DNA from: an uncultured Methylomirabilota bacterium | GTDB taxonomy: Bacteria; Methylomirabilota; Methylomirabilia; Methylomirabilales; 2-02-FULL-66-22 | NCBI GenBank assembly: GCA_963845565.1 | Contig: CAWJSJ010000002.1 | Span: 64,001 to 128,000, forward strand | Length of the DNA: 64,000 nucleotides | Direction: 5' to 3' | Shown: positions 1 through 64,000 of the stretch, one piece after another | How the letters are laid out: every line of letters begins with the position of its first letter | Numbering within the stretch: the first letter of the stretch is position 1 | The notes under the pieces: model-generated | The model's input: only the letters and a program-made list of their open reading frames with translations | What the model was told of the DNA's origin: nothing | The model's database searches: none | Made by a program: the position numbers and the translations under genes

Positions 1-428
1 CGTCCGCCGGGGCTCGAGGCGTCGGGTGAGTTGCGCTCCGGCATGTGTCGCAAGACCTCGCGCGTCACGTAGTAGGCTCCGAGCACCGTGGAGTCGAGCA
101 CCGCGCGCCAGCCGGTATCATCGTCCGATGCGATCGGGATCCGCGCGTTGATCCCGGCGTTGTTCACCAGGATATGAATCCGGCCCCAGCGCGCCACGAT
201 CACTTGGACCAGGTTGCGGACGTCGGCGGCATTCGTCACGTCCGCCCGGAACCCCAGCGCGCGGCCGTCCCCCGGCGAGATCTCATCGCCCGCCATGCGG
301 ACCGCGTCCGCGTTCCGGGAGCAGAGGGCGACCTTGGCGCCCTCCCGGGCCAGCGCCCGTGCGATCGCCTTGCCGATCCCCCGGCTGGATCCCGTGACCA
401 GCGCCACCCGATCTTGCAGGATTCCCAT
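1..428 (-). CDS. SDR family NAD(P)-dependent oxidoreductase (runs off window edge)
   Basis: Manual translation MGILQDRVALVTGSSRGIGKAIA...ILVNNAG has TGxxxGxG and NNAG motifs; GAGGAGG RBS upstream; not in ORF track because truncated. Confidence 0.9.
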   Translation of the reverse strand, partial: MGILQDRVALVTGSSRGIGKAIARALAREGAKVALCSRNADAVRMAGDEISPGDGRALGFRADVTNAADVRNLVQVIVARWGRIHILVNNAGINARIPIASDDDTGWRAVLDSTVLGAYYVTREVLRHMPERNSPDASSPGG

Positions 429-475
429 GTCGCCTCCTCAGCGCGGGCCGGCGGCGGCCGATCTGAAACCGATAA

Positions 476-1018
476 TCACCACGCGACCTCCGGGATGCCC
501 GCGCGGGCGTTGGCCGACCGCGCCAGGACGAAAAGGAGGTCGGAAAGGCGGTTGAGATACGCCAGGAAGACCGACGGCACCTCCTCTTGCGCCGCCAGTG
601 CGACCAGCCGGCGTTCCGCCCGTCGGCACACCGTCCTGGCTAGATGCAGCCGTGCCCCCGCCTCGCCCCCTCCGGGAAGGAGGAACGTCTTCAGGGCCGG
701 AAGCGCCTCTTCGGCCGCATCGATGGCCGCCTCCAGTGCGGTCACCTGCTCCTCCGGAAAGGTCGTCTTGTCGGGGGTGGCCGCCCCACCGGCACGGACA
801 TCGGCAATTCGGGCGCTCAAGGCGAACAGATCCCGCTGGATTCGGGTCACGAGGTCGGCGGTGCCGGTATCACCGAGGCAGACGGCGGCGAGACCCAGGC
901 ACGCGTTCAACTCGTCGATCTCCCCATACGCCTCCACCCGCAAGGCGCTCTTGCGGACCCGCGCCCCGCCGAGCAGCCCCGTCTCGCCCGCATCCCCTGT
1001 CCTCGTGTAGATCTTCAC
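476..1018 (-). CDS. PduO-type cob(I)alamin adenosyltransferase
   Basis: KIYTRTGDAGETGL, EAYGEIDELN, ARTVCRRAER, YLNRLSDLLF motifs; GTG start after GGAGG. Confidence 0.93.
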   Translation of the reverse strand: MKIYTRTGDAGETGLLGGARVRKSALRVEAYGEIDELNACLGLAAVCLGDTGTADLVTRIQRDLFALSARIADVRAGGAATPDKTTFPEEQVTALEAAIDAAEEALPALKTFLLPGGGEAGARLHLARTVCRRAERRLVALAAQEEVPSVFLAYLNRLSDLLFVLARSANARAGIPEVAW

Positions 1019-1088
1019 CCACAACCTCCGATTCGTGCGATTTGGACAAAACGAGTGCCCGGATGGACAAGGGATTTCGTAGCGGCCC

Positions 1089-1943
1089 CTAATTCCACGC
1101 GACGACCCGCTGGCGCAGCGTGCGCAGGTGCTCCCGGATCACCTCGCTGTCCTCTGCCTGGGGGGCCAATCGCAGGTACCGCTCCAGATCGGCGCTCGCC
1201 TCGGCGTAGCGCTTGACCTGGAACGAGAGCAGGCCGCGGTCTCGGATCTCGCCGGCCGCATTCGGGTGCAGGATCACAAGGCGGTCCGCGATCGACAGCG
1301 CCTTGCCGTACTCCTGATTGTTGAAATAGATCGCCTTCAGATTGGTGAGCATCCGCGCCAGGATCTGCCGCGTTCCGACCGCGGTCAGCATCTGCGGCTC
1401 GAAACAGAGCTTGCCGTCGAAGATCCGATCCAGGATCTGCTGGCAGTCGGCAGCCGAGAGGATCCCGCCGCCGCCGAACGGGTCGATGACGAGCTCCTCG
1501 TCCGGCCCCACGTATTTGACCAGGAAATGGCCGGGCATCCCCACACCCTGCACGCTGAGGCCGATCCGGCGGCCCACTTCCAGGTAGACGGCGGAGAGGG
1601 TAATGGGGATACCTATGCGCCGGTCCAGCACCTCGTTCAGGAAGCTGTTACGCGGATCGTAGTAGTGGTCGGCGTTTCCCCGAAAGCCCAGCTGCCCGAA
1701 CAGATACTCGCCCAGGGCAGCGATCAGCCGATGCGGATCGTGGCGGCCGCCTGCCGACGCCTGCACCGCGGCCCCCATCCGGTCCAGCCGGGCCAGGTAC
1801 TCCGTGACGTCCAGGTCGGGGTATTCTTCCTTGGCGATGAGAAGCGTGGCCTCTGCCAGGTCAATGGCCGCGTCGGGCCGCCTGACCAGCTCGGCGAAGG
1901 CGAGCCGACAGGGTGGTGGCGTCTCGTCAGAACGTTTGGCCAT
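1089..1943 (-). CDS. SirB1/transglutaminase-like protein with C-terminal TPR
   Basis: GFRGNADHYYDPRNSFLNEVLDRRIGIPITL, PGHFLV, IDPF, EIRDRGLL motifs. Confidence 0.88.
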   Translation of the reverse strand: MAKRSDETPPPCRLAFAELVRRPDAAIDLAEATLLIAKEEYPDLDVTEYLARLDRMGAAVQASAGGRHDPHRLIAALGEYLFGQLGFRGNADHYYDPRNSFLNEVLDRRIGIPITLSAVYLEVGRRIGLSVQGVGMPGHFLVKYVGPDEELVIDPFGGGGILSAADCQQILDRIFDGKLCFEPQMLTAVGTRQILARMLTNLKAIYFNNQEYGKALSIADRLVILHPNAAGEIRDRGLLSFQVKRYAEASADLERYLRLAPQAEDSEVIREHLRTLRQRVVAWN

Positions 1944-2024
1944 AGTTGCGTATCTGCCCCCCCAAAACGATCAGGCGCTTCTTCCTTGCCGTTCGGCGCT
2001 GTCTCTGGCATGCTCGCGGAACGT

Positions 2025-2873
2025 ATGATTCCACCGATTCGAACAATGCTCTGGCGTGTACCCCTGCTCGTGATCGTTGGCGTAGCGGGGATCCTGGGGA
2101 CCGTCATGATCCTGGGGTTGGAGAAATACTTGCTCTATTTTCCCGAGCGGACCCTGGAAGCCACACCGCAGGCCGACGGCCTGGCGTACGAGGAGGTCTG
2201 GTTTCCGGCATCCGACGGCGTCAGGCTGCACGGCTGGATGGTCCCCGCGCCCGGAGCGCGCACGACGCTGCTCTGGTTTCACGGCAATGCCGGGAACATC
2301 GGCGACCGCGTGCACAATCTCGGCTACCTGCACCGCCTGCTCCGGGCCAACGTTTTCATCTTCGACTATCGCGGGTACGGGAGAAGCGACGGGGGCCGCT
2401 TCGATCTCTCCGAAGAGGCGACCTACCGGGACGGCGCGGGCGCCGTCGCCTATCTCCGCTCTCGGGCCGATGTCGCCGGCACCCGTTTGGTCTACTTCGG
2501 CCGCTCCCTCGGGGCTGCCATCGCCGTCGAGTTGGCGCGCAAAGATCCCCCCGCCGGCCTGATCCTGGAGACGACCTTCACCACGCTCAAGGACATCGCC
2601 CGGGTGCACTATCCGTATGTGCCCCTGTGTTGCCTGCGCACCAAATACGACTCGCTGCGCAAGATGTCGGAAATCCGCGTCCCGCTCCTCATCTTGCACG
2701 GCGACTCCGACGAGGTGGTGCCGCTCGAGCAGGCCCACCGGCTCTACGCCGCAGCCAACGAGCCCAAGCGCCTCCACGTCATCCGCGGTGCCCACCACAA
2801 CGACACCTTCGTGGTGGGGGGAAGCGCGTACTTTGAGGTGTGGGCGCGCTTCCTGGGATCGCTGGAGCCGTAG
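2025..2873 (+). CDS. Alpha/beta hydrolase (ABHD13/17-like) with N-terminal membrane anchor
   Basis: FHGNAGN, DYRGYG, GRSLG nucleophile elbow, HGDSDEVV, GAHHND triad; start could be 2025 or 2046. Confidence 0.88.
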   Translation: MIPPIRTMLWRVPLLVIVGVAGILGTVMILGLEKYLLYFPERTLEATPQADGLAYEEVWFPASDGVRLHGWMVPAPGARTTLLWFHGNAGNIGDRVHNLGYLHRLLRANVFIFDYRGYGRSDGGRFDLSEEATYRDGAGAVAYLRSRADVAGTRLVYFGRSLGAAIAVELARKDPPAGLILETTFTTLKDIARVHYPYVPLCCLRTKYDSLRKMSEIRVPLLILHGDSDEVVPLEQAHRLYAAANEPKRLHVIRGAHHNDTFVVGGSAYFEVWARFLGSLEP

Positions 2874-3006
2874 GCGTTTTTCTTATACCATGCTAAGGAA
2901 GTCCTGCAAAGGTGGCCTGCGACCCCCAGGACGTGGTACACTGCGGTCGCTCCGGGGAATGCTCCCCGGCCTGGCTGGCGCGCGGCGAGACGCTGTCGGG
3001 TGCCCC

Positions 3007-3234
3007 ATGAAGCTGGAGTTCACGAATAACGCACTGGCGCGAATGCTGGAGCGCGGGGTCGGCGAGGCCGAGGTCCGGGCGGCCCTCGAGGCGCCGGATC
3101 ACCTGGGTCCCTGGCTCGAGAAGTGCTGGCACGCGAAGAAGCGATTGGAGGCGCGCACCCTCACCGTCATCTTCACCCGCGATCTCGTCCAGACACAGAT
3201 CCTCACCGCCTATTGGCAGGACGTGCCCTCATGA
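3007..3234 (+). CDS. DUF4258-like putative toxin (RelE-like fold)
   Basis: MKLEFTNNALARMLERGV...ILTAYW pattern; ATGA overlap with downstream DUF2283 gene. Confidence 0.65.
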   Translation: MKLEFTNNALARMLERGVGEAEVRAALEAPDHLGPWLEKCWHAKKRLEARTLTVIFTRDLVQTQILTAYWQDVPS

Positions 3235-3458
3235 GGATCAGCTACGACCAAAAAGCCGATGCCTTGTACATCAAGTTCCAGGATGGGAGCGTCGCCCGCA
3301 CCCGGAAGGTCGAAGAGGGGATGCTGGTGGACGTGGACGAGAACGGCCGTCTTTTCGGGATCGAGATCATCGGGATGAAGGGCCGTATCCCGATCCCGGA
3401 GCTCGGCCGGATCATCCTGGACCTGCCCCTCGGCGGCACCGAGCCCGCCCGCGCTTGA
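3231..3458 (+). CDS. DUF2283-like putative antitoxin
   Basis: MRISYDQKADALYIKF...VDVDENGRLFGIEI is the DUF2283 pattern. Confidence 0.8.
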   Translation: MRISYDQKADALYIKFQDGSVARTRKVEEGMLVDVDENGRLFGIEIIGMKGRIPIPELGRIILDLPLGGTEPARA

Positions 3459-3471
3459 CCGGTTGGCAACC

Positions 3472-3551
3472 GGTCGATTGGTCGATTGGTCGATTCGAAA
3501 AAGCCCCGGCCGCACGACTCGTCGACCAGTCGACATCTTGACCAATCGACT
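3472..3551. repeat. Short GGTCGATT tandem repeats with inverted copies between convergent genes
   Basis: ggtcgatt x3 at ~3472-3495; inverse gaccagtcgac and gaccaatcgac at ~3524-3550. Confidence 0.5.
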
Positions 3552-4467
3552 AATTGCGCCGCAGCCCGCGGACGACCTCCGCAATGGCCTTGATGTGGGC
3601 CGGCGTGCTGCCGCAGCAGGCGCCGACGATCCGGGCCCCGGCGGCGACAATCGCCGGGAACGCGCCGGCCATGGCCTCGGGAGTCAGATCGTAGATCGTC
3701 TTGTCGCCCACCACCTTCGGAATCCCCGCATTGGGATACGCGGCGAGGAACGCCGGCGTCGCCGTCCGCATCTCGGCCAAGATGGCCGGTACCCGGCCCG
3801 GCCCGCCGTCGCCGCAGTTACAGGCGACGACGTCGGCGCCGGCGGCCGCGAGTGCGGCTGCCGCGTCTGCCGGGCTTGTCCCCCACATCGTCCGATCGAC
3901 GCCCTTGGCGGCGTTGTACTGGAACGTCATGCTGCACAGCACCGGCAAACCGGTGGCCTCTTTGGCGGCCTTGATGGCCAGCACCGCCTCGTCCGGAATC
4001 ATCATGGTCTCGATGGCGAACAGATCCACTCCGCCGTCGGCCAGCGCCAACGCTTGCTCCCGGAAGCTCTCGTAGAAGAGCTCCGCCGGCGTGTCCCCTA
4101 ACGGCTCGAAGGTGTCTGGCAGGTGGCCAGTGGGCCCGATGGACCCGGCCACGAAGCGACCCGGCGGGCAGACGGACCGCGCCAGCTTGGCCCCCTTCTC
4201 GTTGAGTTCTCGGCACCCATCCTCGAGGCCGTAGGCCTTCAGCTTGAGGCGGGTGCCGCCGAAGGTGTTGGTCTCCACCAGGTCGCTCCCCGCTTCGAAA
4301 TAGGCCCGGTGAACACCCTGGAGCACTTCCGGCCGCTCGGCGTTCCAGAGTTCCGGGCACGCCCCGGGCGTCAGCCCGGCCGCGAAGAGCATCGTCCCCA
4401 TGGCCCCGTCCAGGACCAACACCTCCGACCGTAGTCGCTCCAGCAGGACTTTCCCTTGAGACTCCAT
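3550..4467 (-). CDS. Homocysteine S-methyltransferase family protein (stand-alone MetH Hcy-binding domain)
   Basis: LDGAMGT, ETNTFG, VAGSIGP, ACNC, YPNAG, GACCG Zn-binding motifs. Confidence 0.92.
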   Translation of the reverse strand: MESQGKVLLERLRSEVLVLDGAMGTMLFAAGLTPGACPELWNAERPEVLQGVHRAYFEAGSDLVETNTFGGTRLKLKAYGLEDGCRELNEKGAKLARSVCPPGRFVAGSIGPTGHLPDTFEPLGDTPAELFYESFREQALALADGGVDLFAIETMMIPDEAVLAIKAAKEATGLPVLCSMTFQYNAAKGVDRTMWGTSPADAAAALAAAGADVVACNCGDGGPGRVPAILAEMRTATPAFLAAYPNAGIPKVVGDKTIYDLTPEAMAGAFPAIVAAGARIVGACCGSTPAHIKAIAEVVRGLRRN

Positions 4468-4747
4468 GGCACTCCCGCTCCTTCCGTTGTGTCGAAGGGT
4501 TCAATCCGTCGAACAGGCGACCCCGGGGTTCCGACCTCGAAATGGCCTCGCGAACCCATTGGCGAATCCGCCGATTGCCTGCGCTCCCGCCGGTCGGCTC
4601 TTTCTATCGCAAGGGTATGGGCCAGACAAGCGGAATCCTTTGCCCGGCCAGCCAATTCCGACTTTTTTCTTGCGTGGCGCCGTCGCAGGCCGTATTACTC
4701 TGCCTCCGGCCGTCGATCCGACCATCGCAATCCATCGGAGGTGCCGC

Positions 4748-5719
4748 ATGGGATTCCTCGTCATTCACACCGATCCCCATCATACCGATTTCCGTCACGA
4801 GCAGGCCGAACTGGACGCCATTGGGGCAACCCTGCGCCCCCTCAACGTGACCTCCGAGGCCGAGGTGGCTGCCGCGTGCCGCGATGCCGACGCGCTTCTT
4901 GTGACCTACGCGAAGATTGGAAAAGTGGCCCTGGCGGGTATGCCGAAGCTGAAGATCGTCGTCCGGACCGGCGTGGGGTACGATTCGCTGGATGTGCCGG
5001 CCGCCACCGAACGGAAGGTCATGGTGGCCAACGTGCCGGATTACTGCATCAGCGACCTGGCGGAGCATACCATGGCGCTGCTCCTGACCTGGTGGCGGCG
5101 AACCGCCGAACTGGACCAGCAGGTGCGCACAGAGGGCTGGGGGCGTCCTCTCAAGCCGGTCTATCGCCTCGAGGGGAAGACGCTGGGCATCCTGGGGATG
5201 GGACGGATGGGGCAGGCCGTTGCCGCGCGCGCGCGAGGGTTCGGCCTGAAGCTCGTCGGCTACGACCCGTACACCCCCTCGGCGGCGTTCGCGGCCGTCG
5301 GCGTGGAGCCGGTCAGCTTGGACAGCCTGCTCCGCACCTCCGATATCGTGACGATTCATGCCCTCTTGAGCGCGGAGACGCGCGGGATCATCTGCCAGAA
5401 GACCCTCCGGCAGATGAAGCCCACGGCGCTGATCGTCAACACGGCGCGGGGCGGCCTGATTGTCACCGATGATCTGGTGCGCGCCCTGGAGGAGCGCTGG
5501 ATCGCCGGTGCGGCCCTGGATGTGACGGAGCCGGAGCCGCTGCCGATGGGCCACCCCCTCCGGAACCTCCCCCGCGTACTCGTGACCCCGCACGCCGCCT
5601 GGTACTCGGAGGAGGCGGAGCCCGAGTTGCGTCGGCGAGCCGCGCGGACGATCGTGGAGGCCCTGCGCGGCGAGCGGCCCGCGTCGCTGTTGAATCCGGA
5701 AGTGCTGGCCGCGAAATAG
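4748..5719 (+). CDS. D-isomer-specific 2-hydroxyacid dehydrogenase (CtBP/SerA-like)
   Basis: GVGYD, NVPDY, GMGRMG, NTARG, ALDV..EP, TPHAAWYS; GGAGG RBS. Confidence 0.92.
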   Translation: MGFLVIHTDPHHTDFRHEQAELDAIGATLRPLNVTSEAEVAAACRDADALLVTYAKIGKVALAGMPKLKIVVRTGVGYDSLDVPAATERKVMVANVPDYCISDLAEHTMALLLTWWRRTAELDQQVRTEGWGRPLKPVYRLEGKTLGILGMGRMGQAVAARARGFGLKLVGYDPYTPSAAFAAVGVEPVSLDSLLRTSDIVTIHALLSAETRGIICQKTLRQMKPTALIVNTARGGLIVTDDLVRALEERWIAGAALDVTEPEPLPMGHPLRNLPRVLVTPHAAWYSEEAEPELRRRAARTIVEALRGERPASLLNPEVLAAK

Positions 5720-5759
5720 AAGAGACGGCACGTGCTGCCGCACGGTGGGGTGGAACGGC

Positions 5760-6065
5760 TCACGAGGAAGCGGTTTCGTACTCCGCCGGAGAGAGAAACC
5801 GACCGCCCTGGCACTCTTGGCTCTGGATCCGGTACGCGCTGTCGAAGGTGATCTCGGCCGCCATCAGCCGAAAGCACTTGCTGTCCATGACCTCCTTGCG
5901 GACGTAGTAGCCTCCGTCCTCCCGCACGCTGATGTCATGGCGCCGGTCCAACCGGACGTGGACCCTGGCCTTGCACCGCTCGCACTCCACGTAGATGTGG
6001 ATAGCGTCGTCACCCGTGCCGCCCTGTCCGCCGAACAGCGAGCCTAGCTTGCCGAGAAGTCCCAT
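5760..6065 (-). CDS. Small hypothetical protein with CxxC...C putative metal site
   Basis: MGLLGKLGSLFGG...ECERCK...DSKCF; GGAGGAG RBS. Confidence 0.7.
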   Translation of the reverse strand: MGLLGKLGSLFGGQGGTGDDAIHIYVECERCKARVHVRLDRRHDISVREDGGYYVRKEVMDSKCFRLMAAEITFDSAYRIQSQECQGGRFLSPAEYETASS

Positions 6066-6118
6066 CGCCCACTCCTCCGGGTGTATCCCCCCGTAAACGC
6101 ACTGTGCGGCGTGCCGGG

Positions 6119-6283
6119 TAATCCCCAGACGACACCATACCCCAGGCCGTTCTTGGGGACAAGTCCGATATGGACGGTGCACAACCTGTGGATGACACCC
6201 CCGCAGGCTGTGGAGGACCGCCCGGTCACCTGTGGAAAACCGTGGGCGGCTCCAGCTCTTTCTTGGGGATATGCTGTGGACAC
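6119..6283. promoter_or_regulatory. Cluster of DnaA-box-like 9-mers
   Basis: TGTGGAAAA 6231-6239 (perfect TTWTNCACA reverse), TGTGGATGA 6187, TGTGGAGGA 6209, TGTGGACAC 6275, TGGGGACAA 6154, TGGGGATAT 6264, TAATCCCCA 6119. Confidence 0.6.
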
Positions 6284-6312
6284 GCCGCAGGGCGCCCACC
6301 GGGTCGGGGGTC

Positions 6313-7587
6313 TCAGGCGACCCGATGGAGCGTGGCATCGAGCGCCTTCCGACGGCGGACCAGGTCCTCGACCCGCTCGCGGACGTGCCGCCCGATGCCC
6401 CCGCGATCTCGCACCCAGTCGGCCAGGAGCTCTGCCTCCCACGCCTGCCAATGGGCTTGCACAACCGGCGTGAGACGCACGGGGTCCGCCATCACGACGT
6501 CGCCGAGCGCCTTCATCATCCACCAGAGCGAATCGTGCCCGGCACAGCCCATCCCGTGTGTTAGAAGATCCGGAAGGGGCTCCCCGAACGGCAGCGGAAT
6601 GAACGCCCCGGTGCAGGGCGTGCCCATGCTGCACCACAACGTCATGGGGACCGCGGGGTCTTCGGGCAGCTCGGCGATCAGACTCGCGGCCGTCGCAGAG
6701 ACCCCGGGATTCGGATGCATGCAGACCGACCAGCCCAATGGATCCCCATCCCGCCGGCCGGGGACGTGGACCGTCCCTCCGTCATGGTGATCGCGCAGGT
6801 GGCGCATCAGAGAGGACACGCCGGGCTGCCCCTCCTCGGCGAGGAACCGACAGCTTGCGCGAAGCCGCGCCTCGGCTCGATAACGCAGGTCCGGATTCTC
6901 GACGGTTCGCCGAAAATCCGGCCGGACCTCGTCGGCCGCCACCCGCTCGGGGCCTGCCGCCAGCGCCTCGACGCCTTCGGAGATTGCGTCCCAGTCGTCC
7001 CCGATCGTGTAGAGGTTGGAGATGGCCCCGCGACCGCGCACCCGTTTGGCGGCCCAGTGCCGGCCGCAAGTCTCCAGGGTCCAGGCCTCCGCCGGATCGG
7101 CGATGATGAAGCCGTTGTGATACCGCCGGTCGCCATCGACGCTGGCGCTCCCGCCCTGGCCGTGCTGCGCCAGGAGGCCGGTGATCACCTGCAATGCCTC
7201 GTGCGCCGTCCGCCCCCGTTCCAGCCCCAGCCGGACCAGATCCATGCCCAGGAGGCCCTCCGGGCCCGGCGCTTCCCGCGCATGCAGCGCCTCGTTGCCG
7301 ATGGCCACCCGGCACTCGTTGACTCCGTGCTCGAAGCCCCAGAGCCACCAGGGGCGGCTCCCGACAACGGCGAGCGTCTCCTCTGCCTGCGGGATCTCCA
7401 GGTACTGGCAGCGGACCGTGGCCCGCACCGGATGGCGCCGGCGGGGCGCCTGGAACAGCGGCTGGCACTCGGTTGGCGGCCGGTCGCTGTTCTTCGCGAA
7501 CAGCGTGTGGCCGTCTCGGGTCTCTTTCCCCAGAATGACCAGCGTGTCGCAACTGGTGTCGGTCTCTTCTTCCGGATCCGCCCGCAT
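6313..7587 (-). CDS. Peptidase C69 family (secernin/dipeptidase-like)
   Basis: N-terminal SCDT nucleophile, FAKNSDR, GFEHGVNE, GMDLVRLGLER motifs. Confidence 0.88.
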   Translation of the reverse strand: MRADPEEETDTSCDTLVILGKETRDGHTLFAKNSDRPPTECQPLFQAPRRRHPVRATVRCQYLEIPQAEETLAVVGSRPWWLWGFEHGVNECRVAIGNEALHAREAPGPEGLLGMDLVRLGLERGRTAHEALQVITGLLAQHGQGGSASVDGDRRYHNGFIIADPAEAWTLETCGRHWAAKRVRGRGAISNLYTIGDDWDAISEGVEALAAGPERVAADEVRPDFRRTVENPDLRYRAEARLRASCRFLAEEGQPGVSSLMRHLRDHHDGGTVHVPGRRDGDPLGWSVCMHPNPGVSATAASLIAELPEDPAVPMTLWCSMGTPCTGAFIPLPFGEPLPDLLTHGMGCAGHDSLWWMMKALGDVVMADPVRLTPVVQAHWQAWEAELLADWVRDRGGIGRHVRERVEDLVRRRKALDATLHRVA

Positions 7588-7652
7588 CGCACCACCCCGG
7601 TTTCCGTTGCTGGCCGCTCACCTCCGTTGCGGTTCTCCCCGCGCGGCTTCGA

Positions 7653-8090
7653 CTATTCCACCACAAACGTCATCGGGGTGGCGTTGTGGATGTTGTCGGA
7701 GACGGGACAGCGCAGGTCGACCTCGTGGAGGAAGGCTTCCTTCTCCTCCTTCGTCATGTCGGCGTCCATCTTCACCGTCACGGTGATGCCGCCAAAGCCG
7801 GAGGGTTGACCCGGATTGCGCCCCATCAGGCCCTCGACGTTCAGCTCTCCGGCGACCTTCACGTCCATCGACCGGAGGTTGATCCGCTTCTGCTTGGCCG
7901 CGATCCGCGCGATGGTGCCGATACATCCCGCCAGCGAGAGGAAAAAGTACTCGAGCGGCGTCGGTCCCGCGTCCTCGCCGCCACCCGTCTTCGGCTGGTC
8001 CACGACGAGGGTATGGTTCCCGATCTTGCTCTCGATCTTGAACCGATCGCCCAGATGCGCCTCAACTTGAACCTGCTTGATGGTGGCCAC
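7653..8090 (-). CDS. OsmC family protein
   Basis: DQP..GG.DAGPTP.E, SLAGC and RCPV two-Cys motifs; GGAGGAGG RBS. Confidence 0.92.
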   Translation of the reverse strand: MATIKQVQVEAHLGDRFKIESKIGNHTLVVDQPKTGGGEDAGPTPLEYFFLSLAGCIGTIARIAAKQKRINLRSMDVKVAGELNVEGLMGRNPGQPSGFGGITVTVKMDADMTKEEKEAFLHEVDLRCPVSDNIHNATPMTFVVE

Positions 8091-8159
8091 CGGAAACCTC
8101 CTCCGCAGTCAATAGGTGTGTGTTGGTACGCCTTCCGCACCCCTCCTATTTTCGGTACG

Positions 8160-8188
8160 AAGGTAACAGGTCCGTTCGACCTCGTCAA
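8160..8188 (-). promoter_or_regulatory. Putative sigma70 promoter for the OsmC gene
   Basis: TTGACG-N17-TACCTT on minus strand. Confidence 0.45.
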
Positions 8189-8478
8189 ATCACACCTTCG
8201 GAGCCCGCGGCCTTCGTTCCGGGTCCGACCGCCGGAGCGCCGCGGCAGAGTGCGCACGGCGCGAATGGCGCGGGGAAATAGAACCCACGGGGCATCCCTC
8301 CAGACGCCGCGAGGAGGCATCCCGTGACCCGGATGGCCTAGCCGTCGAAAAAGCTTACACCTTCGGACCCAGGGGCACGTTGGCACGCGATGGCCTGGTT
8401 TCCCTCCCGAAGCGGAACCTATCGTATTCACAGGGGTCGCCGTTCGACACTTGCCGACTCTTCATTTCGTGGTAAGGT

Positions 8479-8494
8479 AGGCACGCTCTATGCT
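8479..8494 (+). promoter_or_regulatory. Putative sigma54 (-24/-12) promoter
   Basis: AGGCACGCTCTATGCT = GG-N10-GC, upstream of 8663 ORF. Confidence 0.45.
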
Positions 8495-8662
8495 TTCTAT
8501 TGTGCGCTATGCCCCTCCCTGAGAGGGTGCGGTCCGCTCTGCCCGGCGGATCGTTTCGGCGAATAGACACCTTCACGGCTGCCAAGAGCCCAGCGGGTGG
8601 CCTGAGAGTCGTCAGAGCGACCGTACCCGAAACCCGGTTGGCGCCAACACGGGAGACCGAAC

Positions 8663-9010
8663 ATGCAAAGTGATCATCCATCTGCGTTATCGGCATTGGG
8701 GTTGGACGGCTTGGCCCCCGCACGCACGGCCGACCCCTCGGATTCGGCGCGGGAGGGACGGGAGCGGAAGCTGGTGGTCGTGGCACGAGATCAGTTCGAT
8801 CTGTGGTGGCAGCTGTCCCAAGCGCTGACCAAGGTGAACGAGGTCGAGGTCGTGCTGGACCGACGGCAGGGAGGCCGTTGGCAGTGGTCCGAGTCCCGGC
8901 AATACCAGGATCGTGGACGCGACCGCCGCGACTCGCCCAACGGCGAGAGTGACCTCTCGGGTCGGGCGTTTCGGGTTTTTCCGAGGCTCGCGCCGGTGTC
9001 GCACGGCTAG
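8663..9010 (+). CDS. Hypothetical protein (VVARDQ...EVVLDRR type)
   Basis: GGGAG RBS, protein-like composition, fills intergenic gap. Confidence 0.6.
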   Translation: MQSDHPSALSALGLDGLAPARTADPSDSAREGRERKLVVVARDQFDLWWQLSQALTKVNEVEVVLDRRQGGRWQWSESRQYQDRGRDRRDSPNGESDLSGRAFRVFPRLAPVSHG

Positions 9011-9154
9011 TCGGAACCGGCCGAGCAGTTTGGCGTTGCCACAAACCCCAAGGGGATCGCCTCTTGGGGTTTGCTATTACTCGGGAAGAATCCGGCGCGA
9101 GACGATGAATTGACATCGCATTCGTCAGGTGCCGTGCTCCGCGGTATGGATTTG

Positions 9155-9355
9155 TTAGCGGTCGGGGAGGATCGTCTTCACGCGGCCGACAACTCCGTCG
9201 ACCAGACGCACCTTGATGCCGTGAGGGTGGGTCGCCGACTTGGTAAGAATCTCGTGCACGATGCCTTCAGTCAGCTCCCCTGAACGCTGATCCTGTTTCC
9301 GGACAACCTGCACCCGGGTTCCCGGAGTGATGTCAGCCCGTGTCTTGCCGTCCAT
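9155..9355 (-). CDS. YwbE family (DUF2196) protein
   Basis: RKQDQRSGELTEGIV..ILTKSATHPHGIKVRL..G.VGRV. Confidence 0.88.
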   Translation of the reverse strand: MDGKTRADITPGTRVQVVRKQDQRSGELTEGIVHEILTKSATHPHGIKVRLVDGVVGRVKTILPDR

Positions 9356-9530
9356 CTGTCTGTAGTCTCTCGCCTGGCCGGTCCATCACACGACGCCCGC
9401 CGCGCCCTGTCGCTAGGCCTGTGCGGTGCGAGCGGACTCGCTAACTCGTTGCCAAAGTATAGGAGGTCGGCATCAGAAATCGAGCTGCGACGGGAATCGG
9501 CATGGGGTCGCACGCAACGCTTGTGTCCGA

Positions 9531-9644
9531 TTACGGGGTACTCTTCTGCTGCTTGTCTCGCTTTTCTTTCACTCTTTGGTCTTGTCGTTGCGTCATCTGT
9601 TTCTGGCTCTTTTGCTTGTCCTTCTTACCGCCCTTGTCTCCCAT
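9531..9644 (-). CDS. 37-aa Lys/Gln-rich small protein
   Basis: Manual translation MGDKGGKKDKQKSQKQMTQRQDQRVKEKRDKQQKSTP; GGAGAGGAG RBS; below ORF-track cutoff. Confidence 0.6.
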   Translation of the reverse strand: MGDKGGKKDKQKSQKQMTQRQDQRVKEKRDKQQKSTP

Positions 9645-9725
9645 CACGCGTCTCCTCTCCTGTTGCCGGCCATCGATTCACGTTTGGGGCGCTGGCGTAT
9701 GGTTTCTGCCGGACCCGGCCCGACG

Positions 9726-10127
9726 CTAATTGACGCGAGGATTGTCGGGCATGCGGTCGACGTGCGTCCTTATGAGGGTCAGGAAGGGGACGCGAAGAGT
9801 CTGCAGATATGCCAGCGCCTGCGGGTTGTTCTGGTATTCGACAAAGGGCTGGAGATGATATTCGATGCTCTCGCATCCGAGGCGGGCGCCCACGATACCG
9901 ATGGGGTGGCCGCCGCCGCGAATGAGGGCATTCAGATCGCTGACGGGATCGTCGTCGATCGCAAAGACGAACTGCGTGACGTCGCCGTTCACCACCGCGA
10001 TGGCGGCCAGGGTGAGGTCCGTCGCCCGCACCCGCAACTCGACGACGAGATCCGTGGTGGACCGCAGGGAACGCGCAGGCCGCCGGGCAGCCGGCGTGGC
10101 CTCCTCGGGAACCTCTCCGGTTGACAT
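9726..10127 (-). CDS. Hypothetical protein
   Basis: Globular-looking ORF from ATG at 10127; no recognised motif. Confidence 0.5.
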   Translation of the reverse strand: MSTGEVPEEATPAARRPARSLRSTTDLVVELRVRATDLTLAAIAVVNGDVTQFVFAIDDDPVSDLNALIRGGGHPIGIVGARLGCESIEYHLQPFVEYQNNPQALAYLQTLRVPFLTLIRTHVDRMPDNPRVN

Positions 10128-10246
10128 AGGAGGACGGTAGCACGCTAAGGGAAAGAAACCTACCAAAGGATTGCACGCTGGTCAGAAAGGCGGCCGATGC
10201 GGCGCGTTGGTTTCCGGACGCAAGGCGCGCCCACCTGGTTGACGCG

Positions 10247-10924
10247 TCAGAACGCACGCCCGGCGAGCCAGATGGTGTGCCGCCGTCCCTTGCGGGAGTC
10301 GTGCGCCGGCGCCCGGACCTCGTCCACAGTGAACCCCGCCCGGCGCAAGCGCTGGACAAACACCGGATGGGGTCCGGAGGACCAGACGCCCAGCACCCCC
10401 GCCGGACGCAGCGCCGCGTGGGCCGCCTCCAGCCCTGGCCGAGCGTAGAGCCAGTCGTTCTCTTTTCTGGCCAACCCCTCGGGGCCGTTGTCCACATCCA
10501 GCAGAATCGCGTCGAAGGCCTGGCGTTCCACACGCAGGATCAGGGCGACATCCACCTCGCGCACGGTGACCCGGGTGTCCAGCAATGGGTGGCCAGCCAG
10601 AGGCGCCAGGGGCCCGCGGTTCCACGCCACTACCGCCGGCACCAATTCGGCCACGAGGACGCGCCCGTCGGGCCCGAGGCGGCGCAGCGCGGCGGCCAGG
10701 GTGAACCCCATGCCCAGTCCACCGATCAGGATCCGGGGGCGGGGACGGCCGGCGACGCGCGCACACGCCAGGTCGGCCAGCACCTCCTCCGATGCGTGGG
10801 CGCGGCTGTTCATCAACTCCCGGTTGCCCACACGGATCGAGAACTCCTCGCCCCGTCGGTACAGGCAGAGCTCGCCGCCGTTCCCAGGCACCGGCGCACT
10901 CTCCAGGAATTCCCAGGGAATCAT
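10247..10924 (-). CDS. Spermidine synthase-like SAM-dependent methyltransferase
   Basis: ELMNSRAHASE, ILIGGLGMGFTL, FDAILLDVDNGP. Confidence 0.88.
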   Translation of the reverse strand: MIPWEFLESAPVPGNGGELCLYRRGEEFSIRVGNRELMNSRAHASEEVLADLACARVAGRPRPRILIGGLGMGFTLAAALRRLGPDGRVLVAELVPAVVAWNRGPLAPLAGHPLLDTRVTVREVDVALILRVERQAFDAILLDVDNGPEGLARKENDWLYARPGLEAAHAALRPAGVLGVWSSGPHPVFVQRLRRAGFTVDEVRAPAHDSRKGRRHTIWLAGRAF

Positions 10925-11048
10925 CTAGGCCTCACGGATTCAGGGGGCGGCGCGGCGTCAAGCGGTTCCCACGGATGGCTCCGTATCGATCCGGGTACCG
11001 TCGCCGACCCGAAGGACGGAAGGTCTATGCGGGCCACAACGTACGAGG

Positions 11049-12008
11049 TTACTGCCGAAGGGCGGGAACGGCGCGAGCGCTCACGGGAAGGACGCCGGAC
11101 AGCTCGGTCGCCACCTCCGGCCTCGTGAGAAACGGTCGAATCTGTCCGGCCGGAACCACGAAGGTGGCGCCAGGGACCGGAAACTTGAGTGCATAGTTTT
11201 GCGTCTGATCTTTCACGGCAACGGAGACGGTTTGGTGGCCCTGAACGATGCCGACGAGACGGCCCGTCTCCACGTCAAAGACCCCGCCGCCGCTGACGCC
11301 CCGGGGTGCGGCGGCATCGATCACGATCCGCTGCTCCGCTCGCTCGGCCGGAATGCCGTTCTCGATCTCCGAGAGCGGGAGTTGACTGACGATCCCCCCG
11401 GAGATCCCAAGCCGCTGTCCCTCGGGAAACCCGACCACCAGGATCGGCTGCCCGAGGCGAATCCGACCATCCGTCGCGAGCAGGGCTGGGGCCGCGGCGA
11501 GGCCCGGAACGCGGAGCAGGGCCAGATCCAGCGTGTCGCGCGTTCCCTGGCTGATCACCGTCGCTGCAAGTTTGCCGTGCGCGGCATCCGGTCCGCAAAA
11601 GCCCACGAAGATCGTGACCCCACCCCCTCCTGGAATCGCGTGTGCGGCCGTCAAGACATAGGAGACCGCCTCGGCGTTCTGGGTGGCAGGCCTGGAGGCG
11701 ATGACGACCCCAGAGGCGAACGCCACAAGGCGAGCATCCCGCTCGACCGCAATCTTGACCGTGCTGGTGACAATCCGGTCGATCAGGTCTTGGCGGGCAG
11801 TAGGGGCCGTCTGCAGGTTTGCAGCATTCGGCGGAAGCTGCGCGCAACCGACGGCGAGCGACAGGATCGCGGCCGCACTGAAATACGCCAGACGAGTTCC
11901 AGTGCGCGGGAACCGGGAGAAAGCCACAGGAGCGCAAAAGTGTGGGCGGCCTGTGGGAAAGCTCGCAGAACGCTCGGTACAATTCCCCCAAGGTTTTTTC
12001 AACATCAT
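11049..12008 (-). CDS. Trypsin-like serine protease, probable lipoprotein
   Basis: LTAAH, DLALL, GVSGGG catalytic triad; lipobox LAVGC; start uncertain. Confidence 0.85.
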   Translation of the reverse strand: MMLKKPWGNCTERSASFPTGRPHFCAPVAFSRFPRTGTRLAYFSAAAILSLAVGCAQLPPNAANLQTAPTARQDLIDRIVTSTVKIAVERDARLVAFASGVVIASRPATQNAEAVSYVLTAAHAIPGGGGVTIFVGFCGPDAAHGKLAATVISQGTRDTLDLALLRVPGLAAAPALLATDGRIRLGQPILVVGFPEGQRLGISGGIVSQLPLSEIENGIPAERAEQRIVIDAAAPRGVSGGGVFDVETGRLVGIVQGHQTVSVAVKDQTQNYALKFPVPGATFVVPAGQIRPFLTRPEVATELSGVLPVSARAVPALRQ

Positions 12009-12084
12009 GGCTCCTGGTGCCTATAATTCCAAACGGTTACGCTTCTATCAGGATCATGACACAATCTCGCACAAACTAATATTT

Positions 12085-12100
12085 TGCAACAACGATGCCA
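12085..12100 (-). promoter_or_regulatory. Putative sigma54 promoter for the protease
   Basis: TGGCATCGTTGTTGCA on minus strand, near consensus TGGCAC-N5-TTGCA. Confidence 0.6.
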
Positions 12101-12429
12101 GCATCCGGTGAACCGAGCTCGTTGGGGATTTTGTAACGATTTTAGACGGTTAGACACCAACGAGGCTTGGCCACAGTTCCGGAGTACTCGCTTGCTCGTC
12201 GATCGGGTTCCACCAATTCCCCAGGAACTTTTGGGTTGACAAACGAGAGTGTTATAGTCATCTTTCAATACACGACACCCAGTGGACCCGATCCCGCGTC
12301 CCCAGTCGCCTTCCGTTTCGCCCTCCGCCAGAACAACTCTCCAGAGCGTGCGGAGGCCGGTAGTGGCAGCGAAGGACGACGCAGCGATCGGTGAACGTCG
12401 GTAAACGATAGAAAGAAAGGGAGGGGAAC

Positions 12430-12765
12430 ATGAAGACTTCGAGATTGGCGGTTGTGGTGGCGTTGCTCCTGGTTGGTACCTCCGCGTTCGCCCAGACGGC
12501 GACGCAACCCGCCGAGCCCGGAAATATGCCGGAGGGGGGGTATCACCAGACAGAGATGTCGGTCACGGGCAGGATCACGGAACTTGATCTGTCCGCTGGA
12601 ACCGTGACCCTCGACAACGGGACGGAGTTTACGCTCGCGCCGTCCCTGCAGTTCACGAGCTTCCCGGCCGTGGGGCAAGAGGTCGAAGTGCTGTACGACG
12701 AGCAGGGAGGGAAGCGAGTGGCGCGCTCAATTGACCAGAGCCTGCGAGGCGGGAACTCCGACTAA
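12430..12765 (+). CDS. Secreted small OB-fold-like protein (DUF1344-like)
   Basis: Signal peptide ending AFA-Q; GRITELD..GTVTLDNG.EF..VG.EV.V.Y; GGGAGG RBS. Confidence 0.7.
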   Translation: MKTSRLAVVVALLLVGTSAFAQTATQPAEPGNMPEGGYHQTEMSVTGRITELDLSAGTVTLDNGTEFTLAPSLQFTSFPAVGQEVEVLYDEQGGKRVARSIDQSLRGGNSD

Positions 12766-13398
12766 CCCGTGGGGCACCCAGTGAAACCTAACAAAGGCCA
12801 AGATCCGAGTCTCGATCGCCTAACCGGAACGGCCTGGCACACTGCGCAGGCAGGGACGGGGACGCGGAGAACGGTCCACTCGGGGTCGTGATGCGGCGGG
12901 ACGGGGGGCGGCCGCTGCGGGAGCAGCCGGCAGGTCAGACGACAATGTCGTTCGCGGAACTGCTTCGTGGCGGCGCCCTCCGTTTCGCTGTAGACGTCAG
13001 GCGAGAATCCATCGTTTCCCACTTCCGGCCAGAATGACCTATTCGACATGACGGGATTGACTCCCACCCCTTCGGGACGGCTTCGAGATCCCTCCAGCGT
13101 CGAACTTGACAAACGCCTGACATGCTTCGTAACAAGATGCCCTGGGACCGTCGGTCGGCGCGGAGGGGGTCTTGTGTCGCTCGGCGCGGTGTCTGCAGGA
13201 CTCGGCGCGAACCCCGTCCTGCCTCTCCGGCCCCGCACTCAGCGCCCACGGAGCACTTCTGCCTCTCGCGGATGGGCACGCCTTCCGGTCGGCAAAAAAG
13301 CACACTAGAGAACCCGCGCGATTTCCGGTATGTTCAACGGGCAACTGGGACCGAGGAACCCGCGGTTTCATGCGACACCGTCGCCATCGGAGGCAATC

Positions 13399-14121
13399 AT
13401 GCCGAGAATCATGACGCCGCTTATCGATCGGACCGAGGTGGCCGAAGGCACTGTGGCATTCGCCCTGGAACGGCCGGCCGGCTTTGATTTCAAGGCCGGC
13501 CAGTATGTGGTCATGGTTCTGCCCAACCCCCCGCATACCGACGCGGAGGGCAACCGCCGGGTGTTCTCCATTGCCTCCCCGCCCCAGGACACCAAGCGCC
13601 TCGTGATCACCACACGCATGACCGGCACCGCATTCAAGCGGAGCCTCGCCGAGGTGCCGCTCGGGACACCGGTGGACCTTTCCGGGCCCGCGGGGACCTT
13701 CGGCCTCTCTGCGGATGCCTCCCTCCCGGTGGTGTTCATCGCGGGCGGAATTGGGATCACCCCGTTTCGCAGCATCGTGCACGACGCTGCGAGCCGACAC
13801 CTCCCGCATCGGATCACCCTCATCTACTCGAATCGTACGCCGGCAGGCGCGGCTTTCCATGACGAGCTTGTCCGTCTCGCCCAGACCACCCCGAATCTCA
13901 CCTATGTGCCGACGATGACCCAGGTAGAGGCCGGGCAGCCGTGGGACGCAGAACGACGGAAGGTCAGCGCGGACTTTCTGCGCAGCTACATTCCGGAGAT
14001 CCCCACCGCGATGTTCTACCTGGCGGGGCCGCCCGGGCTGGTGGCGGGGGTCACCAAGGCCCTGAGCGACGCGGGCGCCGATCCGGCGCGAGTCCACTGT
14101 GAGGAATTTGCAGGATACTAG
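13399..14121 (+). CDS. Ferredoxin-NADP reductase family FAD/NAD-binding oxidoreductase
   Basis: FKAGQY, RVFSIAS, IAGGIGITPF, FYLAGP, EEFAGY. Confidence 0.92.
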   Translation: MPRIMTPLIDRTEVAEGTVAFALERPAGFDFKAGQYVVMVLPNPPHTDAEGNRRVFSIASPPQDTKRLVITTRMTGTAFKRSLAEVPLGTPVDLSGPAGTFGLSADASLPVVFIAGGIGITPFRSIVHDAASRHLPHRITLIYSNRTPAGAAFHDELVRLAQTTPNLTYVPTMTQVEAGQPWDAERRKVSADFLRSYIPEIPTAMFYLAGPPGLVAGVTKALSDAGADPARVHCEEFAGY

Positions 14122-14245
14122 CGGACATGGCGACGGGGAGAGGCGGGAAGGCCCAACGCGGCCAGGCGACACAGACCACGCCCGTTCCCGCTGACGCTCG
14201 GGGCCGAACGCGTGGCGACGGCAAGACGGCGCCACGGATGCCGGT

Positions 14246-15298
14246 TCAGTCCGACGCCCCGGCCTTCACCGCCCACCGCAGTTTCGCGCTGGAGGAGCGC
14301 GGATTGGCGCGGCGCTCTTCCGCCGAAGGGCGCACCGGGTCGCGGGCAATGCGCTCATAGACCCCGTCGCGGTTCCCGGCCTGGAACGCCTTCTTGACGC
14401 GCCGGTCCTCGCCGGAGTGAAAAGTCAATATCGCCACGCGGCCGGCCGGTTTCAGGCACACGGGCAAGAGCGCCAGGAACTGCTCCAGGACGCGAAACTC
14501 GTCATTCACCGCGATGCGCAGCGCCTGAAGCGTGCGCTGCAGAGCCTTTCGTATCTCTTGCTGGCGGGTGGCCTCGGGGACCGTCGTCTGTAGCGCGCGG
14601 CGGACGAGGTGGGCAAGCTGGGTGGTCGTGGCGATGGGCTGGCCGTGGAGGGCGCGGGCGATGGCGTTCGCATGCGGTTCGTCCGCGTGTTCGACCAGCA
14701 GGTCCGTCAGGGCCGCTTCGCTGAGAGTGGACAGCAGCGCCGCGGCGGGCCGTCCCCGGTTGGGGTTGAGCCGGAGATCCAGTGGGCCGTCGGCCTTGTA
14801 GGTGAATCCTCGGGCGGGGTTATCGAGCTGCATCGACGAGACGCCCAGATCCGCCAGCACGAAATCCAACCCACCGCCGGCCTCGGGAAGCACGCGGGAG
14901 ATTCCGGCGAAGTTCATGCGCCGGACCACCAGAACCTCCTCGGAGAAACCCAGCCCGCGCAACCGCGCCTCGGTCCGGGGCAACTCCAGCGGGTCCACGT
15001 CGATCGCGAAGAGCCGCCCGCCCGGCAGGATGTGCGGCAGGATCTCCTGAGCGTGTCCGCCGTAGCCCAGGGTCGCATCCACACCGACGTCTCCGGGCCT
15101 GAGATCCAGGACTTCCAAGACCTCCCGCACGCAGATGGGCCGATGCGTCCCCGCGGGCGTGTCGCCTCGCGCGCGGACCTTTTCAAGCTCCCGCGCGTGG
15201 CGCTCGGGGTCCAGTTCCTTGTACCGCTCCGCGTACCGGCGAGGATGGGTGCCCTGGTACCGCACCCGGCGTCGCCCATGCGGGCTGTCGTCGCCCAT
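14246..15298 (-). CDS. rsmH: 16S rRNA (cytosine1402-N4)-methyltransferase RsmH, variant with N-terminal extension
   Basis: HRPI, VDATLGYGGHA, ADLGVSSMQLD, GPLDLR, QALRIAVNDE, FHSGEDR, NPRSSSAKLR. Confidence 0.9.
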   Translation of the reverse strand: MGDDSPHGRRRVRYQGTHPRRYAERYKELDPERHARELEKVRARGDTPAGTHRPICVREVLEVLDLRPGDVGVDATLGYGGHAQEILPHILPGGRLFAIDVDPLELPRTEARLRGLGFSEEVLVVRRMNFAGISRVLPEAGGGLDFVLADLGVSSMQLDNPARGFTYKADGPLDLRLNPNRGRPAAALLSTLSEAALTDLLVEHADEPHANAIARALHGQPIATTTQLAHLVRRALQTTVPEATRQQEIRKALQRTLQALRIAVNDEFRVLEQFLALLPVCLKPAGRVAILTFHSGEDRRVKKAFQAGNRDGVYERIARDPVRPSAEERRANPRSSSAKLRWAVKAGASD

Positions 15299-15596
15299 GC
15301 GCTGGTTGTCCTCCCCAACGATACGGACTTCGCGGCGGCGCGTCTCGCCTCCGAGGTTTCCTTTCGGTCCCCATCCACGCACCCGAGCCGGCCTGGCGTT
15401 GCCGCTGCGGCGGCCGCGAGCGTGTGACCTGGCGTGGCCCCGCACCGAAGGCGAGCCTACCGAGGGGCCTGCGGCATGTCAACGGCAAACGCCCCGATCC
15501 GGGCGCTCGCACGCGACGTTGGCCGCGCGAAAGGGGACGTGGCTCCCGGCTCGGCAGCGCGGTCGATGCGGCGCACCGCGATGCGGGCGGCGGGCG

Positions 15597-16868
15597 TCAG
15601 CGAGAAGCGGCGCGCGTCCCCTCGTCGCCATCCGACGGCGTGACGCCGCGCGCCGGGAAGCAACCGAGGAACACCAGGAAGGCGAGCGTCGCGGCGCCGG
15701 CTGCGCTGAATGCGAACGAGAACGAGACCGTGTCTGCCAGGAAACCGATAAGGGGCGGCACCGCGCCCGCGCCGACCAGTGTGGCGAACATCAGGACCAT
15801 CGACACGGCCACGTTTCGAATTGGAAGGGGAAACACCGAGGACAGGAGGGAGAATCCCGCCGGATAGAACGAGGCGGCAAACGCCGACTGGAGGAAGATC
15901 AAGGCCGGGGTGAACCAGGGGCCGCGCACGAGCCCGAGTACCACGGCGCAGATCCCTGCGGCTGCCAGAGAAAACAGGACCGTGCGCGGCCGGCCGATCC
16001 GGTCAGCCAGCGCGCCCGCCAGAAACACGCTGAAGAGTCCCGAGATGCGCGAGAGTCCGGTGATCAGATTGGCCGGCAAGCGTTCCATGCCCACGTCGCT
16101 CACCAGGAAGAGCGGCATCATGGTGTAGAGCCCGAGCCCCAACCCGATCGAGACGGCGAAGAGGCTCGCCACGCCCCAGAACGATCGATGCCGGAGGAGC
16201 CGTGCGATGATCGCCGCACTCGGCCGATGCGCGCGGGAGCTCCCGCCCAGCCCGGACATCAAAAACACCCCGCTGAGCACAATGGCCGGTGCGCCGATCG
16301 CACCCAGGACCCCCTGCCACGCGAAGAACCTCAGCAGAAACTCGGCGAGGAGCGGTGCGCAGATGTAGCCGAGATTGGGCCCCAGTTCGTGGATCGCCAA
16401 CGCCGTGCCCCAGGAGCCCTCCCGCGTATTCTCCGTCAGCACGGCGACGCCCGATGGGAGGTACAGGCCGGCGCCCATGCCGAGCACCAACAGCTCGGCG
16501 CGGATCCAGAAGAGGGAGGGAGTGAAGGCAATTGCGAGCAGCGCCGCTCCGAGCGTGATGCCCGACACGGCGATGGTGGCACGGTGGCTGAGCCGGCAAG
16601 CCACATGGCCCGAGAGAAACAGACCCAGACAGGACCCGACGGTCAGGAAGAAGTACAGTGCCCCCGCCCCGCCATGCCGTAACCCGAATTCGCGCTCGAT
16701 GACGGGCAGGAGTGGCCCTACGGACAACCGGGAAACGATGTTCAGAAAGAACAGTACCACCAGGAACGCGAGCAGGGCGACCGGGAACGGCGGCTGTGGG
16801 CCAGGCGGCCCGTCTTCGGGGCGTGCGGACTGAGAGCCCGGCTGCGGCGGTGTAGTCGTGAGGGACAT
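15597..16868 (-). CDS. MFS transporter
   Basis: About 12 hydrophobic segments; GALADRIGRPR motif A. Confidence 0.88.
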   Translation of the reverse strand: MSLTTTPPQPGSQSARPEDGPPGPQPPFPVALLAFLVVLFFLNIVSRLSVGPLLPVIEREFGLRHGGAGALYFFLTVGSCLGLFLSGHVACRLSHRATIAVSGITLGAALLAIAFTPSLFWIRAELLVLGMGAGLYLPSGVAVLTENTREGSWGTALAIHELGPNLGYICAPLLAEFLLRFFAWQGVLGAIGAPAIVLSGVFLMSGLGGSSRAHRPSAAIIARLLRHRSFWGVASLFAVSIGLGLGLYTMMPLFLVSDVGMERLPANLITGLSRISGLFSVFLAGALADRIGRPRTVLFSLAAAGICAVVLGLVRGPWFTPALIFLQSAFAASFYPAGFSLLSSVFPLPIRNVAVSMVLMFATLVGAGAVPPLIGFLADTVSFSFAFSAAGAATLAFLVFLGCFPARGVTPSDGDEGTRAASR

Positions 16869-17206
16869 GCCTGCTGACGACCTCGGGAGCGATTGTCGGT
16901 CCTGGATGAATGGCCGCGACTCGGAGCCTCCGTCGCGAAGGGTGTCATAGCGCACGCCGTATTACCACGGAAAATCACCGTATCGTCCGGCGGTCGCGAC
17001 CGAACGATCCGCTTCGGCAGCCGCGTGTCGCGAGCGCGCTCGCAACACGCGTGGGCCCTCATACGGGCATGGCTTGCGGTTCTCGCCGCAGGAACCGTAC
17101 CGAAACGACGTGTCCAGATTTCTCCAGTTCAGTTATACTTTGGCATCGGCGTTCCGTCTCAGAATCGGATCTAGCGTTTCGTTCCCGAGCCGAAAGGAGG
17201 GAGCCT

Positions 17207-17701
17207 GTGAACCCCTACGCGAAATTCTTGGCGCACCGGGATCCGCTCACCGTCGCAACCGCCACGCCGGCGAGGATCGTTTCGCTGATTCGCGGGCTCG
17301 CCCCGCGGCAGCTGGCCAAGCGCCCGGCGCCGGGGAAGTGGTCCATCCAGGAGATCATCGGCCATCTGGCGGACACTGAGATGGTCATGGCCTGCCGGGC
17401 GCGCTGGATCGCATTCGAGAACCATCCCACCCTTGCCCCCTTCGACCAGGAGAAGTGGGCTGCCGGGCGCGCGCCCGAGAAGGAACCGATCGCCGAGACG
17501 TTCGAGCGATTTCGGCTCCTGCGGCGGTCGCAAATCCGGTTGTTTCGCCGGGCCTCCCCGCGGGGATTCCGTCGGACCGGATTCCACCCGGAACGGGGCA
17601 TCGTGACGTTGCGCGTGCAACTGGAGACACTCGCCGGACACGACCTGAACCACCTGGCGCAGATACGGCGACTGGCCGCACAATACACGGCGAGACAATA
17701 G
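17207..17701 (+). CDS. DinB family protein
   Basis: GKWSIQEIIGHLADTE...AGHDLNHLAQI; AAGGAGG RBS with GTG start. Confidence 0.88.
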   Translation: MNPYAKFLAHRDPLTVATATPARIVSLIRGLAPRQLAKRPAPGKWSIQEIIGHLADTEMVMACRARWIAFENHPTLAPFDQEKWAAGRAPEKEPIAETFERFRLLRRSQIRLFRRASPRGFRRTGFHPERGIVTLRVQLETLAGHDLNHLAQIRRLAAQYTARQ

Positions 17702-17907
17702 CTGCCGTTGCCCCGGGCGCGCCCCACCCAGATGGGCGAGGCACTCGATGGGCGCGGCGTGCAGCGGCAATCGTACCGTGGCTGTGGCGGTTTGGCATGT
17801 CAAGTCGGCCGGCAGGGGGGGGCGGGGGACGGGAACAGAAGGACCTGTCATCGGACCATCGGCGACGTGGCCGATGGCGCGGTGTCCGATGTGGGTGATG
17901 TGGCCGA

Positions 17908-18126
17908 TTACGGCTCTTGACGCGTTGGGGGCAGATCGAACTGCGGCGGCAACGGCTGCGGCCCGGGGACGATTCCGGCGATATCCGGATCTTCGCCGGT
18001 CATCGGGGAGATGGTCGCCCGACGTTCTTTGGTTTCGAGTCGACGCACATCCTTTTCCTTCCGTCGCTCCTGTCGGGCTTTTTCCTTGGCCCGCTTTTGA
18101 AAGCTCGGCCTGGAGTTCTTCGCCAT
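17908..18126 (-). CDS. Small basic hypothetical protein
   Basis: MAKNSRPSFQKRAKEKARQERRKEK...GEDPDIAGIVPGPQP; AGGAG RBS. Confidence 0.7.
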   Translation of the reverse strand: MAKNSRPSFQKRAKEKARQERRKEKDVRRLETKERRATISPMTGEDPDIAGIVPGPQPLPPQFDLPPTRQEP

Positions 18127-18207
18127 CACTTCACTCCTGAAGCTGACTCCTCACGTTCGCCGTGCGGCAGCCCGCCGTCCGACGACCCGAGATTCCGGGC
18201 GCGAGCG

Positions 18208-18771
18208 TCACTCCTCGTCTTTGTTCTCCAGCTCAGCGCGGGCCCAGAAGGCGACATCGTCCGCCCCCTGATCGCCCTGGGAGTCGTCCACAGCTCCGGC
18301 GAAGAACTGCCCCCCGGTGCGCTCGCGGAGAGGCCCCTTGGGCGCCCGCTCTCCTTTCGAGCCGTAGCCTCTTGGCTTGCGCGTGCCGCGGCGCGGCGCG
18401 TCCGGGCCGAATGTCCGCGTCGGCTGATCCGGCCGCCCCGACCTTTCCGGCGCACCCGGCCCACTCGGCGCACTCGACCGCCCGAACGGGCCAGGACCAC
18501 TCGACCGGGGGCCGGCCCCCTCCTCCCGAGGGCGCGCCTCGTTGACGACCAGCGGCCTGCCCTTGAACACCTGCTGGTGAAAGCGCCGGACGGCCTCGTC
18601 GGCCTGGGCAGCCTCGCTGAATTCGACAAAGGCAAACCCTCTGGGCTTGCCCGTCTCCCGATCGGTGGGCATCCGCACCGACAGCGGCGCTCCGGCGGGC
18701 GCAAAGAACTCTTTCAACTCGGCTTCCGTCACATCATATGCCAGGTTACCCACGAAAACCCGAACCGACAT
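18208..18771 (-). CDS. RRM RNA-binding protein with disordered C-terminal tail
   Basis: RNP2 VFVGNL, RNP1 RGFAFVEF, VNEARPRE. Confidence 0.92.
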   Translation of the reverse strand: MSVRVFVGNLAYDVTEAELKEFFAPAGAPLSVRMPTDRETGKPRGFAFVEFSEAAQADEAVRRFHQQVFKGRPLVVNEARPREEGAGPRSSGPGPFGRSSAPSGPGAPERSGRPDQPTRTFGPDAPRRGTRKPRGYGSKGERAPKGPLRERTGGQFFAGAVDDSQGDQGADDVAFWARAELENKDEE

Positions 18772-18907
18772 CGCTCCCCCTAGGGTTGCCCCTTGTGCGC
18801 GCACGAACTCCCCAGGTTTGTTTCATCCCGGTGTGCGCGTGGTAGGCCGGAATGAATGAAGAGACACCCGGCGTCCAGGGCGGATGTCTCCCTTGCGCTC
18901 TTCGTCC

Positions 18908-19120
18908 CTACCGAGCGATTTTTTTGACGTTCTCCGCCGCCGGGCCCTTCTGGCCCTGCACGATGTCGAACTCCACGCGGTCCCCCTCCGTCAGCGACTT
19001 GAACCCCTCGGCCTGAATCGCGGAGTGATGAACAAAACAGTCCTTCTGGTCGCCGTCCGGTGTGATGAAGCCGAAACCCTTACTGTCGTTGAACCACTTC
19101 ACGGTCCCTACGGTGCGCAC
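18908..19120 (-). CDS. Cold-shock protein (CspA family)
   Basis: [35 protein letters not shown] start after AAGGAG. Confidence 0.95.
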
Positions 19121-19334
19121 TGTGACACTCCCTTCGTTTCTGACGGTTAATGAAGGAAACAAAAAAGGACCCTTCTCTTATCGGGTCCCTCTTGACCCCT
19201 GCCGCCCCAACGCGTTGACATGGCGGCGAGCGGGGTAAACTATCCCAGACCCCACCGGCCCTGTCAACCGAATTCCCACAACCGACCTGGGAGGGCCGGT
19301 CATGGCATCCCCCATTCCTCGTATACCTGCCGAC

Positions 19335-20222
19335 CTATTTCAACGCCGTGTTGAGGAACTCGATGGTCCGGTCCCAGGCCAGGGTGGCGGCGGCTTGGTC
19401 GTAGCGCGGGGTCGTGTCGTTGTGGAAGCCGTGATTCGTCCCCGGGTAGATGTGCGCGGCGTACGTGACCCGGTGCGCCTTGAGAGCGGCCTCGTACGCC
19501 GGCCATCCGGCGTTGATCCGCTCGTCGACCTCCGCATAGTGAAGCAGCAGGGGCGCCTTGATCTTGGCGACATCCCCGACGGCCGGCTGCATGCCGTAGA
19601 ACGGCACGGCGGCGGCCAGATCCGGGAGCCGAACCGCCAGTGCGTTGGCCACGCCGCCGCCATAGCAGAAGCCGATCACGCCCACCTTGCCGGTGCACTC
19701 CGGATGCGATTTCAGGGCCGCCGCGGCGGCGACGAAGTCCTCGATCATCTTCCGGGGGTCCAGCGTAGCCTGCAGTTCTCGGCCCTTGTCGTCGTTGCCG
19801 GGGTAGCCGCCGAGCGGCGTCAACTCATCCGGCGCCAAGGCCAGGAACCCGGCCACCCCCAGGCGTCGCGTCACGTCCTCGATATAGGGATTGAGACCGC
19901 GGTTCTCGTGCACGACCAGGACTCCCGGCCACTTGCCTCGCGCCTCCGCCGGCCGCACGAGATACGCACGAATGCGCCCGTAGCCCTGCGGAGAGGGAAA
20001 GGTGTAATCCTCGGTTCGGATGCGCCGGTCGTCCCGGGGAACCTGCTGGGCCCAGGCGTAGTTGGGGCTGAGGCTCTCCACGAGCGCCGCCGCCGTCAGC
20101 CCGGCCACGGCGAATCGCGCCGCCCCGTCCAGCAGTTCGCGGCGGCTGATGCCGCCATGCACATACCGGTCGAACAGTCTCAACAGCTCCGGGTCGTACT
20201 CGGCCGCCTTCTTCCGCTCCAT
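19335..20222 (-). CDS. Dienelactone hydrolase family protein (YghX-like, Tat-type leader)
   Basis: [31 protein letters not shown]. Confidence 0.92.
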
Positions 20223-20981
20223 GAGATCGCCTCCTCCCTTCCACTACGCCGCGCCGCCCGACGAGCAGGCAGCGGCCGGCCGCTCCCGATCCGCCCGGCC
20301 CGCCAGTGTGGCGGCGAGGGGCGACCCGGTCGAACGGGTCGACGCCGTACTCCCCAGCGATCGCGGGACACAGGTTCGAACGCCGGCTGTCGCGCTTGCT
20401 ACGACGGATCGCGGGCCGCTGCGTCCTGTCGCAGCGAGAAGGCTCAGGGATTAAAGCGGACTTGTCAAGGGCGCACCCATCAACGCCTGTCGTCCGCAAT
20501 TATTCTCGCGCACGAATCGCGCTGCCATCGTCTCGAAGCCATACGGCTCTGTGCGTTGCACAGACACGCGGACTCCCCCGCTTCAGGCTGGGCCTGGGAC
20601 TCACACCATAGTCTGCGTGGCTAACAGTAGACAGGGGAGTCTATCAGCGCAGAATACACAAAGGCCGGATCGGCGGCTATCGGGGCGAGAGCACAGGGAG
20701 CTGCGGTGGGGCTCTAGATCACCACCTCCTGAGGAGGTGCTGTTCCGCCAGCCGCTCTGATGACTCGGGTGAGCGAAGGCAGTGTCCAGCCAGCGGCCCC
20801 CAGCTTCGGGAGTGACCTGGGGATCGGGACAAGCGCGGGACCGATCCGCAAGCTCCCGCGGTGTTCCGAGCGAAAACATCCAGGCCAGGGAGCGAGGTGA
20901 TTAACAGAGTGACGCCAGTCGGCATACGAATCCAAGTCGCGTATAACACGCTTTACTTGCACAAATTGCCAACGTATTAGG

Positions 20982-21188
20982 ATGGCGACCGATCGCCTCG
21001 CCGGCCTGATCGACCGGTTTCCGCCGGGCCTGATCGAAATCTACACCCACCCGGCGACGGCGGACGCATTCGCCGGATCGGCGCCGAACTACCGCTACCG
21101 CGACGAACTCGCGGCGCTCGTCGATCCGGCCACGGTCGCGGCGGTGCAGCGCTGCGGCCACCGCCGCGGCGGCTTCGGCGACGTCTGA
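20982..21188 (+). pseudogene. C-terminal fragment of HpnK/ChbG(YdjC)-family deacetylase
   Basis: PGLIEIYTHPAT...GSAPNYRYRDELAAL matches the HpnK C-terminus; N-terminal part is absent and composition shifts abruptly at ~20981. Confidence 0.6.
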
Positions 21189-21207
21189 CGGACGGTCCGT
21201 TCCGCCA

Positions 21208-21798
21208 TCAGTTCCGCCCGGCGACGCGCTCAAGCTTCTTGCTTAGCACCCACGACAGGCAGAGGAATGCGATCAGCATCACGACGCCGAGGCCGGACGA
21301 GGCGTCGCTCATGAGCTTCTCGGAAACCTGGCCGAAGGCGAATCCGGCCCAGACAACGGCGCATGCCCACAGGCCGGCGGCGACGAAGTTGAGCGCCAGG
21401 AAGGTCGACCACGGCATCGGCGACATTCCGTAGGTGAAGCCGGCGACGCCGCGGATGCCGTGCGGATACCGATGCAGCAGGATCATCCACACCTGATGAC
21501 GTTCCGCCAGCCGCACCACGATATCGACGGATCGCGCCAATCTGGGAAAGCGTGCGAACAGGCTCATGCCGAACCGTCGCCCGATCCAGAAGCGGACGGC
21601 GTCGCCGGTGAAACTGCCGATCCAGCAGACCGCGACCAGCGTGCCCAGGCTCAGAGCACCGGAGTGCGCCGCATAGCCGGCGAACAGCGTGAACAGCATG
21701 CTGTGCGAGGCGGCATAGCTGAACACGATGGTGTAGGCCGCGTCGCCGTGCTGGCGGACGAGTTCGAGAAACGAAGCGAGATCGGTTGGAATCGGCAC
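21208..21798 (-). CDS. DedA family membrane protein
   Basis: GSFTGD..RFWIGRRFG, RYPHGIR, F.ALNF..A..WA; GGAGG RBS before GTG. Confidence 0.85.
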   Translation of the reverse strand: MPIPTDLASFLELVRQHGDAAYTIVFSYAASHSMLFTLFAGYAAHSGALSLGTLVAVCWIGSFTGDAVRFWIGRRFGMSLFARFPRLARSVDIVVRLAERHQVWMILLHRYPHGIRGVAGFTYGMSPMPWSTFLALNFVAAGLWACAVVWAGFAFGQVSEKLMSDASSGLGVVMLIAFLCLSWVLSKKLERVAGRN

Positions 21799-21967
21799 GT
21801 CGCCTCCATATCGAAGGGCTTCAACCGAATAATCGGGAACCACAGGCCGCAAGTATGCCAGACCTCGAAGTGCGCTTCTGATCGTTGGTACGGCTGTCAG
21901 CTCCCGGACGAACCTGGCTTGACAGAGATCCGAGGATGTGGTTTCATAATGTCCGGAGGTGACTACA

Positions 21968-22288
21968 ATGCGAAAATCAGTGCCCCGACCCAAACAACAC
22001 AGAGGGAAAGTACCCACCGGACGGGCGTCCATCGGCATCCGGGCGCTCAAAACCAATGCCTCGGCCATCCTGAAGGACGTCCGCGCCCGCCACATCACGT
22101 ACGCCGTGACGCGACGGGGTGAGGTGGAGGCCCTGATCGTTCCCGTGGATGTCGGAGAACGGCTCCTGCCAATTTCTCAGCAGGACCAAGCCTGGGACGC
22201 CTGGGAGGCCTTGGCGACCACACTCGCCTCCGAGACAGTCAGCAAGCGTCGCTCAGCCGTCGCGGAACTCGCGGACATGCGACGATAG
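21968..22288 (+). CDS. Phd/YefM-like antitoxin
   Basis: IGIRALKTNASAILKDV...YAVTRRGEVEALIVP; directly upstream of PIN toxin. Confidence 0.8.
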   Translation: MRKSVPRPKQHRGKVPTGRASIGIRALKTNASAILKDVRARHITYAVTRRGEVEALIVPVDVGERLLPISQQDQAWDAWEALATTLASETVSKRRSAVAELADMRR

Positions 22289-22729
22289 ATGCGGCTACTC
22301 ACCATCGACTCCAGTGTTTTTGTCAGTCGGGCCCGCGCCCGGGAAGTGGGCCACCCGGAGAGTGCGGCATTTCTGCAGTGGGTGCGCGCGACGCGGCCCC
22401 GCCTCTTTATCCCGACGCTCGTGTTCCCGGAAGTCGCCGCGGCGCTGAGTCGAACCGGCAGCGATCGCGAGGTCGCGCACCGGTACGCTCTCGCGATCGC
22501 CTCCCTCCCAAATACCTTGCTGGTGGCGCTCGACGAAGAGGTCGCCCAGCAAGCGGCGGCCCTCGCGGCCCGGCACAAGTTGCGAGGCGCCGATGCGGTC
22601 TTTATCGCGGCCGCGGCGATGTTTGCGGCCGAATTGGTCACCCTGGATGCCGAGCAACGGGAGCGGGGTGCTGCGGTCGTTCAGACCCACACGCCACAGG
22701 CTTTCCTTGCCACAACCACAACACCATAG
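22289..22729 (+). CDS. vapC: VapC-type PIN-domain toxin
   Basis: IDSSVF, PEV, LRGADAVF, LVTLD acidic PIN residues. Confidence 0.85.
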   Translation: MRLLTIDSSVFVSRARAREVGHPESAAFLQWVRATRPRLFIPTLVFPEVAAALSRTGSDREVAHRYALAIASLPNTLLVALDEEVAQQAAALAARHKLRGADAVFIAAAAMFAAELVTLDAEQRERGAAVVQTHTPQAFLATTTTP

Positions 22730-22964
22730 CCCCCTTCCATTACGCAAGGCCACCTGGCCAGTACAGATTTCGTGTGAGGACTTGCTCTCGCGGGGGAGCG
22801 CGGCGTTCGACCATAGGTTCTAAAACAACTTGTTGTTGACTCAAATCCTGAGGGGATTCCACTCCGCCACCCCCCGTCCCCTCCGCGCCGAAGCCCACGG
22901 ACGCGGGCATCCTTCGGGTCAGCACCTATGGATGCGCGTGCATATGCGGCAAGCCTCCAGACAC

Positions 22965-22999
22965 CACAGGCCCCTGCGGGGCTTCCGCCGGGGCCTGTG
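22965..22999 (-). terminator. Hairpin just downstream of the att copy (probable ancestral tRNA terminator)
   Basis: CACAGGCCCC...GGGGCCTGTG inverted repeat. Confidence 0.5.
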
Positions 23000-23013
23000 T
23001 CAATCTTGGATGG

Positions 23014-23056
23014 TGGTGGGCGAAGGTGGTATCGAACCACCGACCCCCTGCTTGTA
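23014..23056 (-). repeat. att site: 43-bp duplicate of tRNA-Val 3' half
   Basis: Identical to 26285-26327 (tggtgggcgaaggtggtatcgaaccaccgaccccctgcttgta). Confidence 0.95.
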
Positions 23057-23299
23057 GCGCCACTGTTCATCACCCGATGTGCTCTGGTCGTGGCAAGCCA
23101 GAGACGTCGCTTACACACGGCACTTGAGCAGGCGGCGGTCGGCAGGCCTCGCCGCCTGCCGGAAAGCACTACGCAGTTGGTCCAGAGCTTCCGAGACGCG
23201 CGGCAGCGCCTGCTCGTGTCTTTCGGTAAACAGCCTTTTCATGAGCGTCCCAACCTCTCAATCCGCCCCGGTTTCCCTCACATGCCGACCCGCGGCTGC

Positions 23300-24439
23300 T
23301 CAAGGTCTTGTTCCCTGCGCCGGCCTCTCGCCCGTCCGATGCGCCTCGGCCAATGCGTAGCTCGTGCTGCGGCCACCTTCAGGCCCTCGGATAAGGATGC
23401 CGCGCTCCACGAGAGCGAGAATGTCGCGCAGTGCGGTGTCCTGCGAGCACTTCGCCAGCTTCGCGTATTTGGAGGTGGTCAGCTTGCCCTCGAACCCGTC
23501 GAGCAGACGATTCAGTACAAGTGTCTGGCGCTCGTTGAGCGGGACGCCGCGGACGCTCTCCCAGAAGTGAGCCTTGGCGAGGACCGAGCGGAGAATTTCA
23601 TGCGCACCGTCGATGGCGCGGCCGAGGCAGCCGAGAAACCACTCCATCCACAGCGTGACATCCATCGTCTCCTTCTGTGTGCGCTCAAGGATGTCGTAGT
23701 ACGCTGTACGCTCCTGGCGGATCTGCGTCGACATGCTGTAGAAGCGCTGAGGGCTCTCTTCTGAGCGGGCGAGCGCCATGTCGGCGATCGCGCGCGCGAT
23801 GCGCCCGTTGCCGTCGTCGAAGGGATGAATCGTCACGAACCACAGATGGCTCAGCCCTGCCTTCAACACGTCATCGGTATCCGCAGGCCTGCTGAACCAA
23901 TCGAGAAACGAGGCCATCTCCTGCTCGACGCGCACCGCTGGGGGTGCCGTGAAATGCACCCGTTCCCTGCCGATCGGCCCGGAGACAACTTCCATCGGTC
24001 CCGTGCCGTCGTCCCGCCAAGCCGCTACTCTGATCTTCCTCATGCCGCTGCGCCCGGTGGGGAACAGCGCGGCATGCCACGCGAACAGGCGTTCGCCGGT
24101 GAGCGGCTCTGCGTAACGGCGGGTGGCGTCGAGCATCATCTCGACGATTCCCTCGACGTCGCGGTCGATGGGTTTAAGCGCGCCCGCATCCATGCCGAGC
24201 CGTCGGGCGATCGAAGACCTCACTTGCTCCGCCTCGAGCTTCTCTCCCTCGATCTCGCTGGTCTTGACGATGTCGCTTGTTAGCGTTTGCAGAACGGCTT
24301 CCTGGCGGAGGTCAAACCCGAGGGCTTCCATGCGGCCGATCAACCGGCCCTGCCTGTGGCGCACGGACGCCAAGGGCTCCGCCAGACGGTCCTTGTCCCA
24401 GCGAAACTTCGGCCAGTCCTGAAGCTCATGGATGTACAT
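23300..24439 (-). CDS. Fic family protein (DUF4172-Fic-HTH)
   Basis: HPFDDGNGRIAR Fic motif; SEIEG; C-terminal HTH CSQDTALRDI; alternative start 24451. Confidence 0.93.
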   Translation of the reverse strand: MYIHELQDWPKFRWDKDRLAEPLASVRHRQGRLIGRMEALGFDLRQEAVLQTLTSDIVKTSEIEGEKLEAEQVRSSIARRLGMDAGALKPIDRDVEGIVEMMLDATRRYAEPLTGERLFAWHAALFPTGRSGMRKIRVAAWRDDGTGPMEVVSGPIGRERVHFTAPPAVRVEQEMASFLDWFSRPADTDDVLKAGLSHLWFVTIHPFDDGNGRIARAIADMALARSEESPQRFYSMSTQIRQERTAYYDILERTQKETMDVTLWMEWFLGCLGRAIDGAHEILRSVLAKAHFWESVRGVPLNERQTLVLNRLLDGFEGKLTTSKYAKLAKCSQDTALRDILALVERGILIRGPEGGRSTSYALAEAHRTGERPAQGTRP

Positions 24440-24440
24440 T

Positions 24441-24512
24441 CGCCGCTCCATCTGCGGAGATTATAATCCGGATTCGCCGCAATGGCAATATACGCCGCAC
24501 ATTCTGCGGAGA
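24441..24512 (-). promoter_or_regulatory. Fic promoter flanked by two palindromic operators
   Basis: TTGCCA(24488-24483)-N17-TATAAT(24465-24460); CGCCGC-N7-GCGGAG at 24441-24459 and 24493-24511. Confidence 0.7.
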
Positions 24513-24594
24513 ATACGCCTGGTAATCACCGCACGGCTCTGTCTCGCAAGGTGCATTTGAGCGTGTTCCTTCTCGCAGGGGCGTGTTCGGCGGG

Positions 24595-25830
24595 CTACCG
24601 CTCCTCCGGCGCCTTCCAGTTGAGGAAGCGCTGCAGAGCGTCGACTCCCCCGAAGAGAGCACGCGCCCGATGCAGTCGGTCGAGCAGTGCCACTCGGTCC
24701 TGTTCGCCGAGTGCAGCGGCGCGCCGCTCGGCATCTTCGAAGAACCCTTCGATTCGCTTTGCCAGGCCCCACGCTTCGATGAGCCCGAATAGCTGCTCTC
24801 GGCTCTCCTTGATGTTCTGGACCCGGCGTCGCTCCGCCTCTTCGCGTTGCCAGCGCTCGTGCTGCGCCTGCCACTCCCGCCGCCGGATCTCTGCTTGTCG
24901 CTCGCCCTCCGCGACGAGCCGCGCAATCGTCGCGGCCTCCGGTTCCAGTTCACGAACGATGTGCGGGATCTTCGCGCTGAGATCGCCCCCCTTCGCGTCG
25001 CGCCACTGCTTCTCCCACCGCGCATACGCATAGGGTGACGACGCGCGTAGACACAGTCTCCCGCTGGGCATGTCGCGCTTGTGAATCCAGTCATACGCCG
25101 CACGTCGCTTCGGCACCGGATGTTGAGCGACGGGAACGTACTTGCCGTCGACGTACCGAACATCGACCTCTGCGCTCAGCTCGAAAATGGTCAGCCCGAT
25201 GGCCACCGTCCCGATGTAGACGACGGTCGGACGGTCGGGCGCCCACCTGCCGTAGTTGTCTCGCTCGCGACCGCCTTCGCTGCGTTCGTCGACAACCGGT
25301 CGCTGAAGGTGTTGGTCGAGCGGCGCCAACGTGACTCGGTGCCCACGATCCTCCAGGGTGAGGAATAGCGCATTCGCCAGGTCGAGGGCGCGATCTAGTG
25401 TTCCCCTCGTGGCAAACACATCGACCAGGCGCCTCTTCGTCGGGCGTAGGTAGCCACTGTCCGATGCCCTGGCCGCTTGGAAATGCTCGCGCGCCCCAAT
25501 GAGGAGATCGTGTTCGGCGGGGCGCATCCTCCGGACGCGTGGAGTCCGTGTGCCCTCCTCCGGCGGTTTCGGCAACGCGCACGGAACTCGCCTGGGCTCG
25601 CCGTCCCGGGACCACTCGAGCTCATCGCCCGGACCCGCCTCCGGCAGATCTGGTTTCGGCGACGCCTTGCCAACTGCAAGCTTGGCCCAGTAGCCGCGTA
25701 CTGGGCGCGGCACAGTCAATCGCTTGCAGACGCGAGCGAGGAAACTCGAAGAGACGTTGTACCGAGCCGCGACTTTCGTCATCGGCTCGGCCCATACCTC
25801 TTCATAGAGTTTCTCGCGGGTGATGCCCAT
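24595..25830 (-). CDS. Island-associated hypothetical protein with N-terminal HTH-like motif and C-terminal coiled coil
   Basis: TREKLYEEVWAEPMTKVAARYNVSSSFLARVCKRLTVPRP.RGYWAK. Confidence 0.75.
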   Translation of the reverse strand: MGITREKLYEEVWAEPMTKVAARYNVSSSFLARVCKRLTVPRPVRGYWAKLAVGKASPKPDLPEAGPGDELEWSRDGEPRRVPCALPKPPEEGTRTPRVRRMRPAEHDLLIGAREHFQAARASDSGYLRPTKRRLVDVFATRGTLDRALDLANALFLTLEDRGHRVTLAPLDQHLQRPVVDERSEGGRERDNYGRWAPDRPTVVYIGTVAIGLTIFELSAEVDVRYVDGKYVPVAQHPVPKRRAAYDWIHKRDMPSGRLCLRASSPYAYARWEKQWRDAKGGDLSAKIPHIVRELEPEAATIARLVAEGERQAEIRRREWQAQHERWQREEAERRRVQNIKESREQLFGLIEAWGLAKRIEGFFEDAERRAAALGEQDRVALLDRLHRARALFGGVDALQRFLNWKAPEER

Positions 25831-26234
25831 GGTGGCTCGCTCCCGAAGCGGACCTACACTGCGCCACATTTCGTCCGGCCCGAGCACTGCCCCGGAATGT
25901 TGTGCCCTACTCACGTCACGGCTCGAACCCGGAATCGCACCTGATTCCGAGTGCGCGATTCGATGCACTCTATGGCGAGCAGGTGTAAGCGTCAAGGCCA
26001 AGCCAGCTAATGTGTCCCGAGTCTGTTTGCAGCGCACAGACCAGCGGGGAGCCTGTTGATTGCCTTACCCCCTGATGCTAACGCGATATTTGATCGCAGA
26101 TCGCCCCGCGCGCATCGGCCAGCACGACGAACACGTATCTGGCGAGGTACCAGGAGTTGAAATGGCTGAAGATCAGATGCAGATGTTAGAAGTAATGGTT
26201 ACCTATCTTCCCGGTTGCACACCCTTCGAAAGCC

Positions 26235-26268
26235 AAAGGCTCCGACGACTGCTCCGTCAGAGCCTTTG
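26235..26268 (-). terminator. Terminator hairpin downstream of tRNA-Val
   Basis: CAAAGGCTC.GACG...CGTC.GAGCCTTTG inverted repeat. Confidence 0.55.
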
Positions 26269-26284
26269 TTTCCCACAGGTTATC

Positions 26285-26359
26285 TGGTGGGCGAAGGTGG
26301 TATCGAACCACCGACCCCCTGCTTGTAAGGCAGGTGCTCTCCCCCTGAGCTATTCGCCC
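26285..26359 (-). tRNA. tRNA-Val (anticodon TAC)
   Basis: GGGCGAATAGCTCAGGGGGAGAGCACCTGCCTTACAAGCAGGGGGTCGGTGGTTCGATACCACCTTCGCCCACCA; cloverleaf, TTCGA T-loop, CCA end. Confidence 0.97.
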
Positions 26360-26462
26360 GAATCTGCTGTCCGCGCTTGGTAGTCTAGCCGGGTCGCGGT
26401 GTCTGGCAAAGCGAAATCGGCCGCCGGGTTCTTTCCCGTCCGGCGCAACCGCTGCGGCGTCC

Positions 26463-27227
26463 TCAGGGCAGGAGCGCGAGGGTCGCTCCGGCGTCCAGAG
26501 CCCGTTTCAACACCTTCAGTGCGACCAGCCCGAAGGCATCGATGGCGAAGTGGGCACCGATGGCCGGCCAGATCCTCCGGCGCCAGACGGCCAGGGCGCC
26601 GAGAGCGACCCCCGCCGTCGTCGTCTGCAGGAGACCCAACACGCCTTGGTATCCGTGCCCGGCGCCGAAGCAGAGGGCGCAGAGCAGGACGGCCAGGGCG
26701 TCGCGCCGGAGTCGCGCGCCCCGCGTGTCCGCCGCCGGCAGGGCGGCCCGCAATCGGCCGAGCACGAAGCCGCGAAAGACCATCTCTTCCCACACCGCGA
26801 CGAAGGCGGCCAGCGGCAGGATCGCCACCGCCGGCACGTCTGCCAGGACCCCCATCCAGTGCACCCGCTCCGCCGCCTGCGCCGCCAGGCTCCCGCGACT
26901 TGCGAGATAGCCAAGGCTGACCGCGATATTCATGACGTAGGTCCCGACGAACCCGAGTAGGCTCCAGCCCACCACGGCGCCGACCGGCTGGTATCCGAGG
27001 CCGAGGGACCCGCGCCACGCAACGTCGCGCCGGACGACGGATCGGACCGCGAACAGCATCACGAGGCCAAGGAGAAGCGCAGAGACCATCGGGGAGCCGT
27101 GGCGCAGCGGTGTGAGCCGGATGAGGAGGCCGCCCCCGTAGACCGCGCCGTAGAAGAGCAGCAGCAGCCCGGCGGCTTGCCGCAGCGCGACGCGGGGGGG
27201 AAGGCTCCACGGAAAAGGCGGGGTCAT
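26463..27227 (-). CDS. CPBP (CAAX/Abi) intramembrane metalloprotease
   Basis: WEEMVFRG, FGAGH, AIGAHFAID motifs; multiple TM segments. Confidence 0.9.
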   Translation of the reverse strand: MTPPFPWSLPPRVALRQAAGLLLLFYGAVYGGGLLIRLTPLRHGSPMVSALLLGLVMLFAVRSVVRRDVAWRGSLGLGYQPVGAVVGWSLLGFVGTYVMNIAVSLGYLASRGSLAAQAAERVHWMGVLADVPAVAILPLAAFVAVWEEMVFRGFVLGRLRAALPAADTRGARLRRDALAVLLCALCFGAGHGYQGVLGLLQTTTAGVALGALAVWRRRIWPAIGAHFAIDAFGLVALKVLKRALDAGATLALLP

Positions 27228-27426
27228 GGGACGGAACGGTTGGCCACAAGACGCACAAGAGTCACAAGGGGAGCAATGCCCCAGGCGTGCGACGCAGCCT
27301 GTCGGACATGTTCCTCCCGTGTTCGGGCAGTCGAATTCTGACGGAGAGTCCGGCTCGCCAAACAGGAATGAGATCGGCCGCTTTGATGCCTATCCAAATC
27401 TTCCCAAGTCATTCCACTACACTCAA

Positions 27427-27567
27427 GGCTGCTCAAAAAAGCCCAGACGCAAGGCGGTTTGCTGTAGGCCGAGTGAGGCGTACTGGAGGTACGCTGCAGC
27501 GAGTGCCGAGGCAAACGGGGTACCCGGCCGTAGGCTGGGTCACCGCGGTGGGCCTTTTTCAGCAGCC
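27427..27567. mobile_element. MITE-like element with ~20-bp terminal inverted repeats
   Basis: AGGCTGCTCAAAAAAGCCCA (27426-27445) vs reverse complement of 27549-27568, 18/20 identical; flanks CAA/TAA. Confidence 0.7.
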
Positions 27568-27618
27568 TAAGCCGTAGTCAAAGAATTACTGGACCAGAGA
27601 AATTCTGAAACGGCATAA

Positions 27619-27667
27619 GGAGCCGTAACGAAATCAAAAAATGGACAAGTTATTTCGTAACGGCTCC
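27619..27667. mobile_element. Minimal IS remnant: two inverted ends with TAA target duplication
   Basis: TAA|GGAGCCGTAACGAAAT...ATTTCGTAACGGCTCC|TAA, 15/16 inverted match. Confidence 0.55.
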
Positions 27668-28740
27668 TAAGCGGATTCTTCGTCGCGTTCCCTGAACTGC
27701 TCGAACGCGGCCTTGTTCGCCGCCTTGCGGTACGCTTCGCCGCCGGTGATGAGCTTCGCGTCCATCAGACGGCGCAGCGCGCTGTCGAGGGTCTGCATGC
27801 CGACCAGTGCCCCGGACTGGATCACGCTGGTGAGCAGATCGGTCTTGCCCTCGCGGAGGATGTTGGACACCGCCGCGTTGTTGACCAGAACCTCGACCGC
27901 CGCCACCATCCCCTTGCCGTCCGCCCGCCGCACGAGCTGTTGTGACACGACGCCGCAGAGCGACGTCGCGAGCATGCTCCGGATCAACATCTGCTCTCCC
28001 GCCGGGAACACGCTGACCATCCGATCGACGGTGGCGGCGGCGCTGCTGGTGTGGAGCGTGGCCAGCACCAGGAGTCCCGTCTCCGCTGCCGTGACGGCCA
28101 GGCCGATGGTCTCCAGGTCCCGGAGCTCGCCCACCAGGACGACGTTGGCGTCCTCGCGCAGGCTGGACCGCAGCGCCCCGGCGAAACTGTCCGCATTCAG
28201 CCCGATCTCCCGCTGGCTGATCAGGCAGTTTTTCTGGGGGTGGACAAACTCGACCGGGTCCTCGATGGTGATCAGGTGCTCTTTTCGGTCCTCGTTGATG
28301 AAATCCACCATGGCCGCGAGCGTGGTGGACTTTCCCGACCCCGTCGGCCCGGTCACCAGGATCAGCCCCCGCTTCTGCTTGCAGAAGGTCTTGAGGACCG
28401 CCGGCATGGCGAGCTCGTCCAGCGACCGAATGGTCGTCCGGATCACCCGGAACACGGCCCCCAGGCCCCCCAGATGCCGGAAGGCGTTGACGCGGAAGCG
28501 GGCCAGGCCGGCCACCTCGTAGGCGTAGTCGAGGCCGTGGCGCGACTCGAAGGCCTGCCGGACCGTCGCTTTCATGGTGTCGAGGATCAGGTCGGCGGTC
28601 TCGTCGCGGGTGAGCTCCCGGTACTTGACCGGAAACAGCTCGCCGTACAGCCGGATCCGGGGCGGATTCCCGGCCACCAGGTGGAGGTCCGACCCGTTCT
28701 GGTTCACCACCAGCTGCAGGAAGGTGTCGATCCGGTTCAC
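27667..28740 (-). CDS. PilT/PilU-family ATPase
   Basis: SDLHL, GPTGSGKSTT, TIEDPVEF, VLVGELRD, ATLHT, AVSNILRE, GMQTLD. Confidence 0.93.
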   Translation of the reverse strand: MNRIDTFLQLVVNQNGSDLHLVAGNPPRIRLYGELFPVKYRELTRDETADLILDTMKATVRQAFESRHGLDYAYEVAGLARFRVNAFRHLGGLGAVFRVIRTTIRSLDELAMPAVLKTFCKQKRGLILVTGPTGSGKSTTLAAMVDFINEDRKEHLITIEDPVEFVHPQKNCLISQREIGLNADSFAGALRSSLREDANVVLVGELRDLETIGLAVTAAETGLLVLATLHTSSAAATVDRMVSVFPAGEQMLIRSMLATSLCGVVSQQLVRRADGKGMVAAVEVLVNNAAVSNILREGKTDLLTSVIQSGALVGMQTLDSALRRLMDAKLITGGEAYRKAANKAAFEQFRERDEESA

Positions 28741-28819
28741 GGTACGTCGTTTCCGGCCCGCCGACGATCGGTCGAGCCAGCCTCGGCGCGGCGGGGCGAC
28801 GCCCCGCCGTCAGGCAGGG

Positions 28820-29959
28820 TTATGTCTTGGGCGGCGGGGTGCCGCGACCCGGGGATGCGGTCGCGGGGCCGCCGACCATGTTGATGCGCGGCAGCAAGTC
28901 CGGATCGGTCACGAACCGCTGGAAGGTCCGCTTGTCGGCCGCGACGCTGTAGGCGTCGTCCGGGTCGATCTCCTTCTTGTTCAGGGCCTCCAGCAAGGCC
29001 TGATCCATCAGTTGCATACCCAGCTCTTTGCCGGTTTGCAGCATCGAGGGAATCTGAAAGGCTTTCCCGGAGGCCAGGAGATTGGCGATGGCGGGTGTCA
29101 TGACGAGGACTTCCACGATCGCCCGCCGGCCCCGGCCGTCCGCGGTCCGCACCAGCGTCTGGCTCACGATCCCGCGCAGGCTCTGGGCGAGAAACACGGT
29201 GCCCTGGGCTCGCTGCTCGATGGGCAGCGCGTCGAGGATGCGGTCCAGCGTCTTGGTCGCACTGGTGGTGTGCAGCGTCCCCAGCACCAGGTGGCCCGTC
29301 TCCGCGGCGATCATCGCCAGCGTGATGGTCTCGGTATCCCGCATCTCGCCCACCAGGATGATGTCGGGATCCTCGCGGAGCGCCGCCCGCACCCCCTCGG
29401 CAAAGCTCCCGACCTGGGTCCCGACCTCCCGCTGCACGACCAGGCTCATCTTGCTCGGGTGGACGAACTCGATCGGATCTTCCAGCGTGATGATGTTCAG
29501 CCGACGGGTGCTGTTGAGGTGATCGATCATGGCGGCCAGCGTGGTGGACTTCCCCGTGCCGGCCGCCCCGGTGACCAGAATCAACCCCTGGTGATTGCGC
29601 GTCAGGCGCTTCACCACCGGCGGAAGGCCGAGGTCGTCCAGGCTGGGGATCTGGCTGGGGATCACGCGAAAGGTGGCACCGATGCCGCCCAGCTTGCGGA
29701 ACAGATTGACCCGGAACCGCCCCGCGCCCTCGCTGGTGTAGGAGAGGTCCAGGTCGTTTCCGGCCGCGAAGGCGGCCCGCTGGGGCTCCGTCAGGACCTC
29801 CTCCACGAGGGCCTGGAGTTCGTCTTCCGCCAGGTTGCGGTACTTGACGGGCATCAGCGTGCCGTGCATCCGCAGCATGGGGGGGATGCCCACGGCGAGG
29901 TGAATATCCGAGCAGCCCTGCTCTTTACCCAGTTGGAGGAACGCGTCGAGGCGGGCCAT
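28820..29959 (-). CDS. PilT/PilU-family ATPase (second paralog, Pro/Thr-rich tail)
   Basis: SDIHL, GAAGTGKSTT, TLEDPIEF, ILVGEMRD, GTLHT; ATG overlaps kinase stop (TGATG). Confidence 0.93.
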   Translation of the reverse strand: MARLDAFLQLGKEQGCSDIHLAVGIPPMLRMHGTLMPVKYRNLAEDELQALVEEVLTEPQRAAFAAGNDLDLSYTSEGAGRFRVNLFRKLGGIGATFRVIPSQIPSLDDLGLPPVVKRLTRNHQGLILVTGAAGTGKSTTLAAMIDHLNSTRRLNIITLEDPIEFVHPSKMSLVVQREVGTQVGSFAEGVRAALREDPDIILVGEMRDTETITLAMIAAETGHLVLGTLHTTSATKTLDRILDALPIEQRAQGTVFLAQSLRGIVSQTLVRTADGRGRRAIVEVLVMTPAIANLLASGKAFQIPSMLQTGKELGMQLMDQALLEALNKKEIDPDDAYSVAADKRTFQRFVTDPDLLPRINMVGGPATASPGRGTPPPKT

Positions 29960-32418
29960 CACGCCCCCTCGCTCTCGATCAAGCGTTCCAGCGCCCGCTC
30001 CAGTTCGTCCATGCTCTGGTGGCGTTCCGCCGGTGCCAGCGCCATGGCCTTGAGGATCGTGGCCTCGAGCCCCGGCGGCAGGGCCGGATTGACCTGGCGC
30101 GGCGGTGTGACCTTCCCCTGCACGTGCTGGAGCAGGATGGAGACGGGGTCCGGTCCGGTATAGGGCGGCCGGCCGCACAGCATCTCGTACATGATGACGC
30201 CGAGGCTGTAGATGTCGGTCCGCGGATCCACTTTGCCGCCCTGGGCTTGCTCCGGCGCGATATAGGCGGGCGTCCCCACGATCAGGCCCGTCCTGGTCAA
30301 TGCCGGATCCCCCCAGGAACTCGCCGCGGCCAGCCCGAAGTCCACGACCTTCACCAGGTCGGACTCGTTGAGGAGCACGTTGGCGGGCTTGAGGTCCCGA
30401 TGGATGATGCCGGCGCGATGCGCGACGCTCATGCCGTGGCAAATCCCCTGCAGGATCGCGAAGGTGCGGGGGATGGGCAGGGGGCCGCCCCGGGCCAGCA
30501 GCGCGGCCAGGGAGAAGCCCGGGAAATACTCCATGGAGATCGCGTAGGACCGGCCGACGGCGATGAAGTCGTGGATGCGAATCACGTTCTCGTGGGTGAT
30601 CCGTCGGGCGTAGCGGAGCTCCTGGACGAAGCGCTTGATCACCTGCTCGTCGGAGGCAACGTGCGGCTTGAGGAACTTCAGGATGATCTCCTCGTGGACC
30701 ACGACGTCTTCAACCAGGATCACCACGCCGAAGGCCCCGCTGCCGATGTGGCGCACGACGCGGTAGCGATCCGCCAGGACCGTGCCGGGCGGGAGCGCGG
30801 CGGCGTCCATCAAGGCCTCGGGCACGCCGCCCCGGCCGATCACCCGCGTCGGGTCGACTCCATCCGGCTCCGCGATCAGGGAGGCGTGCTTGGCCGACGC
30901 CTCGGGCGCGTAGAGCAGGGACTGGGCCATCGGGGCGGGGGTGCGGACCTCGGTCGGCGCCACCTCGGCCCCCGATACGAGGCTCCCGAATCGGCTGGTC
31001 ATCGCGCGCAGGCTCCGATCGGCCAGGTCCCGCAGCTCGCCCGAGAGGCCCGGCAGCTCCGCCATCAGCGCGCGCTGTGCGGCCTCGGCGTTGGCCTCGT
31101 CGGCGAGGGCCGCCAGCGCCCGGATGGCCTCGGCCTTGACCGCCTTGTCCGGTCGGCGGAGCTGCGCGAGCAGCGGACGGATGGCCTGCGGATCGCCGAG
31201 CGAGGCCAGGGCGCGGATGGCGATCGGGGCCGCCTTGACGTCCTGCTCCATCACCCGCACCAGCGGCGGCACGGCCCGCAGGTCGCCCAGGCTGGCCAGG
31301 GCGTCGATGGCTCGCTCCCGGACCCACCAGTCGCCGTCGTTCAAGGCGTCCACCAGACTGGTGAAGATCGCCTCTCCGCCGGTCTTTACCCGGGTGGTGA
31401 TGAGAATCTCGACGGCGCAGCGCCGGATGAACTCGTCCTTGTCCTTGACGAGCGACAACACCGCCTCGACCACCTTGGGGCCGCCGATGGTTCCCAGGGC
31501 GTCGGCGGCCCGCACGCGGACCCACCAGTCGCGGTCGCGGAGCGCCCCCAGGAGGTCCTTGATGGCGCTGGTGTTGCCGACCTGGTTCAGCACCTCGACC
31601 GCCGCCCGGCGGACGTATTCGGACTCGTCCTGCAGGATGTCGAGCAGGTGGTGCACCGAGGCAGGATCGTTGATCTGGACGATGGTCTCGATCGCCTTGG
31701 CCTGAACCGTGAGGTCCGGATCGCGCAGCCGGCCGCAGACGGCCACGATGTCCACCGGGATCTGCATCCCGGCGAGCCCCTCCAGGGCGGCCAGCCGCAC
31801 CGTCTTGTGCGAATCCGCGAGCAGCGCGGTCAGGGCGTCCCGCGCCGCATCGGTGTTGAACCGGCGGAGCGTCCGGGCGAGATAGAGGCGGGTCAGCCAG
31901 TCCTCGCTGCCGGTGCGCCGCGACAGCTCCGGGATCATGGCGTCGGTCGCAGCCTCTTCGACCAGCCGGAGGATCAGCGTGCGGTGCTCCTTGTCCACCG
32001 CATCGAGCAACCGGAACAGCGCCTGGGGGTTCAGCGCCTGCTTGTGCCGCGAGAGGATCTCGACCAGGCGGGCCTTGGGCGCATCCGGATTCTGAAAGAG
32101 GTCCAGCAGCCGATTGGGGTCGAAGCCGCCCCCGGCGCAGAGGAGCTCCAGAACGCGGGCGGCGATCCGAGTGTCGGCGTGGGACACGCCTGCCACGAAA
32201 AGCGGCAGCGTGGAATTGTCCAGCAGCTTGCGCAGGAGCCCGACGATCGCGTCCGCGGACACGGGATCCGCGAGCGCTTCGAACAGCCGGGGCACGGCGC
32301 GATCGGCGAGCTGCCGGAGCGTCGCCAGCGCCTGCCGCTTGTCTGCCTCCGGGGCCTCCGGGGCGGACACGAGCGCCTCGATTGCCCGGTTGACCTTGAA
32401 CCCGTCCAGCATGCCCAT
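29959..32418 (-). CDS. HEAT-repeat Ser/Thr protein kinase (cytoplasmic)
   Basis: About 480 aa of LxDxDxxVRxxAxxAL repeats, then GSGAFG, HRDLKPAN, DFG, APE, DIYSLG; no TM segment seen. Confidence 0.92.
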   Translation of the reverse strand: MGMLDGFKVNRAIEALVSAPEAPEADKRQALATLRQLADRAVPRLFEALADPVSADAIVGLLRKLLDNSTLPLFVAGVSHADTRIAARVLELLCAGGGFDPNRLLDLFQNPDAPKARLVEILSRHKQALNPQALFRLLDAVDKEHRTLILRLVEEAATDAMIPELSRRTGSEDWLTRLYLARTLRRFNTDAARDALTALLADSHKTVRLAALEGLAGMQIPVDIVAVCGRLRDPDLTVQAKAIETIVQINDPASVHHLLDILQDESEYVRRAAVEVLNQVGNTSAIKDLLGALRDRDWWVRVRAADALGTIGGPKVVEAVLSLVKDKDEFIRRCAVEILITTRVKTGGEAIFTSLVDALNDGDWWVRERAIDALASLGDLRAVPPLVRVMEQDVKAAPIAIRALASLGDPQAIRPLLAQLRRPDKAVKAEAIRALAALADEANAEAAQRALMAELPGLSGELRDLADRSLRAMTSRFGSLVSGAEVAPTEVRTPAPMAQSLLYAPEASAKHASLIAEPDGVDPTRVIGRGGVPEALMDAAALPPGTVLADRYRVVRHIGSGAFGVVILVEDVVVHEEIILKFLKPHVASDEQVIKRFVQELRYARRITHENVIRIHDFIAVGRSYAISMEYFPGFSLAALLARGGPLPIPRTFAILQGICHGMSVAHRAGIIHRDLKPANVLLNESDLVKVVDFGLAAASSWGDPALTRTGLIVGTPAYIAPEQAQGGKVDPRTDIYSLGVIMYEMLCGRPPYTGPDPVSILLQHVQGKVTPPRQVNPALPPGLEATILKAMALAPAERHQSMDELERALERLIESEGA

Positions 32419-32477
32419 CCGTTGCCGTCCTCAGTCGCTCGTCGGAGCTGGGCGCCGCCCTTCCGGAATCGCGGCCG

Positions 32478-32936
32478 CTACGGGGTCACGCAGGCGATGT
32501 ACGCCTTGTTCACGATGCAGATGTTTCCCCCGGCGCAGTGGACCTTGACGAACCGCTCGTCGTGGAGATTGAGATAATCGAAGAGGCGCGACCGATCCGG
32601 TGGGAGCGCCCGCTGGATGGTCCCGGTGATCAGCGAGCCATCCATCAGGTGCAGCCCGCAGGGCAGCGGGTCCACGCTGGGAAGCGGCGCGGGGTCGTCG
32701 TCGTATTCCACCCGCACGACGGAGATCTTGTTGTAGAAGCGCAGCTCGTCGGGCTGATCCCGCTTGAGCACCAAGAAGGGATCCGCGGTGTTCAGGACCT
32801 CCAGGGGCTCTTCCTCTCCGGCGCGATTCGCGCTCTGCGGGCGCAGGAAGAGCGAACCGACCACCCGCCCCTCCGGATGCACCCAGAGCGTGACCAGCTT
32901 GAGTTTCTTGGGGACTTTCAAGCGATCGCGGAGCAT
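32478..32936 (-). CDS. Hypothetical protein with two similar beta-rich halves (possibly DUF6812-like)
   Basis: G.V.G.L...E.LN..DPFL / G.LI.G.I...RL.DYLN..ERFV...IVNK; AAGGAGG RBS. Confidence 0.7.
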   Translation of the reverse strand: MLRDRLKVPKKLKLVTLWVHPEGRVVGSLFLRPQSANRAGEEEPLEVLNTADPFLVLKRDQPDELRFYNKISVVRVEYDDDPAPLPSVDPLPCGLHLMDGSLITGTIQRALPPDRSRLFDYLNLHDERFVKVHCAGGNICIVNKAYIACVTP

Positions 32937-33116
32937 GGTCCCTCCTTGCATTCTCGCGTCCGGGTGGCGTCACATCGCCGATCCCGCCCCGTCTGCGATG
33001 CAGACAAGACGGTGGTGGGAACGCGCGCCCGCGCACCGGCGCCGAGCCCGCGCCGGGAAGGGCACGGACAAGCCGATCCGCCCCACAGCCCGGCAGCATG
33101 GGCGGCATCCCCGGCG

Positions 33117-33145
33117 AACCTAGCAGCGGGGCGGCATCGTGTCAA
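33117..33145 (-). promoter_or_regulatory. Putative sigma70 promoter for hypothetical-kinase-PilT operon
   Basis: TTGACA-N17-TAGGTT with TG extended -10. Confidence 0.55.
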
Positions 33146-33261
33146 GAGGCTGATACCGAGAGGTCGTCCCACCTGACCACGGAAGCGTACCCGGCGACAT
33201 GAACACGAAAAAACGGAAGGGAGATCTGACCCGCGGCCTGCGGAAGGGGGCGGCGCGGCCG

Positions 33262-34368
33262 TCACCGATCGCCCGGAAGTTGCTCGATCGGGAAGGGCCG
33301 GCCGAAATGATACCCCTGGGCCCGCGTGAAGCCCAGGTCGAGGCACGCCGCGGCTTCCGCGCCGGTCTCGAGGCCTTCGGCCAGCGGCTCCACCCCGAGA
33401 TCGCGGGCGATCTCGACCAGGGATTTCAGCAGGCGCCGCTTGGTGTCCGGGGCCTGGTCGATGTCGCGCACGAAGCGCACATCGAACTTGAGCAGATCGG
33501 GGGGCACCTCGCCGAGCTCGAGCAGACGAGCCTGACCGGCGCCGAAATCGTCGTAGGCGAGGCCGATGCCGCACTCGCGCAGCCCCGCTCGGAGTTCGGC
33601 GATCCGCCCGGTCTTGGCGACGGCGGCCTCGTGCACCTCGATGGTGATGGGCTGCTCCGGGAACTGGCGGCGCATCTCGCGGAGCGACGCCAGCAGGTCC
33701 GCCTCCGCGAACTCGGCCGGATGCGTGTTCAGGTACAGCATCGGCAGCGGACCGCGCGTGGCGGCGATCTCCATCGCCTTCCGGCGGAAGAGCCGGCTGA
33801 GCTCCGATTGCACCCCCAGACCCGCACCGATCTCGAAGAGCTCCATGGGGCTCTCCGAGATCCCCGGGTAGAGCCCGCGACCCAGCGCCTCGTAGCCGAC
33901 CACCTCGCCCGCGGGCAGCGTCACGATCGGCTGGAAGAGGATCGTCACGGCGCTGAGGCGCAACAGCTCCGCCAGCTCCTGCGTCCCCTTGAGCAGGTGC
34001 TGGGGCTTGGGCAGCTCCTCCATCATCAGCGTGCCCCAGGATTGGAAGCTGTCCTCGACGCCCAGGCGGAATTCGACCTCGCCGAAGTGGATGATGTCCG
34101 CGTCGCCTACGGCCTGGTCCTGGATGCGCTTCCGGTTCACGAACGTCCCGTTCCGGCTGCCGATGTCGCGCAGGCGGAGGCCGTCGCCGTCCAGGTAGAA
34201 CTCGGCGTGTTCCCGGGACACCGAGGTGTCGGGTAAGGTCAACTGCAGGCCGGTGCGGCGGCCGATCCGGAACGGCAGCGGCGAGAGCGCGATCGTGGAC
34301 AGGCGCTCGCCCCCGTGGACGAGGCCGACCAAGACCCAGGGAACCTTGGGGGACAAGGGTTCAACCAT
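33262..34368 (-). CDS. FHA-EAL domain c-di-GMP phosphodiesterase
   Basis: FHA: IGR, VSREHA, SRNGTFVN; EAL: YEALGR, YLN, IEVHE, DDFGAG, LLKFD, AEGLE, QGY. Confidence 0.92.
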   Translation of the reverse strand: MVEPLSPKVPWVLVGLVHGGERLSTIALSPLPFRIGRRTGLQLTLPDTSVSREHAEFYLDGDGLRLRDIGSRNGTFVNRKRIQDQAVGDADIIHFGEVEFRLGVEDSFQSWGTLMMEELPKPQHLLKGTQELAELLRLSAVTILFQPIVTLPAGEVVGYEALGRGLYPGISESPMELFEIGAGLGVQSELSRLFRRKAMEIAATRGPLPMLYLNTHPAEFAEADLLASLREMRRQFPEQPITIEVHEAAVAKTGRIAELRAGLRECGIGLAYDDFGAGQARLLELGEVPPDLLKFDVRFVRDIDQAPDTKRRLLKSLVEIARDLGVEPLAEGLETGAEAAACLDLGFTRAQGYHFGRPFPIEQLPGDR

Positions 34369-34502
34369 GCGACGCGCGATACCTTCCCGATGGATGTTCG
34401 TCGAAACGGCGCGGGCCCGTGCGACCCCACTCCCCAGAAGCGGCCGTCGGGATGGCGGCGCTACGGAAGTCGGATTCCGGCTGCGAGGGCACGCCGTCCG
34501 GG

Positions 34503-34531
34503 ACGCTAACACCGCCGCGCGGGCGTGTCAA
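34503..34531 (-). promoter_or_regulatory. Putative sigma70 promoter for FHA-EAL
   Basis: TTGACA-N17-TAGCGT with TG extended -10. Confidence 0.5.
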
Positions 34532-34653
34532 GCGACTACGCGGCATAGGCGGCATAGGGGCCGTACCTGCCGATGTGCCTGCAGGCCTCCGGGAGGACTG
34601 CGAGCCATCCGCGCCGTTGACGATCGCTTCCCGACGTGGTGTGGCGAGCGTCG

Positions 34654-35982
34654 CTATGGTGGGGTCGACGCTGCCGCATCAGGGAGCGTCTGGAGATTCC
34701 AGTACGCCCGGAAGGCACCCGGGTCCAGACCGAGCGCGCGCAGGTACGCGTCCCTGGCGCGGGTAGGTTCCCCCGCCAGTTGGTAGGCATAGCCCAGATT
34801 GCTCCACGCGCGGGCATTCTCCGGCGAAGCGGCCACGGTCGCTGTCCACAGCGTCACCTCGGTTCGATAGTCCCCGTTCCGCAGCACGGTCGCCGTCAGC
34901 AGGACCAGCGCCAAACCGGTGGCCGCGGCCACCGCGGCGCGGCGCGGAAGCCAGGACCAGAGGCCGGCGGCCAGCAAGAACGCCGGGCCGAGGATGGCCA
35001 AATAGAGCTGCCGGTCGTTGGCGACGTCCAGCCGGGGAAAGAGCGAGTTGGTGGGCGCCAGGTGCAGGAAGAACCACAGGACCGCTGCGCCGAGAGGTGG
35101 CCACCGACGCAACAGCACGATCCCGAGGACCACCAGCGCGAGCAAGAGGCATCCCTGGATCGCCAGGACGAGAGTCGGCGCCATGCACGGGGAGAGCGGC
35201 GGGTCTATATTGGCCCGGAGCAGGAGCAGCGGCTGCGTCAGCAGATACCAGATCCCGTCGATCTGCGTGAGGAGGTTTTCGCCGATCGGGCGGATGGAGA
35301 CGCTGAAGGTAAGCAGGCGCCGATACCCCGGGAGTGCTAGCCCGGCCGCCAGCGCGGCCCCGAGCATCGTCCAGTGAGGGATGCTGCGCCGCCACGCCCG
35401 GCCCCACGGCACGCCGACGGCACCGTCCGCCAGCACGAGGGCCGCGGGGAGCGTCACCGCGGTCTCTTTGGTGGCCAGCGCCAGGGCGAAGAACGCCAGG
35501 GAGAGCAGGCGGTTGCCGCCGCCCACATGCAGGGCGACGGCGCCTAGGTAGAGCGCGCCCATCAGCGACATCGAGCGGCCCGAGATATAGGTGACGGCCT
35601 CCGTCTGCACGGGGTGCAGAGCAAAGATCAGCCCCGCCGTGAGGGCGATGGGACCGGCCAGCGGCGCCAACCGCTCGGACGCCGTCGCCAGGCGGCCGCA
35701 CAGCCGCATCGCCAGCAGGGCCGCGGCGATGTGGCAGACGAGATTGACGGCGTGAAAGCCTGCCGTCCCAAGCCCGGAACTCCAGTTGAGCGCGTACGAC
35801 AGTTTGAGGAGTGGGCGGATGCCGGGCATCGAGGCGGCCCAGGCGGACAGATCCCGGATCCCGGCGTTGTGGACGATGACGGTGTAGTCGTCGAACTGGA
35901 ATTCGCCGCGCAGGCCGTTGGCGTAGGCCAGCGTCACGGCACCCGTGAGGACGAGGTCCCGGACGAGACCGTTACGAGCCAC
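34654..35982 (-). CDS. TMTC-like GT-C membrane glycosyltransferase with TPR
   Basis: FQFDD, RPL, FHAVN, FALHPVQTEAVTYISGR, KETA, DRQLYL, C-terminal TPR. Confidence 0.8.
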   Translation of the reverse strand: MARNGLVRDLVLTGAVTLAYANGLRGEFQFDDYTVIVHNAGIRDLSAWAASMPGIRPLLKLSYALNWSSGLGTAGFHAVNLVCHIAAALLAMRLCGRLATASERLAPLAGPIALTAGLIFALHPVQTEAVTYISGRSMSLMGALYLGAVALHVGGGNRLLSLAFFALALATKETAVTLPAALVLADGAVGVPWGRAWRRSIPHWTMLGAALAAGLALPGYRRLLTFSVSIRPIGENLLTQIDGIWYLLTQPLLLLRANIDPPLSPCMAPTLVLAIQGCLLLALVVLGIVLLRRWPPLGAAVLWFFLHLAPTNSLFPRLDVANDRQLYLAILGPAFLLAAGLWSWLPRRAAVAAATGLALVLLTATVLRNGDYRTEVTLWTATVAASPENARAWSNLGYAYQLAGEPTRARDAYLRALGLDPGAFRAYWNLQTLPDAAASTPP

Positions 35983-36793
35983 CGGACGCCTGCGCGAACG
36001 CGCGCTCGACGAGGCCGTAGGCGTCCCACCAGCGATTGAAGGCGTTCAGCAGGACGACGAGGACCCGGACGCCTTCCCGCTCCGCCAGCACGATGACACA
36101 GCGCCCGGCGCGGCGGGTGAACCCCGATTTCACGCCCACGACATCGGGGAGACGGCCCACCATCAGGTTCGTGTTGCGCACGTGGAACTCCCGGCGGCCG
36201 TCCACGGTCTGAACACGCGCCTCGGACATGGCGACCCGTGCGGCGAAGGCGGGAAACCGGAGCGCCGTTTCCGTCAGCAGGGCGAGGTCCGAGGCGCTCG
36301 CGTAGTGGCCGGGGGCGTCCCACCCGCAGGCGTTGGCGAAGTGGGTGTCCTGCAACCCCAGCTCACGGGCACGCCGGTTCATGCGCGCGACGAACCGCGC
36401 CTCGCTGCCCGCCTCGTGCTCGGCGAGCGCCCGGCACGCATCGTTGGCGGAACGCACCAGCGTCGCGGTCAGCAGATCCTCGACGCGCAACCGATCGCCC
36501 GCCTTGAGTCCGAGCCGCGAGCCGCCTTGCCCTGCGGCGGACCGACTCACCGTCACCACGGCATCGAACTGCCCGCTCTCGAGAACCAGGAGCGCGGTCA
36601 TGATCTTGGTCAGGCTGGCGGGCGGCAGCCGTTTATGCGCGTCCTTGGCCCAGAGCGCCCGGCCCTGCACCTGCACGAGGTGCGCCTCCGCGTCGACGGG
36701 AAACGGATCGTCCGCCGCCTGGCTCGCGCCGGCCGGCCACAGCAGGACAGCCAGGGCTACCGCGAGCAGGCGGAGGGAGCCGGACACGGTCAC
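35972..36793 (-). CDS. D-alanyl-D-alanine carboxypeptidase (peptidase S11)
   Basis: PASLTK (SxxK), SAND (SxN), KSG; signal peptide; GTGA overlap with upstream gene. Confidence 0.9.
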   Translation of the reverse strand: MTVSGSLRLLAVALAVLLWPAGASQAADDPFPVDAEAHLVQVQGRALWAKDAHKRLPPASLTKIMTALLVLESGQFDAVVTVSRSAAGQGGSRLGLKAGDRLRVEDLLTATLVRSANDACRALAEHEAGSEARFVARMNRRARELGLQDTHFANACGWDAPGHYASASDLALLTETALRFPAFAARVAMSEARVQTVDGRREFHVRNTNLMVGRLPDVVGVKSGFTRRAGRCVIVLAEREGVRVLVVLLNAFNRWWDAYGLVERAFAQASGGS

Positions 36794-37884
36794 TTCCCGA
36801 ACAGCCCCTTGAAGGGGTTGATGGTTTCCAGCGCCTTGTCGAGCACGCCCGTCGGGCTTGGCGACGTCGGGGCCGGGGGAGCGCCGGCTGCCGTCGGAGC
36901 CTGCGGCGCGGCGACAGGTGCCTGTCCGGGCGCCTGAGTCGGCCCCCCGGGGGCGGTCGGGGTCGGGGACACTGCCTTCCCCGGCGCTGCCTGGGCCGGG
37001 CTCGGCGCCGGCGGCGCCGCCTGCGGCTGTCCCCCTCCCGGCGACGTCGCACGCGCCTGGGGGTACCGCGTGCAGATCGGAGCGTACTCGAACACCTGAA
37101 CCGACGTCCCGCGGCGGCCGGTGCACTGTTGCACGGCGATCTCTTTCGCCTGCGCCTCGCAGTAATTGGCCACGAATCCCCAGTTCCGGGTCGAACCGGC
37201 GTTCTGGCACGCATCGGCCCAGATGGCGTTCGGGTCCTGGCCGCCGCTCATCAAGACCTGCTGCATATCGGACCGGGCGCGGAGGTAGCCGTCGAATTTC
37301 ACCGGGTCCCGCATTTCATTCGCCACCTGCCGGACGCGACCGACGAACTCGTTCCGGTACTCCTTGCAGTACGCCTGGTCGTCCTTGAACGCGAACCACT
37401 CCAGCTTCTCCACCGCCTGCCGGCATTGGGCCGCGACGGTGGCCCGCTGCTGCGCGCCCACGTCCACCCAGGTGCAGGAGCCGACCTTCCGACCGGAGTA
37501 GGCGTTGGTCATGTTGACCGTCCGCCCGTCCATGGTCCCCTGCATCTGCATCGTGCCCTGGTAACTATCGCCCGTGGAGGTGATGTCCACCGTGCCCGTC
37601 ATCCGGTCTTTCCCCTCGCAGATCATCCGGAAGGTGGTGCGGTTGCCCGACCGGCGCATGTCCTCGATCCGGCAGTTTTGGTCCTTCGGCATCACCCCTT
37701 CTTCCTGCTTTCCCTTCTGCAAACAGACCCGGCTGGTCTGCGGCGGCATGGCAAACGGCATCCCCGCCATCTCCATCTTGCTCGTGATCTCCCAGAGGTC
37801 GTCCGGCCCCTGCTGCGCCGGAGTCGGGGACGCGGCCACAAACAGCGCGAGGACGACTACCCAGATGAGGTGCGGATACGACAT
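36790..37884 (-). CDS. DUF3617-like secreted protein with Cys-containing helical domain and Pro/Ala tail
   Basis: Signal peptide; DLWEITSKMEM.GMP...C...G..VGSC. Confidence 0.75.
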   Translation of the reverse strand: MSYPHLIWVVVLALFVAASPTPAQQGPDDLWEITSKMEMAGMPFAMPPQTSRVCLQKGKQEEGVMPKDQNCRIEDMRRSGNRTTFRMICEGKDRMTGTVDITSTGDSYQGTMQMQGTMDGRTVNMTNAYSGRKVGSCTWVDVGAQQRATVAAQCRQAVEKLEWFAFKDDQAYCKEYRNEFVGRVRQVANEMRDPVKFDGYLRARSDMQQVLMSGGQDPNAIWADACQNAGSTRNWGFVANYCEAQAKEIAVQQCTGRRGTSVQVFEYAPICTRYPQARATSPGGGQPQAAPPAPSPAQAAPGKAVSPTPTAPGGPTQAPGQAPVAAPQAPTAAGAPPAPTSPSPTGVLDKALETINPFKGLFGK

Positions 37885-37935
37885 GGCATTCAACCTCCCT
37901 GACTGCGAAGAGACGAGAATCTTGTTCGCCGCCCG

Positions 37936-38541
37936 CTATTGTGGCGGCGTACCAGGCATCGGCGTCGGCAGCATGGGCGGCGGCGCGCCGATGCCGGGTT
38001 GCATGGAGCCGGGCGTTTGCTGCGCCGGCATCCCGGGATTCGGCGTGGGAATGTTCAACGGCGACTTGCCAAATGTCGGACGGTTTCCGCCGATCCCGCC
38101 GGGAAACGATCCGGCACCGGGATCGGCCGGGGCGCCCGGCATGGATGGCGCTGGCACGGGCCCACGCGCCGGCATCCCGCCCGCCTGCCCGTCGGGACTC
38201 TGCCCCGGCGGCGTGTACTGGAACTTCTGGCGCACGGACGGGATGGGCACCCCGGTCGCGATCCGATCTAACGTCACCCGGTCAACCTCGACGACTTGCG
38301 GCCACTGATAGCCCCGCGACTGGAACGTCTCGTAGTCGGGAATGTAACACTTCCGCCCGCCCTGGATCACGTAGACCTGTGTCGTGCCCTGCAGGCGGAC
38401 CACGGCCCCCTCGGGCACCGCCCCGGACTGTTGCGCCGCGGCAACCGCCAACACGGCACACAACATCGTCAACAGCGCGATCGCCGATGTTGCCGCCCTC
38501 ACAGCGCCTCCTTTCTCACCGCCTTCCCTATTCGACTCCAT
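37936..38541 (-). CDS. Secreted protein with small N-terminal domain and Pro/Gly-rich tail
   Basis: Signal-like helix; VYVIQGGRKCYIPDYETF domain; low-complexity C-terminus. Confidence 0.65.
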   Translation of the reverse strand: MESNREGGEKGGAVRAATSAIALLTMLCAVLAVAAAQQSGAVPEGAVVRLQGTTQVYVIQGGRKCYIPDYETFQSRGYQWPQVVEVDRVTLDRIATGVPIPSVRQKFQYTPPGQSPDGQAGGMPARGPVPAPSMPGAPADPGAGSFPGGIGGNRPTFGKSPLNIPTPNPGMPAQQTPGSMQPGIGAPPPMLPTPMPGTPPQ

Positions 38542-38653
38542 CCCCGTTTCTGCGGCGATGCGACGAGTAGCGCATTTGCCCGCAACGCCCGCGGAGGGCG
38601 TCGCGTCGAACGTGCTGTCGACCGGGACGCGTAAACGTTTGGGCCGGCACCTC

Positions 38654-40078
38654 TTACCGATATACGGTGTATGTCTTGTTGCCCCCGGTGAAGCGATACA
38701 GCGGGGTCCCTTGACGCATCAGCAGGGGAACCGACTTACCGTTGACCACCGCGGACATTTCGAGGCGGTTGACGTTCCAGTTGTCGCCGCCGATGCCGCC
38801 GCCGAAATTGGTCGTCAACGTGACGCCGAGGATATCCTCAGGACGCACCGCCTGACTCAGCGAGAGGCTCACGGTCTGCTGATAGTTGTCAATCCAGCGC
38901 CGACTGCCGTTGATGTTCGGCCAGGTCCGTGCCGGAAGATTTCGGAAATGGAGCGTCGCATCGACGTTGTCGTTGCCGCCCCGCAGGTCGTCGCCCCCCG
39001 TGAGGATCGCGAGCCGGACCTCGCGAACCAGGCCGTCGTTGACGACCGGCGGCGGGGCGGCGAAGGTCGGCGGGACGAGTCGATCGTACTTGGAATCCAC
39101 GAAGTAGGTACGCCAGGAGCTCTGCGGCGCATCCACCAGATAATACACCTGCGCATTGGGATCGGGTGCCAGGGCGCGGATCTTGCCCGGCGCGTTGGGG
39201 TCGTAGATGAAGATCCGCAACTGCTCCTTGTAGGCCCCGAGGTCTCCCTTGTAATTGCCCGGGTCGTATCCGATCGCGACGACCTGATGGTCCCCGACGC
39301 CGCCACCGTACGACTTGAGGCCGAGAGGCACGGGGAGGCCGGCGTCGATCTTCTGGCGCAATTCCTGGAGCCGTCCCCCACCGGAACCCTGAAGCCCCCA
39401 GTTGAAGAATTCCGTGTTACGCGCCCCGAATGGATTCACGGTGAGCTCCGCCCATTTGTCGATGTTCTGCTCCAACGATTTGACCTGCCGTCCGTAAATA
39501 TAATCGTGGAGCGGGGTGTTGACAGCGGGGCGGAAATCCTGCGTCGGGATCGGCTTCTTCGCGTAATAGAAGTCAAGCGCGGCGTAGGACATGCCACCGC
39601 ACAGCCCGCTCGTGCGAATGTTGAACTCACGAATGAAGTCGTTGGTGAAATCGTTGGTGAAGCGAAATCCATGCGTGGAAGGGTTGAATGACGTTTGTAC
39701 GGCGGTCGGGACGGGCGCCCGAAGCGTGAAGGCGGCGGACATGCCGTTGTCCGCGGTCGGGTTCGTGGTGCTCTCCGCCCTGACCTGGTAGTTGTTGGCA
39801 GGCGAGAGGGTGTTCGGCACCTGCCACATGAATACGCCGAGACCGGTCGCGACCTGCGGTGGCACCCCGGTCGCCAGCCGCCGGACGACCGTCGCGCCCT
39901 GAACAAGCACGATGTTGACCGGTCCTGGGTAAATCCAACTGATCTGAACGTACATCCCGAACGCCCACACCGAACCGGCCGGCGGCATCAGCACTGGGAT
40001 GGCGGCAGCATGCGCCCCGGATACGAGAAGCAGCGACGTCACCGCGACCAAAATCAGGCATTTCAGGAAGGTCCTCAT
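38654..40078 (-). CDS. Secreted multidomain protein: Ig-like + papain-like (C39-like) + C-terminal beta domain
   Basis: Signal peptide; GLCGGM, DHQVVAIGY, IYDPN putative Cys-His-Asp triad; TGGDDLRGGND domain. Confidence 0.7.
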   Translation of the reverse strand: MRTFLKCLILVAVTSLLLVSGAHAAAIPVLMPPAGSVWAFGMYVQISWIYPGPVNIVLVQGATVVRRLATGVPPQVATGLGVFMWQVPNTLSPANNYQVRAESTTNPTADNGMSAAFTLRAPVPTAVQTSFNPSTHGFRFTNDFTNDFIREFNIRTSGLCGGMSYAALDFYYAKKPIPTQDFRPAVNTPLHDYIYGRQVKSLEQNIDKWAELTVNPFGARNTEFFNWGLQGSGGGRLQELRQKIDAGLPVPLGLKSYGGGVGDHQVVAIGYDPGNYKGDLGAYKEQLRIFIYDPNAPGKIRALAPDPNAQVYYLVDAPQSSWRTYFVDSKYDRLVPPTFAAPPPVVNDGLVREVRLAILTGGDDLRGGNDNVDATLHFRNLPARTWPNINGSRRWIDNYQQTVSLSLSQAVRPEDILGVTLTTNFGGGIGGDNWNVNRLEMSAVVNGKSVPLLMRQGTPLYRFTGGNKTYTVYR

Positions 40079-40339
40079 GTCGCCCCCGCACACGCCAGGT
40101 ACCGGACCGGCGCACTTTCTGGAAATTGGTGAGATGATCGGAACTCCTCGCCCCTATCCGGGCCTCGATCATTGCGGCTTGTAGCATCCCTCGCGGAACA
40201 GGTTCACACGGCGTGCCTCTGATCGGGCCGGTGGCGGCCGTCTGGAAGTCCGCGGTTTCGACGGGACCGGCGCGACGGTCTCCGGCATCTTCCCGCGTCC
40301 TCTTCGCGGTAAGCACGACAACGCCCATTCTTCGCGGGT

Positions 40340-40945
40340 TCACTGCATGATGGGATTGGTTCGTTGTGGCGGATTCGGGACGAAGATGCGGCACGCGTCC
40401 CTGCCCGGCTGCACCTTCTTTTCAACCTTGCCACCGGGGGGTGGCGGTGGGCAGGCCACGTCGGTGACGACGTCCCCGAATGGCGAGGGGGCCACGCATT
40501 TATCGTCGTAGCCGCTCCGATCATTTACGTAGTTTACGGGCCAAGGGGGACAGCCCAGCGTATTCCACAACGCCACTTCCTTCCAGGGGTCCCCGATGCA
40601 ATCAATGAAGAGCGGCGGCGGGACCTGGACCCTGTTGTAACCGGCCGGACAGATCAGGTGTTTTGGGGGGTAACCGCACTGGGGAGTCGGCCCCGGCACG
40701 AAGCTCGTGCCGCTCGGACAGGCGGGACCTCGATCCTGGACGATCTCGCAATGTCCGTTCGCCGCGAGCCTTTGCCCCGCGGCACAACTTGCGTTCACTG
40801 TCTTTATGCATACCCCCCCAGGGACAGGCGTATACCCTTCCCCGCACGGCGATACGGCAAGAGCGAGCCCAACCGGAAAGCTTGCCACAACAGCCAAAGC
40901 CATTACCGTTGCCGCCAAACTCCAAACAGGGCGGGGCTTCCACAT
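40340..40945 (-). CDS. Cys/Pro-rich secreted protein
   Basis: Signal peptide; repeated CPxGy-type units (CGEGY, CAAGQ, CPSGT, CPAGY); AAGGAGG RBS. Confidence 0.7.
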   Translation of the reverse strand: MWKPRPVWSLAATVMALAVVASFPVGLALAVSPCGEGYTPVPGGVCIKTVNASCAAGQRLAANGHCEIVQDRGPACPSGTSFVPGPTPQCGYPPKHLICPAGYNRVQVPPPLFIDCIGDPWKEVALWNTLGCPPWPVNYVNDRSGYDDKCVAPSPFGDVVTDVACPPPPPGGKVEKKVQPGRDACRIFVPNPPQRTNPIMQ

Positions 40946-40990
40946 ACCATGTCCTCCTTGTTGGTCTAGAAGCGACGGTGAATCCTCGTA

Positions 40991-43579
40991 TTATTTCTTC
41001 ACCAGCTCCACGCGACGGTTCTGCGCCCGACCCTTCGGCGTATCGTTGGAGTCGATGGGTCTGGTGGCGCCGAGACCGGCGGTGGTGAGTCGGTTGGCGT
41101 CCACCCTGAACTGGACCACCAACACGGTCTTGAGAGCCTCGGCACGGCGCCTGGACAGATCCAGATTTTGGGCCGCGTCGCCCACGGCGTCCGTGTGGCC
41201 TTCGATCAGCAGTTGCAGATTTGGATTCGTTTCCAAACCGCGCGCGATGGCCTGGATGACCGGCGCGGATTCCGGCTTCAGCCTATCGCTGCCGGTATCG
41301 AACAGGATCCCGTACGTGACGTAACGGCCCGTAGCGCTGATCACTTGACTGAAGTCCGGGGTCGATTCCGCGAATCGCACCATGCGATATCCGAGTGCCG
41401 GGCCGGCGCCCAAGAAAGATTGCTCCATCTCGACGCTATCGATCGGCGGCAAGTCCACCTGGTTGAAGTCGAGCAGCTTCTCTCCGTTCACGAAGCTCCG
41501 CATCCGCCCGTTCTGCGCCCACAGGGCCACCTTCATCGGCTGGTCCAAGTTCACCGCTACCCGTTTCCGCCCCAGTTCCTGATAGGGTGATCGCAGCGAG
41601 ACGATGAGGTCCAGTTGCTTGGCCTGCACCGATAACCACCAATGCAGGACCTGCTTCCCTTTCGATATCAGAATCAGGTTGGAGTCTGCGCGGCCCTTCA
41701 CGGCGTCTACCTTGATCTCCGCCTCGTACGTAAAGTCCTTGGGAAGAGTCGTAAGGTTGGGGAACAGCGATCCCTTTGCCCTTGCCGTCAGCTGCCGCAC
41801 GCCGCCCCCGGCCAGCAACTGCGGCGCGGCGCCGCGGACTTTGAAATGTGGCGGTGCATCGTCCGGACTCATATCGGTGAAGTCGTCGAAGAACAACGTC
41901 TTCTCACCGGGGATGAACGTCGACTTCAACTCGGTCATCGGAGGCTGGACAGTGACCCCGGCGGCCGGCAATGCCTGCGGAGCGCCTTGCGGGGACGCCG
42001 AGGTGGGGTATACGGGCTGTTGGGTGGCGGGAAGCGCCTGTTGTGGTGCTTGCGGGACGCCCTGCTGGGGAAGGCCCTGTTGCGCCGCCGAAGGATACGC
42101 CTGCTGCGGGGCCGCAAACTGTTGTTGACCGGCAGACGGATCCTGGGGAAAACCCGCCTGCGGGAAGCCGCCCTGGGCCTGCGTTGGTTGCTGGTAGCCA
42201 GGTTGTTGGGGGACACTCGGTTGACCTTGAGGCGCCTGGGGGAACCCCTGAGCCTGCGGGAAACCCGACTGCCCTTGCGGCGGCGGGAAGCCACCTTGAG
42301 CCTGCGGGAAGCCTTGTTGCGGGAACCCGGGTTGGCCGCCTTGCGGGTAACCCTGCTGCGGGAAACCCCCCTGGGCCTGCGGTGGTTGCGGGTAGCCAGG
42401 TTGCTGCGGAAAACTCGGCTGACCTTGCGGCGCTGGGGGGAACCCCTGTGCCTGCGGGAAGCCGGCCTGCCCCTGCGGAGCCTGCGGGAAACCGGGTTGT
42501 CCTTGGGGCGGGAAGCCTGGTTGCGAGGCCTGCGGGAAACCCGACTGCCCTTGCGGCGGCGGGAAGCCACCCTGAGCCTGCGGGAAGCCTTGTTGCGGGA
42601 ACCCGGGCTGGCCGCCTTGCGGGTAACCCTGCTGCGGGAAGCCGCCCTGCCCCTGCGCCTGCGGGAAGCCGGGTTGCTGCCCCGGGAAACCCGCCTGGCC
42701 CGGGATCGGTACCTGTTGCGCCGACGGCATGCCTTGCCCCGGGAAACCGCCGGCCGCCGGCTGCTGCGGCCACTGTTGAGCCGCCGCGACGGGCTGGGGC
42801 GCCCGGTAATACTGCGCGGGCGTCTGCGCGACAACAAACTGGACTGCCTCCTGAATCGCGAGGCGGATCGCCTTCTCCATCGGCGTCTTGGCGTAGCCGG
42901 AGAGATCCCCGGCGAGGCCGCTGCCGGCCGCCGAGCCGAGCCCTGAAATATCGTTCGCCTCACCCTTCACCGACGCTGCCGCGACGACCCGGCCGGTCCG
43001 GGTGTCCACGAGCCGCATGTCGATGGCAATATGTGACGACTGGAAGGCACCCCCCAGCTTCCCGACGACCGAGCCAAAGAGTTTGTTGGCAAGCGACTTC
43101 TTGTCCCCCGTCACGTCCTGGCCGCTGACGCCGAGGCCGCCTTGGCCGCCGGAGGTCGCCGCCTCGAACTCCGTGATGTTCCCCGTGACGAGAATCTCCG
43201 CCCCCTCGACCTGGCCGATGGCCGCCGCGGTGTCGGGTCGAATGCGGCCAGAGGCCCCCAGGTCCTGCTCGCTCAGCACGTCCTGCAGATTCTGCCGTTC
43301 GAGCACGATGTAGCGACCGGTCTGAAACAGCGACGTCGCCAACATGTCGGCCATGCCGCTGCCGATCCCCGCGGCTTGCCCCTTCCCCGACTTGTCCAAA
43401 AACTTCGCGACGGCGATGCGCGCCTTCGGCCCATGCGCGCTCTCCTGCGTCGCTTGGTTGATATTCGGCCCACCCCCGCCGTAGGTCTGGGCCATCGCGC
43501 CAAGCGGCTGCAGCCATCCGCTCAGCGCAACGAGGACGAGGATCAGCATCCAAGAATGGCGATTCGTTCGATTGTGCAT
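40991..43579 (-). CDS. CsgG/HfaB-domain + Gln/Pro/Gly repeat + OmpA-like peptidoglycan-binding fusion protein
   Basis: RIAVAKF...[17 protein letters not shown]...GNITEFE...[14 protein letters not shown] repeats; [24 protein letters not shown]. Confidence 0.85.
42150..42750 (-). repeat. Coding repeat array (GFPQ units) with a ~120-bp internal duplication
   Basis: 42252-42373 nearly identical to 42528-42649; frequent CCTGCGGGAA units. Confidence 0.9.
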
Positions 43580-43587
43580 GGTCCCCC

Positions 43588-44163
43588 CTATTTCTCGAGT
43601 GCAATGGGCAGATAGATACCGGCGCCCGGGAGAATCTCTACGCGCTGTGAGTACGCCTTGTAGCCGTCCTTCTTGATGTCGAGCTGGTGGGGCCCGGCGA
43701 GCAAGCCGACCTCGTAGGAGAGGTCCGACTGTTGCTGGAGCCGCACCCCGTCCAGATACACCTCGGCGTCAACGGGATTGACCAGGATCAACAGCCGGCC
43801 CGCCGGGTTGACCCGCACCGGGGACTGGGGCACCGGTGCCTGGGACTGCGCAGGCATCGGCGCCGGACCGCCAGGGTACGGCGCGACCTGCCCTGGCGGA
43901 TAGGGGGCGATCGGACAGGGCTGGCCGGGGGCGCAGCCGGGTTGGTACGGGGACCACCCGGTCCACCACGGCCCGGGCTGTCCCCAATAGTAGGGGCTCG
44001 GCAGGCGCGCCGCTCGCTTCGCCTCTTCGGCCTGCCGCATCGCTTCCGCGGTCGGCGCATCGGCCGCGCCGACCGGCGACGCGAACGCGAGCAGGCCGAG
44101 TAGGCCGAGCACGAGCCGTCGCCCCGGTACTCGCACAGGTGAAAGGTCTCGCCGCCCCATCAT
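43588..44163 (-). CDS. PEGA-domain secreted protein
   Basis: [18 protein letters not shown]...[12 protein letters not shown]; signal peptide and Pro-rich linker. Confidence 0.8.
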
Positions 44164-44534
44164 TCTCTCCTTCTCCGCCGCCACCCCGCGCCGCGCGCAA
44201 CGTGGAACGGCCTTCCGCAAGCGCCCCCCGGGCCCGAGGATTCCCCTGGATGCTCGGCTGGTCGCACCCCGTGCAGCAACGATCCGGAAGACTGATGAGA
44301 ACAACCCGCGCGGGCAGGCACCCGACACGGTCGCATCGGCGGGGGATTGTCGGCGAGAGTCGAAGGCGCCCCTCGCCGGAACAATCAGATGCGGTGAATA
44401 CAGGTCGCGCGCACGCACCGAGACGACTCGGGGCGCGACGCCTTCGAAGACAAGTCGTTCTTAACAGACGGTTCTGGGGCTGTCAAGACGGCCGGGACGC
44501 ATGCACAACATTCGCTACAAGTTTCTCGGACGCC

Positions 44535-45294
44535 CTACGGACCCGACAGAATCCGGGTTGCCGCAAACAGTCCCAGGACCACCAGTCCGGCGACGAGCGC
44601 CACGGCGTCCCGCCCGTGAAAGCCGATCGTGAGGAGCGACGTCCGCTCGCGGCGAGCTCCGAAACCGCGCGACTCGAGCGCCTTGGCGAGCTGATCCGTG
44701 TTTCGGAGCGTGTGGAGGAAGATCGGCACCAAGAGCGGGACGTAGGTCCGCAGCCGCGCCAGCGGCCCGCCGCTCTCCGTGTCCAGCCCGCGCGAGCGCT
44801 GCGCCTCGGTGACCGTCACCGCCGTCCCGATGATGGTGGGCACCATGCGGATGGCGAGGGAGAACGCAAAGGCCATCGGGAACGGCACGCGCATCCGGAT
44901 GAGGCCCAGGACCATCTCCTCGGTCCGGGTCGTGCTGAGAAACACCAGGCCCGAGATGATCATGGCGTCGATCTTCAGTGCCGCGCCGACCCCGTAGGTC
45001 ACGCTCTCCGTCGTCACGCGCCAGAAGAGCGGCGTGGTTCCACCGGCGAAGAGAGACCAGCTCACCACCGAGACGGCGGCGATGCTGAGCAGCAGGAACC
45101 AGATCCGGCGCAGGTTCCCGAGCGCCCGGCCGACGGCCCCATACGCCAGAAGGACCCCGAGCAGGCTCACGAGCGGCTCCGGGAGTCACGAAGAGCACCG
45201 CCGACAGGAAGCTCGCCAGGAGCAAGCCGAGCTTCGTCCGGGGATCCAGCCGGTGCACCGGGCTCTGACGGTCGAGATAGAGGAAGAGGTTCAT
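44535..45294 (-). pseudogene. ecfT: ECF transporter T component with a +1 frameshift near 45180
   Basis: MNLFLYLDRQSPVHRLDPRTKL in one frame; AQRSRG and ALESRGF motifs in another; removing one base from CCCGGAG joins them. Confidence 0.75.
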
Positions 45295-47006
45295 GGGGGC
45301 GGCCCTGGGGTTCGGCGGTTCGGCGGTTCGGCGGTTCGAGACAAACACGAAACGAGCTCGTCGAGGGTGAGCGCGGGGACGCCGAGCCGGTTTCCCACCT
45401 GCACGATGGGGGGCGGCGTCAACCCCGTCTGCCCGATCCCCGCTTCGTCGGCAAACACCTCGCGGGTGGGCCCGTCCCGTAGGATGCGCCCCCCCTGCAT
45501 CAAGACCACCCGCCGCGCGTAGGCGGCGGCGATGTCCATGGCGTGGGTGATGATCAGGATGGTGTGTCCGGCCTCGTTCAGGCGGCGGATCAACGCCATC
45601 ATCCCTTGAAGCTCCGCATGGTCGAGGCCGGTGGTGGGCTCGTCCAGGATGATCACCTCGGGTTTGGTGGCCAGCGTGCTGGCCACGGCGATGCGCTGCC
45701 GCGTCCCCTTGGTCAGGATGAAGGGGTCCAGATCGCCCATGCCCGCGAGCCCCACCGCCTCCAGCGCCTCCTCGACGCGCGCCGCCACCGCCACCTCGGC
45801 GAGACCCTGGAGGCGGGGTCCGAAGGCGACCTCGTCCCAGATCCGCTCGGCGAAGATCTGGTGGTCCGGGTTCTGAAAGACCAGACCGACGCGACGGCTG
45901 AGTGCAGTGGCGGGTTGGCCCCGCAGGCTCTTCCCTCGCAGCCGGATTTCCCCCGCGCTCGGAGTCAGGATACCGTTCAGATGCTTGACCAGCGTGGTTT
46001 TCCCGCTGCCGTTCTGGCCCAGGATGGCCACGAACTCGCCGCGACGAATGGCACAGTGGACGTCGCGGAGCGCCTCGGTCCCGTCCGGGTAGCGATGGGC
46101 GACCCCGTCCACCTCGAGGAGCACCTCGCCCCCGGCGTGCGCGGCGTCCGCCAGGCGCAGGCGCGCGGCGACACCTGGCGCCCCACCCCACCCCGCCGTG
46201 CGGATCGCGTTGGCCGCGGCGTCGGCGTCCACCCATCGTTCCGACACGCCGAGGCATCGGGCGAGCTTCGCCAGCGTGAACCCTTTCACGCCCAGAGCGT
46301 CCATCTCATCGGCCCGATCCCACAGGGCGGCCGGCGTGCCGTCCATGGCCACCCGCCCCTGATCCAGCACGATCAATCGGTCGGCCCAGCCCATTTCGTC
46401 GGTCTCGGGATCGATCATGACCAGCGTGAGGTCCCGGGTCCGGCGGATGGATCGGATCGCCTCCAGCAGCTCGCGGCGCCCGGCGGGATCGAGGTCGCTC
46501 GTCGGCTCGTCCAGGATCAGGACCGTGGGCTCCAGTGCCAGAACCGAGGCCAGCGCCAGGCGCTGCTTCTGTCCGCCCGAGAGGGCCGCTGGGGCCTTGT
46601 GGGAGAGGTGCGAGAGGCGCACCACACCCAGGCACGAATTCACCCGCCGCGCGATCTCTGTCGGATGCACCCCCAGATTCTCGGGGCCGAAGGCCACTTC
46701 GAGGGAGACATTGGTGGAGAAGAGCTGGGCTTCGAAATCCTGAAACACGAAGCCGATGCGGTCGGCCAGATCCCGCGGGCGCTGCGTGCGGATGTCCTGG
46801 CCGTCGATCAGGACGCGGCCCGTGAGGTCGCCGCGGACGAGGTGGGGAATGGTGCCGTTCAGCGTGGAGGCCAGCGTGGAGCGACCGGAGCCGCTCCGGC
46901 CGAGCAGTCCCACCAGCTCGCCGCGGCGGATGTGGCAGGACACGTCGCGCAGGACGGGATCCTGGGCAGACCGGTAGCGAAACGAGATGTGCTCGAGACG
47001 GATCAC
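45291..47006 (-). CDS. ECF transporter fused double ATPase (EcfA-A')
   Basis: Two ABC domains: GRSGSGRST/LSGGQ/LDEPT and GQNGSGKTT/LTKGT/LDEPT. Confidence 0.92.
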   Translation of the reverse strand: MIRLEHISFRYRSAQDPVLRDVSCHIRRGELVGLLGRSGSGRSTLASTLNGTIPHLVRGDLTGRVLIDGQDIRTQRPRDLADRIGFVFQDFEAQLFSTNVSLEVAFGPENLGVHPTEIARRVNSCLGVVRLSHLSHKAPAALSGGQKQRLALASVLALEPTVLILDEPTSDLDPAGRRELLEAIRSIRRTRDLTLVMIDPETDEMGWADRLIVLDQGRVAMDGTPAALWDRADEMDALGVKGFTLAKLARCLGVSERWVDADAAANAIRTAGWGGAPGVAARLRLADAAHAGGEVLLEVDGVAHRYPDGTEALRDVHCAIRRGEFVAILGQNGSGKTTLVKHLNGILTPSAGEIRLRGKSLRGQPATALSRRVGLVFQNPDHQIFAERIWDEVAFGPRLQGLAEVAVAARVEEALEAVGLAGMGDLDPFILTKGTRQRIAVASTLATKPEVIILDEPTTGLDHAELQGMMALIRRLNEAGHTILIITHAMDIAAAYARRVVLMQGGRILRDGPTREVFADEAGIGQTGLTPPPIVQVGNRLGVPALTLDELVSCLSRTAEPPNRRTPGPPP

Positions 47007-47028
47007 GCGCGTTGCACCTGCTCGGCCG

Positions 47029-47817
47029 TCATGCCAGCAGGCACCCGATCACGAAGACGATGAGGAGCGGGAGGATGGCGGCCACCGTCGCCACGCCCGT
47101 GGCCCCGGTCCCGAACTGGAACGGCAAGGAGGCGTACAGCCCGGTGGAAACGAGCACGCCGACCACCAGGGCGCCGACCCCGCCGATCCACATCAGGAGA
47201 ACGCCCATCCACGGCCGGGCGTTTCGCGAGATCTCGTCCGGCTCCATGATCTCGGTCCACAGGATGTTCCAGCGCCTGGCCCGCGGGACGAGCAACCGCA
47301 GCAAGAAGGGTCCGATGAGCGCCGCCGCCAGGAAGTTGTTCAGCGTGATGACCGGCCCCAGCACGCCGAACGGGACCAGGCCGAAGAGGTCCACGCCCCA
47401 GGAGATGATGGCGGCGCAGGAGGCCGATGCGAGGAACGCGAGCAGCAGGTATTCCGTGATCTGACGGCCGGTGCGCGCCTCCATGGGCTCTTTGCTGGAG
47501 AGCGGTCCCATCTTCCCGCACAGCTTGTACGCCACCAGCCCGTAGAAGAAGTTCCCGACGAAGCCGAAGATGCTCCCCAGGCCCAGCGTGCCGAAGAAGT
47601 CGCCGATGAGGTTGCCGAACGCTGCCCCCCAAGCCGCGGCGGGGCCGAAGAGAATGCTGAAGACGACGGGAACGACATTGGCCGGTCGGAGCTCGGTGAT
47701 GCCCGGGACGAGAGGGATGCCCTTCAACGGGATGAGAATGGCGGCGTAGACGCCCGCGGTCAGCGCCACCAGGACCACCATCTTCGTGTGACGCCACATC
47801 GTGACGACTTCACGCAT
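47029..47817 (-). CDS. ECF S component (QueT-like)
   Basis: ELRPANVVPVVFSILFGPAAAWGAAFGNLIGD; co-operonic with EcfA/T. Confidence 0.8.
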   Translation of the reverse strand: MREVVTMWRHTKMVVLVALTAGVYAAILIPLKGIPLVPGITELRPANVVPVVFSILFGPAAAWGAAFGNLIGDFFGTLGLGSIFGFVGNFFYGLVAYKLCGKMGPLSSKEPMEARTGRQITEYLLLAFLASASCAAIISWGVDLFGLVPFGVLGPVITLNNFLAAALIGPFLLRLLVPRARRWNILWTEIMEPDEISRNARPWMGVLLMWIGGVGALVVGVLVSTGLYASLPFQFGTGATGVATVAAILPLLIVFVIGCLLA

Positions 47818-47878
47818 CAGACGGCCCCCTTTTCGGTCGGCTCCCGCAAGCCGGCAGTGGATGTCCGAGAAGCACGGC

Positions 47879-47996
47879 GCGCGGTCCGAGCGCCCGCGGG
47901 GCGGCATGCGCGCGTTGGCGGGTAGGCTATCCAGACCCCTCGGGCATGTCAAGGTGAAAGACGCAATGGCTTTGTCCTTGCGCGGTCCGAGCGCCC
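47879..47996 (-). promoter_or_regulatory. Sigma70 promoter bracketed by a 17-bp direct repeat
   Basis: TTGACA(47952-47947)-N17-TAGCCT; GCGCGGTCCGAGCGCCC at 47879-47895 and 47980-47996. Confidence 0.6.
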
Positions 47997-48092
47997 ACGG
48001 ATACAATGCCGTAGTCGCCGGCCCGGCGGCGACACCCGCACGGCAAGGGGACGTGCAAGCCCCCGGGGATGCCATTGGAAGGAGACGCTTGC

Positions 48093-48506
48093 ATGGCGGA
48101 TTGCATATTCTGCAAGATCGTGGCGGGCGAACTGAAGGCCCACGTGGTGTACGAGAACGAGAGCGTCTTGGCGTTCCTGGACAACCATCCAGCCTCTCGC
48201 GGCCACGTGATGGTCGTCCCCAAGGTCCACGCCGAAAGCCTGGACCGCCTCGACGATCGGCAATTGGCTCCGCTCTTCTCCGGCGTCAAGACCGTGATGG
48301 GCCTCCTGGAGAAAGCGCTGAAGCCGGCCGGCCTGAATGTCGGCTGGAACCACGGCTGGGCGGCGGGCCAACGCGTCGCCCACCTGCACGTCCACATCAT
48401 CCCGCGCAACGCCGGTGACGGCGGCGGCGGGATCCAGTCCCTCATCCACAGCTTCGTTGCCGAGGACCTCGCCAGCGTGGCCGCGCAGATCAAAGCGGTG
48501 CGCTGA
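48093..48506 (+). CDS. HIT family hydrolase
   Basis: DCIFCKIV, GHVMVVPK, AGQRVAHLHVHIIPR histidine triad. Confidence 0.94.
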   Translation: MADCIFCKIVAGELKAHVVYENESVLAFLDNHPASRGHVMVVPKVHAESLDRLDDRQLAPLFSGVKTVMGLLEKALKPAGLNVGWNHGWAAGQRVAHLHVHIIPRNAGDGGGGIQSLIHSFVAEDLASVAAQIKAVR

Positions 48507-48681
48507 ACCCCGCGCCGGCTCCTTGCTTCCGTGTCCCCGAAAAAAGGGCACAGGGAACCGAAAGCGGCCCCTCAGAGTTTCAATTTACAGGATTCCGTTA
48601 ACGCCCTACCTTGATCCTGCGCCACCGGGGATGAAGGTGGTGGCTCGCCTCTTTGGGGGAATGCACATAGGGAGGGAGGAC

Positions 48682-49233
48682 ATGAGTACAACACAGCGGT
48701 CCATTCAGGGCACCCTCATCGGCCTCGTGGCGGTCTTGTTCCTTACCACGTCCGCCGCCGCTCTCGAGGTCGGCCAGAAGGCGCCCGAGTTCACGTTAGC
48801 GGACCCTGCCGGGAAACAGGTCAAGCTGTCCGATCTCACCGCCAAGGGTCCGGTGGTCATCTACACGTTCATCCAGGCGTTCACCGGCACCTGAACGCAG
48901 GAGATCCGGAGCTTCGACGCGGCCTTGCCGCAGTTCGAAGCCCTGAACGCCCAGGTCGTGGGCGTGAGCGCCGATCATGCTGCCACGCTGAAGGCCTTCA
49001 CGGAAGCCAACGGCGTCAAGCACCCGCTCCTCTCGGATTTCCGGCGCCAGATGCTCCCGGAATACGGCGCCATGGTGACCGACGAGAAGAGCCCGATCTA
49101 TCGGTACGCCAAGCGGGCCTTCTTCGTGATCGACCGGTCGGGAACCGTCCGGTTTATCAAGATCCACGACAACGCCCTCGACCTGCTCAAACCCGAGGAC
49201 CTGTTGAAGGCGTTGAAGGAGAGTGGCGCGTGA
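48682..49233 (+). CDS. Exported peroxiredoxin-like selenoprotein (Sec at codon 71)
   Basis: Signal peptide; QAFTGT-TGA(48892-48894)-TQEI in frame with VVGVSAD/LLSD/KRAFFVID; TGA at the peroxidatic TxxC position. Confidence 0.85.
48911..48941 (+). promoter_or_regulatory. Putative bacterial SECIS hairpin
   Basis: GCTTCGA-C-GCGGC-CTT-GCCGC-AGT-TCGAAGC, 16 nt after TGA. Confidence 0.65.
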
Positions 49234-49769
49234 AGACAACAGTAGTCGCGACGAGCCTCCTCATCGCGGCGCTCCTCGCGGCGCCCGCCTTTGGGGCCGG
49301 GCCGGACTTCGCCGGCATGCAGGTGCAGCCCTACGATCCTCCCAAAGCGGCTCCGGCTCTCGCCCTCCCGAGCCTCGACGGCAAGACGGTCCGCCTGGAG
49401 GATCTGAAGGGCAAGGTGGTGATGCTCGTTTTCTGGGCCACCTGGTGACCCGTCTGCCGGGAGGAGTTACCTTCCGTCAACAGGGCGTACGGCGAGTTCA
49501 GGGATAAGGGCCTCGAGGTCCTCCTGGTGGATTTCCGGGAGGACGCCGAGACGGTGAGGAAGGCTGTGCGCGACCGGGGCTACACCGCGCCGGTGCTGCT
49601 CGATCAGAGTGGCGACGTGACGGGAAGGGCGTACGGCGTGTGGGGGCCGCCCACCGTGTTCTTCGTGGACCGGAAGGGCCAGCTCCTGGGCCGCGCCGTC
49701 GGCCCCCGCGGCTGGGACAGCCCGGCCGCCAAGACGTTCCTGCGGGCCCTGCTGGAGCTGCCGGGATAG
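49230..49769 (+). CDS. Exported TlpA/ResA-like thioredoxin selenoprotein (UxxC)
   Basis: Signal peptide; FWATW-TGA(49446-49448)-PVCREELP in frame with YGVWGPPTVFFVD; GTGA overlap with upstream gene. Confidence 0.88.
49451..49487 (+). promoter_or_regulatory. Putative SECIS hairpin
   Basis: GGGAGG-AGTTA-CCTTCC apical stem with outer CGTCTG/CAGGGCG pairing. Confidence 0.5.
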
Positions 49770-49822
49770 CGTAAGTTTCTGTGGTGACCTGCCGGGCCGT
49801 GCCATTCTCTCTGAAATTGACC

Positions 49823-49881
49823 GCCGACAGATTGGAGCGTGAGCGATCTTCACGCGCTCCGATCTGTCGGCCTTTCCTTTC
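49823..49881 (+). terminator. Long hairpin with pyrimidine tail after the selenoprotein operon
   Basis: GCCGACAGATTGGAGCG...CGCTCCGATCTGTCGGC then CTTTCCTTT. Confidence 0.55.
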
Positions 49882-50310
49882 CGCGCTACAACCCTTCGAA
49901 GGGGGTGATGCGACCCCGTACCGGGCCTATTCCCCGGCTCGCCCGCCCATGTGCGGCGGCGACAAACAGAGTTGCCCCATGAAGATGCGCGGTCGCTCGA
50001 CCCCCCGGACCATCCCATGATGGAGCCTAATACACCTCCCCCCGCACGGCCCTTGCGTGCAACGGTCGGATTTGATAGAAGGTAAGTGTCTTCAGCTACT
50101 GCCACCTGGCACCGGATCCTAGGGCAGGGTTATCCCCTGGGACGCTACTCATGTCTTCCCGATCCTGTGGTCTGCGGGAGGAGCAATCCGTGTAACCGAA
50201 GTCCCGTCCTTCCGCGCGTCTGTTCGTCCTTTAACCACACCATCGCGGCCGACTGAACGGGAGTCCGGGCCCACCTCGAAACCGAAGTAGCACACAGGAG
50301 GATTCGACTC

Positions 50311-51669
50311 ATGGCTAACTGGAATGCGGCTGCACTCGTTGCCGAAGATCGCGATCACCTCCTCCATCCCCTCCAACATCCGGCGGACCACGCCACCCCC
50401 CACATTTGGGTCAAGGGCCAAGGGTGCGTCCTGACGGACGCCGAGGGTCGAGAGTACCTCGACGGCCTGTCCTGCCTCTGGAACGTGAATGTGGGCCACG
50501 GACGCAAAGAGTTGGCGGAAGCGGCCGCCGAGCAGATGGCGACCTTGGCCTATTCGACCAATTACGTCGGATCCTCCAACGTGCCGGCGATTCGGCTGGC
50601 GCATCGGCTGACCGAGATCGCGTACCCGAACCTCGCCGCCGCCTATTTCGCCAGCGGCGGGGCGGAAGCCGACGAGAGCGCCTTCAAGACCGCGCGCTTC
50701 TACTGGAAGGCCAAGGGGCAGCCGCAGAAGGTGAAGGTGATCTCCCGCCAGTTCGGCTACCACGGGGTTACCCTGGCGGCGATGAGCGCCACCGCCGTTC
50801 CGGGGTACGCCAAGATGTTCGAGCCGCTGGTTCCCAATTTTATCCACACCGCCACCCCGTACGGTTACCGGCTCGAGGGGGTGAAGCCGGGCGAGACCGT
50901 GGGGCAAGCCGCAGCGCGCATGCTGGAAGAGACCATCCTGCGAGAGGGGCCGGACACGGTGGCCGCGTTCATCGCCGAGCCGGTCCAAGGGGCGGGTGGA
51001 GTGATCGTCCCTCCCGACGACTATTTTCCCTTGGTTCGCCAGATCTGCACCAAGCACAACGTGCTGTTCATTGCCGATGAGGTGATCACCGGTTTCGGTC
51101 GCACCGGGGACTGGTTCGCGTTGAAACGGTGGGGCGTCCAGCCGGACATCCTTTCCTTCGCCAAGGGCATCACCAGCGGCTACCTCCCCCTCGGCGGGAT
51201 CATGGTCTCGCGAGAGATCCTGGACGCCATGGTCTCGGTCCCCTACGCCGATCGCTGGATGCATGCCTATACCTATTCCGGCCACGCGACCTGCTGCGCG
51301 GTCGGCCTCCGGAATCTGGAGCTCATCGAGAAGGAAGGGCTGGTCGAAAACGCGGCGAAGATGGGGGCACGGCTGCTCGCGGGGATGAAGACCCTCATGG
51401 ATTTCAAGGCCGTGGGCGAAGTCCGAGGCCTGGGGCTGCTGGTCGGGGTGGAACTCGTGGCGGACCGCGCCACCAAGGCCGGCTTTGATCCCGCCAAAGG
51501 GATCATCGGCAAGGTGAAGGCCGCGCTGGAAGCCCGCGGAGTCTTTACCCGGAACATGCGCGACATCATCGCCTTCGCGCCGCCCCTGGTGATCACCGAG
51601 GCTCAGGTGGACAAGCTGGTAGACAGTATGCGGGGTGCCCTCGCGGCGGTCCTGCCCGACCGGGCGTAG
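50311..51669 (+). CDS. Class III aminotransferase (omega-amino acid/BioA-like)
   Basis: YLDGLSCLWNVNVGHG, GYHG, FIAEPVQGAGG, IADEVITGFGRTG, FAKGITSGY. Confidence 0.94.
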   Translation: MANWNAAALVAEDRDHLLHPLQHPADHATPHIWVKGQGCVLTDAEGREYLDGLSCLWNVNVGHGRKELAEAAAEQMATLAYSTNYVGSSNVPAIRLAHRLTEIAYPNLAAAYFASGGAEADESAFKTARFYWKAKGQPQKVKVISRQFGYHGVTLAAMSATAVPGYAKMFEPLVPNFIHTATPYGYRLEGVKPGETVGQAAARMLEETILREGPDTVAAFIAEPVQGAGGVIVPPDDYFPLVRQICTKHNVLFIADEVITGFGRTGDWFALKRWGVQPDILSFAKGITSGYLPLGGIMVSREILDAMVSVPYADRWMHAYTYSGHATCCAVGLRNLELIEKEGLVENAAKMGARLLAGMKTLMDFKAVGEVRGLGLLVGVELVADRATKAGFDPAKGIIGKVKAALEARGVFTRNMRDIIAFAPPLVITEAQVDKLVDSMRGALAAVLPDRA

Positions 51670-51725
51670 GCCTCCGTGGGATGGCCGCACGCCTGGCGCG
51701 GTTCGTTCCTGACGGCTCGCAGGAC

Positions 51726-51767
51726 GGCCCGTGACGGCACCGGACCGGTCCGGTGCCGTCACGGGCC
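51726..51767. repeat. Perfect 42-bp palindrome
   Basis: GGCCCGTGACGGCACCGGACC|GGTCCGGTGCCGTCACGGGCC. Confidence 0.9.
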
Positions 51768-51907
51768 AAGGACCGAGAGCGACTCGACCGCGATTCGCCG
51801 ACGCCCAACCGGCTTCCTGGACGCAAGTCCCCCGGGTTCCCACCGTCCGCTGCCCGGCCCGCGTGGACGGGAGTGGGTTGGCCATCCTGCCCGAGAGGAG
51901 GTCGCCT

Positions 51908-53104
51908 GTGTCGCCCCACAAAGAAATCGTCATCATTGGTGCCGGCGCCATTGGTTGTTCCATCGCGTATCACCTGGCGAAGCAGGGGGTCGCTTCTCAG
52001 ATCATTGAGAGGGAATCGATTGCCGCCCGAGCTTCAGGAAAGTCATGGGCGGTCTTCGCGTATCCGCCACGGTTCTTGGGCCTGGAAGGCCAGCCCCAGG
52101 AGCTGCTCTTTTCCATGCCGGTCGGGAGCGTGTCCCCATGGCTGGACCTTATCTGGTTGGGCTATCACCGTTTGCCCGACATCGCGCTGGAACTGAGAGA
52201 AACGGCCGGAGTTGACATCGGCTACGGCGAACTCGGGTGGATCAGAGTCGTTCTCACAGAACAGCAGGAAGAGATGTATAAGGGAGCGCTAGCGGCGCAG
52301 AGAGCACAGGGGCACCACGAAGGCTACTGGATGGAGGCCTGCGACCTGAAGAGCTTATTCCCCGAGATCAACCCGCAGGTGAGAGGGGGAATGGTTTTCC
52401 CGTATCTCCAAGTGGAGCCCTACCGCTATACCCTTGGTCTCGCGCAGGCAGCAGAACGACGAGGGGTGACTATCAGGAACGGAGACGTCGTTGGGCTCCG
52501 TCGGCAGGGGTCTCGGGTCACTGCGGCTCTCTTGGCTTCAGGAACCGAGGTGACGGCTGATGTCTTTGTCTTGGCCACGGGTCCGTGGAGCGGTCGGAGT
52601 GCGTCCTGGCTGGAAAAGACGATGCCCATTCTGATCAACCGGGAGCAATGCGTGCGGATGGAAGTACCCAAGGGACTTCCGCCATACGGACTGACAGCAC
52701 CAAACGGCCTGACCATCATCCCGAAGGTCGGTGGCGACGTGATCCTGGGCCATGCGGGATTAGCTGACCTGCAAACCAGCTTTGATGTCAACTTGACTAC
52801 CGAAGACGCCAAGATGATGCTGCTGAGTGACGCTCTTGATCTGCTTCCGACACTGACTGAGGCGAAGCTGGTCGAGCAGCGGGGCGATTTTGAAGGCTGG
52901 TCTCCGCCTCCGAGGCGAATCCAGCCGGTACTCGGGCGTCTGCCGGAATGGGACAACGTCTATATCGCTGCCCGATTCGGAACACTCGGTATGATGATGA
53001 GCCTGGGGACAGGCCGGGTGATGGCTGACCTCATCATCGCCGGGGGTCGGGTGCCCTTCCGGTTCAAGAACATGATGGAGGTCCTACGTCCGGCTGGTCC
53101 CTGA
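51908..53104 (+). CDS. FAD-dependent oxidoreductase (DAO/glycine oxidase family)
   Basis: IVIIGAGAIG, ARASGKS, VLATGPWS, PVLGRLP; GAGGAGG RBS before GTG. Confidence 0.88.
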   Translation: MSPHKEIVIIGAGAIGCSIAYHLAKQGVASQIIERESIAARASGKSWAVFAYPPRFLGLEGQPQELLFSMPVGSVSPWLDLIWLGYHRLPDIALELRETAGVDIGYGELGWIRVVLTEQQEEMYKGALAAQRAQGHHEGYWMEACDLKSLFPEINPQVRGGMVFPYLQVEPYRYTLGLAQAAERRGVTIRNGDVVGLRRQGSRVTAALLASGTEVTADVFVLATGPWSGRSASWLEKTMPILINREQCVRMEVPKGLPPYGLTAPNGLTIIPKVGGDVILGHAGLADLQTSFDVNLTTEDAKMMLLSDALDLLPTLTEAKLVEQRGDFEGWSPPPRRIQPVLGRLPEWDNVYIAARFGTLGMMMSLGTGRVMADLIIAGGRVPFRFKNMMEVLRPAGP

Positions 53105-53175
53105 CGGGTATCGAAATCACGGCGGCGTTCGATGGCTCCACTGCGCTGTGATAATCCTGCCGTATGGTCGATCTG

Positions 53176-54063
53176 CTACCGCAAGTTGATTCGTGGGTCC
53201 ATGGCATCGCGCAGCCCGTCACCGATGAAATTGCAGGCGATGGCCACGGTGAGGATGGCTAGCCCCGGAAACGTCGAGATCCACCACTGCTGGATCAACT
53301 CGCGCCCTTCCGCGACCATCGCGCCCCACTCCGGGGTTGGCGGTACGGCGCCGAGGCCGAGGAAAGATAGCGCCGCCGTGATGATGATGGCATTGCCGAA
53401 ATCCATCGCCATGAGCACGAGTGAAGGCGCCAGCGCGTTCGGCAAGACGTGGCGAAGCAGGATGCGACGATTGGACATTCCGAGCGCGCGGGCTGCCGGG
53501 ACGAAGTCGCGCTCTTTGAGCGCAATCACCTCTCCTCTGACGACGCGCGCGTAGGGGGGCCACCAGACCATCAACATGGCCAGCATGGAATTCCGGATAC
53601 TCGGCCCCAGCGCGGCCGCAATGGCCATGGCCAGAATGAGCGCCGGGAACGAGAGCACCATGTCCACAATTCGCATCCCGATCTCGTCCGCCCACCTGCC
53701 AAGAAACCCCGACAGCGCCCCATACAGCGTGCCGAAGAACGAGGCCAGGACCACGACCACCGCTGCGACCGGCAGTGACACCCTGCCACCGTATAAAACG
53801 CGGCTCAGGACATCTCGCCCCAATCCGTCCACGCCCAGCCAGTGATCTGCAGACGGAGCAGCAAGTCGAATGGGGATGTTCTGTTCGATGGGGTCGTAGG
53901 GGGCGATCCAGGGAGCGGTTGCGGCGATCGCCATCCACAGGAGGATGACCAGCGCCCCGCTCACGGCCATGGGGTTCCGGATCAGGCGGCGCCAGACGAG
54001 GTGCCACTCGCTTTCCGGAGGAACGGCCCTCGCGCGCTCGCCAGCGCTCGATGTTGCCGTCAT
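53176..54063 (-). CDS. Peptide ABC transporter permease (DppC/OppC)
   Basis: HWLGVDGLGRDVLSR, AARALG, LSFLGLG..PPTPEWG. Confidence 0.92.
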   Translation of the reverse strand: MTATSSAGERARAVPPESEWHLVWRRLIRNPMAVSGALVILLWMAIAATAPWIAPYDPIEQNIPIRLAAPSADHWLGVDGLGRDVLSRVLYGGRVSLPVAAVVVVLASFFGTLYGALSGFLGRWADEIGMRIVDMVLSFPALILAMAIAAALGPSIRNSMLAMLMVWWPPYARVVRGEVIALKERDFVPAARALGMSNRRILLRHVLPNALAPSLVLMAMDFGNAIIITAALSFLGLGAVPPTPEWGAMVAEGRELIQQWWISTFPGLAILTVAIACNFIGDGLRDAMDPRINLR

Positions 54064-54098
54064 GGCCGCTTCAGACGTGGGGTCGTTGGCATGCGAGG

Positions 54099-55112
54099 TC
54101 ACGAGTAGTGAATACGGGGGTCCAGCCACCCATAGAGGAGATCCACGAACAAATTCACCACTACATACACGATCCCGATCACGAATGTGACGCCCATGAT
54201 CGCGGGAAAGTCATTGGTCCGAACCGACTGGAACGCATAGCGGCCGAGTCCCGGCCAGGCGAAGATCGTCTCGGTCATCACCGCTCCGGACAGCAGACCC
54301 CCATAGGCCAACCCCAGGACGGTGACGGTCGGGATCAGGGCGTTGCGGAGTGCGTGGCGGGCCACGACCACCGACTCGCGGAGTCCCTTGGCCCGGGCCG
54401 TCCGGGTATAGTCCTGCGAGAGTACCTCCAGCATGGACGAGCGGGTAATCCGGGTGATGATCCCCATGATGGAGCTCGCCAGGACCAGACCGGGCAGGAT
54501 CAGATGTGACACCGCGTCCTTGAAGGTTTCGAAGTCCCCGTCGAGGAGGCTGTCGACGGTGAAGAGGCCGGTCACGTAATCCGGACGCTCGACCTGGGGG
54601 CCGAGCCGCCCCGGTCCGACGGTCCAGTGTAGCGTTGCATAGAACAGCACCAGCGAGACCGTGGCCAGCCAGAAGATCGGGATGGAGACGCCGATGAGGG
54701 AGACCATCCGGGCGAGATGGTCGATCGGACCATCTCGCCGGACAGCCGCGAAGATCCCCAGCGGAAGACCGAGGAGGAGGGCAAACACCACCGCCGCCGT
54801 CGCCAGTTCGACCGTCGCCGGCAGGAACAGGGCGAGGTCCTTCGTGATCGCGCGCCGCGTGTTGATGGACGTGCCGAACTCCCCCCGGGTTAAGTTGCGA
54901 ACAAACGTAAAATACTGCTCGTGCAGCGGCCTGTCGAGGTCCCATTTCTCCCGGAAGGCCTTGACGATTTCGGGCCGTTGCGACGCGATCTGCCCGAGAT
55001 TAGAGACGATGGGGTCAGTAGGGACGCTGTGGGCGACGATGAAGGAGATCAGCGTCACCCCCAGCGCCGCCACGACCATCAGAACCAGGCGCCGCGCGAT
55101 GTATCGGCCCAC
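54099..55112 (-). CDS. Peptide ABC transporter permease (DppB/OppB)
   Basis: PATVELA, TARAKGL, RHALRNALIP, TETIFAWPGLG, LDPRI. Confidence 0.93.
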   Translation of the reverse strand: MGRYIARRLVLMVVAALGVTLISFIVAHSVPTDPIVSNLGQIASQRPEIVKAFREKWDLDRPLHEQYFTFVRNLTRGEFGTSINTRRAITKDLALFLPATVELATAAVVFALLLGLPLGIFAAVRRDGPIDHLARMVSLIGVSIPIFWLATVSLVLFYATLHWTVGPGRLGPQVERPDYVTGLFTVDSLLDGDFETFKDAVSHLILPGLVLASSIMGIITRITRSSMLEVLSQDYTRTARAKGLRESVVVARHALRNALIPTVTVLGLAYGGLLSGAVMTETIFAWPGLGRYAFQSVRTNDFPAIMGVTFVIGIVYVVVNLFVDLLYGWLDPRIHYS

Positions 55113-55130
55113 GGTATCCCCACAACCTCC

Positions 55131-56750
55131 CTAGTCCTTGGTCACTGGCGCGAGGTGCGCATATCCCAGCGGAAAGTACTGGTAGCCTTTAATGTTGGCC
55201 CGGGTGACCACCTGGACCTTTCCCTGTAACAGCATCACGTAGGGGCCTTCGTCGAGCAACAGCTTGATGATCTCATGGTACATTGGGACGCGCTTCTTGG
55301 GGTCGCTCTCGGCCGCGGCCTTGTTCGCCAAGTCCTTGGCCTTGGCGCTGTCGTAGTGCAGGCGCGGACCCCAGGTGTGCAGGACCATCTGTCCCACCCA
55401 GTCCGAAGGCCCCAGGAAGTCGGGCGTATTGTAGGAGATGACGGCGGCCTCGGTCTTGGCCCGGTACTTGGTCATCATCGCGCCGAATTCCTCGGGCAGC
55501 AACTCGACCTCGATCCCGACCTTCTTCAGGTCAGCCTGGATCTTCTGGGCGATGACGTCGTAGGTGATCCCGACCGGCGAAGGCCCGCTGCCGTAGCGGA
55601 GTGGGAACTTAAATCCGTTGGGCACGCCCGCCTTGGCCAGAAGCTCCTTGGCCTTCTTGATGTCCGTCTTCGGATTCATCCGCTCGGCGTCGGCTGGCGT
55701 GAGGCCGAGAATGCCGATGGAGTACACTACGGGTCCGCGCACCGCCTGGTTGTTCGTGAGCGCGATGATTCCATCATAGTCGATGGCGGCCCGGATCGCC
55801 TGGCGGACCTCTTTCTTGGCCAGTTCGGGGTGAATCTTCGGGTCACAGGTCATCCCCAGGTACATGTCGTCCAGGGACTGTCCGGTGATGATCTTGACGT
55901 TCTTGTTGCCCCGCATCGTGGCAACGAGGTCGGGCGTGAGGTTCAAGGCGACATCCACGTCGCCGTTCTCCACCTGGAGCTTCTGCGTTGCCGGCGAGGT
56001 CACGTCGCGGATCTCGACCTTGGAGAACTGGGGAGCCTTACCCCAGTAGTTCGGATTCCGCTCGAACGTGATCCCAGTGTTTCTGAGCCAGCTCTTCAAG
56101 ATGAAAGGCCCGCCCCCGGCCGAGTTCTGGTTCAGCCACTCCTCGGCCTTGTCGTCCTTGTCCGCCGTAGGCGAGTCGCTCGCCCCGTGCTCCTTGGCAA
56201 GCTTCGAGTCGATGACCCCCCCGTTTTGTCCGGAGATGATCGCCAGCCAATCCCCATTGGGCTCGTTCAGGATCATCTTCACGGTCAGCGGATCGACGAC
56301 CTGCACCTCTTTCAGGGGGTCCATCTGCCAACTGGCGTTCCCCTTTAAATTCTTGAGGCGGGTGAAGGTGAACCGGACGTCCTCTGCCGTGAAGGGGTTC
56401 CCGCTCGCAAACTTCACGTTCGGCCTGAGCTTGAACGTGTACTCCTTGCCGTCCTTGGAGAGGTCCCACGAGGTGGCGAGGACCGGGGTGTAGGTGGTAA
56501 GTTCCGCGGGGCTCTTTGACCTGAGGAGATAGTCATAGGTGTTGAGGCAGATGAACGCCGCCGCGAACTCAAACTGGCGGCTCACATCGAGCGTCTTCAT
56601 GTCCGCCTGGTCCATCGCGATGATGAGCGTCTTCCCGGCGGCGCGCTGACCGGCCGTTGCCTGCGAGACGCCCAGCGCCCCCGTGAGCGCCAAGATCAGC
56701 GTTACGACGGCCAGCCACGAGCACAAACGGGGACTCCTCAGCGTTTTCAT
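55131..56750 (-). CDS. Peptide ABC transporter substrate-binding protein (family 5)
   Basis: Signal peptide; LATSWD.S.DG..YTFKLR..VKF.SG..FTAEDV; GPF, NPNYWG. Confidence 0.92.
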   Translation of the reverse strand: MKTLRSPRLCSWLAVVTLILALTGALGVSQATAGQRAAGKTLIIAMDQADMKTLDVSRQFEFAAAFICLNTYDYLLRSKSPAELTTYTPVLATSWDLSKDGKEYTFKLRPNVKFASGNPFTAEDVRFTFTRLKNLKGNASWQMDPLKEVQVVDPLTVKMILNEPNGDWLAIISGQNGGVIDSKLAKEHGASDSPTADKDDKAEEWLNQNSAGGGPFILKSWLRNTGITFERNPNYWGKAPQFSKVEIRDVTSPATQKLQVENGDVDVALNLTPDLVATMRGNKNVKIITGQSLDDMYLGMTCDPKIHPELAKKEVRQAIRAAIDYDGIIALTNNQAVRGPVVYSIGILGLTPADAERMNPKTDIKKAKELLAKAGVPNGFKFPLRYGSGPSPVGITYDVIAQKIQADLKKVGIEVELLPEEFGAMMTKYRAKTEAAVISYNTPDFLGPSDWVGQMVLHTWGPRLHYDSAKAKDLANKAAAESDPKKRVPMYHEIIKLLLDEGPYVMLLQGKVQVVTRANIKGYQYFPLGYAHLAPVTKD

Positions 56751-57001
56751 GTCCTACCCTCCTACTCGTGAGGTCACCCAACCCGGCAGTTGTCGACACA
56801 TGCACACCCAGCGCGGGCGTGCACGACCCTGCTCGTTCCCGTTTCTTTCGATGGAGAGTGCGACATCTACCACCGCGCTCCGACAGGTGTCAAGGCCAAT
56901 TCAAAAGAAATCTGTTTTGCGTAGCGCTCCCTTGATGCCTTCGTCGCGCAATCTCGCGGGCGGGCTTGACAGTTTGCGGCGCGGTTGAAAGAATCGCCGC
57001 C

Positions 57002-58186
57002 ATGAGTCAACGCCACGCCCGCGCGACACTGGCCGCGAGCTGCACCATCCACTTCCTGCACGACGGCTGCTCCGATCTCCTCTACGCGCTCTTCCCGGTG
57101 TGGGCGCGCGAGTTCTCGCTCTCCTTTGCGCAGGTGGGGCTGCTCCGCACCGGGTACTCCGGCGCGCTGGCCCTGTTCCAGGTTCCCGCGGGGTTCCTCG
57201 CCGAGCGCTGGGGCGAACCCCGGGTGCTGGCCGCCGGAACGTTCCTCACCGCGGTCGGATTCCTCTGCGTCGGCACGGCGGGAGGATTTGTTCCTCTCCT
57301 GGCGTTCCTGGTGATCGGCGGCCTGGGGTCCGGGACGCAGCATCCCCTGAGCTCCGCCCTGGTCTCCCGAGCATACGAAGAAGGACGCCGCCGCGTCGCT
57401 CTGGGGACCTACAACTTTTCGGGAGACCTCGGCAAGGTGACCTGGCCGGCGCTTGTGGCGCTGGTGACCGCGTGGGCGGGATGGCGCTGGGCGACGCAGG
57501 GCATGGGCATCCTCGTCCTCGGCGCGGCCGTCGGCATCTTTCTCATTCTCGCCCGGATCGCGCTGCCGCCGACCGAGACGGCGGCCCGCCAGACGCTCCG
57601 CCAGGCCTGGAACGGGTGGGGCATCCGGGATACGCGGGGTTTCTCGCTCCTGTCCGCCATCCACGGCATCGACAACGGCTCCCGGACCGTGTTCCTCACC
57701 TATCTACCGTTCTTGCTGCTGGAAAAGGGACTGCGCCTGGACATGATGGGGGTCGCCCTGGGGCTCACCTTTGCGGGCGGAGCGACGGGGAAGTTCGTGT
57801 GCGGGGTGCTGGCCGAGCGTCTCGGCATCATCCGCACGGTCATTCTCACCGAGGCCGCCACGGGGCTCGGCGTCTTCGCGCTGCTCTTCCTCCCCATCCA
57901 GCCGGCCCTGGCTCTCCTTCCCGTCCTCGGCGTGGCCCTGAACGGTACCTCTTCTGTGCTCTACGGCACGGTCGCTGAGCTGGTAACGCCGGAGCGGCGC
58001 TCGCGCGTCTACGGGCTGTTCTATACCATCGGCATCGGCTCCGGCGCTCTCGCTCCGCCCCTCTTCGGCCTGCTCTCCGATGCCGCCGGCGTCCCGGTGA
58101 CGCTCACAGTTCTAGCCCTCGTGATCTTCTTCACGCTTCCTCTCGCCCACTGGCTTCGCGTAGCGATCGAGCCCACCCCAGCCTAG
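57002..58186 (+). CDS. MFS transporter (Fsr-like)
   Basis: HFLHD, GFLAERWG, HP, GDLGK; about 12 TM; TTGACA-N17-AAGAAT just upstream suggests leaderless mRNA. Confidence 0.88.
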   Translation: MSQRHARATLAASCTIHFLHDGCSDLLYALFPVWAREFSLSFAQVGLLRTGYSGALALFQVPAGFLAERWGEPRVLAAGTFLTAVGFLCVGTAGGFVPLLAFLVIGGLGSGTQHPLSSALVSRAYEEGRRRVALGTYNFSGDLGKVTWPALVALVTAWAGWRWATQGMGILVLGAAVGIFLILARIALPPTETAARQTLRQAWNGWGIRDTRGFSLLSAIHGIDNGSRTVFLTYLPFLLLEKGLRLDMMGVALGLTFAGGATGKFVCGVLAERLGIIRTVILTEAATGLGVFALLFLPIQPALALLPVLGVALNGTSSVLYGTVAELVTPERRSRVYGLFYTIGIGSGALAPPLFGLLSDAAGVPVTLTVLALVIFFTLPLAHWLRVAIEPTPA

Positions 58187-58363
58187 CCCCGAAAGCGCGG
58201 CTCCCGATCTGATTCGAGCCGGCCACCCCTCCTGAGTTGACAACAACAGCTTGCTGGGGCATTGTCTGGCATATCATACAAGAGTGTGTGACTCCGCTAT
58301 AAAAGTGGATCATCCAATCCGCTCCTCCTGACGCCACTCAAGCGATGCCGTAAAGGGACGGCC

Positions 58364-59749
<1,386 letters not shown>

Positions 59750-59917
59750 ATCCGTCTGGCTCCACCACCTGAATTCGGACGCATCCAGCCGGATGTGAGT
59801 CGGGTGACCGGCTCGCGTTCTCTTAATCTCCCGGTGTGAGGAGAATCCCCGGCAAAGACAACAAGTTCCAACGATCCTCTCCCCATTCCAGCCTCGGTGC
59901 GGATGGCTCGTGACAGC

Positions 59918-59933
59918 TGGCATCCGACTTGCG
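59918..59933 (+). promoter_or_regulatory. Sigma54 promoter
   Basis: TGGCATCCGACTTGCG = GG-N10-GC, directly downstream of the NtrC gene. Confidence 0.65.
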
Positions 59934-59994
59934 AAGGATCGGGGCATCGTCCCGAAAGGGGAAATCGGGATGGCCGAAAAGGGAGGGGGAAGCC

Positions 59995-60279
59995 ATGAAG
60001 CGCACAAACGGAACCACTCGGGCGGTCTTGACAGGGATGCTTTTGATGGGAGCGGCGTTCGGGATGCTTGGGGACATGAAGTTGGTTGCCACCAATCAGA
60101 GCTACCCGCGGGTGCCTCGTACGGAGCAAGAACAGATGGCACGCGGGAAGGAAAACGAAGCGACGCCGGCGATGATGCAAGGTGTCTCGCTCCTCGCTCG
60201 CACGGGCTCCGGCGAGACGGATCCCTGCATCCCGATCGCACCCGTCACCTTCTCGGTTCGCGGGGCGGTGATCTGCTGA
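59995..60279 (+). CDS. Small hypothetical protein with N-terminal signal/TM helix
   Basis: GGGAGGGG RBS; MKRTNGTTRAVLTGMLLMGAAFGML. Confidence 0.5.
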   Translation: MKRTNGTTRAVLTGMLLMGAAFGMLGDMKLVATNQSYPRVPRTEQEQMARGKENEATPAMMQGVSLLARTGSGETDPCIPIAPVTFSVRGAVIC

Positions 60280-60342
60280 GAGGCGTCTCGATGCTGATCG
60301 CTCGGCGCGGCGGACGTTGTGGATGGAAAAGGAGTGGCAATC

Positions 60343-61578
60343 ATGAGAAGGACTATGAGGCTCGTTCGGATGACGCTCTTCACTGTTGCCGCATGGTTGG
60401 CCGCCGGCTCGTTGGCGACGGCTGACGTGGTCACCGACTGGAACATCACGGCAGGCGATATCGTGGTGGCTGCCAAACTTCCCCCGCCGCCGGCCTACCG
60501 AGTCATGGCCATGGTCCAGAGTGCCGTCTACGAAGCCGTCAACGCCGTGACCAAGCGCTACCCATCAAATGGCGTGAAGCTGGACGTGGCGCCCGGTGCG
60601 TCGGTCGAGGCTGCGGTCGCCGCAGCGAACCGCGCGGTCCTGTCGAAGATGATCCCATCACAACAACCCGCGATCGACAGCGCCTATCAGGCTACGCTAT
60701 CGGGGATCCCCGCTAGCGCGGGGAAGGCGGAAGGAATCGCGGTGGGAGAAAGAGCTGCCGCCGCCATCCTGTCACGCCGCACCGACGACGGCGCCGGCGC
60801 GCCGGAAAGCTATCGCCCGCGCACGACTGCAGGCCTCTACGTGCCCACCGTCGTACCGGCCGTGCCCCATTGGCCTCGTCGTACGCCGTGGGTCATGAGC
60901 AACGCTGGCCAGTTCCGCCCCGGACCACCCCCCAGCCTGACCAGCACTCTCTGGGCTCGCGACTACAACGAGATCAAGCTCCTGGGAGCGAAGAACAGCG
61001 CGCAGCGCACCGCGGAGCAAACAGCCATCGCCCGCTTCTGGGAGGCCACGCAGCCCACGGTTTACTACCCGGTTGTGCGCTCCGTCGCCAACATGGTAGG
61101 CAGGGAGATCACGCAAAACGCCCGCCTGTTTGCCGTGACCGGCCAGGGGATGGACGACGCCCTGATCGCGGTGTTTGACGCCAAGTATCACTACGAGTTC
61201 TGGCGGCCCGTCACCGCGATCCGCAACGGCGACCTCGATGGCAATGACGCGACGGAGCGTGATGTCTCTTGGGCGCCCTTCATCGACACCCCGATGCACC
61301 CGGAGTACCCATGCGCCCACTGCATCAATGCCGCGACCATCGGCACCATACTACAGGCGGAGATTGGCAAAGGCCCCACGCCAACGCTGAGCACGACCAG
61401 CCCCACGGCGCCGGGCATGGTTCGCGCGTGGACGAAGATTGACGATTTCGTCCAGGAAGTGGCCGACGCACGCATCTACGACGGCGTGCATTACCGCACC
61501 TCCACCGAAGTCGGCACAGCCATGGGCAGGAAAATCGGCGAGTTGGCAGGAGCAAAGTACCTGAGCACGGTGAAGTAG
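60343..61578 (+). CDS. Vanadium-dependent haloperoxidase / PAP2 superfamily protein, secreted
   Basis: DVVTDWN, AKYHY.FWRPVTAIR, PMHPEYPCAH, ARIYDGVHY. Confidence 0.88.
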   Translation: MRRTMRLVRMTLFTVAAWLAAGSLATADVVTDWNITAGDIVVAAKLPPPPAYRVMAMVQSAVYEAVNAVTKRYPSNGVKLDVAPGASVEAAVAAANRAVLSKMIPSQQPAIDSAYQATLSGIPASAGKAEGIAVGERAAAAILSRRTDDGAGAPESYRPRTTAGLYVPTVVPAVPHWPRRTPWVMSNAGQFRPGPPPSLTSTLWARDYNEIKLLGAKNSAQRTAEQTAIARFWEATQPTVYYPVVRSVANMVGREITQNARLFAVTGQGMDDALIAVFDAKYHYEFWRPVTAIRNGDLDGNDATERDVSWAPFIDTPMHPEYPCAHCINAATIGTILQAEIGKGPTPTLSTTSPTAPGMVRAWTKIDDFVQEVADARIYDGVHYRTSTEVGTAMGRKIGELAGAKYLSTVK

Positions 61579-61682
61579 TACCGGCCCGGCGGGGAACCCG
61601 CCTGTGAGACTGAAGGTGGCTCGCCTTCGCAAGAAAGGGTGCGCCATATCGGCGCCAGGTACGGGGAGGAGCCCAGCCGCTG

Positions 61683-61803
61683 GACCTCCCCGTCGAGCAG
61701 CCCTACCGCTTTTGGCAGATCATGAACCTGATGGCCGCCAACGCGCTGGGTCTCGCGAATTCCGCAATCACTCGTGATCCGGGCGGACGAGGTAATCCGG
61801 TGA
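61683..61803 (+). pseudogene. Degenerate 3' remnant of an ABC substrate-binding protein paralog
   Basis: DLPVEQP..F..IMNL.AA.ALGL [frameshift] IPQSLVIRADEVIR-stop resembles the C-terminus of the next gene. Confidence 0.65.
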
Positions 61804-62810
61804 GGCAATTTTCGATTGCCGATTTCGGGTTGTCGATTGGGCCAGTGGCGACACTCCTCGCCGCCCTCGCGATCAGCCTCGTCGCGGTGCCGCTCGCCGC
61901 TGATGCGCAGCAGGTCAAACGTCCCTTCCGAATCGGTGTGCTCCACACCGGCTTCTTCGAGGAAGTACCATCGGTAGCGGGTCTCAGGGCCGGCCTCACG
62001 GCGATGGGTCTTGAGGAAGGCCGTGACGTCACATTCGACATCCGGTTCACCCGGGGGAAACTCGAGGACGTGTCGAGCGCTGCGACGTCTTTGGTCAAGA
62101 CAACTCCAGACCTCTTGGTCGCCCAGCAAGAATATTCCGCGCGAGCCCTGAAAGCGGCCACACCGAAGATCCCGGTAGTCTTCGTCGAGGTGGGTGATCC
62201 GTTAGCCGCCGACCTGGTCGCCTCGGTCCCGCGCCCCGGCGGAAACGTCACCGGGGTCTCCAGCATGGCCACAGAGCTGACGCCGAAACGCCTGGAAATT
62301 CTCAGGGCCACCTTCCCCGGCGTGCGTCGGGTGTGGGCCGTCTATCACGCAGACGACCTGTCGTCCGCCGCTGCTGCCCGCAAGGCGCAAGAAGTCGCCG
62401 CTGTACTAAAGCTAGAGGTGGTGGCACAGGCGGTCCGGACGCGTGAGGAACTCGTGAGCCACCTCAAGACGCTTCGTTCGGGCGATGGCTTGCTGGCGCC
62501 GCCCGGGCTCGCCCTGAACATCTCTGGTGTGATCCTGGATCTGGAGTTGATGAGCAAGTGGCCCGCCCTGTTCTACAACACGTTCTGGGTACAGGCCGGT
62601 GCCCTCGTGTCGTACGGTTCCGACCCGCATGCCGAGGGCGTTCAGGCCGCCCGGCTCGTCGCGAGGATCCTGCGTGGGGAGCGGCCCCAGGACCTGCCGG
62701 TCGAAGGCGCCAATAGGATCGAGTTGGCGATCAACCTGAAGACGGCGCGGAGCCTGGGTATCACTATTCCCCGGGACATCCTCGTTCGAGCCGATCGGGT
62801 GATCGAGTAG
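61800..62810 (+). CDS. ABC transporter substrate-binding protein (ABC_sub_bind type)
   Basis: IPVVF..VGDP...LVAS..RPGGNVTG, KRLEIL, GAL.SYG, DLPVE, INLKTA..LG..IP. Confidence 0.88.
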   Translation: MRQFSIADFGLSIGPVATLLAALAISLVAVPLAADAQQVKRPFRIGVLHTGFFEEVPSVAGLRAGLTAMGLEEGRDVTFDIRFTRGKLEDVSSAATSLVKTTPDLLVAQQEYSARALKAATPKIPVVFVEVGDPLAADLVASVPRPGGNVTGVSSMATELTPKRLEILRATFPGVRRVWAVYHADDLSSAAAARKAQEVAAVLKLEVVAQAVRTREELVSHLKTLRSGDGLLAPPGLALNISGVILDLELMSKWPALFYNTFWVQAGALVSYGSDPHAEGVQAARLVARILRGERPQDLPVEGANRIELAINLKTARSLGITIPRDILVRADRVIE

Positions 62811-62916
62811 GGCTGTGGTTGGCCTGTTGCCTATTGCGTTGCGAATTCACCACGGATCGAGGCTGCTCGGTTGGTGCAATGAAAAAGGAAGCGAAAACCA
62901 TGAGGGAGGGGACGGT

Positions 62917-63470
62917 ATGAAAACCACAGGGAAGGTATCTGTGGGGGGTGCTCCTCGGGGCGATCGTCGGTCTCATGTGTCGCCGGTTCCGCCAGCGCCC
63001 TCGAGGTGGGGCAGAAGGCGCCGGATTTCACGCTGACGGCGCCCGGCAACAAACAGGTCAAGCTGGCCGACCTGCTCGGCAAAGGTCCGGTGGTGCTCTA
63101 CACGTTCGTGGACGCGTTCGGCGCGGCCTGAACGGAGGAGATCAGCGGCTTCGAGGCGAGCCTTGCGCAGTTCGAAGCCGCCAACGCCCACGTCGTGGGC
63201 GTCAGCGCCGATCCCGTGGCCAAGTTAGACGATTTCACGAAGAAGAACCGCGTCAAGCACCTCCTCCTATCCGACGCCGATCGCAAGATGCTCCCGGCCT
63301 ACGGGGTGATGATGACCGACCAGAAGAGCCCCATGTACCGCCTCGCGAAGCGAGCATATTTCATCCTGGACCGTCAGGGCATCGTGCGCTTCGTGCGGGT
63401 CCAGGCCAACCCGCTCGACCTATTGAAAACCGAGGAGGTGTTGAAGGCGCTCAAGGGGTTAGGAGCGTAA
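62917..63470 (+). CDS. Second peroxiredoxin-like selenoprotein paralog; leader region carries two apparent frameshifts
   Basis: ALEVGQKAPDF...YTFVDAFGAA-TGA(63129-63131)-TEEI in frame with 63195-63470; hairpin 63147-63179; signal peptide split over three frames. Confidence 0.7.
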
Positions 63471-63683
63471 TCGGAGCCATGTCGGAATTGACCCTTCACC
63501 GGTTAATCGCGACTGTCCGCTCAAGGCCGTCGCGCTCGGGCGTTTTCAGACCGGCCCCATCCGCGCGGATGAGGCGGTTCGGTGAGTTGCTCGGCGGGAG
63601 CGTTCGTTTCTGCGGGGGCCCGCCTGGAAGACAACCCTCGCACCCGTAAATAGGCAGCTTATCTTCGACGAAGGAGGTTTCCC

Positions 63684-63977
63684 ATGGCGACGTACATCAG
63701 TCTCATCAACTACACCGATCAAGGGATTCGGAACGTGAAGGACTCACCGAAGCGACTGGACGCGGCAAGGAAGCTGCTCAAAGACCTGGGTGGCGATCTC
63801 AAAGAGTTCTATCTGACGATGGGAGGCCACGACATGGTCATCGTTGCCGACGCTCCGAGCGATGAGGTGATGGCCAAGTTCTCTCTCACCGTCGGATCGC
63901 TGGGCAGCATCCGGACAACCACGCTCAAGGCGTTCTCGGAGGCCGAGTATCGGAAGGTCATTGCAGCGCTTCCCTAA
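63684..63977 (+). CDS. GYD domain protein
   Basis: YISLINYTDQG, FYLTMGGHD, RTTTLKAF; AAGGAGG RBS. Confidence 0.88.
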   Translation: MATYISLINYTDQGIRNVKDSPKRLDAARKLLKDLGGDLKEFYLTMGGHDMVIVADAPSDEVMAKFSLTVGSLGSIRTTTLKAFSEAEYRKVIAALP

Positions 63978-64000
63978 CCTGTGGCCCCCCTCGTGCGCCC

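Follow-up and report, generated by a model that had tools for sequence, protein, structure and literature searches.

The window analyzed here, a 64,000-nucleotide stretch of an uncultured Methylomirabilota genome, carries two overlapping genes whose products are almost certainly a pair of exported redox proteins containing selenium. The features of this unit, in window coordinates, are as follows.

48670..48679 (+): purine-rich ribosome-binding site of gene 1, read directly from the sequence
48682..49233 (+): gene 1, an AhpE-like peroxiredoxin-fold selenoprotein, predicted to be exported; 183 aa with a single Sec71
48682..48762 (+): predicted Sec/SPI signal peptide of gene 1, residues 1-27, with Ala-x-Ala before LEVG
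48892..48894 (+): in-frame TGA of gene 1, Sec71 at the peroxidatic position; codon 71, QAFTGT-U-TQE
48911..48941 (+): hairpin 3' of the gene 1 TGA, a putative atypical SECIS; loop CUU, 29 nt from the UGA
49216..49221 (+): Shine-Dalgarno-like AAGGAG of gene 2, within the last codons of gene 1, read directly
49230..49233 (+): GTGA overlap of the gene 2 start with the gene 1 TGA stop (49231-49233)
49230..49769 (+): gene 2, a TlpA/ResA-type thioredoxin-like selenoprotein, predicted to be exported; 179 aa, W-U-P-V-C
49230..49298 (+): predicted signal peptide of gene 2, approximately residues 1-23, cleavage site approximate
49446..49448 (+): in-frame TGA of gene 2, Sec73 of UxxC; codon 73, FWATW-U-PVC
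49458..49476 (+): canonical bacterial SECIS of gene 2; 7-bp stem, loop AGUUA, 16 nt from the UGA

Gene 1 starts with the ATG at 48682, while gene 2 starts with the GTG at 49230 and stops with the TAG at 49767-49769. Standard gene calling cuts the unit into four pieces and, as an earlier sequence-only reading had claimed, the halves of each gene are in frame over one TGA. The same reading's account of gene 1 (a Cys-free product of 183 aa, with the TGA in QAFTGT-U and a downstream KRAFFVID) and of gene 2 (a TGA within FWATW-U-PVC) was borne out by the sequence, and the GTGA overlap that it took to couple the two genes is present at 49230-49233. The gene 1 product contains 0 Cys, keeps Arg145, and has Ile64 where a conserved Pro is expected. 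A promoter and terminator scan around the pair returned no signal above chance. Contigs from RNA libraries span both TGAs, one of them runs over the junction, and the TGAs are unchanged among the matches listed; however, these contigs were dropped as evidence of expression because a depth of ~2 cannot show transcription.

Comparison with related loci makes it virtually certain that UGA71 and UGA73 each specify Sec. We assembled a pooled set of 36 loci, comprising 25 close genome-scan matches (from the best 80 of 512) and 11 further loci, in which the TGA was kept in 35/35 gene-1 loci and 29/29 gene-2 loci, counts that include the present gene and its paralogue. L037 ends before the TGA codon of gene 1, leaving 35 gene-1 loci scored, and L029, L031, L034, and L035 were excluded as duplicates of L089, L094, L103, and L107. 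When metagenomes were scanned with the TlpA as seed, a TGA was found in 80/80 matches (the best 80 of 521, with 67 distinct cores), as well as in 59/59 of the adjacent gene-1 copies that reach the codon. A search of the phylum found exactly one TGA in each of the 150 matches listed, of 162. The codon is maintained at 59-77% protein identity, and the differences flanking each TGA, on both sides, fall mainly at third codon positions. In a genome-wide coding-potential scan, the gene 1 TGA ranked first among 146 candidates.

The positions of the two codons within their domains point the same way. The Pfam PF00578 match runs across both TGAs; the TGA column of gene 1 corresponds to the peroxidatic Cys of the archaeal PrxQ structures 2ywn and 2cx3 (PDB), and that of gene 2 to the first Cys of WCxxC in the TlpA/ResA structures 3kcm and 4nmu. 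The expectation that homologues would show Cys/TGA pairs at the catalytic column also held at the protein level, where the full-length proteins P0124, P0125, and P0013 carry Cys at the TGA column of gene 1; these Cys members nest within the Sec clade (quick tree, clade support 99). Since TGA terminates 1093/1864 long ORFs in the genome, making it the commonest stop, and the sole tRNA with anticodon UCA is tRNA-Sec, a reassignment of UGA was excluded. The use of UGA as both Sec and stop is routine among Sec-using bacteria, and the proposal that both meanings coexist in this one mRNA is well supported.

The Sec machinery that the sequence-only reading proposed to look for in the genome was found, with one blemish. 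Here, selA and selD exceed their cut-offs, selD containing a TGA of its own, and tRNA-Sec lies 2.4 kb downstream of selB; selB itself (L171, G000:C4:5502-7391) has its C-terminal wing domain but is broken across frames, with three single-base insertions within ~300 bases relative to two intact relatives (the L175 row, a wrong stretch, was left out of this comparison). At least two of the insertions fall in short single-base runs, and all three are probably assembly errors. Among five close relatives, selB was intact in three, partial in one, and not found in one. More widely, selA was detected in 53/61 order-level genomes; it was not found in G007 (76% complete), though that genome has the gene pair. 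Conversely, two families (f4 and f7) have selA in 13/15 and 15/15 genomes and a gene-1 match in 0/15 and 0/20, so the pair does not simply accompany the use of Sec.

We then considered the hairpins that the sequence-only reading had placed just 3' of each TGA. The bSECIS model, as given in the accessible text of PMC13188914, has a loop of 3-9 nt, a stem of 4-16 bp, a G in the first two loop positions, a spacing of 16-37 nt, and an energy of at most -7.5 kcal/mol. The gene 2 hairpin agrees with this model in every respect (AGUUA loop, 7 bp, 16 nt, -11.2 kcal/mol). The gene 1 hairpin agrees in spacing, stem, and energy, but not in the G within the first two loop positions, as its best fold has the loop CUU; an alternative register with a G in the loop proved poor, at 66% paired, a figure valid for the upper helix only. 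The hairpin claim was thus right in full for gene 2, whereas for gene 1 it holds for a conserved hairpin without the loop G.

Conservation among relatives was the more informative measure. In gene 2, 29/29 loci have TTG or TTA for Leu+7 and CCT for Pro+8, codon choices that make up 10% and 6%, respectively, across the genome. The gene 2 stem is paired at 97.5%, compared to 64% (maximum 70%) under synonymous resampling, and two compensated pairs were seen among 15 sequences, all from the three more distant ones. However, synonymous resampling gave no sign of extra stability for the gene 2 segment (mean z -0.68; +1.19 for the present gene), so that the constraint is confined to the named stem. 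The gene 1 hairpin, on the other hand, exceeded synonymous resamples in stability in 35/35 loci (mean z -1.79), while three control segments did not (z +0.51, +0.11, and -0.31). Covariation in the gene 1 hairpin was not seen in the first 14 sequences but appeared with 35. Since the sequences are related and not independent, these locus counts are not to be read as probabilities. Plain folding energy was rejected as SECIS evidence, the shuffle z being significant for neither hairpin (gene 1, -1.72 and -1.92; gene 2, +0.72 and -1.01), and z-scores from hairpin-trimmed segments were inflated and set aside. The case for the hairpins as putative SECIS elements comes from comparison among relatives, not from folding energy.

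Both proteins very probably reach the periplasm. The signal peptides that the sequence-only reading ascribed to both products were predicted here from hydropathy together with the -1/-3 rule, with a hydrophobic stretch preceding the gene 1 domain in 32/34 loci (one further locus lacked an anchor) and the gene 2 domain in 29/29. Ala occupies position -1 in 33/34 gene 1 loci. Neither a lipobox nor a Tat motif was found in gene 1 (34 loci) or gene 2 (29 loci), and the cytoplasmic homologues in the PDB begin to align at residue 27-28 of gene 1.

What kind of protein gene 1 encodes is less straightforward. The defining peroxiredoxin motif is Pxxx(T/S)xxC together with a distal Arg, of which the Pro and the Arg are called absolutely conserved (PMC4749874, PMC5302317), and the corresponding motif of AhpE is PxAF(T/S)xxC (PMC5302317). 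At the Pro position, the 35 loci of the gene-1 clade have Ile (33) or Val (2), so that Pro occurs in 0/35; it was likewise found in 0/59 gene-1 copies of the TlpA-seeded metagenome scan. The Thr position, Thr68 in this gene, is Thr in 25 of the 35 loci, with Gly, Ser, and Asn in three each. Arg145 and Glu74 are invariant in 14/14 sequences, and Arg145 aligns with the AKR of 2ywn, 3hjp, and 2cx3. A structure model (pLDDT 86) gave Bcp4 and AhpE as its top fold matches (TM about 0.76-0.78). Against NCBIfam models, gene 1 stayed below the cut-offs (NF040737 PrxU, 32.5 vs 270; NF045827 Prx-SUH, 45.8 vs 298).

Because the Pro is absent (0/35) and the Thr varies, we describe the predicted gene 1 product as AhpE-like and not as a canonical peroxiredoxin: it resembles a 1-Cys peroxiredoxin in fold and in most of the site but misses one feature of membership. 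The sequence-only reading had named it a Cys-free 1-Sec peroxiredoxin. The lack of Cys and the single Sec stand, as do the fold, Thr68, and Arg145, but that reading had relied on TxxC and the Arg only, and the Pro of Pxxx(T/S)xxC does not support the name, with Thr itself kept in 25/35. In a tree of 82 loci, a quick version with export scored by a crude hydropathy threshold, none of the 31 clade members had the Pro, nor did five other exported Sec forms, but six Anaerolineae Sec forms and 38/40 Cys forms did. An explanation in which Sec itself makes the Pro dispensable was rejected: since Cys members of the clade lack the Pro while cytoplasmic Sec forms keep it, the loss tracks export and not selenium.

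Two further groups of Sec sequences were seen alongside the clade. More distant exported Sec genes with the peroxiredoxin fold, likewise Pro-less (L038, L110, L116, L129, and L150), reach other phyla, by their record labels Betaproteobacteria, Acidobacteriota, and Binatota. The Anaerolineae Sec peroxiredoxins (L122, L127, L128, L130, L132, and L133) keep the Pro and have a C-terminal extension of ~90 aa with several Cys. Separately, peroxiredoxin-like genes of verrucomicrobial origin (L141, L143, L147, L162, L163, and L164) place a TGA three codons before a Cys (UxxC).

Gene 2 has a PF00578/PF08534 domain, W-[C/U]xxC, and a conserved Pro-Thr before the last strands; W72, U73, C76, P141, and T142 are invariant in 11/11 sequences. 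It stayed under the cut-offs of the ResA model NF002854 (100.4 vs 170) and the rhizobial TlpA model NF047696 (72.1 vs 230). At L260 and L264, a TlpA of the same clade follows an exported UxxC gene with an HMA (heavy-metal-binding) domain. There (L264:4-2025, and L260) a run of four genes, three of them apparent selenoproteins, encodes in order a UxxC Thioredoxin_3, a CcdA-like membrane protein, the exported HMA-domain UxxC protein, and the clade's UxxC TlpA. The run has the look of a full route for electrons across the membrane, ending at a metal-binding selenoprotein. Judged from the gene context at L264, the TlpA of gene 2 can have other clients.

We next assessed how tightly the two genes are linked. 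A TlpA gene stands behind gene 1 in 28/35 loci; the seven unpaired gene-1 loci include two at contig ends and five with other sequence downstream (≥1.4 kb, that is, at least this length). Where the genes are paired, they meet in ATGA or GTGA at 26/28 loci. Seen from the other side, gene 1 lies upstream of the TlpA in 66/80 TlpA loci (the best 80 of 521), the remainder comprising three with too little flank and 11 with another upstream gene. Pairing with a TlpA recurs in divergent exported Sec forms without the Pro, namely L038, with a CxxC TlpA downstream, and L110, with a UxxC TlpA upstream. No third gene conserved beyond the genus was found across the phylum-level loci, the only genus-level neighbors being HIT and transporter genes. 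In the window, the stretch 47029-48506 upstream of the pair holds a gene of the HIT family (PF01230) and one for a divergent membrane transporter, an arrangement seen in 9-10 loci, mostly of the same genus. Co-inheritance was also sought in the pairwise identities of the two proteins, a weak test in which they correlated only weakly (Spearman 0.27, 27 loci, the pairs being non-independent).

The gene-1 clade is widespread in the phylum, occurring in 141/251 genomes (matches at E 1e-45 or better); this count includes the unpublished genomes G075, G216, and G217, and several of the tallies given here include G028 or G055. The labels Methylomirabilota or Rokubacteria apply to 23/25 close genome-scan matches, and database entries for the pair are mostly C-terminal fragments of 100-113 aa. 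Taken together, the sequence comparisons describe a real, conserved, and mis-annotated unit of two predicted selenoproteins.

The genome holds further candidates. A paralogue of gene 1 (61% identical) lies in the window at 62917-63470 (+), with its TGA at 63129 in VDAFGAA-U, a TAA stop, and no TlpA behind; its signal-peptide region looks frameshifted, by assembly error or decay, because the nearest ATGs lie in another frame than the domain. One TGA is contained in 7/17 PF00578 matches in the genome. More in-frame TGAs at redox-type motifs were seen in AhpC-type genes (C2:2522158 and C2:1178315), in TlpA-like genes with UPHC (C2:1467704 and C4:236797), and at C2:743181, C2:1795860, C2:2494387, C5:201280, C1:128117, C4:52437, C1:375681, C1:455364, and C3:46281; for those outside PF00578, the family is what we presume it to be. 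Several of these TGAs have a loop with G first ~17 nt downstream.

Given these features, we propose that the translationally coupled pair acts as a peroxide-reducing relay of two Sec-exported selenoproteins in the cell envelope, a reading that we hold with slightly more belief than doubt, this estimate excluding the re-reduction step by CcdA. The relay is probably best regarded as suggested by the linkage and by the precedent of the Caulobacter ScsB-TlpA-PprX pathway, with the peroxidase activity putative. In the first step, the Sec71 selenolate, aided by Arg145, would attack a hydroperoxide and yield a selenenic acid, which we consider likely, an estimate lowered because the Pro is lost. As gene 1 has no resolving Cys, the oxidized Sec71 would then, with comparable likelihood, be attacked by Sec73 of the TlpA, either directly or after homodimer formation, and the mixed diselenide resolved by Cys76. 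Finally, it is reasonably likely that the selenenylsulfide of the TlpA would be re-reduced by a CcdA-type membrane protein with electrons from cytoplasmic thioredoxin. That the TlpA re-reduces the gene 1 product, as the sequence-only reading also had it, is something we infer from a linkage that is strong but not absolute.

The DsbD family is represented in the genome by one CcdA-type gene (252 aa), which adjoins a different, Cys-type TlpA; CcdA was found in 19/21 genomes of the genus. The clade's TlpA lies behind a CcdA-like gene in L264, an arrangement that supports CcdA as the donor. The genome also has two VKOR genes, while no match to DsbB was found in it. Several observations count against the relay. 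The resolution of a diselenide by a thiol is thermodynamically uphill, and the sole CcdA sits beside another TlpA. The Pro is absent, no NCBIfam cut-off was reached, and the gene 1 hairpin has no loop G. To these are added the selB insertions, the unlinked loci (5/35 and 11/80), and the weak correlation of identities.

Three other functional readings were weighed. It is possible, though unlikely, that both are co-expressed exported selenoproteins in which the TlpA serves as a general envelope reductase, for metal-binding proteins or apocytochromes, while the gene 1 product depends on small thiols or sulfide for its recycling. Such a division of labor would fit the 11/80 TlpA loci without gene 1, the L260 and L264 loci where the TlpA follows the exported HMA-domain UxxC gene, and the 5/35 loci, including the paralogue in the window, where gene 1 has no TlpA; AhpE, moreover, is recycled by mycothiol/Mrx-1 or H2S, according to the accessible part of PMC8113037. 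It fits poorly, however, with the overlapping junction in 26/28 pairs, with the lack of a third gene conserved across phylum-level loci, and with the recurrence of the pairing in divergent lineages (L038 and L110).

A rather improbable reading is that gene 1 encodes a selenoprotein with the peroxiredoxin fold for which peroxides have ceased to be the main substrates, its opened site taking another electrophile while still being recycled by the TlpA; candidates would be polysulfide or persulfide, peroxynitrite, or oxidized residues of envelope proteins. The loss of the Pro across the whole clade, Cys members included, would be expected on this account, as would the replacement of Thr by Gly, Asn, or Ala in some members, and the cytoplasmic Anaerolineae Sec peroxiredoxins keep the Pro in 6/6, so that the loss tracks export. 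Yet Arg145 and Glu74 are invariant in 14/14, Thr/Ser is still the majority, and the fold remains near AhpE and Bcp (TM about 0.76-0.78).

Very improbable is a reverse flow, in which peroxide oxidizes the gene 1 product, which in turn oxidizes the TlpA so that disulfides are introduced into exported proteins or a signal is relayed. Prx4/PDI in the endoplasmic reticulum offers a precedent for peroxide-driven oxidation in this direction, the unit encodes no membrane electron donor, and DsbB was not found in the genome; against this, the two VKOR genes provide an ordinary oxidative route, L264 shows the TlpA clade together with a CcdA-like gene, and CcdA occurs in 19/21 genus genomes. Lastly, that the TGAs are not Sec at all but nonsense mutations, sequencing errors, or UGA read as Trp or Gly is hardly credible: indel-like assembly errors do occur nearby (selB and the paralogue N-terminus) and the evidence on the two UGAs themselves comes from DNA, but the TGAs are conserved at 59-77% protein identity with coding-type substitution on both sides, clade members have Cys at the TGA column, and TGA is the commonest stop with tRNA-Sec the sole tRNA bearing a UCA anticodon.

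Returning to the relay of two selenoproteins, a bolder version would make gene 1 a separate, exported, Pro-less branch of the peroxiredoxin fold that is ancestrally Sec-based, relays electrons in the envelope by selenium throughout, forming an intermolecular diselenide with a Sec-TlpA dedicated to it, perhaps acts on a substrate other than H2O2, and has a SECIS class without loop G; a large uncultured phylum would then have in this pair a core redox module of its envelope that is annotated only as fragments. We offer this version tentatively and regard it as doubtful. Whichever reading holds, the pair is a natural test of whether the peroxiredoxin Pro is dispensable, with Sec and Cys versions in one clade, a test case for how a 1-Sec enzyme gets recycled in the envelope, and an instance of a putative SECIS without loop G beside a canonical one in a single mRNA.

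A literature search confined largely to open papers and their main texts found no description of the gene pair, and the family may be catalogued in supplements or subscription papers. The operon section of PMC13188914 lists Prx/SelW and Prx-like/AhpD pairs, not this pair, in its accessible text, which also reports a Methylomirabilota MAG with 63 selenoprotein genes; the accessible part of the GOS paper gives one Prx/Prx-like 2 neighbor pair (PMC2398784), and a term search of the main text of BSepDB (PMC13326102) gave no match.

Among known systems, the closest in organization is the ScsB-TlpA-PprX pathway for envelope peroxide reduction in Caulobacter crescentus (Cho et al. 2012; PMC3322552). 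As far as the accessible text of that paper goes, the two have in common a peroxiredoxin-type protein and a TlpA, both of them exported (by prediction in the present case), fed in Caulobacter by a DsbD-family membrane protein. PprX is, however, a Cys-based, PrxQ-type protein that keeps PxxxTxxC, whereas gene 1 has Sec, no Cys, and no Pro; moreover, both catalytic residues are Sec here, the genes overlap, and the sole DsbD-family match is CcdA-type. Catalogued Sec peroxiredoxins, such as PrxU of Eubacterium acidaminophilum, are described in the accessible portion of PMC13188914 as Prx (PF00578) with TxxU, and share with gene 1 the peroxidatic Sec, the TxxU in this gene, and PF00578; PxxxTxxU is there called highly conserved, while gene 1 lacks the Pro, is predicted to be exported, and is free of Cys. 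With the 1-Cys AhpE of Mycobacterium tuberculosis, gene 1 shares the fold, AF(T/S)xx[C/U], a Glu three residues after the catalytic site, and the lack of a resolving Cys, but differs in its Sec, its predicted signal peptide, its missing Pro, an identity of about 31%, and its proposed reductant, the TlpA instead of mycothiol/mycoredoxin. The Cys-free 1-Sec MsrA of Clostridium oremlandii, reduced by the glutaredoxin Grx1 that was studied as a U13C form (PMC4479559), likewise combines a Cys-free selenoenzyme with a thioredoxin-fold reductant natively carrying Sec, as judged from the U13C name and a cited title; it is glutathione-linked and of another enzyme class, and the accessible text mentions no signal peptide or envelope location. 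Gene 2 is like the UxxC selenoproteins listed as Prx-like thiol:disulfide oxidoreductases or redoxins (PF00578, PF08534; PMC13188914 and PMC2398784, in their accessible parts) in domain, UxxC, and canonical SECIS, and only its partner and its conserved operon position are new. With both selenoprotein families and a sulfur relay already known, the novelty lies not in the type of system but in how its parts are combined: two exported Sec proteins form one coupled unit, one of them with a Cys-free and Pro-less peroxiredoxin fold, and the clade is present in 141/251 genomes of the phylum.
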